The position numbers were made by a program, and so were the translations under genes. The notes below the pieces were generated by a model. It had not been told where the DNA came from. It saw only the letters and a program-made list of their open reading frames with translations, and did not search any database. From Octopus vulgaris (Eukaryota): a DNA stretch of 64,000 bases. The DNA lies in the NCBI GenBank assembly GCA_951406725.2, contig OX597824.1, forward strand, positions 49,910,001-49,974,000, given 5' to 3'. Position 1 is the first letter of the stretch. Each line of letters opens with the position of its first letter. This document shows positions 1 through 64,000 of this stretch, in pieces.

Positions 1-53
1 ACAACATTAATTCCGTAAACCAGGAGAAAATTAAAAAAACATTTACCCTGTAA

Positions 54-158
54 TTCTTTATACGATGCACCGTTTCGTCTATTGTTTAATGGTAAACTAA
101 CCTGATTAAATTAAATCAAGCTAGTCTTCCATAGGCCGATAGATTCATCAGTAAAGAA
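54..158 (-). ncRNA. Inverted copy of the 439-543 hammerhead
   Basis: Reverse complement of 439-543 within the inverted repeat. Confidence 0.8.
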
Positions 159-438
159 CGGTCAGATCGGAGCAGATATTTACACGAGGCACTTCCATGG
201 TCTATGACTATTTAATTTTTTCCCACTAGGCCGCTGGTGGCAAAAAAATTCTGCGAAATTTTTTGCCACCCTATATTGATTAATTATGAATTTTCTGGTT
301 AATTCCGTAATGGAATCGGCGGCTTATATTTGCTGCCGATAAATTTGGCGCGAGTGCGATGATTTGAAAATCTTAGGTCAGATATTGCCGAGACAGTGGT
401 GGAAGTGCCTCGTGTAAATATCTGCTCCGATCTGGCCG

Positions 439-543
439 TTCTTTACTGATGAATCTATCGGCCTATGGAAGACTAGCTTGATTTAATTTAATCAGGTTAG
501 TTTACCATTAAACAATAGACGAAACGGTGCATCGTATAAAGAA
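439..543 (+). ncRNA. Type I hammerhead ribozyme with long stem II
   Basis: Stem I TTCTTTA(439-445)/TAAAGAA(537-543); CTGATGA 446-452; stem II TCTAT..ATAGA enclosing an ACTAGCTTGATT/AATCAGGTTAGT hairpin; GAAAC 521-525; stem III ACGG-TGCA-TCGT; GTA site 534-536. Confidence 0.85.
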
Positions 544-763
544 TTACAGGGTAAATGTTTTTTTAATTTTCTCCTGGTTTACGGAATTAATGTTGTTTTG
601 CGGTTGAAGCCTTGGCTGTTATTTCTAGTGGGTGAATGGCCTATTATGGCCGTTCCTTGATTTTGCTGTTGAATTTATAAATGGTCTATGACTATTTAAT
701 TTTTTCCCACTAGGCCGCTGGTGGCAAAAAAATTCTGCGAAATTTTTTGCCACCCTATATTGA

Positions 764-819
<56 letters not shown>

Positions 820-821
<2 letters not shown>

Positions 822-947
822 GGGCTTCTTTCAGTTATTCTAATAAATCCACTCACAAGGTTTGACAGAAGATACTTGCTCAAAATGCCACGCAATGGGA
901 CTGAACCCGGAACCATGTTCTTACTACACAGCCACGCCTGCGCCTAT
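820..947 (-). mobile_element. SINE family A head (tRNA-derived), partial
   Basis: Reverse complement matches the head GGCGCAGGCGTGGCTGTGTGG..GGTTCCGGGTTCAGTCCCA..GAAAGAAGCCCG seen at 2430, 10823 and 24289. Confidence 0.75.
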
Positions 948-1489
948 TTCTGTTTTTTTCTGAAGCAAGGGTGGACATCTTGGTCAACACAAACTAAATT
1001 AAAGAAATATTAATGCTACTTAAATAATTAAATGATATACAGATACCTGCACATTAATATAAATGATACAAATTTATAAATATTCTATTGTGCAAAGTAC
1101 CAGTCTGTGCAAGGTACCAGCAGAATAGTTTGTTGGCCGCAGAAATTAAAAGCTTCTGTTCGTAAATGAATGCAGATTATAAGAGGTTCCGAACCCTGAT
1201 GGTCCAGAAAGTCGGTCTTGTATAGATATACATACAGAAAGGAATACAAGATATAGAAAACGAAAATAACAGAAAGCAAAAACAATCATGCATACAGATA
1301 CGCGCCAACGAGCGCACATATAAAAACGTACATGCACACGCATACATGCATACGTACACGGAGAAAGGGACACACATTTACAAACGCACACACAAACACA
1401 TACATATACACATACGTACAAAGCAGACATGCACTCATTCAGGACCCCGTACTTTCCCTTCTGCCATTACATAATTATCACCCCCCTAT

Positions 1490-1915
1490 TTCTGTAGGTG
1501 ACGCTGGTTGACTGACTCTGCTGATGTTATTCCACGCTCTCCAATCCACGGCGCTAGCCATAGCATTTTTGAGGTCGAGGTGCTGCAACTTCAGGTCTTC
1601 CTCAATTTGTTTTGCCCATGTCTTCTTTGTTACGCTGCTCTGAATTCTTCAGCGCATTGGTCGCTGCCGCTACAAAGTCTGGTGTCATAATCTTCGGTGC
1701 TCATCCTGCAGACGTGGCCAAACCATTGTAGCCTCCACTACCGGACTTAGCCTTCAATGGTCGGTTACTGCTGGCATTGTTCTCGGATGTTGTAGTTTGA
1801 GAGTTAGTCGCATAGAGGGTCAGCAATGATCTGACAAAGACACTGCAACTGGAACATCTCGAGCTTGTCAGGTCCTGTTTGAGAAATTGTCCAGGTCTCA
1901 GAAGCACTGTATAAT
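1490..1915 (-). mobile_element. Degenerate RTE-type LINE ORF C-terminal fragment
   Basis: Minus-strand translation with stops reads SETWTIS..KLEMFQLQCL..RLQWFGHVCRM..KTWAKQIEEDLK, matching the post-RT motifs of RTE-clade LINEs. Confidence 0.75.
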
Positions 1916-2429
1916 AATATAGATATATGTGCTTCTATAAAATATGTATTGACCCAGATTAAAAAATATACATACATTTACACACACAAACATACACATA
2001 TGCATTCATACAAATACACATACCTGTGTTATCAAGGATTTCGCCTCGTCGCTGCGTGGTTCCAGGTTCGATCACACTGCGCGTGAAGTATCATAGCCAC
2101 ATGTTGACCAATGCCTTGTGAGTGAAATCTGGGAGTTGCTCAGAAATCTGTGGTGTGTGTGTATGTATGTATGTATGTATGTATGTATGTATGTATGTAT
2201 GTATGTATGTATGTATGTATGTATGCATGTATGTATGCGTGTATGCATGTATATATATGTACATATAAATATATACGTATACATACATGCATATATGTAT
2301 ATATATACTCTCCTATATATATATATATATATGCATACATATAATGTATATGTATATAAATATATGCATATATATGTATATACATATACATACATATGTA
2401 TATATATATATACATACATACTAATATAT

Positions 2430-2585
2430 AGGCGTAAGCGTTGTTGTGAGGTTAGAAGCTTGCTTCCCAACCACATCATTCCAGGTTCAGTCCCACTGCG
2501 TGGCAACTTGAGCAAGTGTCTTCTGCTCGGGCCGGCCAAAGCCTTGTGAGTGGATTTGGTAGACGGAAACTGAAAGAAGCCCGTC

Positions 2586-2627
<42 letters not shown>

Positions 2628-2820
2628 TCGTTATTTGTGATCTGTCCCTGTCTCCCACCATCACTTGAAATCCGATGCTGGTGTATTAGCAGTTCGGCAA
2701 AAAAGAGACAGATAGAATAAGTGCTAAGCTTACAAAGAATAAGTCCTGGCGGTCGATTTGTTCGACTAAAGGCAGTACTCCAGCATGACAGCAGTCAAAT
2801 GACTGAAACAAGTAAAATAA
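2430..2820 (+). mobile_element. SINE family A, full bipartite copy with internal (TA)n
   Basis: tRNA-like head (A-box-like GTGG, B-box-like GGTTCAGTCCC), then a microsatellite, then a tail ending CAGTCAAATGACTGAAACAAGTAAAA. Confidence 0.85.
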
Positions 2821-4334
2821 TATATGTATATGTATACACACACACATACGCACACATAATTGTCGGTTAATGCTCTTACTATATAAACCTGAAGATTGCG
2901 GAAAGCATGGAAGTACTATCACACTATTAAACTGTAAAATTGTGAAAAATACTAAAGTAAAGCCTAAAAATTAGGCTATGTTCGATTTATATATTTTCCT
3001 GCAAATAATTACACGAGCCCTAAGATATATATTTATATATGGAAATATACATGTACTTTGTATTGCTAGCGTCACATGAATTTAGAAACGTCGAGAACGT
3101 GAAATCATTCTTTTTAAAAACTGTGTATCTCAAAGCAAATAAAGCTATAAATAATAGCGCGTAAATATTTGTTTAAAAGCACTTTGGATTGAAAAAGAGA
3201 TTCCACACCCCTAAAAGATATACATACATGCATACACACACATACATATATGATACATACATATATACATACGTACACACACACACATACATACATACAC
3301 ACATATACATGCTTATGTACATACATATACTTAAATACATACACACATACATACATCCTTTCCCCCATAAAAGTGATATAAGTGCACAAAGAAAAGGCGA
3401 AACGCTGATAGAACCACTGCCGCTGCCGTCGCCACCATATTGATGTGTTCTAGTGGCAGCCATTGGCAGAAAAGACACTTTAGACCAAACAAGCTGTTTA
3501 TGACTGGCAAGCAAGAGTAGAAAAATTGAGTGGTCGTGTATTTTGCATTAAGTAACAAATTGACTTGCAAGCTAGATAGATCGAACCTAACGATACGATC
3601 AAAAAGATGGCGAAAAGTCGTTTTCTTAGTTCAAGTCGATAGACGTAAATAAGTAAATGATCTATCGCTTATCGCCATTTCGGACACGGTTATTAACACA
3701 ATCTTTGCTGATTCTCAATTGATATCAATTGATTTATTGCATGCGTGTTACGGATGTGGAGAAAGGGAGAAAAAAAAAAACCTTTGCTATCGATTAAGCA
3801 ATTATGCCCCTTCCCTCTTAGCCACCTCACAAAGCAACCACTGCCACCGCCGCCACCGCGTCCACTTTTCTCTCTTTCTCTGTCTCCCGCTATGACTGGA
3901 CAACGATAGCAATACAAGCTACAAAGTGTTGTGTTTGTTGTTTGGTTGAAAGGCTATCTATTTTTGAGTGACCAGACAGATTAAAGGAATTAGAAATAGT
4001 CAAGTGGATTGTAAGAAGATATCACATGACAGGAATCAAGAATGTAAATGTTGTTTGACAGGGCTTGAAAGTGGAGAATATGTGTTTAGATTACTAATTT
4101 CGGCTGAACGTGGATGTTTCTATCATCCATTTTATTCAGCTTGTGTTTACTTACTGAAATGTTCAGGGTGAAATAGTTGACGAGAGGAATTATTTTGTTC
4201 TATAAACGCATTAGCTGGAGTTCAAATTTAGGAAAGACCTATTGTCGAGTATCTGCAAAAGATAATTATTTTTATTTAACACATCAAAGTTCACTTAACA
4301 TCTGGAAAATTTACCTACAATAGCTTTAAGGCTT

Positions 4335-4555
4335 AAGACGGTGAGCTGGCAGAATAGTTAGCACTCCGGGAAAAATGCTTAGCAGCATATCGTCTATCCT
4401 TACGTTCTGAGTTTAAATCCCGCCCAGGTCGACTTTACCTTTCATGCTTTCGGGGTCAATAATATAAGTACTAGTTGAGCACTGGGAGGGTTCGATGCAA
4501 TAGACTTACTCCCTCCTCCTAAATTACTGGCCTTGTCCAAAAATTTGAAACCAAT
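4335..4555 (+). mobile_element. SINE family B (core resembling the Meta/Sauria-type domain)
   Basis: GGTGAGCTGGCAGAA head; core GGTCGACTTT.CCTTTCAT.CTTTCGGGGTC..AAGTAC.AGTT; many copies in the window. Confidence 0.8.
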
Positions 4556-5204
4556 AAGCCTTTAAAACTAGAATAACAAGAACGTGATACTCATCTCGTT
4601 TCACTCAATGGGGTGTTGATGGAAGAAATGGATACAATATTTAAAGAATGGTTGTATTTTATAAAGAATGGTTACCCATTTTAAAGAAGAATTTCAGAAG
4701 AGGGTGTAAATGAAAACTTTTTTTCATGAAAATTGGGAAATGAGAAGAGTGACGAAAATTGGAAGAAATTTTCGCAGAAGAGACGTCCTCACATTTTAGC
4801 AATTAATTTTTGGACATTTGAAGATGCTAAGTGATTATCTGCCATTTCTCAACGAAAATCAAAATCTAACGAATGGTTTATTTAACAATATGTATATGAA
4901 TATGGTAAACAATATTCTGAACAATGACTGATTGTTACTTAGCTTAGCTGCGGCAGCCCTGAAATTTTACGCTTTGTTTGGTCAGTACAAGATAAAAACG
5001 ATCAGAAAGTAGATGTTATTAGATGTAAGTGGCTCTAGACGGGTGTCTTCTCATAACTTGAGAGAAAAGAAATATTTCTTTAGCTATTTGAAAATATTCT
5101 TAGGATATGGAATTCTTCCAGATGTTCGATGATCTGTGAAAGAGAGCGAGATCAATAGCTTGGGACTGTTCAACAAATTGACTTGGTCTTGACAGGCTCT
5201 ACCT

Positions 5205-5405
5205 TTTATCTTTTACTGGTTTCAGTCATTAGACTGCGGCCATGCTGGGGCACCACCTTGAAGAATTTTATTCGAACTAATCAACCTCAATACTTATTTT
5301 CTTTTTAAACCTGTTACTTATTCTATGGGTTTCTTTTGTCGAACCTCTAAGTTACGGCGACGTAAACACACCAACACCGATTGTCAAGCAGTGGTGGGGA
5401 ACAAG

Positions 5406-5450
<45 letters not shown>

Positions 5451-5615
5451 GACGGACTCCTTTCAGTTTCCGTCTATCAAATCCACTCACAAGGCTTTTG
5501 GTCGGCCCGAGGCTATTGTAGAAGACACTTGCTGAGGATGACACGCAGCGGGACCGAACCCGAAACTATGTGGTTGGGAAGCAAACTTCTAACCACACAG
5601 CTCTGACTACGCCTT
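5205..5615 (-). mobile_element. SINE family A with internal (CA)n
   Basis: Reverse complement of the family A head and tail. Confidence 0.85.
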
Positions 5616-5714
5616 ATTTCAGGAGTTATTCAGAGTGTGTGAGTGTGTGTGTGTGTGTGTGTGTGTTTGTGTATATGTATGTGTATGTGTGTGTGTTACA
5701 ATGATTCCACGGCC

Positions 5715-5945
5715 AAGAATTTTATTTAATTCATTTTGCAGGAAGGACTGCTTCGGCCGGATCGTGTTCTGCCCTTACCTTCGAAACACGCATTGAGTCG
5801 AACCAGGGGCAGCTGATGAAGGGGAATATTCCTTGTATTGTTTGTCTTGTACTCTGTTTTCGTTGTTAAAAAAGTCCGTTTCCTCGTTTGTTTTCGTTTC
5901 TCGTTGTGTTCTACGTTTATTTGTGGTGTCCTGTACTCATATATA
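5715..5945 (+). mobile_element. Probable PLE pseudo-LTR end carrying a rearranged hammerhead
   Basis: Homologous to about 9214-9410: both start GAATTTTATTT..GCAGGAAGG and end TGTGGTGTCCTGTACTCA next to TA-rich sequence. Confidence 0.6.
5763..5824 (+). ncRNA. Candidate non-circularly permuted hammerhead ribozyme
   Basis: CGTGTT-CTGCCCTT / CCTTC-GAAA-CACG / AGGGGCAG-CTGATGA-AGGGG: all conserved core residues with stem III (5 bp), stem I (8 bp) and stem II, but the strands occur in reversed order. Confidence 0.6.
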
Positions 5946-6107
5946 TATACAAGGATGAAAAAAAACGGAAAAGTGGTACACAAATGCAAATGCAAATAAA
6001 GGTTATTAACAACAGGTATCATTCGACTAAGGACGAATTAAGTTAAGCTGGTGTGTGTCGAAGTGAAGCCTTACGACAGGGACATAAGAGATGAAAGGCA
6101 TAGGGAG

Positions 6108-6411
<304 letters not shown>

Positions 6412-6824
6412 TGAGTGAATGTATTACATGCAAATTTACATACACATATATATATATATGTGTATGTATGTATATTCTTATGCATTTATCTGTATGAATA
6501 TGATTTAATTCATGTATGGATTTAGGGAATTATATAAGTCAATATGGACGTTCTTTTTATGCAAACACACAAACAGGCAAGTTCGCTCCCACACTGATTA
6601 TTTTCCCTACTAAATACTCTCTATATTTTCATATATAATGCTTAGAAAAAGAATGACGATTTAAGATCAGCAGTAGCTGCAACAGTAACAGCAACAACTG
6701 CAACAACATGAGTAAGAGTAGGAAAAATTCATTGGTAATTCTTATAACTATATTGTGCAATACTAGTAATATCAACCAGAATCAGCGATGAAAGCAGCAG
6801 TGGAGCTGTTGTTGCTGCTGTTTG

Positions 6825-6883
<59 letters not shown>

Positions 6884-7070
6884 GCATTGTCGTTATCATC
6901 ATTGCATTCACTTTTGTCTTTAGCACCATTAATAACAAACGTATTGTCGATAACTGCCATACACCAACAACAGCAACAGCAACAGCAATCAGTAGTAAAT
7001 GCAGAAAGGTTGCGACAAGTAAATTTCAAATATCAATTGTAAAATAAAGTCAAAAGAATAAAATTACGAT

Positions 7071-7109
<39 letters not shown>

Positions 7110-7746
7110 CAACAACAGTTGCAGCGACAACAAAAACAATTATAAAAACCACACACAGACACACACATACACATACGCATACACACATACACACACAAAA
7201 TACCAGACAAAAAAAAGGTACTGCTAAGAAAAAAAAAGGAAAGAATCAAACAGTGTAGGCAAACATGCGTTCAGTATCCCGCCTTTCTAGCAATCATGGC
7301 GCACAGAAATCTCCTGGGATGTCAGTATAAAGTCCGCCATATTACAGCGAATAAAATGTTTGGTTCAGCAGAGTATTCAAGCGAAATTGACGCCATTCTT
7401 GTTGATATTGCTTGTTTGCTTGTTATTATTGTTACTGGTGTTGTTTACTTTTTGTTGTTTATATTGTTGTTTGCTGTTATTGTTTAAGGTTGTTATTGTT
7501 TGTAGTGGTGGGGCTTGTTCTGGCGTGTTCTAGTGGTGGTGGTGGTGGTGGTTGTGTTAGACATTATGATCTTTCACGAGTTCTTGTTACAGTAGTTGTT
7601 GTTTAGCGTCATTGTGGAGGTAGTGGTTGTTGATGAGGTGGTGTTGGCTCTAGTAGAGATTGTTGATGTTGAGAAGGTAGTCTTTATTGTGCCTTATTTA
7701 TTGTTTAGTCTTGGAACAGCTTGTTGTTGTTATTGTTATAATAATG

Positions 7747-7793
<47 letters not shown>

Positions 7794-7819
7794 TATTATT
7801 ATTACTGTTGTTGTTGTTG

Positions 7820-7864
<45 letters not shown>

Positions 7865-7865
<1 letters not shown>

Positions 7866-8070
7866 GGCAGCGAGCTGGCAAAATCGCTAGCACGCCGGAC
7901 AAAATGCTTAGCGGCATATCGTCCGTCTTTACGTTTTGTGTTCAAATTCTGTAGGGTCTACTTTGCCTTTCCTCCGGTCAGGGTCGATAAAATAAGTATC
8001 AGTCAAATACCGAGGTCGATATAACCGACTAGCTCCTTACTCCAGCATTTCAGGCCTTGTGCTTATAATA
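7865..8070 (+). mobile_element. SINE family B after (TTA)n
   Basis: Family B head and core. Confidence 0.8.
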
Positions 8071-8072
8071 GA

Positions 8073-8127
<55 letters not shown>

Positions 8128-8625
8128 AGCAGCACTTAATCTTACCTCAGCATTGATCGAACAAACTTATGATTGCCTGAGTTCTTGCCGAGAACATCCT
8201 GTCTTGTTTTTAAGATACATTTTATACATTATCCAGTATGAAATGTGTATGGTATGATTTGAAGGAGATTTTGTTGTTATTCATTGCAGATCAAGCAACT
8301 CCCTGTTTGTGGTGTTGGCGCTTGATTTATATTGGTGTTGTTTTGATTGTGCATTCATTATAACTGAGTAACATTAAGGTTAACAGTCGGTCACGTGTAC
8401 AAATAACCACTACACAACATCCATAAAGACATTAATAACGATTTTTCAACCTTTTTTTTTCGATTCACAGCATATTGACAATAAGTGTTGTAGCATATAT
8501 GTGATATATGTGTGTGTATACGTGTGTGTGTGTGTGTGTGAGAGAGTTTGTGTGAGGGAGTGTATGTGCGTGTATATATATTATATATATATGCATATAT
8601 ATATATATATATGTATATATATATG

Positions 8626-8681
<56 letters not shown>

Positions 8682-8764
8682 CAAGATAAGGGCAGAAGAA
8701 AAATTCTAATGCCAGATACGTCGAAACAAAAAATTGTCGATAACCATTAAATTTATCCTATATC

Positions 8765-8803
<39 letters not shown>

Positions 8804-8804
<1 letters not shown>

Positions 8805-9050
8805 TTTATTTAAAGCAGCAGAAAATTCAACAAAACCTGTTACTCTGAGTTTCACGTTCCCGTTCGTCGGACAGTTTTTGCTAGAATATATCGGTTCTAT
8901 TCTAGCAAAAACTGTCTGACGAACGGGAACGTGAAACTCAGAGTAACAGGTTTTGTTGAATTTTCTGCTGCTTTAAATAAAGCATATTACTCTACCACTG
9001 GTATTTGAGTACTCTTTTTTCTACCTTGTTTCACATTTATGTGTTTACTC
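8804..9050. mobile_element. PLE pseudo-LTR end with an 85-bp inverted duplication
   Basis: 8804-8888 is the reverse complement of 8898-8982 (1 mismatch, 9-nt spacer); abuts (TA)n; contains a hammerhead. Confidence 0.75.
8912..8949 (+). ncRNA. Minimal type I hammerhead ribozyme
   Basis: CTGT-CTGACGA-ACG GGAA CGT-GAAACTCAGAGTA-ACAG: stem I CTGT/ACAG, stem II ACG/CGT, quasi-palindromic stem III, GTA site. The mirror copy on the minus strand at about 8837-8874 has CCGACGA. Confidence 0.85.
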
Positions 9051-9255
9051 CGGCTTTTTCATTCGTGCTCTTGTGTGTTTGATTTCCTGTATCGTATTCT
9101 CTTTTTATTTTCTCGTTTTGTATTTATTTGTATTTTTTGTACATGTATTTTTATTTTTGCAGTTTTATTGTTACGTCCTGTTCGTGCTCGTACTCATTTT
9201 GCCCCGCTGCTTGGAATTTTATTTTAATTCTCTCGCAGGAAGGCCTAATGGATTA

Positions 9256-9303
9256 GTGTTCTGTCTCTGCCTTCGAAACATGCTTGACAGCTGATGACGG
9301 GGG
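9256..9303 (+). ncRNA. Second copy of the candidate rearranged hammerhead
   Basis: GTGTT-CTGTC / CCTTC-GAAA-CAT / GACAG-CTGATGA-CGGGG; stem I CTGTC/GACAG versus CTGCC/GGCAG in copy 1. Confidence 0.5.
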
Positions 9304-9473
9304 TTTTTTCCTTGTATAGCACGTCCTGTAACTGTTTTTCTCGTTTTCTTGTTTTTTGTTTTTTTGATTTTCCCGTTTCTACGTCTTATTGTGGTGTCCT
9401 GTACTCACGTATAATTATTTATATATGCATGTATATATATATATGTTTGTATGTATGCATATATTTTTATTTA

Positions 9474-9515
<42 letters not shown>

Positions 9516-9886
9516 CTTCTTTACTCTTTTACACTTTCACTTCTTTCAGTCAGTCATTTGACTGCGGCTATGCTGCAGCACTGCTCGACCCCAAGAATTA
9601 TTCTTTGCAAGCCTAGTACTTATTCTATCGGTTAGTTTTGCCGAACCATTACGTTACAAGACCGTAAGCAAACCAGCATAGGTTGTCAAGCGATGGTGGG
9701 GGGACAAACACAGACACACATAAATAGACACACGCATACACACACATACACACACATGCACACACACACACACATATACATATGTATAGTTAGATATATA
9801 CTTGTGAATGTGTGTCTCTGTATGTGTGTGTTTGAGTTAGCCCGCGCGTGTGTGTATGTGTGGTGTGTGTATATATATGTGTGTGT

Positions 9887-10325
9887 AGGCACAAAAGTGG
9901 CTCTGTGGTTGAGAAGGTCGTTTCGCAGACATGGGGTTTTTGGTTCAGTCCTACTACGTGGAACCTTCGGCGAGTGTCTTCTACTATAACCTTGGGTCGA
10001 CCAATGCATTGTAAGTAAATTTGGTAGACAAAAACCAGGCATACATACACACATACATACATATATTCAGGCATACATACATACGGACCCCCCCATCATA
10101 TATGAATGTGTGTAAGTGTGTGTGTGTGTGTGTGCATGTTTGTTTGAGTGCATGTATGTGTATGCGCGATTTTATGTTTATTCCCATGCTACTTCAGAAC
10201 CAATGCTGGTCCTTTTACCTCCCTGTAACTTAGCGGTTTGGCAAATAGATTTCAATGTGTTTGACTAAACCCTTGAAAGCAGTGCCTGCCACCGTGGTCA
10301 CATTCCAATGACTGAAACAAAAAAT
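9887..10325 (+). mobile_element. SINE family A, diverged
   Basis: Family A head at 9887-10035, then simple repeats, then a tail ending ATGACTGAAACAAAAA. Confidence 0.7.
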
Positions 10326-10413
10326 AAATGGATGGAAGAATCTCCCTATTTCTTTCTCTCTCTGTCGCGCGTCCATACACACACATACACGCACATAGGC
10401 ATGCACGTACGAT

Positions 10414-10556
10414 TACTACTACTACTATGGCAATCCCTCAAGGTCGAGGATGATGGTCTTCGCGCAAATTTATTGGTGAGTCCGCAGGTGACTGATAAGA
10501 CCAATTCTTGCTCGAAAAGATCGGTCACAGTGCGGACATCTAGTGCCGGAAGGGAG
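10414..10556 (-). mobile_element. RTE LINE extreme 3' end
   Basis: Translates to LPSGTRCPHCDRSFRARIGLISHLRTHQ* (RTE C-terminal C2H2), followed by a short 3' UTR and a (TAG)n tail. Confidence 0.85.
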
Positions 10557-10822
10557 ACGTACGATTATACATATATACATCTATACATAAATATATTTGT
10601 GTCTTTGTGTCTGTGTTTGTTCCCTGCCACCGCTTGATGACCAGTGTTAGTATGTTTACATCCCTGTAACGGTTAGGCAAAGAGATCGATAGGATAAGTA
10701 CCATGCTTGAAGAAATATGAAAACATAAGTACTGAGATCGATTCCTTCGATTAAGAATTCTTCAAGGCGGTGCTCCAGCATGGCCACAGTCAAATGACTG
10801 AAAGCAGTAAAAGATTATATAT

Positions 10823-11165
10823 AGGCGTAGGCGTGGCTGTGTGGTAAATAGCTTGCTTACGAACCACGTGGTTCCGGGTTCAGTCCTACTGCGTGGAACC
10901 TTGGGCAAGTGTCTTCTACTATAGCCTCGGGCCGACCAAAGCCTGGTGAGTGGATTTGGTAGACAGAGACTGAAAGAAGCCCGTCCTATATATGTATATA
11001 TATGCATGTGTGTGTATATGTTTGTGTGTCTGTGTTTGTCTCCCCAACATCGCTTGGCAACCGATGCTGGTGTGTTTATGCCCCCGCAACTTAGCAATTC
11101 GGCAAAAGAGAACGATAGAATAAGTACTAGGCCACAGTCAAATGACTGAAACAAGTAAAAGAGTA
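10823..11165 (+). mobile_element. SINE family A (an orphan tail precedes it at about 10600-10810)
   Basis: Head and internally deleted tail. Confidence 0.85.
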
Positions 11166-12470
11166 AAAAGAGTAATATGTATGTGCGCGCGCGTGTATAT
11201 ATATATATGAATTATATATATTTGCATATACATACATACATATGCATACACACATACACACAGAGACAAACAAGCACACACATGTAAACAATATATTTCT
11301 TTAACCCTAAAAGAATATACAAGCACTGGCGCAGTGACTTAAAATGCTGAAGCTTTCTACACATCTTTGTATTTTCCAACGGGACTAAAGATATTGTGGT
11401 GCACAAGTTTACCGTAGTACAGTGGTAAAAAATGTCTGATGTGTCATTTTCAGTGTCTTTCATATTAACTTTGGGGCTTCATTCCTGAATAAGGTGAGAA
11501 TGTATCATGTTGGTAATAGTTGCTATGGTTTGGGAAGCTGAAGCAGTCTAACACTGGAATTGTTGAGGATTAGTGGCTATTGTAGTGACAATGATTGTAG
11601 TTGAAGGTTCGAAAGATGGATTAGTGACATGGAAACATGTAGCGGAGTATTGGTATGTTTTGCATATCAAGGAAATATTTGATCAATTTTTTCACTTAAA
11701 AAAAAAAAAAAATTTCATTTTAAGATTTTAAAAAATGCTTATGTTTTGATAAAATAATTTTAAATTGATTCGCATACAGTTTCTTAGATGAACAAATTGA
11801 GCTAAAAATCTAAGAAAAAGAATAAAAGAAAATATGAGGCACATACACTATCAAATGAAAAATAAAAGACATGTTTAACAAATGAAAACAAGAATTTACA
11901 CAATGCAAGCAAAAATATTTTATAACATCTATTTTCCTGGAGTTGCTACTCAAGGGGAACTATCAGATATCACTTAGCAGCCAGAGAAAAAGAAAAAGAA
12001 ATTTCAAAGCACTGTGGCAGTGGCTTGTCACTAAAGCAAGTACCTCCTTGCTTGAAGAATTTATCTCAGAACCAATAAGAAGAAACCAACAAGAAGAGAC
12101 GAACTCCTACTTTACACAGCCACTGAATGCTCTCTCGATTCACTGGCCAATGTAACACGAGGTTCACTGCAAATAATATTAGTTGCGTCTCTTTCGTTAC
12201 ACAATGCATACAGGTGATAAGCGTGGTGGCATCTGGTCAATTTGGATCTGTATGTGTACAGAAGTCCTTATGACATCTGAAGACAACAAATCCCTTCCAG
12301 ATGTGTAATTCATTGTATGTTCAGAAAGAAAAATTTGAGGATGCAAAACAACACACATGGCAGTTGGAGCTGTTTGAGGGCTTTCTACCCAGAGGAGCAA
12401 GAAACACAGAGAAAGTGCAATCAAAGGCCTGGAAAGGCTATGCATAATAGTGGGAACCGATTATCTAGAG

Positions 12471-12692
12471 CAGTAGTTCTCAACCATTTTTTTTATCTAT
12501 GGACCCCTTTCAATGTTTAAAAAAATTATATTACGTCTTTATAATTAAATATTATAAAAGAAAAAATGTGAAAATATTTTGTGTTTTGTGCATTACAGAA
12601 GTATAACCAATTTATTGCCCATACATTTTAACAACAAAATCTTATATGGATCCCAAGGGGCACACGACACGGAGTCCGGTTGAGAACCATTG
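12471..12692. mobile_element. hAT/Charlie-like MITE
   Basis: Terminal inverted repeats CAGTAGTTCTCAACC / GGTTGAGAACCATTG. Partial copies lie near 48520-48677 and 57980-58103. No clear 8-bp TSD. Confidence 0.65.
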
Positions 12693-12766
12693 ACACTATC
12701 TCAAGCTTATAATGTTCAAAATGTGCAGTACCATAACATTATGAGGACGAGGGCCTCTTAATATGC

Positions 12767-12833
<67 letters not shown>

Positions 12834-12843
12834 GGTATATATG

Positions 12844-12881
<38 letters not shown>

Positions 12882-13155
12882 TGGTATGAGTGTGCATATG
12901 TGTATGAGTGCGAGCGTGCGTGTGTGAGAGTGTGTACTTGTGTTTGCGTTAGGCTCAGAAATCAGTTGGATTGCTTACGTACCCGTAGCTAAGTAATTGA
13001 AACAAGTACTAGATTTACAAATAAACAAGTCCGGGCGTCGATTTGATCGACAAAAACCTTCAGTGGCCAGAACTGCTTCAGGCCACTCGCTGATTGATAG
13101 CAGTGGAGAATATACATACATACATACATACATACATACATACATACATACATAC

Positions 13156-13249
<94 letters not shown>

Positions 13250-13252
13250 GAT

Positions 13253-13467
13253 AAGGCAGCGAACTGGCAGAATCGTTAGCATATCGGGATAAATACTTAG
13301 CGCCATTTCTTATAGCTGTACGTTCTGAGTTCAAATTCTGCTGTGGTCAACTTTGTCTTCTGTCCTTTCGGAGTTCATAAGTACCAGTTAAACACACTGG
13401 GATCGATGTAATCAACTTATTTCCTCCCCTGAAATTACTGGTTTTGTGCCAAAATTTGAAACCAATA
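13253..13467 (+). mobile_element. SINE family B
   Basis: Family B head and core. Confidence 0.8.
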
Positions 13468-13880
13468 TGGAGTGACTGTGGTAAGAAGCTTGATTCCCAA
13501 CCACATGGTTCCGGGTTCAGTCCCACTTCGTGGCACCTTGGACAAGTACTTTCTACTGTAGCCTCGGGCCAACCAAAGCCTTGTGAGTGGATTTGGTAGT
13601 CGGAAAACGAAAGAAGCCTGTCGTATATATTTAGGATCGCGGTTTCGATTCCCAGACCGGGCGTTGTGTGTGTTTATTGAGCGAAAACACCTAAAAGCTC
13701 CACGAGGCTCCGGCAGGGGATGGTGATCCCTGCTGTACTCTTTCACCACTCTTTCTCTCTTTCTTCTGTTGGCCTGCTCGCTTAGTCAGCGGGGTGGCGT
13801 CGTTCGAATGCTAAAACAATGCGAACGCATTGTGACCAGCGATGTGTAGCAACATCTGATGGTCTGGTCGGTCACGTGAT

Positions 13881-13941
<61 letters not shown>

Positions 13942-14146
13942 TGTGTGTCTGTGTTTGTTTCCCCGCCATCGGTTGACAACCGATGCTAGTGTGTTTACGT
14001 CCCCATTACTTAGCGGTTCGGCAAAAGTAAACGATAGAATAAGTACTAGGCTTACAAAGAATAAATCCCGAGGTCGATTTGTTCGACTAAAGGCGGTGCT
14101 CCAGCATGGCCGCAGTCAAATGACTGAAACAAGTAAAATAATGAAA

Positions 14147-14148
<2 letters not shown>
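13468..14148 (+). mobile_element. SINE family A interrupted by a family C SINE (13631-13887)
   Basis: The A head ends at 13623; the insert GGATCGCGGTTTCGATTCCCAGACCGGGCG..CACGTGA sits in the internal (TA)n; the A tail resumes at about 13937. Confidence 0.8.
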
Positions 14149-14195
<47 letters not shown>

Positions 14196-14330
14196 TATAT
14201 GACACGAATGAAATGGATAATAGTCAGTTTATATGTACGTATACATCTAAGTATATGTCACATGTACATGCCGGCCTTACACACGAACATATTTAGCAAT
14301 ATTCATGCGTAGTCTTTGCTTGTATGCGTC

Positions 14331-14368
<38 letters not shown>

Positions 14369-14733
14369 TGTATGTATGTATACATGCATGCATGAATGAA
14401 TATATGCATGTACGTATTCCGTTAAGAAGTTCAACAAACAGGCTGCGGTCATGCTGGAGCACCACCTTCAAAGGTTTAGTCGATCATATCATCCCCAGTA
14501 TTTATTTGCTCTTTCTACTTACTTGATGTAACTTTATTTGTCGAAGCACAAAGTGCTGTTCAGGGGTATGGAACTCGGAACGATGTGGTTGAAAAGTGAA
14601 TTTCTTAACTATTTAGTAATGTCTGCATTCATGTTTGTATGTATGTATGTATGTATGTATGTATGTATGTATGTATGTATGTATGTATGTATGTATGTAG
14701 GTATGTATGTATGTATCTATCTATGTATCTATG

Positions 14734-14768
<35 letters not shown>

Positions 14769-15739
14769 ATAGTATATAAATGATACACACAGACGCACAT
14801 ACACATGCACATATACATGCTCATTACACACATATACACACTCTCATTACACAGATATACATACATATTGCGTACATCTATGAATCTGTGTGTTCATATA
14901 GAAGCGTGTGTGTGTATGTATGCATGTGTGGGTATGTTTGTGTGTGTGTGTGTGTGTGTGTTCGTGCGTACTCGTGCGTGCGCGTGTGCGTGCGTGTGTG
15001 CATGTGTGTGTTTGTGTGTGTATGTTTATTTGTGTGTATGTATTTGTGTGTGTGTGTAAATTTTTTTTTTATCTTGTCTGAAGGGCGGAATCAAGTTGCC
15101 CTTCCGCTTGGGGAAGCACGAGTGATGAATATATATCCATTGTAGTCCATAGGGACATGATTTTGCTCCTTTGTTTTCGGAATATTTCAATTCAGAACAC
15201 ATTAAAATGTTGTGCTGAAAACAAAACAATAAGAAAAATCGAAGGAAAATGTATGTAAGGGGTGTAGAGACGCGATCAGGAAAGAGAAGAGGTGGAGGAG
15301 AAGTAGGAGGAGAGGAGGAGGAGGAGAAGAAGAAGAAGAAGAAGAAGAGGAGGAGGAGGAGGGGGTGGAGATGGAATATGTGAAGAGTTGAAATGAGATG
15401 AGATGAGGTAGCGGCGAGGGAGATGACGAACGAGAAAGATTGATTGATACAGAAAGGGAAAGAGAGAGAGAGAGAGAGAAAGAGAGATGAAGAGGGAGAA
15501 AAAGAAGAAAAGAAGGGGAAATAATAGGAAGAGAAGGAGAGGAAAATAGACAGATAGATAGGTAGATAGACAGAGAGAGAAAGAGAACGAAAGAGAGAGA
15601 GAGAGAGAGAAAAGGAGAGAAAGAAATTTTAGAGTTCATAATAGCAAAGTGTGGAAATATTGAAAAGTTAGAAGAGAGAGAGAGGGAGAGAGAAATAAAG
15701 TGGTGTGTATGTATATAAATATATGCATGTATATATGTA

Positions 15740-15781
<42 letters not shown>

Positions 15782-15851
15782 TATACATACAGATACATAC
15801 ACACACACATATATATACACGCATATATTCAAATATGATATAAAAGCAGCG

Positions 15852-15954
<103 letters not shown>

Positions 15955-16536
15955 ATGTATATATGTAGGTGTGTACTTTATGAGGGACCAGTGAAAGAGA
16001 AAGAAAGATATGGAGAAAGAGATGGGGAGTGAGGGAGGGGTAAAAGTAGAAGAATAAGAAAAAAACGAGAGACTGAATTTCCTTGAATATTATATAAATC
16101 ATAAGAAGGATGGGAGAAACAGTGAATTAATAGAAGTCTAATGGTATTTGTGTAAGTGGAGAAGGAAGCTGATACGGGATACGTTTGAAATGATGTTAAC
16201 AATGTTTTGTATGCAGCTCTAGTTCACTTTTGTCTTATTTTTTACAGCCCATCATTTTTGAACCACCAGGGAAATATATATTTTTTTTACGAGGGAGTGG
16301 AAGGCTTTATTGTATGCTTCGCGTGTCCAATTTTCAGTCGTAGAATCAAAATCTATAAGATAGATGAAGAAGCGAAAGTTACAGCGTTATACAGGTGTCA
16401 GAAGATAGAGCGTCACTTCTGTTGAAAGGGACGTTGTTAATTTGAATATGCAACCGCATTGTCTGCACACCGATATCGTTATCGGTGGGACATGAAGATT
16501 TACTGATTATGCGTTGAGACATCAAAAATACTGAAC

Positions 16537-16925
16537 CAGGTGTAGCTCTGTGGTAAGAAGTTTTCCTAACCACATGGTTCCAGGTTCAGTTCCACCATGT
16601 GGCACTTTGGGCAAGTGTCTTTTACTTTAGTCCTGGGCAGACCAAAGCTTTGTGAGCGAATTTCGTAGATGGAAACTGAAAAGAAAAAAACAAAACCGTC
16701 GTATAATATATATTTATGCGTGTGAGTGTTTGTCTCTCACGACCGCTTGACAACTGGCAGGTGTTGGTGCGTTTACGTCTCCGTAACTTAGCGGTTCGGC
16801 AAAAAAGAACGATAGAATTAATGTCTGGATCAAGAAAGGAAGTAACTGGAGTTGATTTGTTCGACTAAAATTTCTCAAGTCTGTATCCCAGGATGGCTGC
16901 AGTCTAATGACTGAAACAAGTAAAT
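16537..16925 (+). mobile_element. SINE family A
   Basis: Head and tail motifs. Confidence 0.8.
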
Positions 16926-17179
16926 ATTCCTATATGGTTGTGAAAGAGGCAAAAACTGTAAATCTGACTTGCAGTGTCTTTATAAATGGCTCAACTGTTT
17001 TCCTATATCTGATAAGGAATGTTATAGTGGGAGTCTCATCCATGTACTTAAGTATATATATATAATATATATATAAATTATATATGTATGTATATATATA
17101 GATACATACATACATATATATATATATATGAATAAATGAAAGAATGGAGTAGAACGAAGATGTTAACAAAATTCCTTTA

Positions 17180-17261
17180 CTCTCGACACATGTTTCGAAG
17201 ACAGCATGTTTTCATTCCAAAGGAATAAAGGGTGCATTATACAATCTTCTCATCAGGAAAG
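17180..17261 (-). ncRNA. Canonical-core type I hammerhead with extended stem II
   Basis: Minus strand: CTTTC-CTGATGA-GAAGA..TTATTCC/GGAATGA..TCTTC-GAAAC ATGT GTC-GAGAG. Confidence 0.9.
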
Positions 17262-17732
17262 AAAGGGAGCCTCTCTCGACAACAAGACAAACAAAAATTT
17301 CGATGATTGCCTACGTGGTAAACAAAGCGATAATGAGTGTTTTTTTTTAAAAAAACCGTTAGAAGAATTGACGTCAAAAATAGATAGTAGGAAGAAAAGG
17401 GATAAAGTAATAATAGGTAGGGAACAGTATGTTTGCTGTATGTATGGAAATGTGTGGGTGTGTGCTTGTGTTAATGAGTGCGTGTGTTTGTGTGTATGTA
17501 TGTGTGTGTATAACTGCATTTGTGTCTGTGTGTGTGATCGTGTGTGTGAGAGAGAGACAGACGTCAAAGATAGATAGTAGGAAGAGAAGGTATAAAGGAA
17601 TAATAGGTAGGGAACAAGTGGAGAGGGAAAGGTACGTTGATTGAAAGAATGTTCGAAGGCTTAGGAAAGAATTTCTCTATAGCAGTGGGGTGGACGTAAA
17701 GCTAATTGTTCAAACCACATTGACTATCGTTA

Positions 17733-18914
17733 TCATTTATATGAGTAGAAAGTGTGTTTCTGCCAGTGTTTACATTTGTACGATTTTTCTATGAGTGTGT
17801 TTACTAGGGGAACCTTAGCGAAAAGAATATGGAAGAGTTCAAAGTTACAAATGTTACAAAATCTCCTGCCCTTATCAGAAGAAAAGGATACAGACAGTAT
17901 GAACCAATCTAACTTGAAAATTATATTGTTGTCTTTAAGACGCCAAACTAATTTACTTAGCCCTGTGCTATGTCGTTTTTTACTTGAGTAGTGGTTTGAA
18001 ATTCTCTTGGATAACTGGGAAGTGGACGCTCCTATATAGAAGAAGACATCGGTACCGGAAGAAATTCTACACTGGTAAATAGAATTCTTAATCTTAGAAT
18101 TACTAGACAAAAATTTAATTCTGTTGGTGTTGTCCTCCGAGATCGAGACGAAGTTTTTATTGTTATGATTGTTGTTACTATTATTATTAGCGCTAACAAC
18201 TACACTATTTCTATTATTATTAGTATTATTAAAGGTATTACAACCAGTAATACCACCGACAATAACACCGTTATTGCTGTTACCATCAACACTACCATTG
18301 TTATTAACACGACTAATACTATTATTAATATTATCATTGTTAACACTTTCGCTGCTACTAATGCTGCTACTATTAATACTATTCCTATTATTATGATTGT
18401 ATGATGGGTTGGAATTAGCAAGATTAGTGTTGGAACTCCCGGGTGAAGAATATTTGTTTAGCAGCTTGGTATTGTGGGAAGATATAATTTGTGAAAGATT
18501 CCTAGTGTTAGAGAAAGCTATTCTGACCTTGTGGGAATTGATAATAGAATGATATCTAGAATTTCTGGGAAAGTTCCTAGCAACGGCTTCACGGAACTGT
18601 AAGGGAAGGTTCGATTTAATTTGTTTTCCGAAAGGAATTACAAACCAGATACAGTTTTTTGTGGCCTTTGAATTGTTCTTAGTGTTGTTTGTGATAGTAA
18701 GGGGAAAATTTCTGTGTTGGAAATTTGGGGTTGCGTGGAGCTTACCTCCCCTAGTCCGTAAAGAATTTATTTTATGTACAGGGTTGCTGGCACTATTAGA
18801 ATTGAAATCATTATTCCTATTACGAGTAACTTTACTATCTGGAGAAGCAGATGTTGGTTTAGAATGAGCTGGGTCGATGTATGACACTTTCTCCTTATAA
18901 CCGGCTCTTGACAA
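17733..18914 (-). pseudogene. PLE thumb/linker plus GIY-YIG endonuclease
   Basis: CIWFVIPF..., an Asn/Ser-rich linker, then IYQCRI..FYIGAST..KRISNH..LSKLVWRLK..CNICNFE..CKH. Confidence 0.88.
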
Positions 18915-18957
18915 GGCGGCGTTATAGAAGTCTGCCTTTTGGTTAAAGATGTCTACA

Positions 18958-19687
18958 TTAGCAGATAATTTGGTGTCTCAGAGATATGTTTTTAACTAAA
19001 TTATCGGTAATTGGCTTGGTATGATTACTGAAAATGATGATATACTTAAGATTAGTGGAAGGTTTATGATAAGGGAAGTATGAGTTATTCTGCAGATTGA
19101 GGGTAATGTCCAAGAAGATGGCTTTAGTTAATTCATCGTCAAAATCTATGCGCAAGCCCATTCTACTAAAAAACCTAACTAATCTGTTCTTAACCTTCTG
19201 TATTTTTTGGTTCGAAAAGTTTTGGAGGTAAAGCAGACAATCGTCGCGATAAAGACCTCCACAGATGTCCGGGAATTGGTCGGCCATTTCATAAAGAATA
19301 TAAATTCCGACCAAATCGGCTATCTGGGCGCTGTCTGTACTTCCCATTAGTACATCAAACGCATTAGGGGTATCTCTACGGACCCACAACTTGCTATCGA
19401 ACTGGATGAAAGATTTCCTAGCAGTCAATATCACACTAATTTCCTCCCTGGAGAGGCCTGCCTTATTGTGTGCGTGCCATAGGGCATTATTAAGTATAAT
19501 AGGGTTGATTGAAGAATAGAAACTAGATATATCGAATTGGATAAATTTAGTGTTGGCCTTATTAGTAATGGAAGTAAACCAATCTACAACTTGAACAGAA
19601 TTAGACCATAAGCTAAGTTTTAATTTATTAATTAATATAGGGATATACTTATCTAATATGTATTTACTAAGGGTACCGATGTCTGAA
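18958..19687 (-). pseudogene. PLE reverse transcriptase (partial, frameshifted)
   Basis: FIQFDISSFYSSI, FDVLMGSTDSAQIADLVG, GLYRDDCL, FLDITLNL..YHKP..SNH. The ORF track's N-terminus (19688-19815) is inverted UTR, not RT. Confidence 0.9.
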
Positions 19688-19917
19688 CTCTCTCTCACAC
19701 ACACAATCACACACACAGACACAAATGCAGTTATACACACACATACACACACACAAATACACGTACTCATTAACACAAGCACACACCCACACATTTCCAT
19801 ACATACAGCAAACATACTGTTCCCTACCTATTATTACTTTATCCCTTTTCTTCCTACTATCTATTTTTGACGTCAATTCTTTCTAACGGTTTTTAAAAAA
19901 AAAAACACTCATTATCG

Positions 19918-20482
<565 letters not shown>

Positions 20483-20576
20483 ATCCAAACACGAACAAAG
20501 AGAAAACACAACAACGCGAGGATGTAGAACAAGTATAGTGTTATTAGATGCTCAGGAAAGGAAAGAAAGAAGGAGG

Positions 20577-20611
20577 ATTTAACGTTTCGAGCGGAGCTCT
20601 TCGCTAGAAAC
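20577..20611 (-). ncRNA. Degenerate minimal hammerhead in a PLE end (20477-20690)
   Basis: GTTT-CTAGCGA-A-GAGC TCC GCTC-GAAAC GTT-AAAT; the core is mutated from CTGANGA. Confidence 0.6.
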
Positions 20612-20799
20612 ATAGAAAAAGGAAAGTTCCAAGGAAGGGAAGACGGAGAAATGAAATCGCCAACGATATACATGCGGTCACATATTGAAAAACTCCGCTC
20701 ACAAGGGTTTGGTCGGCCCAGGACTAAAGTAAAATGCACTTGCCCACATATATATATATATGTGTTTGCAATACCAATACTCATACTTGAGCTATTTTA

Positions 20800-21960
20800 T
20801 TGAATGCTTAATGAGATCCAAATCATTGATGTGAAAATCCGGAAGATACTGATCAACAATAATAATTTTCACATCGAAAATAACGTAGACCATCTCTACC
20901 TGAAACAAGGAAGCAGAGGCTTAACGTTGATGTAGACTTCTTTTGAATACCACATGGTATCCTTTCGGCAACACCTTTTAACCACAAAATGCCGAAGTGC
21001 ATCTCTTGACCAAGTCTGAATACACAAGGCAGATAACATCATGGAATTTGGAAAGCATCTCCTCGCACAACATAACTTGTCTTATGACCTTGAATACATG
21101 TCCAAAGAAGTCGCACGACTCTAGCGCAACATATCATTAGATGAAAAGATGAGTGCATATCAGTAGAAGACCATACATGGATATGTTAGCAGAAAACTCC
21201 AGGATGACAGCCACATTGAAATTCAAAGCAGTATATCGAGGGCCACCAACTGGATCACTAACTCTTACTTTGAAGGGTATGATTTTGCAGTTCAGGAACA
21301 GGAAATAGCAACCAACTTCCCGATGCTCAAAAATTATAGACACAGGAAAACACCAAAATATGATAACCAATGCAGATTTGTCCGAAAATGTCAACTCGCT
21401 ATTACTTACCAATGAGACATGATGTTGTAGCCAAGACACTGCATAATGAGATCCATCGGAAGACTCCTGAGGCCAAAGAGATAAGAATACACATTGTGGT
21501 AGAGGCCATAGCTACTGATAATATGAAAGGGGGAATATTCTAGTGAAAACCTTAATGAAGAGAAACTAAGTACGAAGCTAAGTACTCGTATAGGAGTTTA
21601 AATTAGCTGTCCAGTGGACGTCAACATAAAGCTAAAGAACAGTGATTATTGCATCTACACTAAGCTATCGGGAAATTTACAGCTACTCTACTCAGGTGGA
21701 ATGTTCAGATTTATACCCGTAATTATTGGGATACTGGTGTATGTAAGAAACCGCCTCAGCAACGATATTTAGAAATTTGGCTTCTCAGAACCAGAAAAGC
21801 GAAAGCTAATTAGATTACTAATATAAGCCATCAATGGAATAGTTAAAATATGTAAAACTTCCTAAAAGTTTAGTATACGAGTACATATGGACGGGTCTAG
21901 ATATGCAGCTATATTCATCAGAATAAGTACATAAACTAAAATATACAAATCTGCACATGC
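20800..21960 (+). mobile_element. Highly degenerate R4/Dong-like LINE 3' portion
   Basis: Remnant peptides DHLYLK.GSRGL, KP/T.HGY, EG..FAVQEQEI, CRF, FIPVIIG.LG in the expected order, with many stops. Confidence 0.55.
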
Positions 21961-22219
21961 ACTGACTCCATTCCATTTATTGCTCACATGCACGCAAACA
22001 TGCACAAATACTTTGTTGATGTTGTTTAAATTTCCAGTGAAGGAGCCATGGATCTCGTTTAGATTAATTGGCAAGAGATCTAGAACTCCCCCCCCGTAGT
22101 AACGCGTATACATACATACATACATACATACATACATACATACATACATGTATGTAGACATATGTGCATACACGTATATATATATATCTATACAATATGT
22201 TACATTACTCGGTAGTCAA

Positions 22220-22280
22220 GATAAAACTCTGAGTTTCAGATGTCGAAGTGGAAATCCACAACACCATCTCTTCGGTTATC
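22220..22280 (-). ncRNA. Type I hammerhead, CCGAAGA variant
   Basis: GATAA-CCGAAGA-GATG..GTGG/CCAC..CATC-T-GAAACTCAGAGTT-TTATC. Confidence 0.7.
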
Positions 22281-22475
22281 TGGCTATTTGAAAACGTTAT
22301 GAAAAAATACCGTTAAAAATGAAGGGAAATTACTCTGTTGTAACTCTGCTTTGCCTGCGTACTTATACATCGCTCGCATTTTTCGTCATAAAAATTATAT
22401 AAAAATACATAAAAATATATAAAAATATATAAAAATATATAAAATCTTCTTGGGACATAACACAGAAAGCATGTT

Positions 22476-22890
22476 CTATCCGTTTTCTTTAGGGGACCAA
22501 AAACGTAACAGGAATTTAGTCACATGTGGGCATGATCCGAAAAGCTCTGTCCTTGTATTTAGACATGTGGTAGGGTCTAAGCTGCTTTTCCAGATAAGCC
22601 ATCTCTCCATGTCGCATAAACCGCACCTTCCGCTGCCGTTAGTATAGGGCTTACATCTGGCCAAAATCTTCCATTGTATGTTATAATCGACACCTTTATC
22701 TCTTAAAGACCAAATATGATTGGATAATTGTGTCGCTTTTCTTTTGTTCCAGTGCCTAAAGCTCAAAGTGTGGTTATTGAACCTGGCCTTGAAATTACCC
22801 TCTGTCAGGCCCACGTATTTCTTCGTCGAAACGGTGTCTTTAGTGGTTATAGAGTTTACGGTAGCTTCATATATGATGGTCTTGGACATG
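22476..22890 (-). pseudogene. PLE GIY-YIG endonuclease (Nematis-like)
   Basis: IIYEATV..KYVGLTEGNFKARFNNH..ATQLSNHIWSLR..WKIL..CGLCDME..LNTRTEL..CPH. Confidence 0.92.
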
Positions 22891-22891
22891 C

Positions 22892-23022
22892 TGTGATCTA
22901 ATTGGACTCTTTCTCCTAGATACCTTCGGTAAGACATTCCCTAACGTACATTTCGCCATCTACAAAGATGATGCCCTCGCCTTAACAGCTAATACAAATG
23001 GACCAGCACAAGATCGTTTTAG
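22892..23022 (+). pseudogene. PLE RT fragment in inverted orientation
   Basis: Plus frame from 22892 reads CDLIGLFLLDTFGKTFPNVHFAIYKDDALALTANTNGPAQDRFR (YxDD motif). Confidence 0.75.
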
Positions 23023-23144
23023 GACATCTGAAACTCAGAGTTTTATCTTGACTACCGAGTAATGTAACATATTGTATAGATAAATTTCCTCTATTTACAT
23101 AATATTGAGGTCTCTTTCTTTCTTTTGTTATCTTACCGTTTTAT

Positions 23145-23226
<82 letters not shown>

Positions 23227-23257
23227 ATATGCATATATGTAAACACACACATGGATA

Positions 23258-23308
<51 letters not shown>

Positions 23309-23664
23309 CCACAAGACACATGCGAACCTCACAATCTCAATGAATTCCTGTCTAAATTCATTACACAAGACATGAATTCATTGAGATCCCTTAACAACTG
23401 GTCAGAAATTGGCTGGGTCTATGAAAATTAATCTTGATGAAGTAAATATAGCGAAAACATGTGCATCTCCAACTTATGTTAACTTCTGGATAGCTAGAGG
23501 ATACTTACGCATACTCGACGTTTAAGGCGAGCAGAAAGATGTTCGTCGTGAAGATTTACTTCTATTGGCAGTCAGGAACGAAAGTGTGTTCAAAAAGCGA
23601 CCTGAATGCACCTGAGAAAATTCATACAAACTAGATAGTGGAAATAGATGCACGCCCGTACACA

Positions 23665-23713
<49 letters not shown>

Positions 23714-24073
23714 AAGCACACACACACATGCTCAGAGAAAAAAATGCTGGAATCTTAGCTAGACGGAACTTACACCCTAATGTTAATTATGCATATCCTG
23801 GAGAACTCATGCCATCAAAAATCAGCTGTATGGAGATCACCTATATGCTTCCTGCATAAGAAGAAAAAGGCGCTTGCGCCCTGCAGTGCTTTGCTCTTGA
23901 GTTACTACTAGCAAGTAACGAACTGCTGTAGATGCATAAGCATGCTCGAACTAGAGCAGGTCGAACACAACGTACATAGACTAACTCAGTAGAGATATTG
24001 AATACTTCCAGAAGACCTCACCTCGACTAATGCAATGGGTTAGAAATGTCCGACCAAGCTCGATCAGATGATG

Positions 24074-24141
<68 letters not shown>

Positions 24142-24213
24142 GTCTGTCTGTCTATCTATCTATATAGATACAGACATACACATACATTCATATATATATA
24201 TATATATATATAA

Positions 24214-24288
<75 letters not shown>

Positions 24289-24290
<2 letters not shown>

Positions 24291-24451
24291 CGCAGGAGTG
24301 GCTGTGTGGTAAGTAGCTTGCTAACCAACCACATGGTTTCGGGTTCAGTCCCACTGCGTGGCATCTTGAGCAAGTGTCTTCTGCTATAGCCCCGGGCCAA
24401 CCAATGCCTTGTGAGTGGATTTGGTAGACGGAAACTGAAAGAAGCCTGTCG

Positions 24452-24518
<67 letters not shown>

Positions 24519-24700
24519 TTGTGTGCTGATCTGTTTACATCCCCGTCACTTAGCGGTTCGGCAAAAAGAGACCGATAGAATAAGTACTGGGCTTACAAAG
24601 AATAAGTCCCGGGGTCGATTTGCTCGACTAAAGGCTGTGCTCTAGCATGGCCGCAGTCAAATGACAGAAACAAGTAAAAGAAAGAAAGAAAAGAAAAAGA
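24289..24700 (+). mobile_element. SINE family A, well conserved
   Basis: Complete head, internal (TA)n, tail and a (GAAA)n end. Confidence 0.9.
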
Positions 24701-24774
24701 AAGAAAGAAAGATATATATATAATATTTATATATACGTATATATATATATATCCATTTACTTGAGTATAATATA

Positions 24775-26105
24775 TACACCACCCGCCTCACTAGCACCCA
24801 CCATCGACCCTATCCCATCATCCACTCCTTCACCTGCACCTCCAGCAATATTATCTATTGCATCTCTTGCTCTCTCTGCAATTCCTTGTACATCGGACAA
24901 ACGGGACGCCGCTTGGCTGACCGGTTCGCGGAACACCTTCGTGACATCCACCTTGCGAACGACACACCGGTCTCACGCCATTTCCGCTCCACCGGTCACT
25001 CCTTGCAACACCTATCTGTGTTCGGTTTGTCCTTACACAGAGGCCATCCGGATTCCCGTTTGCGCCGTGAACAGGAATTAATCTTCTCTCTTCGCTCTTA
25101 TACGCCATTTGGTCTCAACTCTCCCCCCTCCTCATCTAACCCCCCTCTCCCCCCTCCTCACCTATCCTTTCTCCCCCGACCCCTACTTCTTCAGTCCTTC
25201 ATCCTTTCACCCCTACTCCCCTTCCCTTCTTCCCTCTTTCTCCCTCCCTCTTCCCCTTCCCTCTGCTCCCTCACTCCCTCTCTCCCCCTCTCCCTCTTTC
25301 CTCCTTCATCCCCCTCCTCCCCTTCCTTCTCCCCATCCTCTCCTCTTCCCCCTTCTCCTCCCCCTCTTCTTCCCCTCGCCTTCTCTCCCCCTCTTCTCCC
25401 CTCCCCCTCTTCTCCTCACTACACCACATGACTTTACACATCACATCACATATGATGTGCCATACTAATACACACACCAACTAATACATACTAATACGTA
25501 CTAATACATACCAGTACATACTAATACTTACACCAACCCTATACATACACACGTCCAGACCCCGCATACGCACTTATACTCTCTCTCACACACACACACA
25601 CACCTATACATACCAATACGTACTAATACATACTAATACATACTAATACATACACCAACCCCATACATACGCACGTCCAGACCAATCTTACGCACTAATA
25701 CTCTCTCATACACACACACACACACACACACACCCTTATACATACTAATACATACACCAACCCTATACATACACACATCCAGACCCCTCCCACGCACTTT
25801 TAGCTGGTCCCTCAACCCTTTTATCAACCCTATTATCTCACCTTATTTCGCTCTCGCGTCTCATGTTTGATCTTTGACCTCTGGCCGAAATCAGATCGCC
25901 ATGTTGATTCGTTAGCTACTGCACGCATTTTTTTTCTCTCCTTCTTTCTGTGTTTTTCTCTCTCTGTGTATCTTTCTGTTGAAGAGCGTAGGCTCGAAAC
26001 GTTAAAGACTTGTTTTATTTATATTTCCTGAGCGCCATACTAATACAATTGTTCGTTTGTTTTCCACCTGCCTTCGTCTTTTGTTTATTTTCATAAAGCT
26101 TCCCG

Positions 26106-26107
<2 letters not shown>
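24775..26107 (+). mobile_element. 5'-truncated Neptune-like PLE: GIY-YIG, CT-rich 3' UTR and pLTR
   Basis: Frame from 24781 reads HSFTCTSSNIIYCISCSLCNSLYIGQTGRRLADRFAEH..VSRHF..H..RLRREQELIFSL....PFGLN; ends at (TA)n. Confidence 0.9.
25971..26008 (+). ncRNA. Minimal hammerhead, CTGTTGA variant
   Basis: TCTTT-CTGTTGA-A-GAG CGTAGG CTC-GAAAC GTT-AAAGA. Confidence 0.7.
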
Positions 26108-26164
<57 letters not shown>

Positions 26165-26166
26165 CA

Positions 26167-26197
<31 letters not shown>

Positions 26198-26254
26198 GTA
26201 TGCACACACACACGCATATATATGTACGTATATATGTACGTATATAATATAAGT

Positions 26255-26790
26255 GTCAGGTCACTTTCGAGTGCTACTGGTAACATGTAACCCAGTACAA
26301 TATGTTGCATGGTCGGGTCGTCGGCGACTAAACCGGCAACATCACCGAGCTTGCTTGGTGAGGAGGGTGTTTATTGGACACCCTGCGGGATGAAAAACAA
26401 AACCCGTCAAAGGGCGGAGGAACTCTTGTGAGTTAAATGTCTTAAGGCTGTATCATGCGCGGGGACATAGAAATAATCGGACAGAATACCCGATCGCGTG
26501 GTTAAACCATTGGGAGTGAAAGACCCCTAGCCTTTGGTAGGGCATCCTTCTAGGAGAAAGTAACTCAGGTAACTGAGATAACTCCGACATAAAACCTGCG
26601 GCACAGTGGTTACCGATGATGTTGACTTGTTCTTCTTTTCGGATTATAGCTGCTGTTGCTTAGTGAGTGGGATTGACATAGCCTTTCCTCACTTTAAAAA
26701 TATCTTCTTGCACAGGCATTGCACGATAACAACATTGATTAAGCTTCGTGCAATGGCCATACTCGATAACGAGGGGGCAGCCACCATATA
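26255..26790 (+). mobile_element. Probable non-autonomous RTE-dependent element (5' UTR-like region plus 3' tail, no ORF)
   Basis: GGCATCCTTCTAGGAGAAAGTAACTC (26541-26566) resembles the RTE 5' UTR motif. The tail CATACTCGATAACGAGGGGGCAGCCA resembles the RTE tail at 10430 (CATCCTCGACCTTGAGGGATTGCCA). Confidence 0.55.
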
Positions 26791-26933
26791 ATGTATATAA
26801 ATATATACATATATACTTTGATACTTTGATACTTTGATAGGTTTCGGCCATTATTGGCCCAGGCCATGTCTAACTTAATAGCACCACCTGCTATATCTAT
26901 ATATATATATATACGCACATGCGAATGAATATA

Positions 26934-26980
<47 letters not shown>

Positions 26981-27068
26981 GTACGCAAACGTACCTACAT
27001 ACATGCATGATGCATACATATATGTTTATAAAAATGAAAGTAATGATATATATATATATTTATGTATG

Positions 27069-27109
<41 letters not shown>

Positions 27110-27332
27110 CCATAAAATCACAGAATTCTGAGTCACGAGCTCATATGCATACCGATAGAAAAGTAAATTCATTTAGGCATATATATCATATCGCACACAC
27201 ACATACACACACACATATATCCCACATAGATGTATACATTTATTTATATATATATACGCACATAAAATCGTATACTTACACAAACACACGAATATGTACA
27301 TATAATATATGTATGTATACACACAGACACAG

Positions 27333-27407
<75 letters not shown>

Positions 27408-27791
27408 CACACATGTGTGTGTCTGTAGGTGTGTGCGTGTATTATGTGCTTGTATGATACATGTTTGAATATGGTTATATGACCACATGCACACACAGAG
27501 AAAGGCATGTGTATAATTCTTAACTAGAACTGCGATGAAGTGTTCCATCATCTAATGGATGGTAAACAAATATCTAGAGTTAACAAAGAGTTATCAATTT
27601 CGAAAATATCCTCACCAATTTCAATGATCATAATACATTCGCTTCAATTCGCTGTTCTTCATTTTTATAAAATCTTACGCAATCGCTTACATTCACACAC
27701 ATACGTACTCAGACAGGCGAACACACAAACATTTGTGTGCACATAAGTGTATGCCCGTCTGAATGTATATATGTGTGTGGTGTGGTGTGTG

Positions 27792-27823
<32 letters not shown>

Positions 27824-27928
27824 TGTATGTATGTATGTATGTATGTATGTATGTATGTGTGTTCGTGTGTGTGTATATATAAATATACATGTTTGTATTC
27901 GTATGTGCGTATAGATAGCTGTACATAT

Positions 27929-28032
<104 letters not shown>

Positions 28033-28091
28033 ACATATATACATACATATATACATATATGTATATGTATATATGTAGGTATATATGTATG

Positions 28092-28129
<38 letters not shown>

Positions 28130-28379
28130 GATATGTACATACAAACGTATATACATACATACACATAATACATACATACATACATAGGTACATGCATACA
28201 TACATGTATATGGATATATACATACAGCATACAACAGAGGTTGCTGATAACATGTTTTTTTCTTCTTCAAATATTGCAATTGAAACTTGAAGCACTTTCA
28301 CATGGCTCAAAGATAATGGTAATGTACTGGCTATTACCATCACTCCACTGCCTCGCCTAGCTCAGCACTTTTTAAAGAT

Positions 28380-28479
28380 AGTAGTGGTGGTAGTAGTGAG
28401 AAGGAGAAGGACAACAACAACGACGACAACAATAATAACAATAATAATAATGATAATAATAATGACGATGATGATGATG

Positions 28480-28551
<72 letters not shown>

Positions 28552-28685
28552 GTAGTAGTAGTAATAGTAGTAACGAATGGTGATGATGATGACAATAATA
28601 ATGATAACAATGATAATATCTTTTATTATAATAATAACAATAATAATAAGAAAGATAAAGATGTCGAGGGTGGTGGTGGTGGTGG

Positions 28686-28754
<69 letters not shown>

Positions 28755-29034
28755 CGACGACGATGATGATGATGATTTTATTTTACTATGCATGGTACTG
28801 AAATGATAAAATGAAGATGATGTGAGACATTGATAATGCTAATGTTTATTTAAAGAATTTAAATAGAGAAAAGATGGAGAAAGAAAATGAGGAATCTGGA
28901 AGATTATAAACAAGCACCATCATGGATTAGAATAAGGAATTCTTCTTCTTCTTCTTCTTCTTCTTCTTCTTCTTCTTCTTCTTCTTCTTCTTCTTCTTCT
29001 TCTTCTTCGTTTTCTTCTTCTTCTTCTTCTTCTT

Positions 29035-29113
<79 letters not shown>

Positions 29114-29330
29114 TCTTTCATTAGTAGGGCTGCCACTGCTGTTGTTTTTATTGATACGAACGATGAACATGATGATGATGTCGATATTAATGGTGACGAT
29201 GATGACGACGACGGCGATATCGACGACGAAGTTCCTTCAGCTGCTGCTTTTGATGATGCTAACGATGCTAATGATGATAATGATGCTGAGGACGAAGACG
29301 ACAATGGTGATGATGATGGTAATGGTGTTG
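28380..29330. repeat. Trinucleotide microsatellite cluster (ATA, GAT, TTC, TAA)
   Basis: Read directly; source of the poly-I/D/K ORFs. Confidence 0.95.
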
Positions 29331-29483
29331 ATATAAATACAGTGTACATTTAAACACAAAAGAGGCATCCATCATAGGACTCCTTGCACGCTAGACAGAA
29401 CAGTTAAATTCCAAACCCCTATTAGGGATAAAACTTCGAAGGGAAGGAAAAATAAAAACATTTATCATCTAAATCATCTAAAT

Positions 29484-29555
29484 CCAGGACCATGGTTTCA
29501 CACGTTTTTTTTTAGCAAATAAGATACTTTGCTAGGCGAAGTCTTCTTCAGCAGG
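29484..29555 (-). ncRNA. Type I hammerhead (tandem copy 1)
   Basis: CTGAAGA..TAGCAAA/TTTGCTA..GAAAC CATG GTC; stems I and II partly eroded. Confidence 0.65.
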
Positions 29556-29956
29556 TACACCTTAGATTAAACATATATACACGAGGCAATCCAGTATATG
29601 CCCCGAGCTTATACATTCTAATTTTTCTAAATTTACCGCGCAAGCGCAGCTCCTTGTCGGTTGTACATAATAATGCCGGCTTTTCAATTCGAAAATTAGC
29701 CAGAAAAAATTATCAATAATTAATAATATTAAGGGTAATAAAAAGTATTAGAAATTTCTACTACCAGTGGCCTAGCGTGTAAAAATTTAGTCAATAGACT
29801 ATATATTATTCATATAAATACAGTGTATATTTAAACACATAAGAGGCATCCATCACATGATTCCTTACACGCTAGACAGAACAGTTAAATTCCAAACCAC
29901 TATTAGGGATAAACCTTCGAAGGGAATGAAAAATAAAAACAGTTATCATCTAAATT

Positions 29957-30024
29957 CTGGACAATGGTTTAAGACTTTTTTTTAGCAAATAAAATAATTT
30001 GCTAGGCGAAGTCTTCTTCAGCAG
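29957..30024 (-). ncRNA. Type I hammerhead (tandem copy 2)
   Basis: CTG-CTGAAGA-AGAC..GTCT-TAAAC CATT GTC-CAG; G12 is mutated. Confidence 0.6.
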
Positions 30025-30121
30025 TTACACCTTAGATTAAACATATATACACGAGGCAATCCAGTATAAGACTTGCTTAACCCATTCTTCTTATTTGTAC
30101 ATACATTGTATATATATATAC

Positions 30122-30224
<103 letters not shown>

Positions 30225-30262
30225 GTGTGTGTGTGTGAGTGTGTGTATGTGTCTGTGTGTGT

Positions 30263-30303
<41 letters not shown>

Positions 30304-31288
30304 CATACATATATACACATATATACATGTATATATATATATATATATACATATGTATGTATTTGTGTGTGTGTGGATGTGTGTGTGTGTATGCGTGTAT
30401 GTATGTGTGTATGTGTGAATGTATGTATGCAAGGTATGTATACCTGCGTATACAGGGGCGATAATACATACAGAATCACGTATATATCGGTGTGCATGTG
30501 TACATATACACATAAGTATGAGTTGTATATGTAGATATTGATATGTATAAACATCTGTATAAATATATATATATACATGTCTAATATATACATATGTATA
30601 CATCTTCACATAAATATTTTCTTCTACTACTAAACACTGACCTGTCCGACCACCTAATCTATATTCCTAAATTCTTCATTCCATACTACTACTACCCCTC
30701 TCTCTGCTCCATCACTTAGACTCTGTCACTACTTAACTGACAGTCCTTTACTGTTTATACCTCTCTCTATCCCCCTCGTTCCTTCTATCTTTTTACACTC
30801 TAATACCTTTCTCTCTCTATCACCCTTATCTCCCCATTCCTACTTTCAAATTATTTTGACTGACCACTAACTAGTACACTACTCTAATTATTTCTATCCT
30901 CGTTTTTCTTTTTTCTTTTTCTTTCTTTTCTTTATTTCTCTCTTCCTGTTTTTTGTTCTTTTTTCTTCTCTTTTTTCTCTTTTCTTTATTCCTCTCTTCC
31001 TGGTTTCGATTTGACCTTACAAATACATTCCCTACTTTTAGGTCACATTAAATAAAACCCTTGATTCAATAGCACTGTGTACAACTTTATACTTGGAATG
31101 ACCAATTTTAGATACTATTCGATTTTACTCACAAGGTGTTGGAATCTTATATGTATACCATTCTGCGTAAATAATGGATCTACAAATGTAATATCCCTGT
31201 ATATCTCACATTTATTTTCATTCCTCTACTTCACTCTCTATTTCGTATCTTATCTAAATTAACTATTGCTTGACCATTTTCTCACACC

Positions 31289-31336
31289 GTCTCCGATGAA
31301 ACAATATAATAAATATCCTGGAAACAGCTGTAAGAC
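31289..31336 (+). ncRNA. Type I hammerhead, CCGATGA variant, at the end of a PLE-like 3' region (about 30610-31400)
   Basis: GTCT-CCGATGA-(weak stem II)-GAAAC AGCT GTA-AGAC; palindromic ACAGCTGT. Confidence 0.7.
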
Positions 31337-31914
31337 CTGTTTATAAATGTTCTAAAATCTTCAAAGCCTTGGTTTTTTTATCTCATTCTGAAAAAAATAT
31401 ATATGTGTGTATACATGCATATATTTATATATATATATATATTATACATACATGTGTGTATATATTTATGCGTATATATATATGCATACACCCCCCCGCG
31501 GGCGCATATGTGCATACACGCACACATATTGGAAAAGGCATAAAAGTAATGGGGGTATTTATATATTTTATTCCAGCCTACCCGTGTTTCCGATAAGTTT
31601 AGAGAATCATAGTTACTTCATACAATCAATAATTGTATTAGATTACTAAGATTCTCCAGATTTATAGGAAACACATGTGATCTGAAATTAAATGGATACA
31701 TATCCATTACCTTTGTGTCATTTCTCTGATACTCTAACACAATACCAATTGTACTAAAGTTTGACTAAAGTTTGTATTTACAAATTGGATCGATAGTGAT
31801 TTCTTAAACGACGGATTACATAGATTTCGACATCTATCAATTTCGTTAGGTTTGTTTTCTTCACAGAGACCTTATACAGTTTTCGTTCGGATCTTTAATC
31901 CCATTTTGATTAAC

Positions 31915-32281
31915 TATGTGGTAAGAAGCTTGCTTCCCAACCACATGGCTCTGGGTTCAGTCCCACTGCGTGGTACCTTGGGCTAGTGTCTTCTGCTATA
32001 ACCTCGAACCTACCAAAGCCTTGTAGGTGGATTTAGTAGACGGAAAATACAAATGTTAAACTACAAATATGTATATATTTGTGTATGTATGTCTGTGTTT
32101 CTCCCCATTCCATCGCTTGACAACAGATGTTGGTGTGTTTACGTCCCCGTAACTTAGCGGTTCGGCAAAAGAGACCGACAAAATAAGTACTATGCTTAGA
32201 AAGAATAAGTACGGGGGGCGATTTGTTCGACTAAAGGCGGTGTCCAGCATGGCTGCAGTCAAAAGGCTGAAACAAGTAAAA

Positions 32282-32285
<4 letters not shown>
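31915..32285 (+). mobile_element. SINE family A
   Basis: Head and tail motifs. Confidence 0.85.
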
Positions 32286-32332
<47 letters not shown>

Positions 32333-33131
32333 ATCCAAACAAGAAAACACAGAAAAAAACACAGCAACGCGAGGACGTGGAACAATTAAAGTATTATTTG
32401 ACGCTCAGGAAAGAAGGGATATATAAATACACGTAAAATATATAGGACAACCGAATTTTTTTAAAAATTTCACCACCAGTGGCCTAGTATGTATAAAAAG
32501 TCAATAGACAACATATTCTCAATATAAAATAGTGTACATTTAAACACTTTAACAGCTAGTTTTACACGCTAGAAGAAGCAGCCAAAACGACCAAAACCAC
32601 ATTTAAGAGCAATTTCAAAACTTGGTGTTTAGGAATTTTCTTTTACATCAAGTTCAACATTTTACGCCAGCCGTATAACTACCACTACACTGATGTCCGT
32701 CGTTAAGAAATGCCAGCCATGGTGACTCTACTATCCTCAGATTCTATTCCTTCAAACTTTGGTTTCCAACATTTTTAAATTTTTATTCAGCTCGCAAGTT
32801 CGTCTGTCCCTTTAAATGTTAGTGTTTTGCTGTCTGCCTTGAAGCAGACCTTTCCGTTGTCACTGCCTGATATTTATGATTGATCTTTCAAAATATTTTA
32901 CTTTCTCAACTTACTCAAGATCTTTTGTTGTTTATAAATAGGAGAGAGATAGATAAAATTAGAGAGTAAGAGAAAGCGAGGGAGAGTCCGAGAGAAAGTA
33001 AGAGTAAGAGAGTGGGAAAGTGAGAGAGAAAGGAGAGAGAAACAAAGAGGGAGAATGTGGTGATAAAAAACAGAAAGTAACAACCACACTCTTACCCGTG
33101 AGTAGAGCGGGTCACCTTAAGCTAGTCTTTA

Positions 33132-33193
<62 letters not shown>

Positions 33194-33194
33194 C

Positions 33195-33248
<54 letters not shown>

Positions 33249-34854
33249 GTATATATGTGTTTATATGTTTGTGTGTGTGTGCTTGCGCGTGTCTCTTTTG
33301 TTATGTTTGTCCTTCACCACAACCGTGTCAGTTTGCTTATCTCCCCACAACCAGTAAGGTAGCGATTCGGCAAAAAAAAAAAACACCAATAGCATAAATA
33401 CTTGGCTTAAAAATAAGCAGTAGGGTCGATTTGTTTGACTGAACCTTCTAAGGCGGTACCCCAGCATGACCGCATTGAGCTCTAAGTGTTCTGAATGTTT
33501 AATTCCTTTTGTGGTAACAGATCACAGAATGTCTGGGTTGGGAGTCTACAAATCCTGTTTCCCAGCTTATTGGGAATGTGTAAAAGTATTCATATATTCA
33601 AGGATCAGTGTACGGGTGCGCGTAATTCTCTGAGTATGTAATGTGTGTGTGTGTATATGTGTGAGTGCGTGTGTATGTATGCATATGCGCGTGCATGCGT
33701 GTGTGTGCGTGTGTGCGTGAGAGAGAGAGACAGATAGATAGAGACAGATTTATATATATATATATATAGATAGATAGAGAGAGTTGCTGATATCAAACTT
33801 ACTCACCCTTATTTGTGATTGAGAGGGAACAACTGATTAGTAGAATCGGTAGACAGGCAAAATTCTTTACTTTATTAAATCACATCTCTTCACAACTCTT
33901 CGAAGTTTGCCCATTTTTCATCTTAAATTTCCCCTTTCATTGTAACTTACATACCGTCCTTTTCTTTTCTGCTCTCTCTCTCTCTCTCTCCCTTCTCTCT
34001 CTATCTCTCTCCCCCTCTCCATGTCTTCCTTCCTTCCTCTTTCCCTCCCTGCAGCCAATTTTTTTCTATATACTTATTATAAAACCGAAATTACAATGAT
34101 GTCGTTATAGCGGAGGACAAAATGCCTTGCGATATTTCTTATGATTCTCTGCGTTCTGAGTTCAGATTCCACCGAGATTATCTTAGTCCCACGTCCTTCG
34201 TGGGGGGTCGATAAATACAGTACCAATGGATTGGCAGTTGATTAGTAGAACTGTTTCAGCATCAGAGGAGATGCTTTGCGGTATTTGCTCCCGGTCCTTG
34301 CATCTTAAGTTCAAATCCTGCATTGGTTTATTTGGGTGGTAGACTTAATCCGTCATCCGGTTTGACACCAGCATCTGGTCCTTGTGAGGATAACTTTTTC
34401 CATTCTTCCACCAATCTCGGATGTCCAAAGAAACATGAAGGGCAATGGCTGCTGTACTTCACCCTTGACTAAACAGTTAAAATTCACAGTGTATCAAATA
34501 GTAGAACCTACCCTTCTTATATGGTTTTCTTTAAACCGATATGACAGGTACAAGTTATATATACTCCTAACATTCACCTCACCATTAGAGAAATTGTTCT
34601 TGCATTCAGTCAATACATATCTGGCTTTAAACTACTTCCAACAACCTTCCACCATCACTCCCACTACCATACCTATGGACGTTCTCCTCGTCTTCTTCGT
34701 CGTCCCCCTCCTCTCGTTCTCCAACGTCGTCCCTGTTCCCTCATCTCGTCCCCTTCCTCGTTTTCCTCTTCGCCTTCGTCTCATCATTGTCGTTCCCTTC
34801 CCACTTCTCCTGTTATAACTTCTCTTTTCCTAATCACCTCAACTCATCACACTT

Positions 34855-35340
34855 TTCTTCTTCTTCTTCTTCTTCTTCTTCTTCTTCTTCTTCTTCTTCT
34901 TCTTCTTCTTCTCCTTCTTCTCCTTCTTCTTCTTCTTCTTCTTCTTCTTCTTCTTCTTCTCCTCCTCCTCCTCCTCCTCCTTCTTCTTCTCCTTCTTTTC
35001 TCTCCTCCTCTCCTCCTCCTCCTCCTCCTCCTCCTCCTCCTCCTCCTTCTTCTTCTTCTTCTTCTTTTTCTTCTCCTCCTCCTCCTCCTCCTCCTCCTTC
35101 TTCTTCTTCTTCTTCTTCTTTTTCTTCTTCTTCTTTTTCTTTTTATTCTTTTTCTTCTTTTTCTTTTTCTTCCTTTTCTTCTTCTTCTTCTTCTTCTTCT
35201 TCTTCTTCTTTATCTTCTTCTTCTTTATCGTCTTCTTCTTCTTTTTCTTCTTTCTCCTCTTCCTCCACCTCCTCCCCCTTCTACTCCTACTCCTCTTCAA
35301 CCCCCTCTTCCGTCTCCTTTTCATCATCTTCCTCATCGGA
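34855..35340. repeat. (TTC)n/(CTC)n polypyrimidine tract
   Basis: Read directly. Confidence 0.95.
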
Positions 35341-35450
35341 TCACTTAACGCTATCATAACTTCTACTAAAACACCGCCTCCGCCATAATTTTTCACGTTA
35401 TTTTTACACACACACAAATACACACACACAAATACACACACACACACACA

Positions 35451-35502
<52 letters not shown>

Positions 35503-35822
35503 CATACAGGTGCACGCGCATATACACACGCACACACATACGAATAGAGACCACTTCGTTCATACACATTATAGATGTACAAAACAGACACATATAAACA
35601 CCACAGACTATAGAGGCACATATACACAAACACGTAGACTCACACATATCCATACATACATGCGCGTACATAAACCCACACTACACACACACACACATCT
35701 ACTCGCGCGCACACTCATACACAATTACACGTGCGCACACACACACATACATGACTACATAGGCTCATATATGTAAACGTGTGCATAGATGCGTTGCCAT
35801 ACATAAGCCCACTATATATACT

Positions 35823-35891
<69 letters not shown>

Positions 35892-36178
35892 ACATACATA
35901 AGCCCATAGTGCACTAGTCACTGCACATACACACACATGCACACACGCTCACACAAACACAAAACAGACGTGTGTGTGTCTGTGTGTGTGCATGCGTGCG
36001 TGTGCCAGTCTATACATATATAGACAGAACACCAGTGTACACTTTGATAATTCTTCCTCTTTCAGCGACACTGTTGGAAATACAGAGGTAATGGCTTCCT
36101 GTAAGATTTTGGCTTCCTTTTTACTTCATTCTCTAGCTCTACTCATAATTCCACTCTTTCTCTCACTGTCTTAGACTT

Positions 36179-36263
<85 letters not shown>

Positions 36264-36944
36264 GTTTATTATCATTATGTTTGCAGACTCTTTCTATCCT
36301 CCTAACTCTCAACATCTGTTCCTATACTATCTCTCAATCTTTTATTCTCTACAAAATCACTTCCTCATTCGTCCACCCTAGAGTTTTAGCTCTTTCATAG
36401 CTATTTCATTCTTTCTCTTTCTCTCACCCCTCTTTCATAAGTAGATTCTTTCATACAATTACGCTGTCACTTTCTTCATCACCGCTTTCTCCTCTTCTTC
36501 CTTTTCTTATTTTTCTTTTATTTGTTTTCTCTGAAATTCAATTTCCTTTCTCTCTTTCATTCCCTCTCTTTTGAGCACTCCTTCTTGCTCAAATAACCAA
36601 TCCTTGCAGAATAACGCCCAATCCTTACCCTGTCTTTTCCAACTCATTCTCTCTGTCTTTCGCCACATCATCGGAGACTGGATGACACTCGACCTGCACT
36701 GAATGCGCGAGAAGATAATAAGGGAGATGGAGTTCAATATTCGGATATTCAACAAAATTTAGTAAATTCGAGAGGCGCACAATTTATTCTCCCACCAACG
36801 AAAAGTTAAAATTCAAATGAATAGAAAAATTATTGATGGAAATATCGAACCTTTGTGATATCTGTCCATTTCTCAGAAATAAAAAAAAAACGTTCAGCTA
36901 CCACTAACGCACCTCCAGGTTGTCTGAGCTAGATATGACAATAT

Positions 36945-37132
36945 TGGTTTCAAATTTTGACTCAAGGTTAGCAATTTAGGAGGAGGGGGTAAGTTGATTA
37001 GAAGAACCCTAGTGCTCCACTGCTACTTATTTCATCGATATCGGTGTAATTTGAACTCAATGCGTAAATGGGGACGAAATGCCGCTAAGTATTTTGCCCT
37101 GTGTGCTAACGATTCTACTAGCTAGCCGGCTA

Positions 37133-37176
<44 letters not shown>

Positions 37177-37385
37177 TAAACCTTCCTGCTATAGGTACTG
37201 TGCCTGAAATTTTGGGAGAGGGGCTAGATCGACCTTATTACGCAACTGGTACTTCATTTATCGACCCCGAAAGGATGAAAGGCAAAATCGACATCGGCGG
37301 AACTTGAACTCAGAACGCAACGACTGGCGAAATACCGCAAAGCATTTCGTGCAACGTGCTAACGATTCTGCCAGTACGCCGCCTT
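36945..37385 (-). mobile_element. Two SINE family B copies separated by (TAA)n
   Basis: Reverse complements of the family B head and core. Confidence 0.8.
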
Positions 37386-37420
37386 AATAATAATAATGAT
37401 AATAATAATAAAATAATAAT

Positions 37421-38390
37421 CAGTGGCTACAGAGCTCAGGACTAAAGGCAGATCAGAAGCACACCCATCAGTGGCTACGGAGCTCAGGGTTAAAGGCAGA
37501 TCAGACGTACACTCATCAGTGGCTACGGAGCTCGGCTAAAGGCGGAAAGTGAAGGCTTTATCTTGGCTGCCCAAGATCAGAACTTATTGACCCGGAACTA
37601 TCCAGCTAATGTGATGAATAATGGTGGAGACCTAAAGTGCCGATACTGCAGCCATGGGATAGAAACAGGGGACCACCTAATCACTGGATGTAAGGTTTTA
37701 GCAGCAGTAGAGTACAACTGAAGACATAACAGAGTTGATGAATATCTACATTGGATAATATGCCGGCATTATAAAATCAAAACTGCTGGCAAATGGTACA
37801 AGCACCACCCTGAGGCTGTAACTGAGGGAGAAAATGTAACAGTTCTTTGGGATTTCCTTGTATATACAGATCGGATCATCAAGGCAAATAAACTAGATAT
37901 TGTTGTGAAAGACCAAAACAATAAAGTCTGTTTATTGATTGACATGAGCATACCTTGTGACCATAATATCTCCGCAAAAGAGTCTGATAAGCCCAGATAT
38001 TATAAAGATCTGCTAATCGAAATGGAAAAGATGTGGCATCTCAAGACAGTTACAATACCAATGATTTTTGGTGCACTTGGAATGATCAAAAAAGGAACTG
38101 AAAAATATATCTGGAAGTGCAAAAGATTGTCTTAACTGGTACGTCACACATATTGAGAAGAGCATTGTCAATGTAAATTTTCTTTTTTTTTCACCTTTTA
38201 TTTTATTTGTTTACTTTTCTACTTTTTCTTTTTTCTTTTTTCTCTCCGTCTTCCCCTTTTTCTTTGTTACATGACTCTGTAAATGAATAATATTGTGCGC
38301 TTGTTTTAATGGCTTACCAATGTATACAATACGTTTCTCTGCCCTGGGTGTCAAGAAGACACTCGGCAAGAAATGGAAGCAGAATTGATG
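37421..38390 (+). mobile_element. R4/Dong-type LINE 3' fragment (CCHC plus RLE), degenerate
   Basis: ESEGFILAAQDQNL, CRYC..H..C, LWDF..TDR.IKANK.DIVV..LIDMSIP; same family as 54800-55720; starts at (TAA)n. Confidence 0.85.
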
Positions 38391-38394
38391 CTTA

Positions 38395-38995
38395 TAATAA
38401 TGATTTCATTTATTTGCCACAAGGGCGAAGGATGAGGGGTACAATACAAAGATAGACGTAAAGTGTAGGGGTTTACATATAATGAAATGATAAAAAAAGG
38501 AAGGAAGTATACGCGGTATACACTGAAAAAGAAGAGACGTATGCATAGCATACAAGGATTTTAAAAAATGGCGGGTAGGATGATAGAGATGTGGCCCTCC
38601 TGATACAAGAAGGCCTCTAGGGATAATCGAGGAATCCTACTGTCCGAGATTTACCCGAAACCGTAGGAGCAAGAGCCCTTTCCAATTCTTTCTCCCCGAC
38701 TCACAGGTCTACACTCAGAGAAGTACCATCCACTCTTGCCATTTTCGCAACTTTCACCCACCTTTCAATAAACTCGCTCGAGGACAGTACCCTCTCCACT
38801 CTCAATTTCCTTTTCAAGTGAAAGTTGAAGAAGTTAATGACAGCTCTACAAAAGAAGAATGTATCTGTCCACATACCTTTCAGCCTTGTTCATCCAGACA
38901 ACCTCTGTCGCCACAGCCACCAGGCAAAGGAAAACTGCCTCGCCTGCCCGATCGCAGGTGGGAACCATAAGGGCAGCTTGGGGGAGGTGGGAATG
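38395..38995 (-). mobile_element. Tx1/L1-like LINE 3' end
   Basis: VFLCLVAVATEVVW..RLKG..INFFNFHLKRKLRVER..FIERWVKVAK, followed by a 3' UTR ending AATAAA. Confidence 0.6.
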
Positions 38996-39142
38996 AGTCG
39001 ATTACAGCGACTTATTTTACCGACCCCGAAATGAGGAAAGGTAAAGTCGACGTCAGCTGAATTTGAACTCAGAACGCAGAGACGGGCGAAATACCGCTTA
39101 GAATTTCGTCTAGCGTGCTAACGATTCTGCCAGCTCGCCGCC

Positions 39143-39210
<68 letters not shown>

Positions 39211-42000
39211 CCACAGGTAAAGTAAATGACATTTTAAGATTGATTAAAACAGAAAACAGTGAAACAAACCAGCTAATCATGGCTGCTGCTAATGTCGTAG
39301 GTAAGGTAGTAGTATAAAAGCGAAACACTGAAGACGTAAATTCAAATGAAAAGAATCAGTGTGGAGGAAGAGAACGCGAATGAAGCTGGGAAAGACACGG
39401 AAAGAACTGGAGCAAATGAATGGGACAATGAGAGATCTCAGAAATAAGATAGTTATCAGAAAATTGAATGGACAGTGCAGGTTAGAAGAAAGGGGAAAAC
39501 AAGCAGTACATGAAGAATTGACACAAAAGGTGGCAGCATTAAAGGCCAAATTGAAACGATATGACGCCAGATGCAAAGGTTTCAAAAAGAATAGACTGTT
39601 CTAATAAAATAGAAGGTGTTCATTTGAGGAAATGGAGTGGGGCCAACACCAGGAACTATTTCCAGATGCGGAAGAAAGTAAAGAATTTGGGGGAGGGCTG
39701 TGGAACAGGCCGGCGAAACATAAAGAAAGCATGGAGCGGCTAACAAAGGTAGGAAGACAACTTGCAACTGTATCAAGACAAAAGGACACCAGAATTAATC
39801 TATATACAGTGAGACAGAAGTTTAAAAAAGTAGCAAATTGGAAAGTATCAGACCCGGTTGGAGTACAAGGTTATTGGCTGAAGAACTTTACACAGTTGCA
39901 TGAAAGGATATTTGTGCAACTGGATGAGTGCCTGCAGCAAGGTCACGCCCCTGCCTGGCTGACGAACGGACTAACGCTGTTATACCTCAAGTATCCTTTG
40001 AAAGGGAACTTGCCGTCAAATTTTCAACCTATAACCTATTTACCACTAATATGGAAGCTTGGCGGAAGAGTTATACAACTATCTAGAAAGTAACAATTTA
40101 CTTCCAGAACTGAAAGGATGTAGGAAACAAAGTAGGGCAACAAAAGATCACTTATTAGTTGATGAAATGATAATTAGAAATTGTAGACGCAGGTTGACGG
40201 GACTGAATGTAGCATGGCTAGATTACAAAACAGCATATAACATAATACCTCACATTTGGATAAGTAAAACAACGAGGATATTTAGAATAGCAAAAAGCAT
40301 GGAGAAAATGCTTAAATGAAAGTATGAAACATTGGAATACTGAATTGATCGGAGGAAAACAAAAACTTGGAAAAGTGAACACCAAACGTGGAATATTCCA
40401 AGGTGATTGCTTATCTCCATTACTATTCGTATTGGCCATTGACACTGCTCACTATGATACCACGAAAAGTTAAAACTGCTTACGATTTGGGAAAAGGAAA
40501 TGGTCAGATAAATCATCTCCTTTTCATGGATGATGTAAAGGTTGACGCGAAAAATAAGAAACAGCTTGAAGCAGCTTGTACATACTATCCACATTTTCTC
40601 AAATAATGTAGGTATGGAATTTGGGATAGAAAAGTGCGCTATATTGAAATTGAAACGAAGAAAATTTGAAAGAAAGAAGCCAAAGAATTGGCACACAATG
40701 AGAGCGGTTGAGAAAGGACAGTAGTATAAGTACTTGGGAATACTGGAAGTAGACGAGATTTAAAAAAATTAAGAAATGAAACGAATTACCAGTAGGAAGT
40801 ACACAAGGAGAGTAAGGAAATTATTGCAGTTAAAACTGAATTCCAAAAATCTTTTTGAAACAATAAATTCAAGAGCAGTACTCTTAATCAGTTATGGCGT
40901 TGGAATTATAGACTAGACCAAAAACAATGTAAAGTGACTTGACAGAAAAACTAGGAAGTTGTTGATGTATGGAGCCCACCATCCGAAAGCGGATAACAAC
41001 CGGCTGTACTTGAGGAGAGACCAGGATGGAAGAGAATTAATAACTGTAAAAGAGTGTATATAGATGGAAAGAAAAAGTCTAGTAGAGTATTTCCAGAGCA
41101 GCACAGAAGAATACTAAATACAGTTAATAAAGAACAGGTAATGAGAACAGGTAGTAAGAGAAAAGGACAAGAATGAAATATAAAGAGAGCACGTCAGGTA
41201 GATCGAAGAGAAACCTCTACATGGCCAACTTTGGAGAGCCACTGAAGACATATGTGGAACAAAATCCTGGGCTTGGTTAAAAATGGGGGGGGGGCAATTA
41301 GAAGAAGAAACAGAACCTAGTTGTAGCAGCCCAAGATCAAGTGATAAAAACAAACAACTTGAGAAAAAATATACATGGAGAGAATGTGTCAGAAAAATGT
41401 AGAGCCTGTGGAACTTGGAATGAGACAGTGGTACACATTGTGGCAGAATGCCCCAAGTTGGCGCAGGAAGAATATAAAAAATGGTTGTAAAAGTCTTACA
41501 ATGAAAACTGTGTCAGAAATGGGGATTTGAAGTTGGAAACGCATGGTACAATTATCGAGTCGAAAGAGCGCTGCAGTGGGAGGAATGTAACATTTTTTGG
41601 AACTTTCCTATTCAAACGGAAAGAAATTAAAAAATAATACACTAGACATAACAGTTATAGATAAGGAAAAGCGAAGTTGCTTACTTATCGACTCATCATG
41701 CCCGTAAAGAAAGAGGAAGAAAAAAAAATACAATCCCTTAAAATTTGAAATAGAAAGAAATTAGAGCATGTGAACTGTGAAGGTTGTGCCTATAATAATT
41801 GGTGCGTTGAGAACAGTAAGCAAAGATATAGACAAATGGCTGAAGGATATTGAAATAAAATGCCCGGTAGAGACCCTACAGAAAGTTTGTCTCTTAGAAT
41901 TATCAGGAAGATTATAAGCACTTGAAAGGCTGCTCAAAACTTACGGATACCCAAGGTACATAAATCATACCAGGAATAAGACCGAACGTGAGCCAAACCA
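39211..42000 (+). mobile_element. Degenerate R4/Dong-type LINE (RT plus CCHC plus RLE)
   Basis: NWK..P.GVQGYWLK, NFQPITYLP, GCRK.SRATKDHL, AWLDYKTAY, RGIFQGDCLSPLLF, HLLFMDDVK, CRAC..ETVVHIVAEC; TAA repeats at both ends. Confidence 0.9.
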
Positions 42001-43000
42001 AAATAATAATAATGATAAAAACAGCAATGCTAATAAACCAGATATTACTGTGAAAGATCACCAAAACAATAAAGTTTGTTTTTGATTGATTGTTTATTGA
42101 TTATTGTGATGATAAGAATAACAACAATGATAATAATGATAATAATAATGGTTGCAAATTTTCAACAAGGCCGGCAATATTGGTTTCAAATTTTGGCACT
42201 AGTGCTCAACTGGTACGGAATACGAAATACCATTAAGCATTTTGGTCCGCATGTTAACTATTCTGCCAGTCTCTCACCTTATTAGATATGATGATATTTA
42301 ACGCTATAAACACCAGTTTGAAACAGACAAGCTAATCAGAGTCACTGATGGATCTCGAACGTATATTTTTCTCTTGCTGAGTGATTATTACAGAACGACC
42401 GCTATTCCATCACCTGATATCAGAAAATATAATTTGTCGTAACTGTTTTAACTGTATTATTTTATCTCCATAAGATAATTCATCAGTTACTTAGTGCTAG
42501 CAGGATATGTTACTTTACAGATCTATCTTTACTGTCCTAAATTAGAACTTGTCATTTACATGCAAAAATTTTAGTTAATTTGTAATCTAATTAGCAGACA
42601 TTGGTGTCAGTTCTCTATAGGCTTCCCTTTGCCAAGCTAATAAATCATCAAATAATTGTTGGTCTTCTATCACAATAAGCTTTCACGACAAAAACAAATT
42701 GTTAATATTTCATTTGTTGACGATGTTGCTGATACTGTTGCTCTTGTTATTAAGACTATTATACTTACGTGAACAGACACACACATACATACACATACGC
42801 ACACATGCGTGTGCGTATTACGTACTGAGTCTACTGTAAGCAAGGCAATATTTAGACATGTTTTATATGCGAGAACCTGACTGTTTTCTGACACACAGAT
42901 ATACATACATACATGCTATTTCTTTATTTCTTCTCTTTATTATACATACATACATGCATACATACATGCATACATGCATACATACATATACACACATGTA

Positions 43001-43059
<59 letters not shown>

Positions 43060-43112
43060 ATATATATATGTGTGTGTGTGCATACATGCATACGTACATA
43101 TACACTAATGTA

Positions 43113-43180
<68 letters not shown>

Positions 43181-43449
43181 CATATATATGTATACGTGTT
43201 TCAGTCCTTAGATTGCGGCCATGCTGGGGACCGCCTTGAGGAATACTTAGTGGAATGAATCGACCCCAGTACTTATCTTTTGTCAAGCGTGGTACTTATT
43301 CTATCGGTATATTTATGCCGAATGGTTAAGTTACGGAGACGTAGACACACCAGCACCGGTTGTCAAGCGGTGGTGGGGGAAAAACACAGGCACAAAGGCA
43401 CACACACACACACACACGCACACACACGCACACACACGCATACACACAC

Positions 43450-43506
<57 letters not shown>

Positions 43507-43627
43507 CACATATATAAATAGATGAGTGTATTTTTACCTTGTTAACAATTAACACGGAAAAATAAATAAATAGTTACCAGGGCAGCGTTAACTCCATTTT
43601 TTATTCATATATATATATATATATATA

Positions 43628-43910
43628 TTGTTGTTTGTTCCTTCTCGAGCCACGATGGCTCATAGGACCGGTTTCCCGGTTTTCTTGGCGCATAGTTTCC
43701 CCACCTGGGCGGGTCGCCGGTCCCTCGCAGGTGAACTGCAAGGTGCAGGAGGAAAGAGTTAGAGAAAGTCGTGGCGACAGAGTCAGCAGAAGTTCGCCAT
43801 TACCTTCTGCCGGAGCCGCGTGGAGTTTAGGTGTTTCAGCCATAAACACACACATCGCCCGGTGTGAGATTCGAACCTGCGATCCCTCGACCGCGATTCC
43901 GCTGCTCTAA
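43628..43910 (-). mobile_element. SINE family C (tRNA-derived)
   Basis: Head with B box GGTTCGAATCTC. The core is shared with 13631-13760 but the tail differs and ends in (CAA)n. Confidence 0.75.
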
Positions 43911-43981
43911 TCACACACACACACACACACACACCTCTACACACACACACACGACTCCACACACACACATACACACACATG

Positions 43982-44019
<38 letters not shown>

Positions 44020-44039
44020 ACGGTCCTTTTGTGATACCT

Positions 44040-45254
44040 TAGCTAACAATAATTTGCTAGGCTCTGGTTATTACTCACGTGAGTAAATCTGAGTGTCCTA
44101 TTTAGGACTATATAATTTCCATAGAGTAAGTAATAGTATTGATAATGATAAGGAGAACGGGTATCTTTCATATCCATAATTTCATTTATCAGTTATTTAC
44201 AATATCCTTTTCTGAACCTACGCGCGTTTCAACCGCATCAAATGCCTACTGTTGTATATGCAACCTGGTGTCATGGCCAGTGCAGTTTCATAAGGGTCCT
44301 TAGTCACTGCTGTATCGAAGTGAAACTGAAGGAATAAATTGTTTTTTAGGAAGTATGAGTGTTACTATTAATAGCTGTAGGAATCTTGACCTAGTGTTCA
44401 CCTCTACTAAATGTGGCAGGTGAAGCGAAACATAGTCCTAAAAGTTTCGGAAAGAATATTCTTAGTTTAGAGGTATTCAATCAATTTTGGTTTATTTTTT
44501 TTCCTTGCTTTCACAATTGTTATTCTAATAATTTATAATTCTTATTATCATATAAAGTGTAATGCGTTTATTTGAATTGTTTAAAAATAAATTTTCTTGC
44601 ATCTTAGACCATGCTCTTGTCTATGAGATTAAATTTAGAAGTGTGAATTTGGTTCATTTTCACTATGCATAAGTCGCATCTTTGACCCTTTACTTTATAC
44701 GGTTTAGCCTTACTAGTAATATCCCAGCCAACTGAATATATTTTGTTACTATCTTTCAGCGACCAAATTTACAGAGGCTTTTATAATTTTTCTTGTTTCT
44801 ATTTCTGAAAGAATCTTCATGGTTAGCTATTTTTATTTGATAAAATGTGAGCTGGTACCTATATGGAAATACTCTTTGTCTTCTGATGCAATTTTGCACC
44901 TGTAAACCACATTTTAGATCTTACATTTGAAGTTTAAAGGACATCGTTTATTCCTTGCGCTGTCACAGGTATTAGGTCTTTTAATTCTATTATTATTTTC
45001 TATGTTGGTTTCATTCATGGTAATCTCTAACTTATTTCACCTATTTCCGGGTTATTTCTACGATTCCCATTGATGGCATTTGGGTACTGCACTTTCTAGA
45101 GTTCTTGTCTTCCCTTCCTAGTCTCTTGTTTGAGTTAGCTACGGTTGCTTCTCTTTGATTAGTGCTTCTGCTATAGCTATTTCTTGCGCTCCTAGCTTGG
45201 TCAATTGCATTAACATCGTTACTAGTCATTGCTAATCCACTATTTACATTCGGG
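44040..45254 (-). mobile_element. Degenerate Nematis-like PLE 3' portion
   Basis: About 44590-44950 reads CPLNFKCKI*NVVYRCKI..FHIGTSS..IWSLKD..WDITSKAKPY..RCDLC; a hammerhead lies downstream. Confidence 0.8.
44215..44298 (-). ncRNA. Type I hammerhead, CTTATGA variant, extended stem II
   Basis: GACC-CTTATGA-AACTGCA..TGCGGTT-GAAAC GCGC GTA-GGTT. Confidence 0.75.
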
Positions 45255-45436
45255 TTACTATCATCAGTGTTCCATGAGAACACTGATGATAGTAATCGTG
45301 CTAACGATTTTGCCAGTTCGCCGACATAGCTGGCACATATGTATATAAACATACATATTAATACTTAAGAAGTTCACAGGAAAACACTGATGGTAGTAAG
45401 TTAAATAGTACACACACACAGACACACACACACACA

Positions 45437-45534
<98 letters not shown>

Positions 45535-45655
45535 GAGTGAGTGGATAAACGAAAGAAGGGCACTTAACAAATTTATTGGGAGTTACATGTATGGATCAGA
45601 ATAGTTTGAGTCAAATTTCTTGGATTCGACAAATTTGAATGAAACTGTTTTGATC

Positions 45656-45751
<96 letters not shown>

Positions 45752-46213
45752 CATATTCTAAACTTGTTTGATTATTTTGTATTTTATTTTTTAAACATTT
45801 TTTAAACTTATTTCTCTCATTTATTTTCCTACCATAAACCTATAACAAACACAGTTCGATTTATACTTTCCATCTATCTTCTGATACATTATCCTTTATC
45901 AATGATTTTAACCCAATATTTACCCACCAATAACCATATCGATTTATGCTCGAGTCCCCCCCTGTCCCTGTTTTGTGTGTCTACTTCTGCTAAAGAGCAC
46001 TTCATTACTTAAAGGCTTCTAATTTTAAAAAAAACGAACCAACAACCAGAGATTTGATATATCTACCCCCAAAGGACTACCCTCCTACTTACCTATTTAT
46101 TTTAAGTTAACGCACCTCTGAACTATCTCTAGCTAATTAACCCCTACCTTAAATTAAATATCACCCCTATGGCATCACCTTCTTCCTTCACGCCGAAACA
46201 GTTCAGTTATTCG

Positions 46214-46314
<101 letters not shown>

Positions 46315-47002
46315 ACTACTACTACTACATTCACCACTTGTATTTAAAAACCTTTATCAATATCACCAGCAGCAGCAGCACCACCACCACCACCGTTACC
46401 AGCCAACAGAACTACCACGATACTAACATCACTCCCACTATAACACCAATACCGCATCCCCTGTATACCACCACCAGCATCAACAGATATAACCTCCATC
46501 ATCGCCATTACCATCAACACAAACACTAACACTACAACAACAAAGACAACAAAAATAATCATCACAACAATACATCACCACTACCACTACCACCACTATT
46601 ACCATAACCCCCCTCGTCTTTCCCTTCTCTAAAAAAACCTTTCCAGTTTATATCCATTGTGCCATTGCAATGCCATTAGAAAATCATTGAGCGGAAATAC
46701 TGTGAATTGTTCAAACCTTTGGGGCCATTTTCACTGTGTCATTGTCATTTAACGACATACTGGACACTTAAACAACTGAACCTCTTATCATTCTCACACA
46801 CTCTCTCTCTTACTCTCTCTATTCTCTCTCTTCTTTCTCTCCTCTTCCTCTCTCCTTTCTCTCCTCTTTCTTTCTCCACTTTCTCTCTCTTCTTTCCCTC
46901 CTCTCTCTCTATATATTTATATATATGTACATATATGTATAATGTGTATGTATGGGTATACACACACACACACATATATATATACATACATACATACATA
47001 CA

Positions 47003-47072
<70 letters not shown>

Positions 47073-47994
47073 TATATATATATAAATATGTACACACATT
47101 TATACATATATTTACACACACATACACACACAAATATATATATATATATACACATATATACATATATATTTACACACACATACATACACTCATTCATATA
47201 TACCTACCAACCTACACAAACACACATACGTAAATCACACAACATTCCCTTTCATTTCTTATCCTGTTCACCGTTTCTATTTTCCTCACGTTTCTTTCGT
47301 CTTCTTCATTATTTTCACCTGTTCTCTGCGGGTTGTTGTTCTTGTTTTTGTTACTCAATCCTTGATGCTGATGCTGCTAATGATTGTGATGACTGATGGA
47401 TGTCAAAAGCAAAAGAAAAAAATCAAAAACAAAAAAGGAAGAAAGAAATGAAGTAAACCCAGTAGTTTTGTTTTCCCTCTTCAAGAGAGACGTCAGCTTT
47501 TTATTTGTCCTGTCGACTCAATATGAGGGCCATTTTGTGTAGTAGTTTTCGGCTTCTCAACACTCTTAATAACAGGGTTATTGGAAAACTAAAGATATTT
47601 GAAAACAAAGGGGAATCTATCTTCTAGAAGATTCCACACTGAAAAAAAATGTTAAAAAAAAACCTAAACAATGTTCATTCAGCAATCTATTGTAATATTT
47701 AGGACATAAATCACTTTTAAGTTTGCTTCTATAGATTTTCTAGAGAATTCAGAGCTAACACTGCATGTTAAAACGTTTCGTAAACGAATAACTTTATGTA
47801 AACCTTGCGATCGAAGATGGAGAAAACAAGCAATAGGTGTATATACATATTTCAAGAGTAATTGTTCTTTCATCAGCACCACATTCAACCTGTCACCTAT
47901 CCATGAAGATATTGCTAAAATCCCACTAGGTTTAGCGGTGTCACGCTATTGGATAGACCAATTTAAATATACTCCTGGCAATTGGTACGTACAT

Positions 47995-48207
47995 ATTGAT
48001 TTCAAATTTTGAAGGAACGTGAGCAGTTATGGAGAAGGAGGCTTGTCTATTACATCGACCTCAGGGCTCAATTGCTACTTGTTTTATGGACCCCGAAAGG
48101 ATTAACAGCAAAGTTGACCTCGGCAGAATTTGAACTTAGAACGAGAAGACCGACGAAATGCCGCTAAGCATTTTGTCTGGCGTGCTAACGATTCTGCCAG
48201 TTCGCCG

Positions 48208-48255
<48 letters not shown>

Positions 48256-48458
48256 ACACACACACATATATATATTCTTTTCTACTCCAGGCACAAAGCC
48301 CGAAATTTTTGGAGAGGGAGCCAGTCGATTAGATCGACTACAGTATGCAACTGGTGCTTAATTTATCGAAAAGATGAAAGGCAAAGTCGACCTCGGCGGA
48401 ATTTGAAATACTGCTACGCCTTTCGCCCGGCGTGCTAACGATTCTGACAGTTCGCCGA
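47995..48458 (-). mobile_element. Two SINE family B copies
   Basis: Reverse complements of family B. Confidence 0.75.
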
Positions 48459-49314
48459 CATAGCTGGCACATATGTATATGAACATACATATTAATACTT
48501 AAGAAGTTCACAGGAAAAATGAGTATTTTAATGATTTTTTTAATACAATACCTATTGATATTTAATTATACAAATATAATATGATTTTAAAAAAAATATC
48601 GAATGGCTAGGAGGGTCCATTTCAGTAAAATAGAAATCAAAGATGTCCATAGGTAAAAAATGGTTGAGAAACACTGATTTAGGGATTTCTCTTCTTGGCT
48701 GGAGAAGATATACGATGATTTTTTTAGGTGCTACATTTAGGGATAAGAAGCCTCTCTTCATTAGAACACCAAGGTGAAAACGTGGTCAGGTAAAAAAAAA
48801 ATAGTGAAGCTTTAATTAAAGCTGGAAACATGGTTAAATAAAAAATATAGTAAAGCATCTTAATTAAAGTAGTTTTTTTTTTGGTTTCAAGAGCTGGATT
48901 CAAGCCACATTCATGGCATTGAATAAAAGAAGCCGTTTGTGGCCTCGTCTTCATTTGTCTTCTTCCATAAGAACCAGAAGCATGGATTCCGATTGCAGAT
49001 GGTGAATGAAGTCTTCTGTGAAACCATTCTGTTCCAGGTTTATGCCACAATCAGATGGGTACCATAGTATTCTACGATGGCGGGGATGCTTGTGGCGCTA
49101 GTGATGCATGTGTGAACAGAAAGGACGATGGTGGTGTTGATGTGAATAATGAGGGTAACAATGATGGCGTGGAAGATTTGGATGGATTCCATAAAAATGA
49201 TATGGACAATACTTCTTCTGTTGTTGCTGCTGTTGTTGCTGGTGATACTGATAAAGAGGAAGACTTACGTGCTGGTGAAGGTGGTCGTCATATTATTGAT
49301 GCGATAGTAATAAA

Positions 49315-49386
<72 letters not shown>

Positions 49387-49984
49387 AATGATGAGGGTGA
49401 TGATGATAGTGATAATGATGATAAGGCCTTATCGGAATATTTAAACTTCGAACAAGGTGTATCACAGGAAGTCTATACGGCGAGGATGCATCCATTTTAA
49501 AGTGAATAATTGAGAGTCGCACTGATGAAAAAATAGATAGATGGAAATGATAGAAAGGTACTACACACACACGCGCGCGCATACTTACAAACACATACAT
49601 ACGAACATGCGCACACATACTCAGAAACACACGTACATATTCATAAACACACATACATACTCAGAAACACACATACAAACACACAGGCATAATCACAAAC
49701 ACACGAAACACACATACAGATACTCACTAACAAAAACGTAGTCATTCACAAGCACACATTCTAACAAACGCACACACATACTCACACGCACACTTGTATA
49801 GATATTTATTGTGTGTTTATTGTCTCTAAATTTACGAGAAAATTATATATACACTGATTTCTTCATCGTGTGACAAACACTGGGGAAACATGGAGCAACC
49901 TAAACCGTATTTCCAGAAGAACTGCTGGGTAATCCAAATCCCTTTTCCTCATTCACGTTGATATACTATCCGAAACCTATACTT

Positions 49985-50325
49985 GCAAGCTGGCAGAAAC
50001 GTTAGCACGCCAGGCGAAATGATTAGCGGTATTTCGTCTGTCGTTACGTTCTGAGTTCAAATTCCACCGAGGTCAACTTTGCCTTTCATCCTTTCTGGGT
50101 CGATTAATTAAGTACCAATTACGCACTGGGGTCGATGTAATCGACTTAATCCGTTTGTCTGTCCTTGTTTGTCCCCTCTGTGTTTAGCCCCTTGTGGGTA
50201 GTAAAGAAATAGGTTTTTCGTCTGCCATTACATTCTGAGTTCAAATTTCGCCGAGGTCGACTTTACCTTTCATCCTTTCGGGGTTGATGTTTAGCCCCTT
50301 GTGGGCAATAAAGAAATACGAAACC
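49985..50325 (+). mobile_element. SINE family B, dimeric form
   Basis: The core is duplicated; same layout as 55768-56158. Confidence 0.85.
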
Positions 50326-50425
50326 TATGCTACAGAACAACAGAAGTAAAATATATCGTATACTCAAATATATCATGGTTGTATATGCACATAAAGATGT
50401 ATTAAAAGATATACTAAAATTTGTA

Positions 50426-50511
<86 letters not shown>

Positions 50512-50881
50512 GTCTGTCTGTCTGTCTGTCTGTCAGTCTGTGTATAAATCCTTAAAAATGTTTTAGCCCGAAGGCCGCGGCCATGCTGGGGCACCGTATA
50601 TGTATAAATATATACATACACATATATAAATACAGTCACACATATGCATACACACATATATGTATGTGTATGTATGTATGTATGTATGTATGTATGTATG
50701 TATGTATGTATGTATGTATGTGTATATATATAATATTGAGAAAAACAGAAGCAGTGGCGGAGAGAAGAAGAGAGGTAATAAAGCCTGTGGATTAGGACCA
50801 AAATATATTAATGTGGGAAATATACAATGGCACCGATGATATGAAATGGTGTGAGATATTTGAGTATAACGACAGACAGAT

Positions 50882-50948
<67 letters not shown>

Positions 50949-51669
50949 GGGAGAGAGACAGATAGACAAATCCATAAATAAATAAATCGATAGATAGATA
51001 GATAGACAGACAGATAGATAGATAAATGGACGGCTGGATAGATTGAGAGGTGGGTAGAAAACTTAAGTGCAAAATAAAAGTAGTGGAAAGCAAGAGAACG
51101 AGTGAAATAATATAGATTTGTGTATGTATATGTATGTACATATATATTTGTGTGTATATACACACACACACATATGCGTGTGTGTCTGTGTGCTTATGTG
51201 CATATATGTACACACGCACACACATATACATGCATATTTACACATATACATATACATATACGTGTGTTTGTAGGGGAGGTAAAACAATGATAAAAAAAGA
51301 ATTTAAAATGAGGAAAATAGGTGCAGGGAATGGTTTCGCAAGTGATGGACGAGAATACTAGCAAAGTTCAAAGATTATGTCGGCAGAGTAAACCGAGGAA
51401 AGGTTAAATGCCTTTCTGTAACAAAAAAAAAACAACAACAAAAAAACAAAAACAAAAACAAAGCGACAAAAAGAAATCAATAATCAATTGAATAACAGAT
51501 ACATAGTAAATGACGTAAGAACAATAGCAAGAAGAAAAAAGAGAACAGAAAAATGTAACTGAGAATAAAAGCTTCAGCCATAAGTACAGTAAGAGTAACA
51601 GCAATAACGAAAAGTATAATGCCGAGAATGACAACAACAGCAACACCCCATCACTAACCAATAATAATA

Positions 51670-51762
<93 letters not shown>

Positions 51763-51774
51763 GTTTTCCTTGCT

Positions 51775-52410
51775 TCTAACGTAGGTATTTCTGTAGTCCT
51801 GTGGTGGTTATTTTGTAATAGTTTTCTAGCTGTAGAAGGCCCCCAATACCTCCCATACATTATATATATAGCCTTTCTATGTCAGATTTTGTGTGGTGCA
51901 TCCTAAATCCTGTCATTACGTTTCTTATTTTCCTGTCTATTTTGATTACTCCATTTAGAGTCCAGTTAAGGATATTGTAGCTGTAACTTATAAATGGGAC
52001 GGTTAGAATGTTGATGCCTATTATCTTGTTTTTCGCATTGAGCTCTGTTTTCAGTATTAATTTAACTCGTCTATAGTATTCTTTACAGCCGTATGAGCCC
52101 TTGCAGCATGCCTTCTGCTCTTCTGGAAACAGGTTGTTTTCTTCCAGGAGCTTGCTCATTCTCTGCGATAATATTGCAGTAAAGGCTCTGTAAATTGTAC
52201 GAAGACAAGTCATCGGTCTGTAATTTTGTAGGTTTGCCATTTCAGTGGATTTGGGAATTAGGAAATTTTTCCTCCCGTGAGCCATTCTGGCTCTGCTAGT
52301 ATTTCATTAAATTTCTCAGCCAGCTTTTTATGTGTTCCTGTCAGGTATTTTAACCAGAAGTTGCGGGAGCTTATCGTGCTCGGGTGCCTTTCAGTTGCTT
52401 AGCTTTAGCA
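51775..52410 (-). mobile_element. Internally deleted R4/Dong RT fragment
   Basis: NYRPMTCL..EQKACCKGSYGCK joined directly to EYYRRVKLILKTELNAKNKI..HHTKSDIERLY. Confidence 0.85.
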
Positions 52411-52549
52411 GTGCCTGGTTGAAGGAATATATTCACAGACACGACAATGTTGGGATCTATATACACTGGAAGATGTACCAACACTATGGAATAACAACAG
52501 CAAAAATATGGTACAGGCACAATTCTGCTAGCTCACCACCTTAATAATA

Positions 52550-55500
52550 ATGAACCAATATTTGAAGACTACACGTTTAATGAAGAACATAGAGTGTCTA
52601 TGATAAAAATGAAGCAGAAAATCCTGAATAAGCTTGCTATTGTAAGACACGCCAATATGCATGATAGAGAATCACTTCATGAACTTTCAAATACAATCCA
52701 AAAAAGAAAAATTAAAATTCTTGTACGAAAAGAAATTATACAAGAACTAAAACCAGATCTCACTGAATTAAACAAAATTATTTACACAACTGCTAAGACA
52801 ATTGAAACCAGTTATATACCTTTGAAAAATCAAAGAAATACAAACCTGAGAAGAATTCCAACTGGAAAAATAAAATTGAAAACGAGATTGAAATAATGAG
52901 AAGTGAAATATCAATATTGAATGAACTGATCTGTGGAAACCAGAGTAGGAATAAAGATGAAGAGAAAACATAGATTCTCACCAAGAGCAAAACTGCTTTC
53001 AATAAAAGAAATACTGCAACAAAAAGTTCAAGCAAAAGCTCAAAGAATACGAAGATTTGAGAAGAGAAACAAGTTTTACAAGCAAAATAAAATGTTCATA
53101 TCCAATGTGAAAACATACAAGAGAGAAATAGGGAAGGAGATAATAAACATTAAGGACCTCACTACCATAGAACTTTTGGAAAAATATCTGGAGTGACGAA
53201 AAGACTCACAATGGAAATGCAAACTGGATTATAGACACAGAAGGATCCAACCAAAACTTACCAGAACAAGCATGGGAAGACATCACAATGGGAGACCTAA
53301 GGATGACATTCATAAAGGCTCATAAATGTAAATCCCCTGGTGATGATAGGGTGCCAAATTTTCTAGCTCGCATCGCTCCCGTGCGCACATGAAAATTTAT
53401 CCAGTTATTCAATGAAATTATGAGAGATCATACGAAAATATCTGATTGGTTAGCAAGCGGTATTACTTACCTACTCCCGAAGAATAATGAAACCAAATTT
53501 TCCCCAAACTATCGGCCCATAACGTGTCTATCTACCACGTATAAAATGTTAACATTCATTCTCGTGGAGAAAACACAAATTTATGGAACAGAACGATATT
53601 TTCCCCCACTGATCAAAAAGGGTGCCGACGAGGCTCACATGGACGCAAAGACCAACTCTTAATCAATCGTTTGATCCTTGAGATCTGTCATAACAAAAGC
53701 AGAAATTTCAGTTCCGCATGGATTGATTATAAAAAGGCCTTTGACAGCATACCGCATTCATGGATCATGAAATCGCTGGATATCTTCAAAATTTCTCCTG
53801 CGATTTCACACTTCCTGTAGCACAAAATGTCAGTGTGAAATACGAATCTCCAATTATACCACTCTAATGGAGTACTGACCACAAAAAAATATTAATATCA
53901 ACTGCGGCATTTTCCAAGGTGATTCACTTACATCTTTAATTTTTTGCATAGCCCTAAGACCCCTTACAAGTGAGTTTAACAGAACGGTATGGATATAAAA
54001 TTGGTGACAAGAAAATAAGTCATCTATTTTATATGGATGACTTAAAACTCTATGGCAAAAACGATAATGAGCTTGAAGGACTATCACGCACAGTGAAAGC
54101 ATTCAGTGATGACATCGGGATGGAATTAATAAATGTACCAAGGCCACTTTCCAGAAAGGGAAATTGAAGACCTCACATTCAGTGGTGTTGGATGTTGACC
54201 CAGTCATAAAAAAAACTCGAGCAGGAACAAACTTACAAATACTTCGGAATAATTGAGGGCTCTGGCTTTCGGTATGCAAACATGAAAGAGTTCAGAAAGG
54301 AATGTTAAAGGACAGTCCGAGCAGTCCTAAAATCCAAGTTAAATGCACGTAACAAGGTGTTAGATATAAATTCCGGTCGTTATTTATAGTTTCAATGTGT
54401 TGAACGGAATTTGAACGAAATAAGGAAGATTGAAAGGAAAATCCGTAAGCTGCTGACTTACAATAAGATGCATCACCCAAAGGCAGGTGCAGATCGTCTT
54501 CACATACTCAGAGCTCAAGGAGGTCGAGGCTTGATCTAATTTGAAATCTACAAAACCACCACAACTGGATTGGCAAAATATCCTGAAACATTTTACGACT
54601 GGATGCTAAAGCTTGTTGAAAACCACGAAAGACGTAAGAAGCTTCATTCTGTTATGAAGGAGAGCAAAAAATTTTCTAGTGAGTTTATACATGATATCCA
54701 GGTTGAACAGCATGATGGTAGTGCGGCAACTGTAGTTGCAAAGAAGTTGAAATGAATAGCAAAGCAAAATGCGTTTGAGCAATTGGCTGATAGGTGGGAA
54801 CAAAAACCTCTGCATGGCAAATATGTGGTCCGTAGCAAACAAGCTGATGTAGACCAGAAGCACACCCATCAGTAACAACGGAGCTCAGAGCTAAAGGCAG
54901 CGAGTGAAGGCTTTATATTGGCTGCTCAAGACCAGAGCTTATAGACTCGAAACTATGAAGCCAATGTGATAAAAAATGGTGTAGATCCAAAGTGTTGATA
55001 CTGCAACGATGGGATTGTAAGGTTTTCGCACCTGTAGAATACAAATCAAGACATGACAGAGTTGGATAATGTCTACACTAGATAATATATCCGCATTATA
55101 AACTCAAAACCACTGACAAATAGTACAAACGTCACCCTGGGGCTGTAACTAAGGAAGAAAATGTAACGATTCTTTGGGACTTTCCAGTATGGCAAATAAA
55201 CGAGATATTGATGTAACAGACCAGAACAATAAAGTCTGTTTATTGATTGACATGAGCATATCCTGTGAATATAACATCTCGGCGAAAGAATTTGATAAGC
55301 TCAGAAAATATAAAGATTTGTTAATGGAAATTAAAAAGATGTGGCATCTCAAGACGGTTACAATACCAGTGATTGCAGAAGCACTTGGAATGATCAAAAC
55401 AGGAACTGAAAATTACATAAGAATAATTCCTAGCTTACCATCCATGCAGGAAGTGCAAAAGATTGTTTTAACTGGTACGTATTGAGAAGAGCATTGTTGC

Positions 55501-55724
55501 TGTGAATTTTCCTTCCCTTTTCCCCCTTCATTTTCTTTGCTTACGTTATCTTTGATTTTTCCTTTTTTCTCTGCCTTTCTTCCCCTTTTTCCCTATTACA
55601 TGACTTTGTAAATAAATAAATCTGGTGTTTATATTAATGGCCTACCAATATATACGCTGCGTTTCTCTGTCCTAGGTTTCTGGGAGACACTCGGCAAGAA
55701 ATGGAAAGAGAATTGAAAAATGAA

Positions 55725-55725
<1 letters not shown>
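52550..55725 (+). mobile_element. Degenerate R4/Dong-type LINE, about 3.2 kb
   Basis: AQRIRRFEKR, NYRPITCL, AWIDYKKAFDSIPH, CGIFQGDSL, HLFYMDDLKLY, KPLHGKY, LIDMSI..KYKDL..IP; 3' end followed by (AAT)n. Confidence 0.9.
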
Positions 55726-55756
<31 letters not shown>

Positions 55757-55767
55757 TATAAATAATG

Positions 55768-56158
55768 CAAGCTGCCAGAAACGTTAGCACGTTGGGAGAA
55801 ATGCTTAGCGGTATTTTGTCTGCCGTTACGTTCTGAGTTCAAATTCCACCGAGGTCAACTTTGCCTTTCATCCTTTCGGGGTCGATTAATTAAGTACCAG
55901 TTACGCACTGGGGTCGATGTAATCGGCTTAATCCGTTTGTCTGTCCTTGTTTGCCCTCTCTGTGTGTTAACCCCTTGTGGGTAGTAAAGAAATAGGTATT
56001 TCGCCTGTCTTTACGTTCTAAATTCAAATTCCGCCGAGGTCGACTTTGCCATTCAGCCTTGCGGGGTCGATAAATTAAATACCAGTTACGTACTGAGATC
56101 GATCTAATCGACTGGCCTCCCTCCCCAAACATTTTGTGCCTTGTGCCTAGAGTAGAAA
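55768..56158 (+). mobile_element. SINE family B, dimeric form
   Basis: Head plus duplicated core; (AAT)n on both sides. Confidence 0.85.
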
Positions 56159-56173
56159 ATAATAATAACAAAT

Positions 56174-56256
<83 letters not shown>

Positions 56257-56267
56257 CGATAATGATG

Positions 56268-56304
<37 letters not shown>

Positions 56305-56325
56305 TAATAATAATAATAATAATAA

Positions 56326-57181
56326 GAAAAGCCCCTTCATGGTAAATACTGCACTAAACAAAACGCAAAAGAAATAGACAAAGAAAAATCCCAGCAATGG
56401 TTGAGAAGCTCAGGACTCAAAGCAGAAACAGAGGGATTTTTAATTGCAGCACAAGACCAAAGCCTCCCCACCAGAAATTACCAAAAACATGTAATGAAAA
56501 GAAATATTATAAGTAACTGCAGAATATGTGGAGATGGACAAGAAACAATAAATCATATTATCTCTAGCTGCCCAGTCCTGGCTAAGAAGGAATATATTCA
56601 CAGACATGACAGAGTTGGAACCTACATACACTGGAAGCTATGCCAACATTATGGAATAACAACAGAAAAAAGATGGTATAGGCACACACCAGAAAAGGTT
56701 ACAGAAAACGAGAAAGCAACAATACTCTGGGATATGCCGATACACACAGATAGAGAAATTAAGGCCAACAGACCAGATATAGTTGTCAGAGATCATGAAG
56801 AAAAAAAATGCTTTCTAATTGATGTATCAATACCGGCAGATGACAACGTGTCTCTAAAAGAAATGGAGAAACTCTCAAAATACAAAGACCTGGAAATAGA
56901 GGTAACTAGAATGTGGAATCTGAAAACAGAAACAATTCCTATCATAGTAGGTGCATTAGGCATGATAAAAAAATATTCAGACAAATACATAACAAAAACA
57001 CCAGGACTTACAAACACATATATCATACAGAAAATTGCACTACTAGGCACTGCACACATCCTACGCAGAGCACTTTCCATACAATAACCATCAGAGCATC
57101 ACAACAAATCACAGCACATACCCAAGGCACACAGAGCTGCGCTCGGTAGTGAAGTGAAAGCACGCTATAAAAATAAAACTA

Positions 57182-57185
<4 letters not shown>
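56326..57185 (+). mobile_element. Young 5'-truncated R4/Dong LINE inserted in (TAA)n
   Basis: Uninterrupted frame to 57087, a short 3' UTR, and (AAT)n on both sides. Confidence 0.92.
56401..57087 (+). CDS. C-terminal CCHC knuckle plus restriction-like endonuclease of an R4/Dong ORF (truncated, unlikely to be expressed alone)
   Basis: CRICGDGQETINHIISSC, RHD, RPDIVV..IDVSIP..K..KY.DL, PIIVGALG. Confidence 0.85.
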   Translation: MRSSGLKAETEGFLIAAQDQSLPTRNYQKHVMKRNIISNCRICGDGQETINHIISSCPVLAKKEYIHRHDRVGTYIHWKLCQHYGITTEKRWYRHTPEKVTENEKATILWDMPIHTDREIKANRPDIVVRDHEEKKCFLIDVSIPADDNVSLKEMEKLSKYKDLEIEVTRMWNLKTETIPIIVGALGMIKKYSDKYITKTPGLTNTYIIQKIALLGTAHILRRALSIQ

Positions 57186-57226
<41 letters not shown>

Positions 57227-57227
<1 letters not shown>

Positions 57228-57683
57228 GGCCAGGGCAAATATTCTGCTTAATACTACACTTTTGCTTGTCAGTTGTTTGACCATAACCAGCTAAGCATGT
57301 CTCTTAGAGGTTGATGATATGTGCATCACTGATCAAGAGCAGAAGTAGTGGGGCAGTATTACAGCCATGTGTTGAGAGTAATTCTTTGGGGTTTGGATAA
57401 TTCACCTCTGGAAAAATGGGTATTTTGTTCATTATCCTTAAAAAAAACTTTATTCAGGCACCTTTTGAGTAGGATGGGCTACTCGACATGAAGAAAATTC
57501 AAACTGGACCCCACCTGCAAGGTCATGCGCTGTTTATCTTGATGTAAAATCACCATGTCACGCACATATGGTTGTGATGCATGTGTTGGTGTACTCTTAT
57601 CAGACGAGCAGTCATGATGGGTATATTGGGCTTCGTATATTTGTACCCCAGTGTCTCTTTGACGGCATGCACTGCTCTCTCGC
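57227..57683. mobile_element. Unclassified non-coding interspersed element between (TAA)n tracts
   Basis: A block of about 460 bp of complex sequence with no ORF, bounded by TAA repeats. Confidence 0.4.
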
Positions 57684-57721
57684 ATAATAATAATAATAAT
57701 AATAATCATAATAATAATAAC

Positions 57722-57795
<74 letters not shown>

Positions 57796-57805
57796 CTACA
57801 ATAAC

Positions 57806-57840
<35 letters not shown>

Positions 57841-58268
57841 CGACGACGACGACGACGACAGCATATTCTGACATAGGCACAGACACAACTTTGCGGGGAG
57901 GCGAATGCCAGTTATATTTCGACCGCAATACGTGACTGGTATTTAATTTAATAGACTCCAGAAGGATGAAAGGTAAATTTTTAATTATAAAAATACTGTA
58001 GCATTTTTGTATATACGCCAAATGTCTATGGTTGTCTAGTAGAGTAAAATAGGAATCAATGGGGTCCATAGATAAAGAAAAAAAAAACGGTTGAGAACCA
58101 CGATATGGAACACACAATCAATCGACAATTAATGTATATGCGCATGCGTGCATGTATGTATGTAGTTATACTGGTATGTACGTATGAGGCTGTAAGTGTG
58201 CGTGTGTCGTCTGCATGCCTGCGTTTATGTGCATGCGTGAGTGTGTATGTACATGTGTGTGTAGGTAC

Positions 58269-58299
<31 letters not shown>

Positions 58300-59157
58300 T
58301 ATGAGAAGAATTGCGATGTTGATGTGTAGGCTGTGACTGTAGTTGTGGCCGTGGTTCCTGTCGATGTACTGGTGATACATGAGGGTTGTTGCCGATGTGT
58401 TGTTCTCATTGTTGCTGCAGTCATGACTGATACGTGTTGAAGTGATAACTATTGCCGAGATGGTAACACTTGTTGATAGTGATGGTTGTGATGATGATGG
58501 TGATGATGATGAAGAATATGGTGATGATGATGGTAGTGGTGGTGTTGGTGATGGTGGTGATAGTTGTGATGTTGGTAATAATTGCGATGATGGTGATAAT
58601 AGTAATGGCGACGTCGTTGTCGGCAATGACGACAATAAAGCTGATACTAGTGAAGGCAGTGGAGACGATGACAACGACGACGGTGGTGATGACGACGGCG
58701 CTGGTACTTGCGGTAACCGCTGTTATGACGTGGTTGTGTTTCTACAGTTGTTCAAACAGCAGTGAAGGTGACGACGATGGCTATGACGATGATGATGATG
58801 TTGAAGATGGTGATATCAAGGGTGGTAGTGGCGATATATTGGAAGTGATGATAATGATGAGATAGTGGAAACGAAATCAGTCAAATTGAAAGTGTCAAGG
58901 AGTAAAGATGAAAGACAAAAATAAATGGCAATTGTAGTGGCGATAGTGGTTGTGGTGGTTCTTAGAATAGTGTTTGTAATGTGATAATGACGATGTAGTG
59001 AAAGTCGAGCTGGTGATGTATACTTGATATGAGGGAAATATAAGTATACACACACACACACACACATGCCTGTATGTAAACAAGGTATTAATGGAGGACT
59101 TATGTTCATGCATAGCATACATATACCCTCTTTCACACACATTAATGTGAAGTCACA

Positions 59158-59214
<57 letters not shown>

Positions 59215-59279
59215 GTGTGTGTGTGTGTGTATATATATGTGTGTGTGTATATATATATGTATATATATGTGTGTATATG

Positions 59280-59327
<48 letters not shown>

Positions 59328-59337
59328 TATATAAAAT

Positions 59338-59697
59338 GAATTTCGAACTTGTCTTCGAATAAAGATATTTTCGACGCAACGGCTCCTGCTTACAATGAGG
59401 CGCTAGCGGCCAGCGGGTTCAAAGACCATATAGTATATACATCAGGAACGAGCAACCATAAAAGGAAACGCCACTGAAAGACTTTATGGTCCGGACATGC
59501 GTAGGTAAGATTTTTCTTAGGTTGATGGATAAGCATTTCACGTGATCACACAAATATAGAAAGATCTTTAACAGACATAATTTAAGGATCTCTTTCAGTT
59601 GCGTACCCAATGTTAAGAAAAAGATACTTAGCAGTCCAAAACCATGGACAGAGGCAGGTTGTTCATGCAGGATCAGAAATGAATGCCTAGTACAGGA
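59338..59697 (+). mobile_element. Degenerate PLE thumb/linker fragment
   Basis: [28 protein letters not shown]; VGKIFLRLMDKHF..KIFNRHNLRISFSCVPN; CSCR..C. Confidence 0.8.
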
Positions 59698-59797
59698 GGA
59701 TAAGTTAATTATGATTTTATTCAACATATTCCTCTCTCAGATTCATGTACTTATTGCAGTGGCCCTTCAGTTTTTCAAAGCCTGTAAAAGATCTCGG
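59698..59797 (-). mobile_element. Mariner transposase C-terminal remnant
   Basis: FTGFEKLKGHCNKYMNLREEYVE* resembles the mariner G..KL..R..KC....G.YVE terminus. Confidence 0.6.
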
Positions 59798-60336
59798 TAG
59801 GTAGGTAGGTAGGTAGGTAGAGTGAGGGAGAGAGAGAGCGAGAGAGCGAGAGAGAGAGAGTGAGAGAGTGAGAGAGAGAAAGAGAGAGAGAGAGAAAGAT
59901 AGATATATACATACATTCATACTTATAAATGCATGCGTACACACACGTGTGTGTATGTGTCTGAATTTGTATAAACTCTTTCACTTACTCTTCTTACGTG
60001 TTGAGAGATTCCCAGATTACAGATAAAGACTTCACTTAGTAGTGATGCCACCCCAATTGACGACACTAAGGTTAAACACACATCTTGAGGTTACACTACG
60101 AGTCCCGAAGCAACGGTTAAATGATTCACAGGATTATGAGACCCACAGCGAGATAAATATGGAAGTAGGGTGCTTTATAGTGATGATAGGCTGTAGTTTT
60201 GTTGGAGTCTGGTTGGTGACCCTATGTGCGCGAGAATGAGCGAATATGCCAGAACGACAGAGAAAGGAGGATGGGGAGTGGGAGGGAAGAGAGGAAGAGA
60301 AGGGACTGAGAGAGTGAGAAAGAGAGAGAGGAAGAA

Positions 60337-60367
<31 letters not shown>

Positions 60368-60538
60368 TGGACAAAGGAAAAAGGGGAAACAAGAATAAAT
60401 ATAAAATGTGAAAAGAAAGGAAAAAGAGAAAAAGGATAAAAGGAAGCTGGAAAGATAGCTATATAGACATCAATATATAAATTTCTTTCTTTCTTTCTTT
60501 CCCCATCTCTCTATATATATTTACGTGTGCACACATAC

Positions 60539-60584
<46 letters not shown>

Positions 60585-60948
60585 GTATATCTAAGTATGT
60601 ATATATATATAGATATATGTACATATATATACATATATACACTCACACTCACATATATGCGTATGTGTATCTACGAGTATCAAACTATTACACTTGCTTG
60701 TTGTTCATATATCTGTGCTCGTCTTCCGTTTTTCTGTAAATTTCAACTATATATATTGTTCGAAGGTTTTTAATGGACGCAGATTCGTGTGTCAAATAGC
60801 TAGCTTGAGGCGGTGGCCTCATGGAGCTAACCAGCGACAGCTTTAGTCTTATATTTATAAGACTGCCATATTAGTATGGCGATAACTATTAATTTCCAGT
60901 AACGCTGCCGTAATCTCCTTTAGAGAGACTTAGTAATTTTAATATTTC

Positions 60949-60991
<43 letters not shown>

Positions 60992-61136
60992 TATATATAT
61001 ATGTATGCATGTATGTATGTATGTATGTATAGATGTATGTATGTATGTAAGTAGGTAGGTAGAAAGAGGGAGAGAGAGAGAGAGCGAGAGAGCGAGAGAG
61101 CGAGAGAGCGAGTGAGAGAGTGAGAGAGTGAGAGAG

Positions 61137-61167
<31 letters not shown>

Positions 61168-61432
61168 AAGATAGATATATACATACATTCATACATATAT
61201 ATATATACGTAAGGTAAGAATAGTCGAATGGTTAGGAAGTTCGGTTCGCAACGAAGTCCTGGGTTCAATATCACGGAAACTGTACAGAAGCCTGTCGAAT
61301 AGATTGTATATAAATTAAAACGTTACCCCTCTGTCACACACAGAATTTACCCTGAAACTGTCTAAGAATTGTGTTAAAGGAGATTCTGCCGATCGAATAA
61401 CTGAAACTTCATCGCCAAACGACAAACCACCG

Positions 61433-61468
<36 letters not shown>

Positions 61469-61610
61469 ATACACATACACACATACATACACACACATAC
61501 ACACACATACACACACAGAAACACATGCACACAGACTGACAGACAAGTACACATACATGCACACACAAGCAGGCACACACATGTTCATACATAAATATGT
61601 ACACAGAGAA

Positions 61611-61651
<41 letters not shown>

Positions 61652-62278
61652 ATATTAAGAATTACTTAAAAAGATAACAAAATAGAGAGATGTAAACTTG
61701 CGTGGATGAGGAAAACATACACACACACATACGTGCTCACACACAAATACATACACACACACACACATGTAGAAAGAGAGTGAAAAGAGAGAGAGAAAGA
61801 GAGAAAGAGAGAGAAAGTAAGAGAGAACGAGAAAGAGAGTAAGAAATTAAAAAGGACTTAATAAAAGGATAACTAGAAAATATAGCGAAATATCAGATTG
61901 TGTGAAAGAGTAAAAGGCACACACACATACACACACACGCTCACACACGAACACGCACATACACATATGTGAGTGTATACAGAGATCCGATTGTTGTTGA
62001 AATCAAAGATGCAAACAACGGTAAAAGGTTGCAGCGCTCTTTTACGCTTATTGGGCCTTGACAAATTACTGTAGCGTCTCTCAAAGATTCCCTCATGTAA
62101 ATTTTTCAAGCGGAATAATGAAGAATTTCGATGCTTCTTCGCCATCTTATTGGTCGTTTCCAACAACATGTTCTTTCAAGTTGGTGAGATATCATCCCGT
62201 TTTGGCATCAGCCACTTCATTCGTTCCTTGCCTTTTCGAATTTGCCTTTAATGGTAAGATTTTTCACCTTTTAATATG

Positions 62279-62317
<39 letters not shown>

Positions 62318-62602
62318 GTATATGCACGCGCACACGTACACATATATACTAGATAGTAAGAACCATAAGTTACTTTTTTCTTTCTTCTTCATCACCATCT
62401 ACTACTACTACTACAACTCAACAGTAATAAGAATAACAACTAACGTATAACAAGAGAGAAAGACGGAAATAAAGTGAAAAGGAAAAAGGAGAGAGAGAGA
62501 AAGAGAGACAGAGAGAGAGAGAGAGAGAGGCAGATTAGAGGAATATTTGATTTAGTTTAAGTTAGAAACAGGAATGCAAATGTAAACAAGAACACTTTGT
62601 TA

Positions 62603-62922
<320 letters not shown>

Positions 62923-63436
62923 CTAATACGTATGTGTTAGCATGTATGTGTGTATGAGTGTGAGCGCTCATGTACGTATATGAGTGAAAAATTATATTAT
63001 CGATATGACCACCACCACCACCACCACCACCACCTGCAACAGTAACAACAACAACAACGACATCCATAATAACAAGCATAATTTTTTAACAATTACAAGA
63101 CGGTGCCCACAAGTTGTATTTTTTGTTTGATTTCTGATACGTATATATTTCGTTCTAATCTTCACATTTCATTCAGGCATTCTTATAATCCTTTGAACTT
63201 TTCCTCCTTCGCCTCTTCCTGTTTTCCCCCTTTTCTCTTCCTTCTCCACCTCCTCCTCTTTATATCTGTATAGTTTTGTCCATTTGTAACTAATTGTCAG
63301 TCTGTATCTCATGCTTCCTGTTGTCTGTCTGTCTGTCTCTCCTTTACGTCAGCCTCTGTGTTATTTTCATTTACGCATTATATCAACCATTTTCTCTCTC
63401 TGTCTACAAACACAGGTACATTATAAAGTAATGTAT

Positions 63437-63550
<114 letters not shown>

Positions 63551-64000
63551 GTATATGTTTATATATATATAAACACACAACAATGCATATATACATACAC
63601 ACTTAAATACAGTCACACGTATACATACACACATATACATATATATATATCCATCTTTTTATCTAACTATCTAACACACACACACACACACACATACACA
63701 CACACAGACACAAGTATGATTCCATCTACACATTTATTTGCCGGACTGAGTAAGATTTTTTAAGGAAGACTAGCAGACGGCTATGAATGCAAGTCTCCTC
63801 TCACCTCACCATCAATATTTTATCTAAGGGAAAAGCCTGAATTGAGCCGATACAGCCTGGCAGTAGTGTCGTCGCAAGCCATCTTTTCCGATCCTCTAAC
63901 ACTTCTGTTAACCAACTTCAAATTTCGTGAATTCTTGATGTATAAACACAATGAAAGAGTTACTTAAATTACTTACAAATTTTGATAGAGAACAAAGGCA

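Follow-up and report, generated by a model that had tools for sequence, protein, structure and literature searches.

The closest described relatives of the motif reported here are the type SGC hammerhead ribozymes, HRIMA-1 and its variants (PMC10085705). As set out in the accessible text of that paper, they have in common with the octopus motif the S-G-C order of blocks, a short linker between stem I and stem II, a full core, and a double pseudoknot in which a helix bridges the far ends of stems I and II. That text places no permuted ribozyme in the genome of a known organism, save one bacterial GCS candidate, and assumes that at most 1-2 nt can be inserted between positions 9 and 10.1 (Eckert 2023, PMC10085705). 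Unlike type SGC, the octopus motif has its stem II and bridging strands upstream and its block C interrupted, and it is carried by a repeat of an animal genome in thousands of copies (compared with the same text).

The minimal type-I hammerheads of PLEs form a second point of comparison (Cervera and de la Pena 2014, PMC4209133). Within the accessible part of that report, features shared with the octopus motif are a location at a pLTR-like 3' end near intron-like sites, division into numerous subfamilies that covary, and a discontinuity at 9/10.1 that is tolerated in the form of one extra base. These type-I hammerheads follow the C-G-S order, their stem III is tiny or palindromic, and they depend on dimers; the octopus motif runs in reversed, knotted order and its stem III is full. 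Naiad PLEs are reported to be without a canonical hammerhead, with Naiad_Ovul flagged HHR_half_core; the available parts of that paper give half-cores and no structure that fits the motif, whereas the octopus Naiad ends show the opened wiring described below (Craig et al. 2021, PMC8557442). Non-LTR retrozymes are likewise short, non-coding, tandem hammerhead units that depend on PLE proteins (bioRxiv 10.64898/2026.07.22.740005; PMC7229834), and the accessible text of the preprint mentions neither a permuted or pseudoknotted ribozyme nor a cephalopod. Searches of the openly available literature returned no paper on a permuted hammerhead from an animal genome or on one opened at 9/10.1, and neither is described in the accessible text of PMC6962438.

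The motif lies on the forward strand of a 64,000-nucleotide stretch of Octopus vulgaris DNA (assembly GCA_951406725.2, contig OX597824.1, positions 49,910,001 to 49,974,000), here called the window. The string CCTTCGAAACA occurs exactly twice in the window, and 0.63 occurrences are expected with one mismatch allowed. Copy 1 (5742-5824, subfamily S46 by clustering) has all motif strands, within a repeat extending from about 5715 to 5949; its motif (5764-5824) has CTGCC/GGCAG in stem I and ACAC in stem III, and the predicted cut falls between 5768 and 5769. Copy 2 (9256-9303) reads GTGT-T-CTGTC-TCTG-CCTTC-GAA-ACAT-GCTT-GACAG-CTGATGA-C-GGGGG. These letters and coordinates, and the differences from copy 1, agree with the preliminary description of this DNA, and the S-G-C block order that it proposed is supported. 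A generic descriptor scan of the window found no match beyond copies 1 and 2. Rfam gave no hammerhead match at either copy and no hammerhead family among the 150 of 497 matches listed for the whole window. The genome is about 2.8 Gb in size and contains many simple repeats.

Copy 2 is a 5'-truncated 3' part (9052-9478, forward strand) of a non-coding unit of about 800 bp; clustering places it in subfamily S11, and it is 88-89% identical to two relatives, L303 and L307. By its sequence, block S (9256-9265) consists of the stem III strand GTGT, a U at H17 (9260) and the stem I strand CTGTC, with the predicted cut between 9260 and 9261. Block G (9270-9281) holds the stem II 3' strand CCTTC, GAA and the stem III strand ACAT, and positions 9286-9297 hold the stem I strand GACAG followed by the core CUGAUGA; both assignments agree with the pair tables. 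The predicted stem II 5' strand, GAAGG (G10.1-G10.5), lies at 9239-9243, also on the forward strand, and is the exact complement of 9270-9274. It is paired in the single-strand fold as well, and C9244 could add a sixth stem II pair with G9269. It is followed at 9245-9255 by the upstream strand of a distal helix that extends stem III, assigned from the upstream/linker duplex in the subfamily consensuses; in the alignment, the partner of this strand is deleted from copy 2.

The core pattern matched 1845 times genome-wide, and the reversed control matched 0 times. From 268 motif segments we derived 19 subfamily consensuses, taken from 20 clusters of 3 or more; one cluster was dropped, its upstream part being (TA)n, as were 37 segments in smaller clusters. 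The regular expressions used to collect copies demanded the core, so its conservation partly reflects the collection itself; only in looser patterns and in the DNA searches that fetched two distant families were N7, H17 and the stem letters free. The 19 consensus rows are also related to one another and therefore represent far fewer independent events. Within these bounds, the core CUGANGA, GAAA and an NUH cut site are present in 19/19 consensuses, partly as a result of the collecting patterns, and core letters vary at two positions only: N7 (U in 14, A in 4, G in 1) and H17 (U in 9, C in 7, A in 3, never G). Around this core, stems I, II and III covary, with stem II formed by the upstream strand and with A15.1-U16.1 and G10.1-C11.1 kept. 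Stem I (1.1-1.5) and stem III (15.1-15.4) are paired in 19/19 consensuses, with changes on both sides at 1.1, 1.2, 1.4, 1.5, 1.6, 15.2, 15.3 and 15.4; one stem III change (S31, 4 copies) could be explained by CpG decay on both strands.

The change of stem I from CTGCC/GGCAG to CTGTC/GACAG had been read as covariation, to be refuted if the C>T and G>A changes segregated independently among copies. At this pair (1.4/2.4), 1343 copies comprised 203 C-G, 1101 U-A, 16 C.A and 23 U-G, so that 1304/1343 are C-G or U-A. The 39 discordant copies compare with 371 expected, and independence fails. Neither base lies within a CpG. On a tree of the consensuses other than Naiad (18 in all, rooted on the L202 family), the U-A subfamilies of the main family form a single group, so the change is subfamily inheritance from about one event in that family. 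An ancestral U-A at this pair was not borne out by the rooted tree. Further compensatory changes, affecting all three stems, occur in other subfamilies. The accompanying change in stem III from C-G to U-G is indeed seen in copy 2 and does not hold as covariation: it is one-sided, lies at a CpG site, and the same C>T recurs among unrelated copies.

Stem II had been assigned to the downstream G-run (C-GGGGG, 9298-9303), but the covarying partner lies upstream, at GAAGG, beyond the interval first described. In the pair tables the downstream strand is a wobble-rich alternative that fails in the Naiad family, and assigning stem II to it is probably wrong. The upstream stem II forms 5/5 pairs in 19/19 consensuses, and an unanchored search found an exact complement 30-38 nt upstream in 18/19. 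In 15/17 main-family consensuses there is also a second exact complement, overlapping G8-A9, whose pairing would make the fold inactive; the subfamily of copy 2 and both distant families lack it. Three families have three different stem II sequences (GAAGG/CCTTC, GAGCA/TGCTC and GACAC/GTGTC), the upstream strand and its partner having changed together at 3/5 positions in each distant family. The upstream strand is followed, after one base, by a helix formed with the linker from stem III to stem I. That upstream/linker helix was better than shuffles (at most 15 of 300) in 15/19 consensuses. A helix between the 5' and 3' tails reached the same threshold in 0/19, and no helix was found that holds the opening shut. 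Single-base changes at stem II positions 11.2 and 11.3 gave 22 and 16 matches, respectively; these were mostly private decay without compensation, and they led to the two distant families. Single-strand folds, computed without pseudoknots, were unremarkable (z from -0.75 to 0.45).

Because the covarying stem II partner lies about 35 nt upstream across three families, the core of the predicted fold is likely opened between A9 and G10.1. A9 is not joined to G10.1 directly or through 1-2 nt; the strand that begins with G10.1 is instead 30-38 nt upstream of its partner. Splicing that would rejoin A9 to G10.1 was considered and rejected: in the main family the core is not followed by a donor, and several subfamilies lack the acceptor-like AG before G10.1. 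Among tested hammerheads, we are aware of none whose backbone is open at 9/10.1. PLE hammerheads commonly have one extra base there (PMC4209133, accessible text), which makes it a plausible place for an opening, and a full break may be tolerated. By every sequence test but the contiguous A9-G10.1 link, the predicted fold of the family is hammerhead-like. The failure of that link sets it apart from type SGC, as a variant hammerhead and predicted ribozyme rather than a type SGC member; neither an uninterrupted block C nor the 3' bridging helix of that type is present. Its wiring likely lies outside the six block orders of Eckert 2023.

In the predicted order, a stem II strand beginning with G10.1 would be followed by a distal-helix strand, a stem III strand, the cut site and a stem I strand; after 2-5 nt would come the other stem II strand with GAAA and a stem III strand, then the second distal-helix strand and the second stem I strand with CUGANGA. 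Stem III and the distal helix would make up one interrupted hairpin, and stems I and II would form two pseudoknots onto its loop. This topology would be that of type SGC circularly permuted, with the ends inside block C. Taking the copies together, we think it probable, with real room for error, that copy 2, which has lost 12 bases, is dead and that its intact relatives are predicted self-cleaving hammerheads opened at A9/G10.1.

An ordinary type SGC ribozyme with an intact block C is a rival explanation, with stem II formed by the downstream G-run after a one-base insertion and the upstream strands forming an inhibitory fold. In 18/19 consensuses the downstream G-run allows a contiguous stem II with G10.1-C11.1, at least 4 pairs and two wobbles; this alternative reaches 5 pairs in the subfamily of copy 2, and in the L202 family it has changed compatibly. 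One extra base between 9 and 10.1 would be typical of PLE hammerheads (PMC4209133), and the linker of 2-5 nt between the stem I and stem II strands in 19/19 consensuses agrees with type SGC (PMC10085705), as far as the accessible texts describe them. However, the downstream stem of the Naiad family has a G.G mismatch at its third pair where the upstream stem is perfect, and in the other families it needs two G-U pairs. The downstream/linker helix, required in tested SGC ribozymes according to the accessible text of PMC10085705, passed the shuffle threshold in 0/19 consensuses. We therefore regard this explanation as unlikely.

The main family consists of a non-coding unit of about 800-900 bp that is arrayed at (TA)n both in tandem and in inverted orientation. 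Partial copies in either arrangement (layouts in 30 loci) and insertion into (TA)n are features of Penelope-like elements, and the sequence evidence makes the main family a non-autonomous Penelope-like one. The motif begins about 440-550 nt after the unit start in 28/30 loci, with no PLE ORF inside the unit; an RT plus GIY-YIG ORF was found in the Naiad family only. An ORF listing, Pfam on 24 ORFs, long stretches and tblastn over 422 loci yielded no autonomous partner for the main family. A nearby PLE ORF at L382 was rejected as the partner, as (TA)n and other repeats lie between. At L161:1100-1130, a tandem main-family copy meets a PLE ORF fragment head-to-head at a palindromic CAGCTG that overlaps the core start, possibly by a template switch between the two elements. 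Donor- and acceptor-like motifs that could mark an intron at the pLTR boundary are present, the acceptor being missing from several subfamilies; contigs of four sequencing runs, guessed to be RNA, showed no splice joint when compared with one unit and are uninformative either way. A metagenome pattern scan gave 4 matches, none with an S block, which we treated as chance.

The third family corresponds to the published 3' ends of Naiad_Obim and Naiad_Ovul (accessible part of the PMC8557442 supplement). By eye, of the 8 consensus 3' ends in that part of the paper, named here by table order, the 2 octopus ends have the opened wiring, two nematode ends and one spider end have the usual order, and three have neither. 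At L247, a PLE-type RT fragment lies upstream of a Naiad-family motif on the same (sense) strand. In the Naiad family (L244-L272), the internal loop separating stem III from the distal helix fits, by eye, a box C/D-type kink-turn. Main-family subfamilies have purine-rich internal loops with a poorer kink-turn fit.

If the predicted ribozyme acts, RNA would be cut after H17, which may process tandem precursor transcripts. Reverse transcription would start about 200 nt downstream and often stop just short of the 5' end left by the cut, and any copy extending beyond the site would derive from a template that was uncut, tandem or re-ligated. A downstream anchor selected 941 copies, of which the first 100 were used to map 5' ends. 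Within this sample, 34/97 ended in the 55 nt after the predicted cut and 8/63 in the 55 nt before it (Fisher p 0.0017), so that ends are about three times denser after the cut than before. Thirteen ends fell at +4 to +10, where about 1 was expected. The peak thus lies 4-10 nt beyond the cut, not at the cut, and partly at a TA that offers microhomology; 63/100 copies extend past the predicted site, and two junctions at -33 are possibly one event. This pile-up fits run-off at a cut RNA end, consistent with the self-cleavage predicted from the sequence.

The same peak could, however, arise by RT stalling in a stable fold, as expected if the fold were real and did not cut now or ever, serving as a protein-binding or RT-handling element, or if it cut only with the protein of the element. 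PLE hammerheads are often slow (PMC4209133, accessible text), one needed protein (PMC11167929), and insertion by a Poseidon PLE in vitro did not need cleavage (PMC11167929). The restriction of core variation to N7 and H17, the latter never G, is expected under selection on catalysis, and protein-assisted cutting would still be catalysis by the same fold. These points make a fold that does not cut by itself improbable.

Copy 2 departs from the family in its linker. The preliminary description had noted that only about 4 nt separate stem III from stem I, which is borne out (GCTT, 9282-9285), and had concluded that the copy is either deleted or needs a partner molecule; the first alternative stands and the second does not. 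Alignment to L303 reveals a clean 12-nt gap between short GA/GAC repeats (9282-9288), a deletion of microhomology type that removes the strand which, in relatives, pairs with sequence upstream of the cut site. A second gap, of 22 nt (9436-9441), lies further 3' and takes out a motif resembling a 5' splice site that relatives have; any splice role for it is suggested by the consensus only. Spacers of 10 nt or less occur in 7/1845 copies and that of copy 2 in 1/1845, so the short linker is copy-specific, a private decay and no subfamily trait. A 17-nt linker deletion common to L035-L037, on different contigs, is either a recurrent event or a dead copy that spread. Judged from general hammerhead shape, a linker of 4 nt would probably not reach between the far ends of stems III and I. 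Because the second distal-helix strand is lost and the remaining linker would be too short, copy 2 is likely dead, with no trans-partner role.

A ribozyme assembled from two units, as tandem copies or as two molecules with copy 2 as the trans partner, might be suspected from the tandem and inverted arrays and from the dimer action of many PLE hammerheads (PMC4209133, accessible text). The unique linker and the second private deletion speak against copy 2 as such a partner. Stem III has 4-5 non-palindromic pairs, unlike the short palindromic stem III of dimer-type hammerheads, and the distal helix pairs inside a single unit. Pairing across tandem units, conceivable from the sequence, would still leave the core open at 9/10.1, and we consider a two-unit ribozyme decidedly improbable. 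Chance pairing inside one expanded repeat, which the origin of the copy counts in a few master elements might suggest, is scarcely credible and, unless three alignments are wrong, is refuted by the compensatory changes, since every pair and the core are preserved across three families whose letters differ in stems I, II and III alike.

Other motifs lie near copy 2. At 8908-8954 on the forward strand, 300 nt upstream of copy 2, a different repeat carries a hammerhead-like motif of type I in canonical order, whose palindromic stem III is of dimer type; it lies within an inverted repeat (8799-8987) with 94% identity. A mirrored motif at about 8832-8878 on the reverse strand has a core change at U4, and Rfam gave no hammerhead match at either motif. 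A short repeat fragment at 8681-8770, with inverted copies near 20.2-20.4 kb (20177-20430), is possibly the end of another Penelope-like family, and 24811-25023 resembles a region adjacent to PLE GIY-YIG (tblastn, E about 1e-8). Elsewhere in the genome, the 3' ends of GIY-YIG-bearing PLEs at L156:2570-2600 and L161:2475-2500 have, by eye, a hammerhead-like motif with the U3-A8 core variant found in Schistosoma PLEs (PMC4209133, accessible text).

A broader reading of the opened hammerhead, to which we give somewhat less than even credence, is that octopus PLEs, among them the Naiads, possess an active hammerhead of a seventh wiring, broken at A9/G10.1, which would close on a ligated circle that templates tandem insertions. 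Held just as tentatively, all the remainder of a circular or tandem transcript could then lie within the core. Copy 2 itself is a decayed member of the family, useful as a natural deletion control. Because descriptor and Rfam searches miss such wiring, it may be common. If the prediction is true, non-circularly permuted ribozymes would be known from an animal genome as well as from metatranscriptome RNAs, the CUGANGA block could no longer be assumed to be uninterruptible, and octopus Naiads, at least, would gain the ribozyme that they were reported to be missing.
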